Below are positions 1 to 64,000 of a DNA stretch of 64,000 bases, piece by piece. The notes beneath the pieces were generated by a model, which searched no databases, was not told the origin of the DNA, and saw only the letters and a list, made by a program, of their open reading frames with translations. The DNA comes from Diadema antillarum (Eukaryota). How positions within the stretch are numbered: position 1 is the first letter of the stretch; each line of letters begins with the position of its first letter. The stretch spans positions 186,001 to 250,000 of the forward strand of contig NW_027272584.1 in assembly GCF_040938485.1 (NCBI RefSeq). The letters are read 5' to 3'. The position numbers and the translations under genes were made by a program.

Positions 1-115
1 TACAAGAATATTGTTTCAGATAGATTTAAACGTTTTTTGTTGTTGTTATCGAGTTTTAACTCTTTTAATTTTGCAGCAAAATCCATTGGTGAAGAACTAA
101 CAAAACAGTTCCGGC

Positions 116-251
116 ATGGCTCTTCGGGCCAAGAATGACTTTTCTCAGGTGAAGGCGTACTTCTCAACTAAAGAATGGGCGGACATGAACGACTATGAGA
201 AGATGAGGTTGAAGAACATCAAAGAAAACTATGAGATGATGCGAGAAGTTG
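116..251 (+). CDS. PRDM9: PRDM9 coding exon 1, ancestral KRAB domain
   Basis: Acceptor ttgcag ends at 76, ATG at 116, donor G|gtaag at 252. [46 protein letters not shown] matches the human PRDM9 KRAB pattern (F..I..YF...EW..M...EK.R..N.K.NY). Confidence 0.93.
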
Positions 252-3200
252 GTAAGAAGCAAAGAGTGATAAGTTATGGAAGTGAAATACTAGGTGTTTC
301 AAAAAACATTTCCCACTTTTGATCATTAATAGCTCAAAAACTATTCATCCGATAAAACTGTCATTGATATAAACAATAGCTGAATAGTGTACAATTTGGT
401 TGAAGGTAATTTGAATGTGACAGCATAAATCAGTTTCATTAAATCTAAGATTGATTTTGAAGTAAGGTTTCAGATTTTGGTCAAATTTTAACCCTCTGTA
501 CAAAAATTGAACCTTGCCCAGGAACCAATGATGTGTATGTGAGTGTGTGCTGACAATGGCCCTGAACAATGGACATGCCTGAACCACCCGTTAACTAGGC
601 GTCAGTCTCTTGCTCCCAGGCACATGAATACTTAATCAATAATTCATGTGGATTGCCCTGGGCACTGCTAGTCTGGATTCATGCACGGTAAAGGGTAAAC
701 TGCATGCACATGGAAAAAGGAAGCACACGTTTCCATGTGCTTGCAAACACCACATTCCATTCCAGCTGGCAATCATTTTCAATTTTTGCTTCATATATCA
801 CTAAATTTGGGATATAGATAAGCATAAGTGATCTAAAGTTCCTCATTTTAATGCAACTGTCTACTAATTAAATAGTCTGACAAATTTTTCGCTTTTTGAT
901 AAAAAGAAATAATTTTTGGTAAAGAGTTCAGCAGCATTTATCATTGGGGCGATATGTTTCACAGTAGATTTATTTAAGGCTCCATTTACACAAGTGTATA
1001 CTCTAATTGATTTTCTTTGCTTCCTGTCACCGTGTTTACGATAGAACAGAAGGTATTCATTGTAATTTCGTTTTTCAGAAGTAGGGAGAGCACTGTCGAG
1101 ACCCAACGACAGTATCGGCAGGCGTTTGACTTTACACAGATACTGCCAGAGGCTGAATAAAGACTAGTTGTGATAGTGGAATTTCTCATGAATAAATAAT
1201 GAAGCATTCAAACCCTAACCATTGTTTAGGACCATTGTCAGGGTGTTAACCACACACTCCATACACACCCATTGACCCCTGTGCAAAGTGAAATTTTGTA
1301 CAGAGGGTTGAAAATAGAGCAAAATCTGGAACCTAACTGTGAAATTAATCATGGATTTCATGAAACTGATTTATGTTTTCATATTTAAACCACCTCCAAC
1401 CAAATTGTACACTATTCAGCTATTACTCATATCATTGACAGTGTTATCTGATATATAGTTTATGAATTATTAAGAATCAAAAGTGGGAAATGTTTTTTGA
1501 AACACCTAGTATATCTAGGGCCTAGGTAGGGCCTATAGTTCAGACAAAAGCATGACATGAACATTGGAGTCTAGATTTAGATTTTTTTTTTTTATTTCTG
1601 TAATTATAATTGTTGTTAGATCTCGAGCCATGTGTTATCATCAAAATAAAATTCATGTAAGAATACACTCATGTCACGGTATTATGTATTCATTTAAATC
1701 ATGTGACAGAATTTCGTACGGATTTGTATGTTTATTCCATGCCAGCTCTTGAATATGGACGCAAGAATAGAAGTTATAGAAGAGTAGGTCCTAGGCTATA
1801 TGTGTGCTCCCTTGTGGGTGTTGGGTTTGGGACAAGACTGTTATGGGTCAAAACTATCACAATTATATTAGTCCATCATATTCTGTTTGCATTGAAACAG
1901 TTGCAGTAGATTTATATTGTTGGCATACCGTTTTATGGATAGGTTTAGAGAAATGAAATAAAATCATCCCTCCCTTCTTTTTTTTTCATGTGTATCAAAG
2001 TTACTAGTATTATGTACGAGGGCTGCATGCAAATCAAGAGAATCTTAAGCTGTAACGTTAGCCCTGCTGTATTTTTCATTGTACGCTTATATTACTGATA
2101 CGTTTCTGCTGTACATTGCGTAAAGGCAATGAAAAAATATTCTGGTAACAAGTGTGATTATGTATTCGCATGTAGGCTACTCTGGCTCGCACAATGTATG
2201 TATGGGTGTATGTATGTTCATGTACAATGATAATACAGGAATCAATAAATCAAATCAAAATCAAATACCGTTTGTGAGCGTACATTGGTCGTTCATCAAT
2301 GAAATATCAGGACCGAAGGATCACCGCTACATTATCATACAGTGTATAGGGATTTGTTATATAGGGATAGGTATAGTGTAAAGGGATTTGTTAAGGGTTT
2401 TTGTTTCGGATTAGTTTTGTTAGTTATACAATGTAGGTCTTTTTGTCTCAGTTTCTTTGTTTCATCCATTTTCAAAGTATATCAGTCAATCGATCATACA
2501 ATTTCTTGTATTATGTGTGGGGGAATGCACCCTACAAGCCCAGCTTTTTAGCATTCCTCCCCATTTTCAGCATTTTCGTATGCTTACAATTTTCTAAACT
2601 TATCATTTATTCTTTATTATGAAATCTATGTACCAGTACTTGTATTCAATGTCAGTAATATATTTATATATTTCTGTTGGAAATAAAAAAATGGATGAGT
2701 GAATGAATGAATACAGGGAATTTGTGTTCAGGGTCTTGTTTCGCATCCATGTTTAAAATCCCGTTTCGTTTTAAACAGGACTGAATGTTCCAGCTCCAGA
2801 CTTCATGCAGAGTAGTCGAAAGAGGAAGAAATCAAGAAAAAGAGAGAGTGACAGTGAAGACGAGGAATGGACGCCTGGAGGCTGGAAGAAGAAATACACC
2901 AAACCAAGAGGTTAACGTCTCGGCTGTTCTTGTTTACAGGCTGTAATGTTTCTTCTCTTAACATGCCAGAGCATAAAGTACGTGTAGCATTGTTCCTTGT
3001 TCTGGCCAGCCATTATTTCTACTTCTCTGACTGCACGTGATAACTACTGTAATGAAATAAGGTTGCAGTTCATTATTCCGAAGGTTCGTTATTCCAAAGG
3101 TTCTTTAGTCCGAAGTTCGTTATTCCGAAGAGTCATTATTCCGAAGAGTCGTTAATCCGAAAATGTGATAAGGTTTGTTATTCCGAAGGTTCATTAATCC

Positions 3201-6200
3201 GAAAATGAAATAAGGTTCGTTATTCCGAAGGTTCGTTACGGACCTTGTTTTATTGTCGGATCAACGAACTTTCGGAATAACGAACTTTCTTAATAACGCC
3301 ACAAATATTTGGATTAACGAACCTTTTTTTTTTCATTTCGGATTTAACGAACCTCTAGTTAGACCCATAAGGAATTTGTGTGTTTCAGATTTAACGAATC
3401 TTCGGAATAACGAACAGCACCCAAAAAGTGGGTAAGATTTAAGATCTTCGGTACTGAGGGATATCGGCCTTCTACATTGCAGAATAAAGGGGATGAGTGA
3501 AAGGTCACGAGAAGCAAAAGCACGCAGAAAGATGGTGTACTCGTATTATCATGATACACTGTATATCACCTGCTTGACGTAAGACAGCAAGAAAATAAAG
3601 GTCGATATTCAACATTGTTCAACAAGGCCGAAATGTCAATAAAACGTGAAGTGTAGACATGATTTTTTGACTACTCTGCCAGAGTCTTTTTTTCTTCTTT
3701 GAAGAGCGTATGACATGACAAGGCAAAGGAAAAGGGTAAAAAGTTCAATGAATTTGCTCGGGAGTGAATAAGTTTGTTACACAACCGTTTAAATCACCTC
3801 TGTCATTGGTACATTTCCTGTGGGCATTCGTCAATGAAACATCATATCAAGGTAAATAAACGGGGAGAGCGTTTCAATTGAGTACGAGGCTGTTCTGTTT
3901 GTTAATGATTATGATTAACATTGCCTAAATATGATTTTATACAGATATTTTTTTTTCACAGAAATCTTATATTTATTTAAAAGCGCAAAGGTCACACACT
4001 GCTAAAATCAGTAGAGGCTATGGAATTATCAAGTCTCTGTTCAATCATGCCAATTAAGAATTGGTTTCTGTTAATTATATTTGGTGTTGTTCAAGAAAGT
4101 CTCTGTCAAGAATTTCCAAAGACTACTAACAGTTCAGTTGAATGTAAGGACAGGAAGTCATGCAGAACTTGTCGACATGATTTTTTTTTTTTGTCATATA
4201 CAGCGCTTACGGTCCCTTCTAGCTTCAATGTGATTGAAAAACTATATAAGTAAATTTACTGGCGAATAAACATAATATCTTTACATCGAAATAAATGTGC
4301 CATATATTGTCACTTAATATTACTCTGGGAACTGTTCCAGCAATCGTTTCTCTCATTCTAATGTAAATGTTATCGTTATTGTTTATTGACCGAGGTGTAA
4401 GTAAACCCCAAAATACATGTTATGGCTAGCGTGTTCATTTTTTCGTCTTTCTCAAATGACTTTGTGTTTAATCCACAGCATCGTTTAAGACACCCTTTAA
4501 AGCATCGCCTAGGAAGGAAAAGAAGAAAAGCTCTTGTGGAAATGCTTCAAAAGTGAGTAAAAATTAATGAAATTGTTTTACCAAACCACGAAACGGTCAC
4601 TGTACTTCGATGAGACATTTTATTCTCAACATTCTCAAGCTGAAGATGAGCTAATGAATTAGTTATAAAATCTGTATTTTGAAAAAAAATGGAAAATAAT
4701 CTGATGATAGCAATGATGTACAATATGACAGGGGGGATGTAACGGGTCAAGGAGAAAAGTGAAAAAAAAATAGATTTGATACTAATGGATTTGAATTCTA
4801 CTAGGTTTACCGGTAAGTCCTACAGTAATAGCGGTTGGTTTCATGAAAAGAAGGAACGAGACATTTTTCTTTGTGCAGAGACAACAGAAAGATCACCTTG
4901 GATAAGTAATCTAGTGCATCACGGTGTTAATGACTGAATATTAAGGTGATAGCAAGGGGTTAAAGCAAGATCTATGAAAATGTTACAAAGACTCGGGGGA
5001 AATTCAAGTTCAATGTAACTTCCTTTCGTTGGAAATTTAGAAGGCAGACTCCGCTAGATCACCCACTGGGAACCTTGGAGATCCTCTGGGCGATGGGGAC
5101 AAAACTAGGGATGGACAGATATCAGATCTTTTGGACTGGAAGGATTGCGGGGACAGGCAGGTGGAATCCAACGTTGACTCTCGGTCAAGCGCGCCTGCAG
5201 GTGACGGGACTGGTGGTCCAGCGAAATCAACCACAGAAGATACAACTGCCAGTCCTGCTCCATTCAAACCACCTGGACCAATGCAAGTGGGGCGGAAAGC
5301 AGGGCGACCATTAGGTAAAATTGATAATTACGTTGTCAAAAAACAAACAAACAAACAAAGAAAATCCCTATGAACTTTATCAGTAGCAGGCATTTATTAA
5401 ATTATGTAAATATAGAGTGCCTTAGTGTATTCAAATTAGTATAATGAAGCCATGAAATGACGCGCTGCGTTATGGGTTTTGATTCCTGTCAAATGGTCAT
5501 CTATGATCCTTCAACAAGGTCTTCAGGGCTGCCACGGTAAGAAGAAAAAAGTGCTTATAGTCGTAACTCCTTTCCTAAATATTCATTAGTTGCAAATTTG
5601 GTAATACAATACCAAAGTATACATTTTGATAATGGAATTAATGTAGACATTTACACTCCATTTCTCCGAATCATGGACATTGTTATCAGTGTACTTATAT
5701 TTTCGGTGATATTGCTGAAAATAATTTTGATGTATTCATGAAATTATGCTTAAGAAAGTAAATCACACAAGCCAACTTGGTTTGTATATTTCACAACTCC
5801 GTATCAACAATCATTAGAGCGAAATGTATATAAAAGAGAAGAACATAACAATAACATATTGAAGATCAGCATGACTTTAAGATAAGAAACATTTTTAAAC
5901 TTTTGTGAAGACAGCGCGAGCCCGTGTCTGAAAAAGCCTGAAACAACAACAAAAACAGGAATACATGAAATACATAAAATTGTTAATGATGTGTGGCTCA
6001 TCAAAGACTAAAGCAAGTATACATTGGAGCCAAGTGGATACAAAATCAAAACTGCAATGAATACAGACCGCTCAAGACTCTATTTCCTGAAATGTGTCCA
6101 GGACCTGCCTTGCGAAATGATCGCTAAGAGGACCACCATACCATTTCAGAGAACCGCACGTGCAAACCATAGATTCACGAGCAGTAAACAAACGGCTCTC

Positions 6201-9200
6201 CATTTTTAATTCTTAGAGAAACGACGCGAAACTTCGACGGCACCAGCTCCAACATCTCGTTATCCCAGAAGAGCAGTATCCAAGAAATGCTACAAGGAAG
6301 ACGACGTACCAGATGAGGATCACTACATATGTGAGTAGGCTATTCTAGTTTAGACGAAGATACTGTCACTTTTTGTTACGTTTTGTTAATAACTTGTTGC
6401 AAATATAGCAAGAATCTCTAGAATACAAGAAAGAAGGAACACATGAACAGTGAATGATTAGTAGCATACACATTGATTTTGGAATCGGGGCTTTTGGGAT
6501 TTCTCTTGAATCATTCTGCATTGTAGATAAACGAAAGCAGTTTCACTCTTTATAGATGTTAAAAAGATTCTTGTAAACGGTAGCCAGACTCGTTCTCTGG
6601 TATTTTTGATTCACATCAAGTAAAGTCTGAGGCTGCAGTGCAATATTGACATCGCTTTGTATTTGCTCTTGATGGGTTGATAACTTCGACAATATCAACT
6701 TGTCCAGAAATAATATAATTATGGCAGCAATCTATGAAAATCCCCATATAGTGATCCTTCAAAGGGCTAAAAACAACATTATTTTCCATAAAATACTTAT
6801 CAGTAGAAATTGAAGAAACTATATCCTTGCGAAATGCTGTGGGTTTTTCTTTGACAAAAAAAATATCGGCAAAACCTGCGGATCAAACAAGAGTCACATT
6901 TGATCAAGAAATATAACAGCCATCATGGCATAACCTACAATTTAAAGTTGATTATGCCATCAGTCATGGAATAGCAACATGTTATAATATATAAGTTCAT
7001 TATATTCTGTCAATTCCCGATGACGAGAACAATATTAATCACATGTGATTTAAAAAGATGAGCATTTAAGATGATCTAGGTTTACAGAGATCTCACTGAG
7101 AGTTACCAATACAAAATGCTAGTAGTTGCTTTCCTCCCCTATTGTCAGTTTGTGAAGAATGTAATGAGATATACGAAGGTGAGTGCATGAAACATCCACT
7201 GGTAATCATCCGAGACACAACCGTACCAAAGGGTTGCAAAAACAGAGCGAGGAACACTCTCCCAGGAGGCCTGGTGATCGGACAGTCTTCTATTCCTGGA
7301 GCTGGACTAGGGGTCAAAGCTACTGAGCACATACCCAAGGGCCATCGGTTCGGACCTTATGAAGGTGATATAGTGGACGCAGAGACCGGCTTCGACAGCG
7401 GATATGCGTGGGAAGTAAGTCAAGTTCATTTTTTTTTTCTTTTCAGGTTAAGTACCTCTTTTTAGCCATGTTAAATAAACATGTTGTTAAGTTAGATAAC
7501 AAAATTATGGCCCCTGTTTGAAAGTGACCGTCAATGAGAGAATGACCTCTCGTGCTTTATTTCTCCTCAGAAAATCCAGCAAAAACTAGCACAGCAGAAA
7601 TGAAACGAGGTGTAAATTATGTTCTCAAGGCACACTCGCTTTTGTGAAGATTTAAGAATAAAACAAATTCCAGGAATTTTTTTCTAGCTTTACAAACAGC
7701 TCTATTGGAATAATGCAATGGATGATTTCATAGAGCAAGACTACACCTTTATGACTGAGAAAAGAGTAAATCGAAATGCGTTTCCCTTACTTTACGAGTC
7801 TCGGGGTTTTAATGAACGTCAGTTACTGTATCTTATTATATAACGTTAGGATAGACACTCCTTAAAAAAGAATACATGTGTGTGTGAGTGTGTGTGGATG
7901 TGTGTGTGTTGCGCCTGGCTGAGTGTGCATGTTCAATTCGTTTTCAGAAATTACTCCTGCATCACTGGTAAAAGGCTTCGATGACATGCGAGCAACAAGT
8001 GTTTTGTAGATATTGCATGTATTATATAGATTTCAGCCATTTTTAGGCCCTCTCAAAATCACAAGTCAAACTAAAAACAAAGCCGAAAAACTTAAAGCTC
8101 ATTTAGAAATTGCATAGGTTTTATTCTTATTGCCTAATACCAAAATGTCAAATATCATTTGTAACATGCAAGATTTGTAAAATTCTCCTTGTTGTTAACA
8201 TAATTTCCTTTTTCAAATGTAGGTGTGTCTAGATGGCAAGCCGCATCACTACGTTGACAGTAGAAGCGAGGAAACGGGCAACTGGATGAGGTATATCAAC
8301 TGTGCCCGAAACGAGGCAGAGCAGAACCTCGTGTCTTTCCAGTACCTTGGACAGATCTACTACCGCACCTTCAAACCAATCTGCCCTGGCACTGAACTGT
8401 TGGTCTTCTATGGCGACCAGTATGCAAAGGAACTTGGAATACAGCTGCACCGCAACAAACTTAAAACCTGCACAGGTAATCTTAATTATAGAAGCTATGC
8501 TAATAAGCCAGTTTGGGGTTTCAGTTTGAGCAGGTTGGTTTTTAATTTCACTGAGATAGGCATTTGTAATGCTATGATTATTAATGGATCCTTATAACTA
8601 GTGCCTGCCAGTACATCCACCTGACAGCAAGCCTGGTATTTGGCAGTGTTAACAGAAAAAGTTTGTTAATGTGTTCAAAACAGCACAATGAAATAGATGC
8701 TTCCCAAAGTGTTGATTGACGAACCATTCTGGTCACTTCATCTACACGGGTTCATTCTTTGATAGAATACGAGTTCCATAAAATGCTATGTCGGGCAAGC
8801 AGCTGCATTATGTCGCTTTGAATTGAGTGAAGTGCCTAACCAACTGAGAAAAATGAAAGGTCATATTTGTACCCATGTGCACGTGAGCTATCTCCGAACT
8901 GGCTTACACATGTTATAAGAAGTTAGGTTCGTACCATGCAGCGATATATGAACCTTTATGTGGACATAATAATTCCTTTACTTGATTTGAGTTTTCGGGA
9001 AACTACCACTTATAATTCTTATCAACGAAACGGTATGAAAACATCAAAATGAAAGAAAGAAGGGAAACACGAACAAAATCGCACGCAAAACGTAAACCAG
9101 GCGAAATATCCTTGATCTCGTTTCACATGATATAATATGTATCTTTGATTACTTCTAAATTTACTTGCTGAATGTTGTTCGTTTTCGATCTTGCTTTGTT

Positions 9201-11657
9201 TTGCGTGAAATAAACTAATTTTTCTTACGGCAATTAGCGAATCAACTACAGTGTATAAACATAAATGTCCATCGGATTTCAACACTGGTGTCTTGGCTTT
9301 GTTTGAGTAATGACTTACACGTACTGGGTATTGAGTCATCTATTGCGAACAAATTACCGGGTTCTTTGTTATTTATGCCTCCTCCGGAGGAAAAAAAAAT
9401 AACTGAGTGTGGAGGTATTACTTTTAAATTTGAAATTTCCACTGATGATATTATGGCTAAGTGATAAACAGAACATAGATACATTTATAATCATTTGCAT
9501 GAATACAATGTTGGTGTTGTGTCAAAGCCCAAAATCATATGTAATTTTCATGTGGTTTGAAAGTAAGTCTTGAACAAAAATCTTTAGCTCCGAATATAAA
9601 TTGATAGTAACCATTACGAAGGATAGCAGCTTATCGATAATTAATGTGGATTTTGCCCAAATGTGAAATAAGATGAATTCAGTAAATGCAGAACTGCTAG
9701 TAGTTATAACATCAGTGAAGTTTGAGGAAAATTGGACAAGCCCTTCGAAGGCTAAGAACTTTTACATTTATTCTCATGTAGTGTCGTCGCTTTATAGATC
9801 AGAAAACTTCAGTAATTTGTGATTTCACAGTAGGGTAACAATACATTTCACATCATTTTCATTTCCTCTCATAATGAAGAAACGCTAAAAATGTTACCCT
9901 GGTTAATATGTTACCCTTAAAATTTATCTTTTTAGTTGGAGAAATGTGCGCTTTTCATTGATGCAAAAAATCTTGTTATTTTATAGACTTCTTTCCCGCA
10001 TTTTCTTCATAGCATTATCCTTACTTGTACAGTGACATCACAATTTGTAGCCGTCCTGTTATCTAGCAACAACAACATTAGCAATAAAAATTTATAATTC
10101 GTATGTTGATAAGATATTTTCTAGGTAATAGGGCCTACGAGATATTTTACCTCGTATGGTAGTATAGTACTATACCTCGTATAGTACTATATTTATAGTA
10201 CACTGTACTATTTTGTTACACAGGAGTGACAAGTTCATATCTCCCTAAGGTTTCAAAATGTTTTACTTTTTGTAGACCCTGGACTCTACACATGTGAGGT
10301 ATGCGGGAGAGTGTTCTCACGACCCAGGTATCTAGCCGGACATCTCAAGTACAGCCATGGTCACGTTGGGTTATTACCAGACCAAGATGCTCCCGATGCA
10401 GCCTTCTTGGCCTTTATCAATCGTCAACAGCAGCAGTGGCCTGTGCAAGGAAGCAATGGCAGACGTTCAGACGTATCATCTAAGCAGAGCCATGTCAGAT
10501 ACCCAGCGTGCAAGAAGTGTGGTCAAATGTTCCAGTCTTTAACACTATTCACACAGCACTTGACAAATCACCCTGAGGAATTGTGTAGTCTGAAGTCCAA
10601 AGTGTATGAGCAAGATGCGTCGAAGGGACGCGAAGATATGGGGCTGTTTGCACAATCTGCCAGATTATCGGAGGAAAGCCAGCGAACCACAGGAAATGAG
10701 TCCGCTTGTGATGATATCAGCACATTTCTTAAAACAGACCAAAATATCTCTAGTCCATCAAATATAAAACTTCATCAGGCAAATGGAATCAGTAAGCAAA
10801 TTTCTTCTTGTTCAAAGAAAAGCATAACCTCAAATACGAAATTTCGGAAGCACGATGAGCAGTCAAAAATGTGTGGAATCATTCAGGGTTGTGAAAAACC
10901 ATTTGCGTGTGATGTTTGTAAAAAGGCATTCAATACATCATCTAATCTCAGGATACACCAGCGTATTCACAGTGGTGAGAAACCATTTGTGTGTGATGTG
11001 TGTAAAAAGACATTCAGTCAATTAGGTAATCTCATTAGACACCAGCGTATTCACAGTGGTGAGAAACCATTTGTGTGTGATGTGTGTCAAAAGGCATTCA
11101 GTCAATTACCTCATCTCAGGACACACCAGCGTATGCACAGTGGTGAGAAACCATTTGTGTGTGATGTGTGTAAAAAGGCATTCGATACATCATCTGTACT
11201 CAGGACACACCAGCGTATTCACAGTGGTGAGAAACCATTTGTGTGTGATGTGTGTCAAAAGGCATTCAGTCAATTAGCTACTCTCAGGAAACACCAGCGT
11301 ATTCACAGTGGTGAGAAACCATTTGTGTGTGATGTGTGTCAAAAGGCATTCAGTCAATCAGCTACTCTCAGGAAACACCAGCGTATTCACAGTGGTGAGA
11401 AACCATTTGTGTGTGATGTGTGTCAAAAGGCATTCAGTGATTTAGGTAATTTCAGGTCACATCAGCGTATTCACAGTGGTGAGAAACCATTTGTGTGTGA
11501 TGTGTGTCAAAAGGCATTCAGACGATCAGCTCATCTCAGGACACATAGAAGTAAGTGCAATATTCCAGAGAAGGCTTCTTGCAGCAGGTCTGCAGAAAAC
11601 AAAATGAATTCACAGGTCAAAAACACTGTGTTACCTATTGCAGAAAAAGAGGACTAG
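116..11657 (+). CDS. PRDM9: PRDM9/Meisetz histone H3K4/K36 methyltransferase, full-length; join(116..251,2779..2910,4479..4552,5041..5314,6217..6330,7149..7414,8223..8475,10276..11657) = 2631 nt, 876 aa
   Basis: All introns are GT-AG and the phases chain (1,1,0,1,1,0,1) into one open frame. There is an in-frame TAA at 98-100 upstream of the ATG. Domain order is KRAB-like ([31 protein letters not shown]), SSXRD-like, CxxC zinc knuckle, PR/SET ([30 protein letters not shown]), post-SET C2H2, then a tandem C2H2 array. This architecture is diagnostic of PRDM9. Confidence 0.95.
290..1509. mobile_element. Non-autonomous Tc1/mariner-like element with long TIRs in PRDM9 intron 1
   Basis: TA|CTAGGTGTTTCAAAAAACATTTCCCACTTTTGA ... 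TCAAAAGTGGGAAATGTTTTTTGAAACACCTAG|TA. About 33 bp of perfect terminal IR, with diverged IR continuing for about 290 bp. TA flanks, no transposase ORF. Confidence 0.82.
2380..2712 (+). mobile_element. L2-clade (Crack/Daphne-like) LINE 3' end
   Basis: Stem-loop GGGGAATGC-ACCCTACAAGCCCAGCTTTTTA-GCATTCCTCCCC at about 2519-2562, followed by AATAAA and a (GAAT)n tail. The 5' boundary is approximate. Confidence 0.55.
2779..2910 (+). CDS. PRDM9: PRDM9 coding exon 2 (KRAB tail, basic NLS-like and acidic segment)
   Basis: ttaaacag| acceptor. Phase-1 frame [33 protein letters not shown] parallels human G-LRATRPAFM and the DSDEEWTP motif. The donor gttaac is non-optimal. Confidence 0.88.
3060..3422. mobile_element. 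Foldback-type MITE built from about 15-bp sub-repeats (GTTCGTTATTCCGAAG)
   Basis: The left half has tandem GTTCGTTATTCCGAAG variants and the right half has the reverse complement (CTTCGGAATAACGAAC). Terminal IR GGTTGCAGTTCATTATTCCGAAG / CTTCGGAATAACGAACAGCACCC. Confidence 0.75.
4479..4552 (+). CDS. PRDM9: PRDM9 coding exon 3 (linker)
   Basis: atccacag| acceptor and |gtgagt donor. Encodes [24 protein letters not shown], phase 1 to 0. Confidence 0.75.
5041..5314 (+). CDS. PRDM9: PRDM9 coding exon 4 (low-complexity linker)
   Basis: aaatttag| acceptor and G|gtaaaa donor. Open GC-richer frame, phase 0 to 1, compatible with both neighbouring exons. Confidence 0.72.
6217..6330 (+). CDS. PRDM9: PRDM9 coding exon 5 (SSXRD-like)
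   Basis: tcttag| and |gtgagt sites. [37 protein letters not shown] parallels human ...[23 protein letters not shown]. Confidence 0.88.
7149..7414 (+). CDS. PRDM9: PRDM9 coding exon 6 (zinc knuckle and PR/SET N-half)
   Basis: attgtcag| and |gtaagt sites. [16 protein letters not shown]...[19 protein letters not shown]...FGPYEG...SGYAWE. Confidence 0.96.
8223..8475 (+). CDS. PRDM9: PRDM9 coding exon 7 (PR/SET C-half)
   Basis: aatgtag| and G|gtaatc sites. [53 protein letters not shown]. Confidence 0.97.
10276..11657 (+). CDS. PRDM9: PRDM9 terminal exon (post-SET fingers plus zinc-finger array)
   Basis: tttttgtag| acceptor. [28 protein letters not shown], a second isolated finger [21 protein letters not shown], then 8 tandem fingers. 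Stop TAG at 11655-11657. Confidence 0.95.
10893..11564 (+). repeat. Coding minisatellite, 8 x 84-bp zinc-finger units
   Basis: Units start at 10893, 10977, 11061, 11145, 11229, 11313, 11397 and 11481. Scaffold GAGAAACCATTTGTGTGTGATGTGTGT(C/A)AAAAGGCATTC...CACCAGCGTATTCACAGTGGT is nearly invariant. Confidence 0.98.
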
Positions 11658-49089: not shown

Positions 49090-49419
49090 TTGAGCATTGT
49101 CTATTGGTTTATCATATGTGTGGATGGTATAGCTCTATATAAGAGAGCATTCCAATGTTCATAGACAAACAGTGTGGGAGAAGAATCTCGTATTTTGCGA
49201 GATAATGATATTACGTCAAACGGCATACCCATTAAAGGGGGGGGGGGGGAGGGGCCGATGGTGTGATCATCTCGCGTTGTTCCCATGGACCTGCACTTAA
49301 ATATCCGCTTCCTTTTGTTTCTTGACATAACATCGATTAATCAAATCAACTTTAATAACTCACTAGTGTTTGCTTGTTTGTTTTTTAATGGAAAAATATT
49401 GTGTCAATTAGATATTATT

Positions 49420-49760
49420 CAATTCAATTCAATTCAATTCGTTTTTATTGTCCGTTTCTGGAAATTTGTTTTGTTTGCACGCGTGCAAGTTACATCGATA
49501 CATACAAATCACACGTATAACATAGATACATAGACATGATAGACACACAAAATATATACAACAACACAAGATCAATTAATGTCATTGTCAAAAGTACAAA
49601 AACATCAAAGAGATATTAATCTTTATGAGTCAACGTTGTGTTAGATGCGGTGTGCATATTACATTATACCGGTCATTATTGTATCAGATTATATGAGAGT
49701 TCTAAACAATATAAATGAATGCATCTTTATGTCTAAATAAATGATTGTATAAAAATCTTC
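49420..49760 (-). mobile_element. Probable LINE 3' end, minus strand
   Basis: (ATTCA)n followed by TTTTTATT on plus, i.e. AATAAA plus a (TGAAT)n tail on minus. No coding remnant recognised. Confidence 0.4.
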
Positions 49761-50704
49761 AAGGTTACATACGTGTGTGTGTGCGTGTGTGTATGTATGT
49801 CAACGTACAAAAACGTGGGTCTATGTTTTGCCTAAACCGTATATTCCACCACGGTCGTAATCATTTTTCTCCTGATTAGATATTTTCACTTGACTTTAAC
49901 CTTTGACCTTGGCTGAGTACATGTACGTAATACTGATGACATTATTTTTCCTTGCACAAACCAGTGTGCTGGATGTGGTGAGGTAAAATTCGGTAAACGC
50001 ATTTAGAGTTTATGCTATTGACCGGTAAAAATATATTCAAAATTCATCTGCCTAATCCGTTACCTAAGAATCCATGGTTCCGTACATGGTCATGTTATTC
50101 CCTTTCTTGTACAGGCACTTCTGAAGCAAATGATGCTTCAAAGTTGTGCTCCTATCAAAAGGAGGAGTCATGTCGTACCAATACGAGAGCCGCTGTCATG
50201 GCAACCGTATCACTTGCTAGAAGTCATCTTCCAATAAACAAGACCTGAGAATGAAACAACATGGAACCTTTATAATCCATAGAAACTATTCAAGCACGTG
50301 GCAACTGATGGATTGAACTGATTTGTTTGGTTGGGTTGTTTTGTTTTGTTGGGTTTTTTTTTTTTTGCAGAAAGAAGAATTAAAGTACTATTTTTCGGTC
50401 ATGTTATCTTTGCTCTATAAATATGGGGAAAATATGTGTGATTATATACTTTTTTTCTTTTCTTAATGTTCTTCCAATTTCAAACATACCCACACACAAA
50501 ATCGGAAATACTAACTTTGCAATATAAGACATCGGGCAAAATAAAGTAGTATAGATGTTCATAAGAACAGATTTCAAAGAGGAAAGATAAATTTCATGAA
50601 ATTCTATATGTTTTCACCTATATATTATAGTGTTGATAAATGAATAAATATTTTCCAATTAGCTATACGGTCATATGTATATCAACATTTATTCTGCCAG
50701 TAGT

Positions 50705-50948
50705 CAGGGTTCGATACACGCGATGGCCTGATGCCCCGGGGCCATTAAAAATTGGTGTCGGGTGACCACATTAATATTTTGGTGGCCCGATCTGACAACA
50801 AAGATTCAAAATGTATTGTTGCTTTTGCTTTTTTTCGGACCATCAATGTTTGAGATTTAAGTATTTTTGGTGGCTCGAACGGGCGACCAGCCACCAGGTA
50901 AAAAAAAAAAAAAAAAAAAAAAAAACAACACGCTTTTGTCGAGCCCTG
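50705..50948. mobile_element. hAT-like MITE
   Basis: CAGGGTTCGATA / TGTCGAGCCCTG termini. No clear TSD. Confidence 0.6.
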
Positions 50949-53653
50949 TGTTAGTGTTCATAGGCCTATACACAAGAGCATCATATAAATCATTATCCAG
51001 TGGTAATAGTGCAACTATAAACCAGAGTCTTTGCTGTCATCTAGGTTGATATGCATAAACATTTTGTTTTTTGTCCTTTTCCATATCCTCTCATGTCAGG
51101 CAAGGAGGTCTTGTGGTAACTTGGGAGTGTATACACTTCCAGGGGACGATTAATACCATGACGTCATCATGTAAAAAATAAATAGCGAAAATTAGCAAAA
51201 TTTCACAATCCCATAACATCTACATTTTTACATCCGATTAAAAGGAAATTGTCGCTCCCATAAAATTTATATCTTTATATTCAGAGTTGACTAACTTTTA
51301 ACTGGTCCGGAGTTGTCCTTCAATACGGCTCACGAGAAATAAACTCCCCAAAGAAAAACTGGATTCCCTCAAAGTCTCATATTTGAAGTCAGATTTTACT
51401 CCAAATTCCTGAACCGAAACGAGAGCTTAATTACATTTCAAGCAATGTTCATAGGTATGTTTTTCCCTATATATGGCCGACTATTTACTTGACCTGATTC
51501 TAGACCTTATCGGATCGACCGTATATTAGTAGCTAACGGATACCATACAATGAAGCTGCCACTGTTAATTCTATTGAGACTACTGACAACCCGGGTACTC
51601 ATAATGTCAATGGCGGCTTTTGTCGCTGGACATGAGTGAGTTAATCGAATTCGAGAGACGTTGGACGACTAGGAAGAGCTCAAATTAATGCACATTATTG
51701 TCAGGAAGTCAAAGGAAAGCTGGCTATGCTAGTGCCCCACTTATTCACGCATCAAGAGGGGTGGATTTAAGTATATCTACCTAAATGAGCAGGGACCTCC
51801 CTGCTACGAGATAGTGTAACTTCCCGTAGGATTAAAACATGACACACACCGGGTTCCGTTATAAGCAATGGGTTAACTTGATTCTAATGGGGCAAGAGGG
51901 GGGGGGGGGTGGGGGTGGAGGAGGGTCGGGAAGGCGGAGGGTAGCTGGTTGCGAGGACTAATTTAACTCAGGGTGATTTCTCTCCGTGTTCGAGTTACGT
52001 TTCATGAACAGAGTGAGGCCTGTGAGGTGAAATAGATAAGACTGTCGGCAAGTTCATTAGAAACGAACAAAAGCTATAATTAAAGTAATTTAATTTTTAA
52101 CTTTAACTTCTTCTGTAATAGCAGTGATGTTGATCACTTACAACAGTATAATCAAATACAATGGGGATGTCTTCTAAGACCCACAAAGTCCCATCATCCA
52201 ATTATTAGTCTAGACAAAAAAAAAAACCATGAACATTTACTTTTTTTTAAGCCATATACATCACCATGATCAGTGATAATATGGCCTACAAAATGGCTGC
52301 CAGGTTTGGTTTTTGTCTTCCCTCTGCGATAACCTCGTATTCAAGAAATTATACAATGATATTCTTTTTATCTGTTCCAGAAAATAGACACAAGATAACC
52401 ACGATAACTAGAAGTTCGTGCATTGACCGATGGGGTATCTTTTTGCAGATATCATTTGTTTAAAAACCTTCTCAATTGTGAACGTTCACAACTTTTTCCC
52501 CCTTCAATTTCAGTGAAACTTCCAAATGAATCGTTCGAAATTCTGTTTGGTTGATTTTACTCTTTAATTATCAGAGTGCACGTTGGACCTGTAAGACTGA
52601 CTCTGACAGGTTGGAGGTATTGTGTCTTCGAAGCAGTTGGTTATCATTTTTTTTTTTTTTTAAGAAGAAACCCACCCCCAAAATTGATAAACTTCAAAAG
52701 AAAGAGAAAAATATTCCCTTCGAGATGATTAAAAAAATGTCAAAATCGGATAAGAAATAAGAAAGAATTATGACATTTTGAAATTTCATAGGTTTTTTAA
52801 AGCATTTCTTGACCAGTCCTTATGAATATTCAAATGAATGACTGTTGTTTTATATGAAATTCTGGAAATTGTTATTTGTAACCTCATACAAGTAAGTTTG
52901 TTCTCATACTAAGATAAATCAGAGGTAACATTTTGTTTGTTTGGGTTTTTTTTTTTGGGGGGGGATGGTAGAAAAAGCTGAAATATGAGATTGTTGTCAT
53001 TTCTGTATATGAAATGAATAGGATATTGTGAGAACATGACATTGTCAATTTGCTGATCTGAATATTCATACGGACTGGTCAAAAATGCTTTCCTATCAAA
53101 TGTGAAATGTCAAAATGTCATTATTTGTCATATCTCTTATTAGATTTTGGTCATTTTCGTATCGTTCTGTAGAATTTTTTTCTCTTTATTTATTTTTGAG
53201 GTGGATTAATTATTCTTTAAAGAGATAATCATTCTTGTGATCAACGACATTTTGAGAAAACTTACGTCTTCGCTTGAATGTTGTGAGGTCAGATTTAACA
53301 GAGGTATTTTTCGGGGAGAAAAAGAAGAATCGACATAGCGATGAGTCAGCAGCGTGTCGTTGTTCCGTTACTGTCGCTTTGGGATTCTAAATAATCCGAG
53401 TTTTTCCGCTCATTGCAGCCTGTCATTATTTATCTATTTATATATCCTTTTTTTTGGGGGGGGGGGGTGGGTGGGAGGCGGGGGCTTGGGTGGGGGATAT
53501 GAAAGGCTGGTTAATCATTATTGACATTATTGTGATTTTACAGACTAATGATCAGTTAGCATACTTCTGGTGTTCACTGAGTCAGCAGCTCACGAACTGT
53601 TCCAATTATATCATCACTTTCTGGAATCCGAGTAATCCAATGTAATAAACTAT

Positions 53654-54106
53654 GGGCCTTTCAACACGTACCAAGTTGCTTAATTACAAACTTGTTTGCA
53701 ATTAAGTTTCAAATCACCGTCAGTTCACACGCAGGAAGAAGCTTTGCGGATTGATGCGGTTTTGAATATTAGAGTGAGGAGGGGAGGCGTGGCTTCTATC
53801 CAAGTACCCGTCAAGCACTCTTGTAGCCTGTGTAATAGCGTGGGTTTTCTCCGGAAGTGATTGAAGAGTCAGGTAAGCTCCGCCCCAAAAATTTAATTGT
53901 GGAGGTCAATCACGTTCACACGCTGGTTTCGTTGCTTAATTCTGGTGAAACGTGATGGAAAAACACCTACGGACCGTGATTTGAATCACCCTCTGCAATT
54001 CCAGTTTCCGTTCACACGGCAAATTTGCTTAATTACAAACTTGATTTGAGTTTGCTTGATTACAATATTGTTTCAAATTAAGCAATCTCGGTACGTGTGA
54101 ATGTCC
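53654..54106. mobile_element. Harbinger-like MITE with internal TTCACAC sub-repeats
   Basis: GGGCCTTTCAACACGTACC / GGTACGTGTGAATGTCC imperfect TIR, and an internal duplicated TTGCTTAATTACAAACTTG. Confidence 0.55.
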
Positions 54107-55790
54107 GTGTTATTTCATCTGCGTATCTTTTCGGGGCGGGAAATGGGGAAGGGAGGGGGTGAGATGAAGGGTATTTTTCAAGGTTAGTCAATAATAAATA
54201 AAAAATCTTTCATTTATTTAAGTTTCTTTTTAAGCACCAACGACATTAAAATTGAAAAGAGCGAAATTGAAATTGCGATTGACGAAAGCAGAGGGCGGCA
54301 GGATATAAACAAAGTGGCACCCCCTGACTTTTAGAGTTTAATGTTTAATAGGACCACTCTTTATTTTCATTATTTTTTTTTTGCTTGCTCTTGGATATCC
54401 CATCCATTTCATAACCGATTTTGTAACCTAGCAAATAAACTTTTAATTCCTTTTAAGATTGTAATACAGTATTGTACGCTCTCTATAAGTGGTTTCTATA
54501 TACCTTGAAAAAAGTTTAACCTGAATCTCCATATCTCGACCAAAACTATACCACCCTTTAACTACGTCACCCCTTTAACTACGAAGTAGTTAAAAAGAAC
54601 AAGTCCGCCCTCATAGACATGTGGATTGAGTGAATGCAGCAATAATTATAGAATACATCATTGAGATTTTGAGGAAAATCGGACAATCCGTTCAAAAGTT
54701 ATGAATTTTTGAGGTTTCTGCTCAGTTGCTGCGTTGCCATGGTTGTGTGAGAAGACCACTACAGTGTATGATGACACATTGTGCAGAACGATGTAAAGAA
54801 GGTTATAACGAAAATTCAATTTTTTTTTTGTACTTTTCTCGCATAATAAAAGAACGCTTGACTTGCCACTTTTAGAAGGCAGGGGGAATAATATTATCCT
54901 TAACAAACGTCAGTGACAAGTTGAGGAAATGTGCACTTTAAGAAACTAGAGAGGGGCCGTCAAAGGCGGCAGACCCACGCCTATAAGTACAAAGTCGGGG
55001 TAAACATAATGTGCATTCGGTCATCTACCAGAATTCGGCCACTTAATTGCCAGTGTGCTTTATCACCAGCCAGTGAGTTCTACCAAAGATCGTACACTGA
55101 AGTGTACGATCTTTGGTTCTACAGTCACATCACACGCAAATCACATCATTACGCATACGGTATTAACACTCATTCACGTACAGGAAAGTCCTTAAGTCTC
55201 CTCCAAAAATCCATCGAAAATCCCAAATTCCACCGTCAAAAGTGCAGAATCGGAACTTTTCCAAGCGCGCGCGAATTAAGTCCAGTTTTAAGAGTATTGT
55301 CTACGCGACGGGTCGCCGAAAAAGCGCTAAAAATCGAGAAATACGCCGTTTTCTTGCGGGATATTTTGATTATAGCAAGCCGAGAGTGTGATGATATCAA
55401 AGGCCGTATGAGTGTACGATCTTTGATGGTATCCACAAAAGCGCAAGAGAAAAACAAAATTTACGTACACCAGTACCCCCTAGGCAATTACCCCTATGAT
55501 TAGTGTCTACGGGAATTATTCAATGCAAGGGTTGAATGCAAATGTCTACTGCACCAGTATTCGGCCACCTACGAGCGCCGCAACGTCCCCGATGCAATTT
55601 TGCACCAACAGTGTAGAGCGCGATGCATTTTCAGCGGCCTTGCACACGCATTGACATTGAGCGCGCATATCGTGCAGTGTGACTGCGTCCGAGCAAATGC
55701 TCCTCCAACGAAAAAAACAATCAATGTTAATTTGAAAAATCATCAAAATACGGGCCAGTTTGTGATGACGGAGAACGAACTTTCATAAAT

Positions 55791-56216
55791 CTAGAAGGAC
55801 ATAGTCCCTCAAATAGGCCTAAACGTAAATTTCGGAATTCTTACGAACATTTCAGCAGCGAAGTCGGATCGTTTGGGAGTTTATGTTTTCGTATGGTAGC
55901 GGAAAATCGCAAAGTGAGAAACGGGAAATTTTCGGAGTGGTCACTATACCATGGGGTCAAAACTTCAAGGTCACACAGAATTTGCAAGGGTCAACCGATT
56001 ATCACCAAAATCTAATCGATTCTTTCCTGCCATTATCCAAACATCCCCATAACATTTCGTGCAAATCCGTTTACCCGTTCTCTTGTTATCTTGTACACAA
56101 ACAAACAAACAAACAAACAAACAAACAAACAAACTTACAAACAAACAAACAAACAAACAAACAAACATACGGAACCCTTCACATAACCCCCTGCCGATTT
56201 TCATCGGCGTGGGTAA
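55791..56216 (+). mobile_element. HINE/DINE-like non-autonomous element: (CAAA)n microsatellite plus 3' stem-loop
   Basis: (ACAA)n at about 56096-56166, then CCC-TGCCGA-TTTTCA-TCGGC-GTGGG-TAA. This matches the core/microsatellite/hairpin layout known for Helentron-associated elements. Confidence 0.45.
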
Positions 56217-56934
56217 AAATGTGAAATTCTCTTTATATTTAACTTGTATCGTTAAACGCACGTGACATCATGCATGCACTGTACTAGTCTCCTCAACCAG
56301 CAATGACTGCACAGGTACTTTAAAAATCATAACTTTTTAACGGATAGTCCGATTTTCCCCAAACTTTCACTGATGTGTTCTAGTAATTTTGCTGCATTAA
56401 CTAAACCCACATGTCTACGAAGGTGGACTTGTCCTTTAAAGACACCAAAGTCTCAATTCATGTGTCGCCATCATATTATCATTTGTCGCAGTGCCAAGAA
56501 ATCATTACCACGCACATTGTAGAACGCCTTAGCCAAAATTGTGTGCTTTAATATTGTCTTCACTTTCAATGGAATAACTTGTGTTTAATTGGATCATTTT
56601 TTTTTCACTTCAAACATGTGTCAAGGGCGAGGCTAAAATGAAGGACAGTTTACAATCAGAACGCCTACGAATACAACAATCCGTATTCTGATAGGACTAT
56701 AAAGCAGAAGAGGTAATTGATAATAAACTTAGGAAAGCAGGTCCAATAATGTATAAAAAAGAGTGAAATGCATGAATCCATGAACAGAAATGACACAATC
56801 AAGCTGCACTTCACAATGAAATTATATGGCATTCAGTCATCGTTTAATCTCACATGAAAGGGGAAAATAGATAAATGAGTGACATGCGAATCGGCGTCTC
56901 TCATGAAAGACTGTGTAAACAAGAAAACAAAGTA

Positions 56935-57802
56935 CACTGTAAAAACATCGGTGTTAGATTTAACACCACGGGTGTTAAATCTAACACCGATCAAACTTCA
57001 ATAAAGGACCACAGCCACAGGTGTTAAAAATGCACTGTGATGGTATTGAAAAGTGTTCACCTGACACTTCGTGGTGTTATTTTGACACTGTACTAGTGTT
57101 AATTCAAAAATGACACCACATGGTGTTGATTTGATATTTGTTGGTGTTAATATCAATGGTTTAACACCCGTCCAGCTTCAATAAGAGACCACACCAGCTG
57201 GTGTTACTGTGGTGTAAATCTATTTTCACATTTTTTCAAAAATCTAGTATTCTAATGTAAAATTCTTGATCGTCTTGTTTAAATTAAAAATAAAAAAGAA
57301 GTTCAGTTCAGTTCAGTTCAGTTCAGTTCAGTTTTCATTTCTGCATTTCAGAATCAATACAAATCAACAAATCAACAAAATACTTACATAGTCATTTACA
57401 CAGCTAATATTCGTAACGTTTGGATCTTACATACATTTTCTTTTTTTCAAGAACGAATATCTTATATGAAAGGAAGCAATAGGAAATGATAAAAATGAAA
57501 TGCAGGGGACCATCATCATAAGCTAAGCTTGACGAGGAAGATGGCCCCAGGTAAAGAGATACATAAAGAAAATCTTGCCACTCACTGAGTGGGAAGTAAT
57601 TGTGCGAAGGACGTGCGGTGCAGTGCGGTGTGCATTGTGTTGGGATGAATCATCCCAAGTGCAGTTACTAAGAAACTCTCTTCAAAAAACAGTTTAAAAT
57701 TTGGAAATGACACTCGGAGGTGTTAATTTAACACCATAAATTAGCACCGAAAATTTAGCACCAGCTCGGTGTTCACTATTTAACACCGGACTTTTTGCAG
57801 TG
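56935..57802. mobile_element. CACTG...CAGTG MITE (GGTGTTAA-rich) with a nested minus-strand LINE 3' end (about 57290..57600)
   Basis: TA|CACTGTAAAAA ... TTTTTGCAGTG. The insert has a (TGAAC)n tail on minus and the stem-loop GGGGCCATC...CAAGCTTAGCTT...GATGGTCCCC. Confidence 0.7.
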
Positions 57803-58752
57803 AAAGTATAGAAGCTGAAAATAAATGTTATTTCGTTTCATCGCTTATCTGAATTACTGATGTCAAAATTGGTAGGTAAACAATGTAGCGTACGCTATGG
57901 TGGTGGGACAAAACAATTCAAAATACTAATGGATCATTGTGTTTCGTATTTTGTTAGACATTCATCTTCAAAACTCCACATTTCTATGTGACCGCTTAAC
58001 CAAATTGAATGGGGTTTTCTGCAAAATAAAGCTAAGATGTTATATTTTAAGACCCTGAAGTAGCATTTAGAGCATGTAGAGGGTGTAATAAAATTGGGTG
58101 TTATCAATGCAAAAATCCGATTGTATTTTTTTTTTTTTTTTGGGGGGGGACATACTGTATGACAGAGACGGAGGGAAAAAACAGACAACAAATTCACGTC
58201 AAGGTCTCACACCTTTATCTACAGTGGACCAGTCCGATATTTACCACTTTTTCCTCAACGTTAGATGAAAAAAATAAATGGGGATTTACACATTTTTCTC
58301 TTCCCCTTTTTTGGCAAACAAACTTGTTAAAAACTAATTTGGTGTGGATGATGAGAATGAATTCCTCTACAAAACCCATTTCATTCGGAGGTTAAACACG
58401 ATGTCTTTTACATTTAGAGAACTAATGTTTTGTTTTACTGTATGTTAGCGTAGATTTAGAGACGTTTGAAAATGTTTGAGCAGGGAAAAGAAAAGAAAAA
58501 AACCTGCAGATCTTTTTTAAAGGAAATCTGAGCGCAGTTGAACAGAACCAGATCTTTGCAAATTTCAGAATTAGAGTAAAATAAGTCTACTAATAGATAT
58601 GAAATTTTACTACAAACTCTGAATCTTTGGTGTACTTTGTACAACATACACAAAAATTTATATGAAACGTGCGTCAATAGATTATGTAGAAAATGTTTGC
58701 CTGACGTATTGTGTGAAAACTACGAAGGTAAAGGCAATTATATACGACTTAA

Positions 58753-59233
58753 AGTACAAGTCCACCTTCATAAGCATGTGGACTGCGAGAATGTAGCAAT
58801 ATTAGTAGAACACATTAATGAGTGTTTGAGTAAAATTAGACAATCCTTTCAAGAGTTATGAATTTTCGAAATTTCAATTCCGCGATCGCTGGATGTAAAG
58901 CTTGTGATGTCATATGTGTAGAACAATATAAAGAAAATTAGGCCTATAGAGAAAATTCAACATAATTCTACTTTTCCAGCACACATACACAAAAAAGTAC
59001 ATGACTTGCCTCTTTCAGAAGGCAGGGAGAGTAATATTACCTTTAACACATTTCGGTGACAGTTGAGGCCACGTGTATTTTCTTTTTAACGAAGAAATTT
59101 TGTGGAATTCTCATATCACTCTACGCAAGTGACAACAAACTGCAGTACTCTTCTTGTCCAGCAGTGACTTCACAGAAACTTTAATAATTCATAACTTTTG
59201 AAATCCACATGTACATGAAGGTGGACTTGTCCT
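58753..59233. mobile_element. Kolobok-type MITE
   Basis: TTAA|AGTACAAGTCCACCTTCAT ... ATGAAGGTGGACTTGTCCT|TTAA. Related partial copies near 23025, 54650-54900 and 56330-56437. Confidence 0.82.
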
Positions 59234-59585
59234 TTAAGGGTAATGACGACAAATCACACGAACACGCCTTGCGAAATGACATATGGTTGGCATCAACTGC
59301 TTACTGTACCATTTACTCATCAAGGATTAACCACAAAGGGTTGGTAAGTAGGACTCCCCCTTTGTATTACTAACGACCATGCACTTAACCGGAGGACTAT
59401 TAATAACCAAGTAGGCCTTTGGCAGTAGTGATGACGTCATTTTCTCACAAGTCGCTCTATGCAAGGGCCGTGGATATGCCCCCCCATTTTGCCCATAATT
59501 CCGATAATCTGAATTTAACGCCGTAAAAACCCTAGGTTTTTCGCTCGATAAACAGATTTTTTTAATGCTTATCGAGCCGCAAAGC

Positions 59586-59830
59586 CCAGTTTGTTTTTTA
59601 GGAGAAACTGTGCGTATAAAGCGGAAAACGTAGTTTTTCGAGAGAAACTTGCGTATCGAGCGCAAAACCTAGTTTTTCTAGAGAAACTGTTCTTAGAGCG
59701 GAAAACGTAGTTTTTCGAGAGAAACGGAGCTTATCGAGTGGAAAACCAAGTTTTTGGAGAGAAACAGTCTTTATCGAGCGGAAAACCTAGTTTATCGCGA
59801 TAATCTGAATTTATCGCCGAAAAACTCAGT
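59586..59830. repeat. 38-40-bp minisatellite, about 5-6 copies
   Basis: Units start at 59623, 59662, 59700, 59740 and 59780. Consensus GGAAAACNTAGTTTTTCGAGAGAAAC-n-TATCGAGC. Confidence 0.85.
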
Positions 59831-60422
59831 TTATCAGGCGATAAACTAAGTCTATCGAACGAAAAACTTAGTTCATTGTAGTTTATTGCGGTTATCTGAG
59901 TTTATCACCAAAACACTGTTGATTATTTATTTGTTTATCGCTATAAACTTAGTTGTTCTTCCTTTGATAAACTGCGTTTTTCAGTTGATAAACAACTTTA
60001 TCAATGAACACAGTTCCGCTCGAACAAGCTTCTGGAATCTTTTTACTCGTATAGCGGTGATTCATGGTACACGACAAGCCGTAGGAGGGCGCGACACCAA
60101 AGAATTGCGATACTCCGAGGACTGCGATACGGGGGAAAACTTACTTTTCGTTCGGCGTGCCGTCTCAAGATTATGGCAGTCAGAAAATTTGCGCCCTCTC
60201 TTGATCCATCGCAATTGGCAAATTATAGCACCTAGAAAAAAAAGAGGCAGAACTAAGACCACGAAATCGGGGAATGGCCCAGGGTAGCCTCCAACACACT
60301 CACTCTTGACTCTTCAGAAGAAACTAAAAAGACAAAGAAAAAAAAAACATCACTCTCCTAGAGTTTCGTCTATAGTGTGTGTGTGTGTGTGGGGGGGGGG
60401 GGGCAGTTGCTGCTATAAATGC

Positions 60423-60798
60423 AGGGTGTGTACAGTTCAGGTTGAGGTGAGGATTTAGCTTTTAACGTTTTGCAAGATATTCAGAAACCACTCTATGAGA
60501 TGTCAAAGAGCATGCAATTCTAAGGGGTATCAAAAGTTTATTTGATGAAAATCGGTTTTGAAATGGCTGAGATATCCAAAAAACAAGGTGAAAAAAAGAG
60601 ATCCTAATAAAAGGCATGGCCTGTCGCCTTTTATTATTATCACTTTTTTTGGATATCTCAGGCATTTGAAAACCAATTTCCATCAGATAAACGTTGAATC
60701 CTTCTGAAAATTACATGATCTTTAATTTCATAAGAGGTTTCTCATTATCTCACTTAGGAACATGAATCCCCACCTCAACAGAGTACTGTACAGTGCCT
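60423..60798. mobile_element. Kolobok-type MITE (same family as 39951..40333)
   Basis: End-to-end similarity with 39951..40333. The flanks are not TTAA. Confidence 0.8.
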
Positions 60799-62310
60799 TT
60801 ATTATGACAGCTCTTAAACCGGATTCCTTATTGCATTTTGAATGAATTACTTACAATGTAATGCAGTAACAGACCTGCAAACCTTCCTGAGTGAAAAAAA
60901 ATCAGTCGACGTTTTGGCTAGGAAATAGGAAAGAAAGAGCACTTCCCATATAAATGTGTAAACTTCCCATATAAGTGTGTAATAGAATATTCTCAAGAAA
61001 AAAAAAATAAGGTAAGTCCTGTTGAAACAAGAGCGGGAAATGGTCAAAATTCAGATTCTTTTCTCGAAATTCAAAATGGTTGGGAGGTCTGCCGGAAGAT
61101 CTGACATCTGTCATGTTTATAACGAATTCCTCAATAATTTGTTCCAGGAAAGGGCCTATATGTTGCGTTTATTCAACTAGTGCAAATAGTATTGTTCATA
61201 ATCATTTCTTTCATTTTTTTCCTTGTCAATTTTATAACTGGCAAGGGAACGACGTCATCTCATTTGAATATCTGTTGGATGTTGTTTACAGGAATCAATG
61301 CTGTAAGACGGCCATAGTCGTGTGTCGATGGCACTGTTCAAACTATCCCACATCAGTCGTCACTGACGGGCAGTAACACCAAGCGTTGGCACGTATTTTT
61401 CTTTTCTTTTGATTCAGGTGAGTGTACAAGAAAGCTAAATTACGAAAGCAATGCCTTTGTAATCCAAATATGAAGAACTTTCAACCAAAAGGCCTTAGAT
61501 TCGTTGAAAAATTATGGATTTAGCGCCTTTTGGTGGCAAGCTCTTCATATTATTGCAGATGGAGTGCAATCCGTCAAAATCCAGTAACACTTCAGTGTAA
61601 TTAGACGAATATCAGACAGTCCGTTCAAAATTCATGCAATTCTAAAGTTTCGGTGTCTTCATACGTTAAAATCAAAAGACCACTAAAATTCGTGATGTCA
61701 CTGCAGAGTGCACCATAGAACGTTACAAAGAAAATGCCACAAAATCTCATGTTTTTATCAAATCAAAAGTGCTCATTCCTTTACTTGTTATGATATCATA
61801 GGATGCATATTTGATATTATCCTCCTGCTTTCTGGAAGAGGGAAGTCAAATGCGCTTTTAACATATTATACCAGAATGAAAATTATATTCTATTCTGCTT
61901 ACATTCTACGAGCTATGTGCATTCATCTGTAACTACTTTAAACCAATTTACCCTCAATCTGTAGACCGTAAATCCACTCCATGCACAAACCACTGACTAT
62001 TCCCCGATTATCCATAACAACCAATAGAAAGGCTTTTTGGATTACCCCTTTCTCTGCAGGATTAGAGAACTGTGGACAGTGTGTAGAATGTTATGGGGGT
62101 TTCTTTAGCAGTCTCGGAACTCAAAGGGGTAATTAAATACCGAGATGTTGGTACTTTTTAATAGCTGTCGGGTCCTGATACTGATTATAATACTTTTATT
62201 AACACTTGTCAATCTATATGAAAAAGGCACTCAAACAATATTTGTTAATATTGTTTTTTTTTTTCTTGGCAGGTAACCACGGGCGTCCCGCTGACGGATT
62301 AAAAAATAAA

Positions 62311-63441
62311 ATGGTTGTAGGATGGGCACGATACAATCCGTTTAGAAGGAAGTTTTGTCGGCTAATTCTCCTGGTCGTCATTATCCTGAATTTCGGCATC
62401 GCGATCCTGTTCCCCAAGAAAGTCTTTTCTGATGGAATGGCGCGAAAGTTGGTAGCTGACCAGGACATACCCAGGAGCACGTCTGTAGTAGACGAGCGAA
62501 ATTCAACCGTTGGTGGCGCTCCATCGATTGCTCCGAACTTGACAGTGCACGCCATGACGACGGCGAAATACACCTCCAGTGGGGACGCTGTCACTGAAGG
62601 CACGAAGCATGTCAATCCGCATGACTTCAAGTACGTCTACAACGAGCCGGATAGGTGTGAGAAGGGGGAGAATGCTAGCGACGCGTTTCTCCTCGTTTTG
62701 GTCTTGTCAAGTCCTGATCACTTCAAACAGCGTACAGCTATTCGCGACACCTGGGGCGGCGTGGCCAATGTAGATGGCCACGATGTTCGCGTCCTCTTTC
62801 TACTTGGGCAAAATAGTCCCGCCAACGGCACCTTAGAGTCACTCGTGAGAGCAGAGAGTGAGCAATTCCACGACATCATCCAGGAAGATTTTATCGACTC
62901 GTACGAAAACCTGACTTTGAAGACGATCGCGGTTATGAAGTGGGCAATGACCTTCTGCCCCAAGGTCGCCTACGTCATGAAAGCGGATGATGACGTACTG
63001 TTGCATATTTATAACTTGGTGTGGTTTCTGTCCAATCAGACGGCCAGTACTCTGAATAACTACATTCTCTGCGCGAGGTTTGCGGGGGTGAAGCCCATCC
63101 GCGATCCCAAGAACAAGTGGTACATGCCCGAAAGCCAGTTCCCCGGTGATGTGTACCCAGTCTACTGCTCAGGTCCCGGCTATGTGATGTCCTCCGATCT
63201 CCCCGCAGTGATCTACGAAGCTTCTCTGGACACTCCGGTCATACGACTCGAGGATGCCTATGTAGGGGTTTGCCTCAAGGGTCGCGGCGTGTCTGTCATG
63301 AATCACGAAGGTTTCTACTTTTTTACACAACCCTACTCATTTTGTAATCGACGATCGACGATGATTTTATGGCATAATACAGGACCGGATCAGATGCGGA
63401 AATACTGGGGTTCCCTCTTCACAGAAACGTGCGAAAATTAA
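62311..63441 (+). CDS. Beta-1,3-galactosyltransferase-like protein (GT31, B3GALT1/5-like), 376 aa, single coding exon
   Basis: Acceptor ttttcttggcag| at 62272, ATG at 62311. N-terminal TM (LILLVVIILNFGIAILF), then RTAIRDTWG, VLFLLG, DIIQEDFIDSYENLTLKT, KADDDV (DxD), YPVYCSGPGYV and EDAYVG. Confidence 0.95.
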   Translation: MVVGWARYNPFRRKFCRLILLVVIILNFGIAILFPKKVFSDGMARKLVADQDIPRSTSVVDERNSTVGGAPSIAPNLTVHAMTTAKYTSSGDAVTEGTKHVNPHDFKYVYNEPDRCEKGENASDAFLLVLVLSSPDHFKQRTAIRDTWGGVANVDGHDVRVLFLLGQNSPANGTLESLVRAESEQFHDIIQEDFIDSYENLTLKTIAVMKWAMTFCPKVAYVMKADDDVLLHIYNLVWFLSNQTASTLNNYILCARFAGVKPIRDPKNKWYMPESQFPGDVYPVYCSGPGYVMSSDLPAVIYEASLDTPVIRLEDAYVGVCLKGRGVSVMNHEGFYFFTQPYSFCNRRSTMILWHNTGPDQMRKYWGSLFTETCEN

Positions 63442-64000
63442 AAGGCATCTCGTAAGAACAGAGGCAACAATTCAATTCAACTTATTTTGCAGTAGGCCTA
63501 TTCAAATGGGTTATTCAATGACTGATTCAGAGGTGCAGCGGAGCATATTGAAAAATAAACTCACAGTTCGTTCGTCTCTTTAATTGCTTTTGCTGAAGAG
63601 TGCAGTCCGACCTTCCGCAATAGCTGGTGAACAAATTCAAGTTTTTGCTGTAAATGTTACGGTATTCCTGTGTGTTACATGAGACATGTTTCTTGAATAC
63701 AACTAAAAATATGCAAATTAAACATTAGCCGACGAAATCGTCTGGTAAGACACCTTCCGCACACATCACTGAAACTCCGTAAAACGAAGACTTACTTAAT
63801 CTCAACTGTATAGAGTTAAGTTAACCTGATACACGTAGTGCATTATGGTGACTTTTCAGGAACAGAATGGTTGGACGCTGCTTCATTTTTTCCCTTTCAG
63901 AAGACGATGAAACCTATAGGCCGGAATTCAGGAAGGCGGTACAAGGACAGTATAGTTTGTATGGGGCGCCAAGTGTCGTCGCATGGCCTATTTCGTTAAC

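What the first reader, a model, noticed from the sequence alone, without database searches (positions are those of the whole stretch)
116..11657. Complete four-domain PRDM9 (KRAB-SSXRD-PR/SET-ZF array) in an apparently invertebrate genome
Seen: an intact 8-exon ORF with every domain, no stops or frameshifts. Known: in vertebrates, PRDM9 copies that direct recombination hotspots retain KRAB, SSXRD, an active SET and a fast-evolving ZF array, while truncated copies generally lack this signature. A KRAB-bearing Meisetz has been reported in sea urchin, so the gene itself is not new, but a hotspot-positioning role outside vertebrates is not established. Inference: this locus is a candidate PRDM9-directed recombination system in an invertebrate deuterostome.
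Basis: partly seen in the sequence, partly recalled or inferred. Interest (0 to 1): 0.85.

Follow-up and report, generated by a model that had tools for sequence, protein, structure and literature searches.

The report
Full-length PRDM9 gene in sea urchin
This is an intact copy, in the sea urchin Diadema antillarum, of PRDM9, the gene that chooses where chromosomes exchange DNA in mammals; it has every sequence hallmark of the working vertebrate gene, but such genes were already known in sea urchins and other invertebrates, and what it does there is still untested.

Summary
Window 116-11657 (+) carries an intact 8-exon gene with GT-AG introns throughout, encoding 876 aa. The window is Diadema antillarum (GCA_040938485.1, contig JBFRCO010001696.1).

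The protein has:
- a KRAB-related N-terminus;
- a divergent SSXRD;
- a zinc knuckle and a PR/SET domain closest to PRDM9 (181.6 bits against 111.8 for PRDM11), with the three catalytic tyrosines kept;
- eight tandem C2H2 fingers in the last exon.

The array is an 84-bp minisatellite. The four DNA-contact positions are exactly its four most variable ones (PoD 0.47; contact-codon pN/pS 6.4 against 1.1 elsewhere).

New here: the assembly holds four intact full-length copies in two types. Types A and B differ by dS about 0.20, with KRAB and SET under strong purifying selection. All four have different arrays. Copies B1 and B2 differ by dS 0.008 outside the array yet have 7 against 8 fingers.

The gene itself is not new. 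KRAB-bearing PRDM9 in sea urchin dates from 2006, four-domain PRDM9-like proteins are annotated across invertebrates, and a 2026 preprint shows the same hallmarks in cnidarians. RefSeq already names this locus PRDM9-like, though its model omits the array.

A hotspot role remains an inference. Expression, ZCWPW1/2 and recombination maps could not be tested.

The scan also noted the array separately on this window (s1-211216).

The parts
116..251 (+). Exon 1: start codon and the first part of the KRAB-related domain (aa 1-45; domain from aa 9 = nt 140)
   Evidence: Gene model. Pfam KRAB E 0.041, 14 bits, below the cut-off. Vertebrate-only PRDM9 KRAB profile 79.4 bits, E 7.6e-27 over aa 9-78.
2779..2910 (+). 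Exon 2: second part of the KRAB-related region (to aa 78 = nt 2876), including the conserved [11 protein letters not shown] stretch
4479..4552 (+). Exon 3: basic linker
   Evidence: tblastn to P0002 100%; model.
5041..5314 (+). Exon 4: low-complexity linker; dN/dS 0.41 between copy types A and B
6217..6330 (+). Exon 5: SSXRD-like motif (aa 213-241 = nt 6237-6323; RYPRR...[12 protein letters not shown])
   Evidence: No Pfam SSXRD hit. Aligned to the vertebrate SSXRD in the hhalign comparison. Vertebrate-only profile 8.7 bits, E 1.1e-4, at the collinear place. Y221, R224 and Y231 are invariant in 23 sequences.
7149..7414 (+). Exon 6: pre-SET zinc knuckle and the first half of PR/SET; catalytic Tyr314 (equivalent to human Y276) at 7358-7360
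   Evidence: Pfam PRDM2_PR; alignment to PDB 4ijd; coordinates.
8223..8475 (+). Exon 7: second half of PR/SET; Tyr379 (equivalent to Y341) at 8361-8363 and Tyr395 (equivalent to Y357) at 8409-8411
10276..11657 (+). Exon 8 (terminal): post-SET C2H2 finger (10287-10358), second isolated finger (10500-10571), linker, finger array, C-terminal tail and stop codon
10887..11558 (+). Tandem zinc-finger array: 7 canonical C2H2 units of 84 bp plus a terminal C2HC-type unit. Contact residues (-1, 2, 3, 6) are TSNI, QGNR, QPHT, TSVT, QATK, QATK, DGNS, RAHT.
   Evidence: TRF: period 84, 7.8 copies, 88% matches, no indels. PoD 0.469. pN/pS 6.4 at contact codons against 1.14 elsewhere. Contact positions are the top set, 1 of 20475.
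10494..10663 (+). 170-nt GT..AG 'intron' inside exon 8, used only by the public 500-aa model. It shifts the frame to a stop at 10697-10699 and so drops the finger array.
   Evidence: Acceptor and donor are absent from copy B1, whose public model reads through.

Best explanation
The locus is an intact, selectively maintained, full-length PRDM9 orthologue (KRAB-related, SSXRD, zinc knuckle, PR/SET, C2H2 array) of the sea urchin Diadema antillarum. It is one of four intact copies in that assembly. The copies fall into two old types, A and B; the window is A1. Shown: the gene structure, the domain homologies, retention of the three catalytic tyrosines, purifying selection on KRAB and SET, and a minisatellite finger array whose variation sits on the DNA-contact residues and which differs among all copies and from the D. 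setosum orthologue. Inferred, by analogy with mouse and human PRDM9: in meiotic prophase the array binds specific DNA motifs, PR/SET lays down H3K4me3 and H3K36me3 on nearby nucleosomes, the KRAB-related and SSXRD parts bind partner proteins, and the marked sites become preferred double-strand-break and recombination sites. Erosion of motifs by biased repair would then select for new arrays. I put identity as a full-length PRDM9 orthologue at 0.95 or more, and the hotspot-designating role at about 0.5.
For: - Gene model: 8 exons, all GT-AG, 876 aa, no stop.
- PR/SET: PDB PRDM9 181.6 bits, against PRDM11 111.8 and other PRDMs 91 or less. The nearest ESM Atlas clusters are PRDM9.
- Catalytic tyrosines: the equivalents of Y276, Y341 and Y357 are kept (alignment, positions; the residues are named in bioRxiv 10.64898/2026.09.07.749791).
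- N-terminus: echinoderm against vertebrate PRDM9 profiles give 99.9%, E 9e-36, over 212 columns spanning KRAB to SSXRD. A vertebrate-only KRAB profile gives 79.4 bits.
- Array: 84 bp x 7.8 copies. PoD is 0.469 against 0.143 if diversity were spread evenly over the 28 positions (my calculation), and lies inside the 0.29-1.0 range of full-length PRDM9. pN/pS is 6.4 at contact codons against 1.14 elsewhere. The four contact positions are the four most variable (1 of 20475 sets).
- Selection since the A/B split (dS 0.20): dN/dS is 0.06 on KRAB and 0.07 on SET, but about 2 in the array.
- All five Diadema genes are intact, with 7-10 fingers and different contact sets. B1 and B2 differ by dS 0.008 outside the array but have different arrays.
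- Arrays are homogenised within each lineage: 0.83-0.93 within an array against 0.45-0.62 between genera at non-contact positions.
- Sea-urchin PRDM9 ESTs from germ-line tissue are cited in PMC2779102.
Against: - No expression data exist for this species or locus. No ZCWPW1/ZCWPW2 search was possible, and there are no recombination or chromatin data, so the mechanism rests on analogy.
- Pfam's own KRAB and SSXRD models do not reach threshold on this protein, and the SSXRD match is weak (8.7 bits).
- RefSeq's models for both type-A loci stop before the array.
- The contact-residue signature also occurs in some non-PRDM9 or truncated zinc-finger genes (PoD up to 0.78 in truncated cnidarian paralogues), so it is not proof of a hotspot role.
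- The pairwise counts among repeat units are not independent events.
Confidence: 0.5

Rival explanations
1. A genuine PRDM9-family protein that works as a sequence-specific germ-line or developmental chromatin regulator and does not position recombination. One possibility is targeting fast-changing repeats or transposons, much as KRAB zinc-finger proteins do; that arms race would also explain the diversifying selection on contact residues.
For: The role of PRDM9 in invertebrates is stated to be largely unknown. Several intact copies with different arrays recall an expanding zinc-finger family. Truncated PRDM9 paralogues with high contact-residue diversity exist in cnidarians.
Against: The whole four-domain set and the catalytic tyrosines are kept under strong purifying selection. 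In vertebrates that combination goes with the hotspot role, and partial copies lose the rapid finger evolution (citing Baker et al. 2017). The ancestral PRDM9-type KRAB is described as inactive for the TRIM28 route (PMC8835667 abstract).
Confidence: 0.3
2. The window copy (A1) is mainly expressed as a finger-less KRAB-SSXRD-SET protein, as in the public 500-aa model. The array downstream would then be untranslated or separately expressed, and any hotspot role would fall to the type-B copies.
For: RefSeq model XP_071481031.1 uses a 170-nt intron (10494-10663) that shifts the frame to a stop at 10699, and the array is called as a separate 262-aa gene. The twin locus A2 is also modelled as truncated. 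Short finger-less PRDM9 isoforms are known in mouse (PMC2779102).
Against: - The frame stays open for 460 codons from the exon-8 acceptor through the array in A1, and likewise in A2, B1, B2 and D. setosum.
- The linker between SET and the array has dN/dS 0.47.
- The two type-A models use different internal donors.
- The donor and acceptor are missing in B1.
- The D. setosum orthologue of type A is modelled full length at 905 aa.
- The donor GTCAGA departs from the usual consensus (my reading).
Confidence: 0.12
3. The four copies are not four genes. A1/A2 and B1/B2 are haplotype pairs of two loci in an assembly that was not purged of haplotypes, or that has a false duplication. On this reading the window shows allelic array polymorphism rather than extra paralogues.
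For: A1 and A2 are collinear over at least 26 kb at 92-97%, and A1 lies on a short 691-kb contig. B1 and B2 are 97-99% identical over 30 kb, with dS 0.008.
Against: B1 and B2 lie 3.56 Mb apart on one contig. dS between A1 and A2 (0.087) is nearly as large as that to D. setosum (0.115). This rival bears on copy number, not on what the gene is, and it would strengthen the PRDM9-like picture. Types A and B are paralogous in either case: dS 0.20, different intron sizes, and flanks that are not collinear beyond about 16 kb.
Confidence: 0.45

Closest known systems
Vertebrate full-length PRDM9 (human and mouse; structures 4ijd, 6nm4, 4c1q)
   Same: The domain order is the same: KRAB-related, SSXRD, zinc knuckle, PR/SET, one post-SET finger, then a tandem C2H2 array in a single terminal exon. 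The three catalytic tyrosines are kept. The array is a minisatellite with diversity focused on positions -1, 2, 3 and 6.
   Different: - Whole-protein identity is only about 36-44%.
- SSXRD is too divergent for Pfam's model.
- There is an extra isolated finger (aa 492-515) found only in Diadema.
- Fingers carry an H-x3-H...SGEKPF linker, and the last unit is C2HC.
- Several intact copies exist per genome.
- Function is not shown.
Sea-urchin Meisetz/PRDM9 (Birtle and Ponting 2006, as cited in PMC2779102 and PMC8835667) and the RefSeq PRDM9-like proteins of Lytechinus, Strongylocentrotus, Patiria, Asterias and crinoids
   Same: They form the same orthologous group. Echinoid SET domains form one clade (100/99) with the two Diadema rows as sisters. 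Four-domain models exist for L. pictus, L. variegatus, Patiria, Antedon and Anneissia.
   Different: The Diadema proteins are 54-57% identical to the other echinoid models over the part aligned. The array backbone is lineage-specific. For this locus the public model lacks the array.
Multiple full-length PRDM9 paralogues of cnidarians (bioRxiv 10.64898/2026.09.07.749791)
   Same: Several intact four-domain copies sit in one genome, each with the catalytic tyrosines and high contact-residue diversity, and with different finger numbers.
   Different: This is a deuterostome. The A/B split (dS 0.20) looks older than the D. antillarum - D. setosum divergence (dS 0.115), whereas the cnidarian full-length paralogues are described as mostly recent, post-speciation duplicates. 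The haplotype-versus-paralogue status of the twin copies is not resolved here.
PRDM7 and truncated PRDM9 paralogues (finger-less or KRAB-less)
   Same: The public 500-aa model of this locus would be of this kind (KRAB-SSXRD-SET only).
   Different: The genomic ORF continues in frame through the full array, so the locus itself is not truncated.
PRDM11
   Same: It is the second-best PR/SET match (111.8 bits).
   Different: It scores 70 bits lower than PRDM9. From general knowledge, not tested here, PRDM11 lacks the KRAB-SSXRD N-terminus and the tandem array.

Membership tests
Full-length (hotspot-competent type) PRDM9 | N-terminal KRAB-related domain | tested here: met
   Pfam KRAB scores only 14 bits (cut-off 20.4). 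A profile built from vertebrate PRDM9 alone gives 79.4 bits, E 7.6e-27, over aa 9-78. The hhalign comparison of echinoderm and vertebrate N-termini gives 99.9%.
Full-length (hotspot-competent type) PRDM9 | SSXRD motif between KRAB and SET | tested here: met
   The match is weak. There is no Pfam PF09514 hit. A vertebrate-only profile gives 8.7 bits, E 1.1e-4, at the collinear site aa 216-245. The motif lies inside the hhalign match. Y221, R224 and Y231 are invariant across 23 sequences.
Full-length (hotspot-competent type) PRDM9 | PR/SET domain of the PRDM9 subfamily rather than another PRDM | tested here: met
   PDB search: PRDM9 181.6 bits, PRDM11 111.8, PRDM14 91.1, PRDM1 84.8. A tree with other PRDM families could not be built because no such sequences were available by reference.
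Full-length (hotspot-competent type) PRDM9 | Catalytic tyrosines equivalent to human Y276, Y341 and Y357 | tested here: met
   Tyr314, Tyr379 and Tyr395 align with the tyrosines of FGPYEG, QIFYRT and LLVWYGD in 4ijd. The human numbering assumes that the chain starts at residue 195, which is from memory.
Full-length (hotspot-competent type) PRDM9 | Tandem C2H2 array encoded in one terminal exon | tested here: met
   Eight units at 10887-11558 inside exon 8.
Full-length (hotspot-competent type) PRDM9 | Fast-evolving array: concerted evolution plus diversity concentrated at contact residues, with turnover between alleles, copies and species | tested here: met
   PoD 0.469. pN/pS 6.4 against 1.14. 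Contact positions rank 1 of 20475. Five Diadema genes have 7-10 fingers and different contact sets, although B1 and B2 differ by dS 0.008 elsewhere. No population sample was available.
Full-length (hotspot-competent type) PRDM9 | A transcript that joins SET and the array in one protein, expressed in meiotic germ cells | not testable with these tools
   No RNA data. The public models disagree: truncated for A1 and A2; full length for B1, B2 and D. setosum.
Full-length (hotspot-competent type) PRDM9 | Co-occurrence with the readers ZCWPW1 and ZCWPW2 | not testable with these tools
   No query sequence was available by reference, and no eukaryotic genome search tool exists here. The scan's notes hold nothing on this.
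Full-length (hotspot-competent type) PRDM9 | Recombination hotspots set by the array allele, away from promoters | not testable with these tools
   This needs LD or pedigree maps, or DMC1 and H3K4me3/H3K36me3 ChIP.

The most novel reading that the evidence does not exclude
Diadema keeps two anciently duplicated, fully equipped PRDM9 loci (A and B). Each carries rapidly turning-over arrays, giving four different arrays in one assembly, and all of them designate meiotic break sites. If so, PRDM9-directed recombination with its self-destructive hotspot cycle would operate in an invertebrate deuterostome and with several PRDM9 genes at once. That would place the mechanism at or before the base of deuterostomes, and together with cnidarians at the base of eumetazoans.
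Probability: 0.35. Interest if true: 0.75.

Novelty: new member of a known kind. Interest (0 to 1): 0.42.

Why it matters
Whether PRDM9 sets recombination hotspots outside vertebrates is an open question (bioRxiv 10.64898/2026.09.07.749791). Sea urchins shed gametes in huge numbers, can be crossed in the laboratory and are very polymorphic, so they are a practical place to test it. This locus and its sister copies give concrete targets: four arrays to genotype, predicted motifs to look for in maps, and a SET domain to assay. The gene's existence does not change current views, because full-length PRDM9 in sea urchins and other invertebrates is already on record. The added value is the evidence for very recent array turnover, and for two old paralogous full-length loci in a deuterostome.

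Tried and rejected
- **Pfam on the N-terminus.** KRAB scored below its cut-off and SSXRD gave no hit. I replaced this with profile-profile and vertebrate-only profiles. My first custom profiles included the query's own family, so they are circular for the window protein. I used them only to survey other species.
- **ML tree of PR/SET.** It holds only PRDM9-like rows, so it cannot test PRDM9 against other PRDMs. It shows only that the Diadema copies are sisters inside an echinoid clade. Seven rows with a partial SET were left out, as listed. Other PRDM families were available only as printed PDB alignments, not as references, so they could not be added.
- **'Copy 2 is a haplotig of the window'.** Rejected for A against B: dS 0.20, intron sizes 2527 against 575 and 808 against 2049, and no collinearity beyond about 16 kb. 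It stays open for A1/A2 and B1/B2.
- **Search for a type-B gene in D. setosum.** None was found among annotated proteins. This says little, because the gene may be unannotated.
- **ZCWPW1/2.** Nothing in the scan's notes and one irrelevant paper. I had no sequence to search with.
- **Conservation of the second isolated finger (aa 492-515) across echinoids.** I tried this as a test of the 170-nt 'intron'. The finger is Diadema-specific, so the test was uninformative.
Full report
**What is there**

Three-frame reading of the + strand showed protein-like open stretches for a KRAB-like start, an SSXRD-like motif, two PR/SET pieces and a long zinc-finger ORF. Pfam found PRDM2_PR/SET on the two middle pieces and eight to nine C2H2 fingers on the last. 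The first SET piece alone matched solved PRDM9 structures best.

A search with the non-repetitive part of the last ORF returned two Diadema antillarum proteins. One of them, P0002 (XP_071481031.1, 'histone-lysine N-methyltransferase PRDM9-like'), is 100% identical to the window over exons 1-7 and the start of exon 8. Its locus L001 matches the window at 100%. The window is therefore D. antillarum, assembly GCA_040938485.1, contig JBFRCO010001696.1. It is a diadematoid sea urchin.

Requiring GT-AG junctions and agreement with P0002 left a single model of eight exons: 116-251, 2779-2910, 4479-4552, 5041-5314, 6217-6330, 7149-7414, 8223-8475 and 10276-11657. It encodes 876 aa with no internal stop.

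**Which PRDM**

Against all PDB chains the protein scores as follows:
- PRDM9: 181.6, 171.2 and 164.4 bits on three structures.
- PRDM11: 111.8 bits.
- PRDM14, PRDM1, PRDM12, PRDM2 and PRDM4: 65-91 bits.
- MECOM, PRDM10, PRDM16 and PRDM5: 40-64 bits.

The alignment to 4ijd shows tyrosines at the places of FGPYEG, QIFYRT and LLVWYGD. In the window protein these are Tyr314, Tyr379 and Tyr395. The 2026 preprint names the three catalytic residues as Y276, Y341 and Y357. The mapping of chain positions to those numbers uses my recollection that the chain starts at residue 195.

The nearest ESM Atlas clusters are PRDM9 clusters. All vertebrate hits in the homology search are PRDM9 or PRDM7.

**KRAB and SSXRD**

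Pfam's own models are not satisfied. KRAB reaches 14 bits against a cut-off of 20.4 on exon 1. The scan of the first 250 residues found no family at all, and the whole-protein scan found neither KRAB nor SSXRD.

In a 23-sequence alignment the echinoderm N-termini line up with vertebrate PRDM9 over YFSxxEWAExxxYEKxRxKNxKxNYEMMxxxGLxVPKPxFM...SDEEWxP and again over RYPxRxxxxKxYxExxxPxDDxYxFCEDC.

A profile of ten echinoderm N-termini against a profile of seven vertebrate ones gives 99.9% probability, E 9e-36, over 212 columns running from KRAB to SSXRD. In those vertebrates Pfam does call KRAB, and SSXRD in three of the four tested.

Profiles built from the vertebrates alone give 79.4 bits (E 7.6e-27) for aa 9-78, but only 8.7 bits (E 1.1e-4) for aa 216-245. 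So the KRAB-related domain is secure. The SSXRD is present but divergent.

**The finger array**

Tandem Repeats Finder reports an 84-bp unit, 7.8 copies, 88% matches and no indels at 10891-11545. In protein terms there are seven canonical units plus a terminal C2HC-like unit (aa 621-844, nt 10887-11558).

- The share of amino-acid diversity carried by positions -1, 2, 3 and 6 (PoD, as defined) is 0.469. Even spread over the 28 positions would give 0.143 (my calculation). This lies within the 0.29-1.0 range reported for full-length PRDM9.
- Among the seven units, pN/pS is 6.4 at the four contact codons and 1.14 at the other 24.
- The four contact positions are exactly the four most variable. 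Only 1 of the 20475 possible four-position sets scores as high.
- Non-contact positions are 0.83-0.93 identical within an array but 0.45-0.62 between genera. That is concerted evolution.

The repeat-to-repeat counts are not independent events, so these are descriptive measures, not formal tests.

The second hit, P0001 (827 aa, XP_071501126.1), lies on another contig (L002). Cluster look-up revealed two more D. antillarum proteins, P0060 (856 aa) and P0061 (499 aa), and a D. setosum protein, P0059 (905 aa). Their loci are L003, L004 and L005. I rebuilt all the gene models. All five have eight exons and are intact:

| Copy | Locus | Length (aa) |
|---|---|---|
| A1 | window | 876 |
| A2 | L004 | 933 |
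| B1 | L002 | 827 |
| B2 | L003 | 856 |
| D. setosum, type A | L005 | 905 |

Divergence outside the array:

| Pair | dS | dN/dS |
|---|---|---|
| A against B | about 0.20 | about 0.28 |
| A against D. setosum | 0.115 | 0.28 |
| A1 against A2 | 0.087 | 0.24 |
| B1 against B2 | 0.008 | 0.73 |

Between A1 and B1, dN/dS is 0.06 on KRAB and 0.07 on zinc knuckle plus SET, but about 2 in the array. A and B share only about 16 kb of collinear sequence at 70-93% identity, and their intron sizes differ. They are therefore paralogues, and their split appears older than the split between the two Diadema species.

A1 and A2 are collinear over at least 26 kb at 92-97%. B1 and B2 are collinear over 30 kb at 97-99%, and lie 3.56 Mb apart on one contig. 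I cannot tell whether these twins are haplotypes or recent duplicates.

Either way the arrays have changed fast. Finger numbers are 8, 10, 7, 8 and 9. The contact sets differ almost entirely, even between B1 and B2, which are nearly identical elsewhere.

**The public models**

RefSeq's model for the window locus uses a 170-nt GT..AG interval inside exon 8 (10494-10663). This shifts the frame to a stop at 10699, and the array is called as a separate 262-aa gene. A2 is also modelled as truncated, but at a different internal point. B1, B2 and the D. setosum gene are modelled full length. In B1 the acceptor is deleted and the donor is absent.

The in-frame ORF through linker and array in all five genes, and dN/dS of 0.47 in the linker, argue that the full-length protein is made. 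Only RNA data can settle this.

**What is known already**

- A KRAB-bearing Meisetz/PRDM9 in sea urchin goes back to Birtle and Ponting 2006 (cited).
- Oliver et al. 2009 reported concerted evolution of the fingers in Nematostella, Lottia and Capitella, with positive selection at contact positions shown for Nematostella. They also cite a sea-urchin germ-line EST (PMC2779102).
- Thomas et al. 2009 noted conservation of the non-finger part down to echinoderms (PMC2794550).
- Vervoort et al. counted 18 Prdm genes in S. purpuratus (PMC4760075).
- A September 2026 preprint shows the full hallmark set, multiple full-length paralogues and ZCWPW1/2 in cnidarians. It states that the role of PRDM9 in invertebrates remains largely unknown.
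- In public annotation, four-domain PRDM9-like proteins exist in Lytechinus, Patiria, crinoids, oysters, Lineus and cnidarians.

**Verdict**

The identification as a full-length PRDM9 orthologue is secure. The hotspot role is a reasonable inference (about 0.5) that nothing here could test. The gene is a new member of a known kind. The modestly new points are the two old full-length paralogous loci in a deuterostome and direct evidence of very recent array turnover. The same array was noted separately by the scan on this window (s1-211216), and my counts agree with that note.

Noticed in passing
window 25592-26749 (-): A 385-aa open stretch matches the Major Facilitator Superfamily (MFS_1, E 2.8e-15). 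In D. setosum an MFS_1 gene also lies downstream of the PRDM9 orthologue on the minus strand (L005 32048-34583), so the neighbourhood is syntenic between the two species.
   Followed up: partly
window 62206-63441 (+): Single-ORF beta-1,3-galactosyltransferase (Galactosyl_T, E 2.2e-53; 411 aa).
   Followed up: partly
window 18199-18382 and 45648-45924; also L001 about 4761-5054 and L002 about 3789-4051: A short interspersed repeat of about 180-280 bp matches in both orientations (85-93% identity). It is palindromic or TIR-like, so probably a MITE-type element. It also lies upstream of both PRDM9 types.
   Followed up: no
window 284-549 against 1251-1512: An inverted repeat of about 265 bp (83% identity) lies inside intron 1 of the PRDM9 gene.
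   Followed up: no
window 10494-10699 and 10869-11657; L004 10001-20437 and 20479-21435: The public gene calls split both type-A PRDM9 loci into a finger-less PRDM9-like protein and a separate zinc-finger protein, although the genomic frame is continuous. This is a likely annotation artefact and may also affect the S. purpuratus 'PRDM7' and 'zinc finger protein' models (P0005, P0008, P0026, P0044).
   Followed up: partly
L002 (B1) array, aa 600-767 of P0001: The B1 array is a three-finger block (QCNT-RFIT-QSDT) duplicated in tandem, which is a fresh unequal-exchange event.
   Followed up: partly
Arrays of A1 (window 10887-11558) against B1 (L002): Silent divergence between the A and B arrays is only 0.048, against 0.20 in the rest of the gene. 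Non-contact codons are as similar between the paralogues' arrays (0.946) as within them (0.93-0.96). This hints at exchange between paralogous arrays or strong codon constraint.
   Followed up: partly
window 33804-34856 (+): A 350-aa ATG-initiated ORF with no Pfam match.
   Followed up: no
Lytechinus pictus P0062 (921 aa) and P0003 (800 aa), same 28.5-Mb scaffold: A second long PRDM9-like protein, named 'zinc finger protein 724-like', lies in L. pictus on the same scaffold as the annotated PRDM9-like gene. Multi-copy PRDM9 may be general in echinoids.
   Followed up: no

What the first reader, a model, noticed from the sequence alone, without database searches (positions are those of the whole stretch)
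10893..11564. Zinc-finger minisatellite homogenised at silent sites but hypervariable at DNA-contact codons
Seen: across 8 fingers only three synonymous variant sites exist (GAA/GAG and GTT/GTG in finger 1, CAT/CAC in fingers 7-8), all towards the array edges. Fingers 5 and 6 differ by a single base. Every difference in the recognition helix changes an amino acid. Residues at -1 are T,Q,Q,T,Q,Q,D,R; at +2 S,G,P,S,A,A,G,A; at +3 N,N,H,V,T,T,N,H; at +6 I,R,T,T,K,K,S,T. The +6 codon cycles ATA/AGA/ACA/AAA through all four middle bases. Known: this is the concerted-evolution plus diversifying-selection pattern of mammalian PRDM9, explained by hotspot erosion (Red Queen). Inference: the same dynamic may be operating here.
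Basis: partly seen in the sequence, partly recalled or inferred. Interest (0 to 1): 0.88.

Follow-up and report, generated by a model that had tools for sequence, protein, structure and literature searches.

The report
Sea urchin PRDM9 zinc-finger minisatellite

Summary
Window 10890-11561 holds eight head-to-tail 84-bp C2H2 finger units. Three codons carry only synonymous variation. Fingers 5 and 6 differ by one base. Every change in the recognition helix alters an amino acid.

The array is the last exon of an intact eight-exon, 876-aa PRDM9 orthologue: ancestral KRAB, an SSXRD-like motif, and a PR/SET domain with all three catalytic tyrosines. The window is Diadema antillarum contig JBFRCO010001696.1.

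That public assembly keeps both haplotypes. It holds four intact copies in two lineages, here called W and P, with silent divergence (dS) of about 0.2 between them. Each lineage has two near-allelic copies.
- The arrays have 8, 10, 7 and 8 fingers.
- The syntenic D. setosum orthologue has 9 fingers.
- 34 of the 42 helices are distinct, although the 60-nt framework consensus is identical in all five arrays.

The other test, ranking against this genome's other zinc-finger arrays, could not be run.

The PRDM9-like dynamic is supported at sequence level. Hotspot erosion as its cause is untested.

The pattern was already published for other invertebrates (Oliver 2009) and for cnidarians (2026 preprint). 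I found no report of it for echinoderms. Another first-reader note in this scan flagged the gene itself.

The parts
116..251 (+). Exon 1: start codon and ancestral KRAB-related domain
   Evidence: The exact GT-AG gene model reproduces the NCBI protein P0002. BLASTP of the N-terminus against whale-shark PRDM9-like, which carries Pfam KRAB, gives 43% identity over 94 aa, E 7e-22. Pfam KRAB itself is only a weak hit, E 0.047, below the cut-off.
2779..2910 (+). Exon 2: acidic [10 protein letters not shown] linker conserved in PRDM9
4479..4552 (+). Exon 3: basic linker
5041..5314 (+). Exon 4: fast-evolving linker
   Evidence: Only 86% nucleotide identity to the P-lineage copies.
6217..6330 (+). Exon 5: SSXRD-like motif ([23 protein letters not shown])
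   Evidence: BLASTP against the deer PRDM9 SSXRD region gives 32% identity over 53 aa, E 1e-8, but the match also covers the zinc knuckle that follows. Pfam SSXRD was not detected.
7149..7414 (+). Exon 6: pre-SET zinc knuckle and first half of the PR/SET domain
   Evidence: Pfam PRDM2_PR E 1.6e-9. The best solved-structure matches are human and mouse PRDM9, 66 bits against 51 for PRDM11. The equivalent of Tyr276 (GPYEG) is kept.
8223..8475 (+). Exon 7: second half of the PR/SET domain
   Evidence: Pfam PRDM2_PR E 3.3e-29. Best solved-structure matches are PRDM9 entries 6NM4, 4IJD and 4C1Q, 86 bits against 62 for PRDM14. The equivalents of Tyr341 and Tyr357 are kept.
10276..11657 (+). Exon 8: post-SET finger (10293-10358), lone finger (10509-10571), spacer, finger array, 31-aa tail and stop codon
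   Evidence: One open frame runs from 10230 to 11654. Finger positions are and the exon start.
10890..11561 (+). The finding: eight 84-bp finger units, seven C2H2 and a terminal C2HC. Contact residues (-1, 2, 3, 6) are TSNI QGNR QPHT TSVT QATK QATK DGNS RAHT.

Best explanation
Shown here:
- The stretch is the coding minisatellite for the DNA-binding array of an intact, full-length PRDM9 orthologue of Diadema antillarum.
- The 84-bp units are kept alike. The 60-nt framework consensus is identical in all four copies in this animal and in D. setosum.
- The helix codons, above all -1, +2, +3 and +6, carry almost only amino-acid-changing differences.
- Finger number and content differ in every copy examined.

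Inferred mechanism: unequal exchange and gene conversion between repeat units homogenise the framework and shuffle, duplicate and delete fingers. One copy carries a 252-bp three-finger block duplicated almost without change. Some helix types are shared between the two paralogue lineages. Selection for new DNA-binding specificity keeps and drives diversity at the contact residues.

Inferred function, not shown: as in mammals, snakes and salmonids, the protein binds its motif in meiotic prophase, deposits H3K4me3 and H3K36me3 through the PR/SET domain, and directs double-strand breaks there. Biased gene conversion then erodes the motifs and favours new alleles (Red Queen).

My odds: about 0.9 for the shown and mechanistic part, and about 0.5 for hotspot erosion as the driver.
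For: Gene identity:
- Exact eight-exon GT-AG model giving 876 aa.
- The PR/SET domain matches PRDM9 structures best, and all three catalytic tyrosines are kept.
- The KRAB-related N-terminus matches shark PRDM9 at E 7e-22.
- Homologues named PRDM9-like occur across echinoderms, amphioxus and vertebrates.

Selection within arrays:
- pN at contacts over pS of the whole unit is 2.6 to 8.9 in the five Diadema arrays. The share of diversity at contact sites is 0.43-0.64.
- Complete vertebrate PRDM9 genes score 0.33-1.0, and slow PRDM9-beta about 0.18.
- 91 generic zinc-finger arrays average 0.25, maximum 0.43.

Turnover:
- The assembly retains both haplotypes.
- Copies L001 and L003 differ by dS 0.005 outside the array and by 0.5-1.8% in 10-kb flanks, yet have 7 and 8 fingers and share one helix type.
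- The window and L004 differ by dS 0.08 and have 8 and 10 fingers with no shared helix.
- The syntenic D. setosum gene has 9 different fingers.
- In Lytechinus, orthologous pairs from two sister species also have unrelated arrays.

Constraint elsewhere in the gene: dN/dS is 0.07 in PR/SET between the lineages, and every copy has an intact reading frame.

Control: a divergent echinoid SET-zinc-finger paralogue keeps its fingers position by position between Diadema and Lytechinus and has a contact-site share of 0.18.
Against: - No recombination, chromatin or expression data exist for this species in what I could search.
- Pfam does not detect SSXRD, and its KRAB hit is below threshold.
- The window array's contact-site share of diversity, 0.38 with all 8 fingers, is at the low end for complete PRDM9 genes.
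- The comparison set of other zinc-finger arrays is not from this genome.
- Two copies, L001 and L003, lie 3.56 Mb apart on one contig, so reading them as alleles is not certain.
- NCBI's models for both W-lineage copies leave the frame inside exon 8 and call the array as a separate gene. The full-length transcript is therefore inferred from the open frame and from the D. setosum and P-lineage models.
- The partners ZCWPW1 and ZCWPW2 were not looked for in the genome. A literature search found nothing.
Confidence: 0.6

Rival explanations
1. The gene and the molecular dynamics are the same, but the selective driver is not hotspot erosion. The array may track some other fast-changing DNA target, such as satellites, transposable elements or a meiotic driver. 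It may instead serve a germline transcriptional role, with recombination placed by default at promoter-like sites.
For: Oliver et al. 2009 found the same pattern in invertebrates before any hotspot role was known, and could only infer a fast-changing DNA interface. A PRDM9 role in invertebrates is described as largely unknown in 2026. Several coexisting full-length copies are unusual for the vertebrate hotspot system.
Against: All hallmarks that separate hotspot-directing PRDM9 from non-directing copies in vertebrates are present here: the KRAB-related domain, the SSXRD-like motif, the three catalytic tyrosines and a fast array. PR/SET is under strong purifying selection.
Confidence: 0.3
2. 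There is no rapid evolution. Gene conversion homogenises the framework, while purifying selection preserves an old, fixed set of finger specificities for a conserved target.
For: A single array cannot tell maintained differences from newly evolved ones.
Against: Five arrays from two species have 7-10 fingers and 34 distinct helices among 42 fingers. Copies that are almost identical outside the array (dS 0.005) have different arrays. A truly conserved echinoid SET-zinc-finger array looks quite different, with a contact-site share of 0.18.
Confidence: 0.03
3. The pattern is an assembly artefact or belongs to a decaying gene copy. The array might be collapsed or chimeric, or the window might hold a pseudogene.
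For: The assembly is an uncollapsed diploid draft. NCBI's model for this gene is truncated at 500 aa.
Against: - The gene contains no N and has canonical splice sites and a continuous frame.
- According to its authors the assembly is built from HiFi contigs without gaps. The mean read, 6.8 kb, far exceeds the 672-bp array.
- The window copy has the shortest branch of the Diadema copies.
- dN/dS between copies is well below 1 outside the array.
Confidence: 0.03

Closest known systems
Mammalian PRDM9 (human, mouse, cattle)
   Same: KRAB-related, SSXRD-like, PR/SET and single-exon 84-bp C2H2 minisatellite architecture. The three catalytic tyrosines are kept. Concerted evolution goes with diversity at -1, +2, +3 and +6. 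Arrays differ between haplotype-level copies and between sister species.
   Different: At least two full-length lineages coexist here. The terminal finger is C2HC, a feature shared by echinoid PRDM9 genes. The array is less homogenised than in mouse: 6 of 21 finger pairs exceed 90% identity. No functional data exist.
Cnidarian full-length PRDM9 paralogues (Rudler et al., bioRxiv 2026, 10.64898/2026.09.07.749791)
   Same: A non-vertebrate PRDM9 with all four domains, the tyrosines, and a contact-site share of diversity in the vertebrate range. Several full-length paralogues occur in one species, from lineage-specific duplications.
   Different: That work covers cnidarians only and says the multi-paralogue pattern was not seen in any other explored taxon. 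Here it appears in a deuterostome, with haplotype-level array differences and fingers shared between the lineages.
Invertebrate Prdm9 arrays in Oliver et al. 2009 (Nematostella, Lottia, Capitella)
   Same: Concerted evolution and an excess of amino-acid change at contact positions within one array.
   Different: In that paper's main text the sea urchin appears only for a germline transcript. Its figures and supplement were not seen.
Teleost PRDM9-beta and the divergent echinoid SET-zinc-finger paralogue (P0067, P0079)
   Same: A PR/SET domain followed by C2H2 fingers.
   Different: Their fingers are conserved position by position over long times, and their contact-site share is about 0.18. The window array does not behave like that.

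Membership tests
PRDM9 (complete, candidate hotspot-directing class in the sense of Baker 2017) | PR/SET domain closest to PRDM9 among PRDM proteins | tested here: met
   The best solved-structure matches are PRDM9 entries 6NM4, 4IJD and 4C1Q for both SET exons, ahead of PRDM14, PRDM11 and PRDM1. Pfam PRDM2_PR scores E 1e-43 on the spliced protein.
PRDM9 (complete, candidate hotspot-directing class in the sense of Baker 2017) | Catalytic tyrosines equivalent to human Y276, Y341 and Y357 | tested here: met
   GPYEG, IYYRT and VFYGD align to the three human positions in the 4IJD alignment. They are present in all Diadema copies.
PRDM9 (complete, candidate hotspot-directing class in the sense of Baker 2017) | N-terminal KRAB-related domain | tested here: met
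   43% identity over 94 aa to shark PRDM9-like, E 7e-22. 34% identity over 111 aa to deer PRDM9, E 4e-14. Pfam KRAB is sub-threshold. The sea-urchin ancestral KRAB is recognised in the literature.
PRDM9 (complete, candidate hotspot-directing class in the sense of Baker 2017) | SSXRD motif | tested here: inconclusive
   An RY-x-RR...Y-x-E...P-D-[ED]-D motif aligns to the deer SSXRD region at E 1e-8, but the score partly comes from the adjacent zinc knuckle. Pfam SSXRD is not hit.
PRDM9 (complete, candidate hotspot-directing class in the sense of Baker 2017) | Tandem C2H2 array in the terminal exon | tested here: met
   Eight units of 84 bp lie in exon 8.
PRDM9 (complete, candidate hotspot-directing class in the sense of Baker 2017) | Fast-evolving array: high share of diversity at contact sites, and turnover between alleles and species | tested here: met
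   The contact-site share is 0.43-0.64 in the five Diadema arrays. The arrays differ among four copies of one animal and from D. setosum. Ranking against this genome's own zinc-finger genes was not possible.
PRDM9 (complete, candidate hotspot-directing class in the sense of Baker 2017) | Determines the positions of meiotic double-strand breaks | not testable with these tools
   This needs recombination or chromatin maps from gonads.
PRDM9 (complete, candidate hotspot-directing class in the sense of Baker 2017) | Co-occurrence with ZCWPW1 and ZCWPW2 | not tested
A literature search for ZCWPW1 with Strongylocentrotus found nothing.

The most novel reading that the evidence does not exclude
Sea urchins run PRDM9-directed, self-eroding recombination hotspots with two coexisting full-length PRDM9 loci. 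Each locus is hyperpolymorphic, and the two draw on a shared pool of fingers through exchange between loci. This would be the first such system in a non-vertebrate deuterostome. It would place the hotspot function of PRDM9 at or before the base of deuterostomes. The animal releases gametes in quantities that suit sperm typing and chromatin mapping.
Probability: 0.4. Interest if true: 0.75.

Novelty: new member of a known kind. Interest (0 to 1): 0.55.

Why it matters
Whether PRDM9's hotspot role predates vertebrates is an open question. The evidence so far is sequence hallmarks in cnidarians and a few other invertebrates.

This locus adds echinoderms with stronger in-silico evidence than a single array. 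There are haplotype-level and sister-species differences in array content, set against near-identical flanks. There are also two full-length lineages in one genome.

The system is tractable. Sea urchins give litres of sperm, two Diadema genomes exist, and a haplotype-resolved D. antillarum assembly is published. Allele-specific hotspot and motif-erosion tests are therefore feasible.

There is also an annotation problem. RefSeq splits both W-lineage genes into a 500-aa 'PRDM9-like' protein and a separate zinc-finger protein, and it names the full-length copies 'uncharacterized protein'.

Tried and rejected
- A regular expression for the SSXRD motif found nothing. The motif was later found by homology.
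- Pfam does not call KRAB or SSXRD on the spliced protein.
- The third protein search, with the 262-aa array, returned only generic zinc-finger proteins and no Diadema hit. I reused those hits as a rough, non-genome background.
- I first read P0001 (L001) as a simple paralogue of the window gene, from dS 0.22 and 70-85% intron identity. The assembly papers and the cluster look-up changed this to two lineages with two copies each.
- I first argued for reduced silent divergence between paralogues from the identical 60-nt framework consensus. That argument is weak alone. There are only about 11 silent sites and the consensus is identical in D. setosum too. The cross-lineage near-identity of whole fingers is suggestive only.
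- The window holds no other C2H2 array for an internal comparison.
- The scan's earlier notes list zinc fingers only in transposons and odd fusions, with no tandem arrays to compare.
- The protein tree does not resolve W1, W2, D. setosum and P. The branching order rests on dS distances.
- L002 is the same contig as the window and holds letters where the window has N. I used only L002 positions 1-21,885, which lie before those stretches. I read and filled none of the masked letters.
Full report
**1. The observation**

Tandem Repeats Finder reports one array at 10891-11545: period 84, 7.8 copies, 88% matches, no indels. It lies in a 1.4-kb open frame on the + strand.

Cutting the array into eight 84-bp units from 10890 gives seven C2H2 fingers and a terminal C2HC finger.
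- Three codons vary only synonymously.
- Fingers 5 and 6 differ by one base.
- The listed residues at -1, +2, +3 and +6 are correct.
- The +6 codon runs through all four middle bases.

The pattern is not chance.
- The helix codons need at least 24 nucleotide changes and none is synonymous. The neutral expectation is 25% synonymous, so P is about 0.001.
- The four canonical contact positions are the four most diverse of 28 in fingers 1-7, a 1 in 20,475 chance.
- pN at contacts is 0.54 against pS 0.067 over the whole unit.

Variation is not confined to the contacts. Positions -2, +1, +4, +5 and two framework residues also vary.

The Baker-type statistic is the share of amino-acid diversity at contact sites. 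It is 0.38 with all eight fingers and 0.49-0.51 for the seven C2H2 fingers. That lies inside the range for complete vertebrate PRDM9 genes (0.33-1.0) and well above slow PRDM9-beta, about 0.18.

**2. What the gene is**

Seven exons lie upstream on the same strand. An exact GT-AG model gives 876 aa: 116-251, 2779-2910, 4479-4552, 5041-5314, 6217-6330, 7149-7414, 8223-8475 and 10276-11657.
- The two PR/SET exons match solved PRDM9 structures better than any other PRDM protein. They keep the equivalents of Y276, Y341 and Y357.
- The N-terminus is 43% identical over 94 aa to a shark PRDM9-like protein that carries Pfam KRAB, E 7e-22.
- An SSXRD-like motif sits in exon 5. Pfam does not call it.
- Homologues named PRDM9-like occur in sea urchins, starfish, crinoids, amphioxus and vertebrates.

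**3. Where the window comes from**

The window is identical to Diadema antillarum contig JBFRCO010001696.1 of assembly GCA_040938485.1.

RefSeq annotates the gene as a 500-aa 'PRDM9-like' protein that leaves the frame inside exon 8. It annotates the array as a separate 262-aa gene.

The authors of the assembly later showed that it retains both haplotypes of one animal. 84.4% of BUSCO genes are duplicated, heterozygosity is 2.52%, and there are no gaps. The N runs in the window are therefore masks. I left them alone.

**4. Other copies**

A cluster look-up and four contig look-ups gave three more D. antillarum copies and the D. setosum orthologue. All have open frames.

Silent divergence outside the array defines two lineages.
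- W lineage: the window and L004 on contig 15, dS 0.080.
- P lineage: L001 and L003, dS 0.005.
- W against P: dS 0.19-0.20.
- D. setosum is 0.11 from W and 0.19 from P.

Its downstream flank is collinear with the window for 13 kb, toward an MFS transporter gene called downstream of both genes. It is therefore the orthologue of the W locus.

Flanks and introns of the window and L004 differ by 1-4% in substitutions. Those of L001 and L003 differ by 0.5-1.8%. Both values are close to genome heterozygosity.

The simplest reading is two loci that split before the two species did, each present as the two haplotypes of the sequenced animal. There is a caveat. L001 and L003 lie 3.56 Mb apart on the same contig. 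They could be a very recent segmental duplication or a false duplication.

**5. The arrays compared**

Contact residues (-1, 2, 3, 6) are as follows.

| Copy | Fingers | Contact residues |
|---|---|---|
| Window | 8 | TSNI QGNR QPHT TSVT QATK QATK DGNS RAHT |
| L004 | 10 | TSDT QGDK QGNR HFHR QANT HFHR RSIE QAHT GGNT TSNK |
| L001 | 7 | QCNT RFIT QSDT QCNT RFIT QSDR RAHT |
| L003 | 8 | QCNT QGDK QCNT RFIR QAYK QSDK QSIR QAHT |
| D. setosum | 9 | DATT QATT TANT QAHK QATR LANT TANT RSIT QSHK |

- 34 of the 42 helices are distinct. The 60-nt framework consensus is identical in all five arrays.
- L001 carries a three-finger, 252-bp block duplicated with two base changes. This shows recent unit turnover.
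- Two fingers are nearly identical across the W and P lineages: window finger 8 against L001 finger 7, and L004 finger 2 against L003 finger 2, one base each. The neighbouring exon sequence is about 9% diverged. That suggests exchange between loci but does not prove it.
- Between the window and L001, dN/dS is 0.07 in PR/SET and 1.84 in the array.

**6. Wider context and controls**

Arrays of PRDM9-like genes in Lytechinus, Strongylocentrotus, Patiria and Antedon show the same look, and the echinoid ones end in a C2HC finger.

A tree of the non-array parts shows lineage-specific duplications in sea urchins. In Lytechinus, orthologous pairs from two sister species have unrelated arrays.

A divergent echinoid SET-zinc-finger paralogue keeps its fingers position by position between Diadema and Lytechinus. 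Its contact-site share is 0.18. Not every such array in urchins behaves like PRDM9.

Ninety-one generic zinc-finger arrays from other organisms average 0.25, with a maximum of 0.43. I could not rank PRDM9 against the zinc-finger genes of this genome itself.

**7. Mechanism**

Shown:
- homogenised repeat units;
- an excess of amino-acid change at contact codons;
- array turnover far faster than the flanks;
- purifying selection on the rest of the protein.

Inferred: unequal exchange and conversion in the minisatellite, together with selection for new binding specificity.

Inferred by analogy only: the protein marks meiotic break sites, and motif erosion drives the turnover. The main rival keeps the dynamics but names another driver.

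**8. Novelty**

- A sea-urchin PRDM9 with an ancestral KRAB domain has long been recognised.
- The array pattern in invertebrates was published in 2009 for a sea anemone, a snail and a worm.
- It was published in 2026 for 28 cnidarians. That preprint states that several full-length paralogues had not been seen in other explored taxa.
- I found no report for echinoderms.

This is a new member of a known kind. It comes with unusually direct in-silico evidence of within-animal and between-species array diversity. Another first-reader note in this scan (s1-211222) had already flagged the complete gene on this window.

Noticed in passing
window 10494-10664; L004 near 20130: RefSeq models for both W-lineage copies leave exon 8 shortly after the post-SET region and end out of frame: 500 aa for the window, through a GT-AG 169-nt internal intron, and 499 aa for L004. 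The array is called as a separate gene of 262 and 318 aa. This may be an annotation artefact. It may instead be a real short isoform without fingers, as is known in mouse.
   Followed up: partly
L001 19438-20025: The P-lineage copy on contig 26 has a higher-order repeat. Fingers 1-3 and 4-6 form a 252-bp block duplicated with only two base differences, one of them T to R at +6.
   Followed up: yes
window 11478-11561 vs L001 19942-20025; L004 finger 2 vs L003 finger 2: Whole fingers differ by one base between the W and P lineages, although the adjacent exon sequence is about 9% diverged. The window's last finger differs from that of its near-allelic partner L004 by 8 bases. This suggests finger exchange between loci.
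   Followed up: partly
L001 and L003 (contig JBFRCO010000026.1 at 4.82 Mb and 1.26 Mb): Two almost identical PRDM9 loci lie 3.56 Mb apart in the same orientation on one contig of an uncollapsed diploid assembly. They differ by 0.5-1.8% over 30 kb. They are either a recent large segmental duplication or a false haplotypic duplication.
   Followed up: partly
window 10570-10665: The W lineage, including D. setosum, has a 19-codon stretch (QDASKG...SARL) in the exon 8 spacer that is absent from both P-lineage copies.
   Followed up: no
window 25595-26827 (-), 62203-63438 (+), 33798-34853 (+): Neighbouring genes are an MFS transporter exon (Pfam MFS_1, E 3e-15; D. setosum also has an MFS_1 gene downstream of its PRDM9) and a galactosyltransferase (Pfam Galactosyl_T, E 2e-53). 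A 352-aa open frame has no Pfam match.
   Followed up: partly
P0067 (D. setosum) and P0079 (L. pictus): An echinoid-specific, long-branch SET-zinc-finger paralogue has about 17 fingers that are conserved position by position between Diadema and Lytechinus. It is a slow counterpart to PRDM9, reminiscent of teleost PRDM9-beta.
   Followed up: partly
P0003-P0010, P0118 (Lytechinus, S. purpuratus): The terminal finger of echinoid PRDM9 arrays is always C2HC (H-x-x-K-C or similar). Lytechinus has two paralogue groups that predate the split of L. pictus and L. variegatus.
   Followed up: partly
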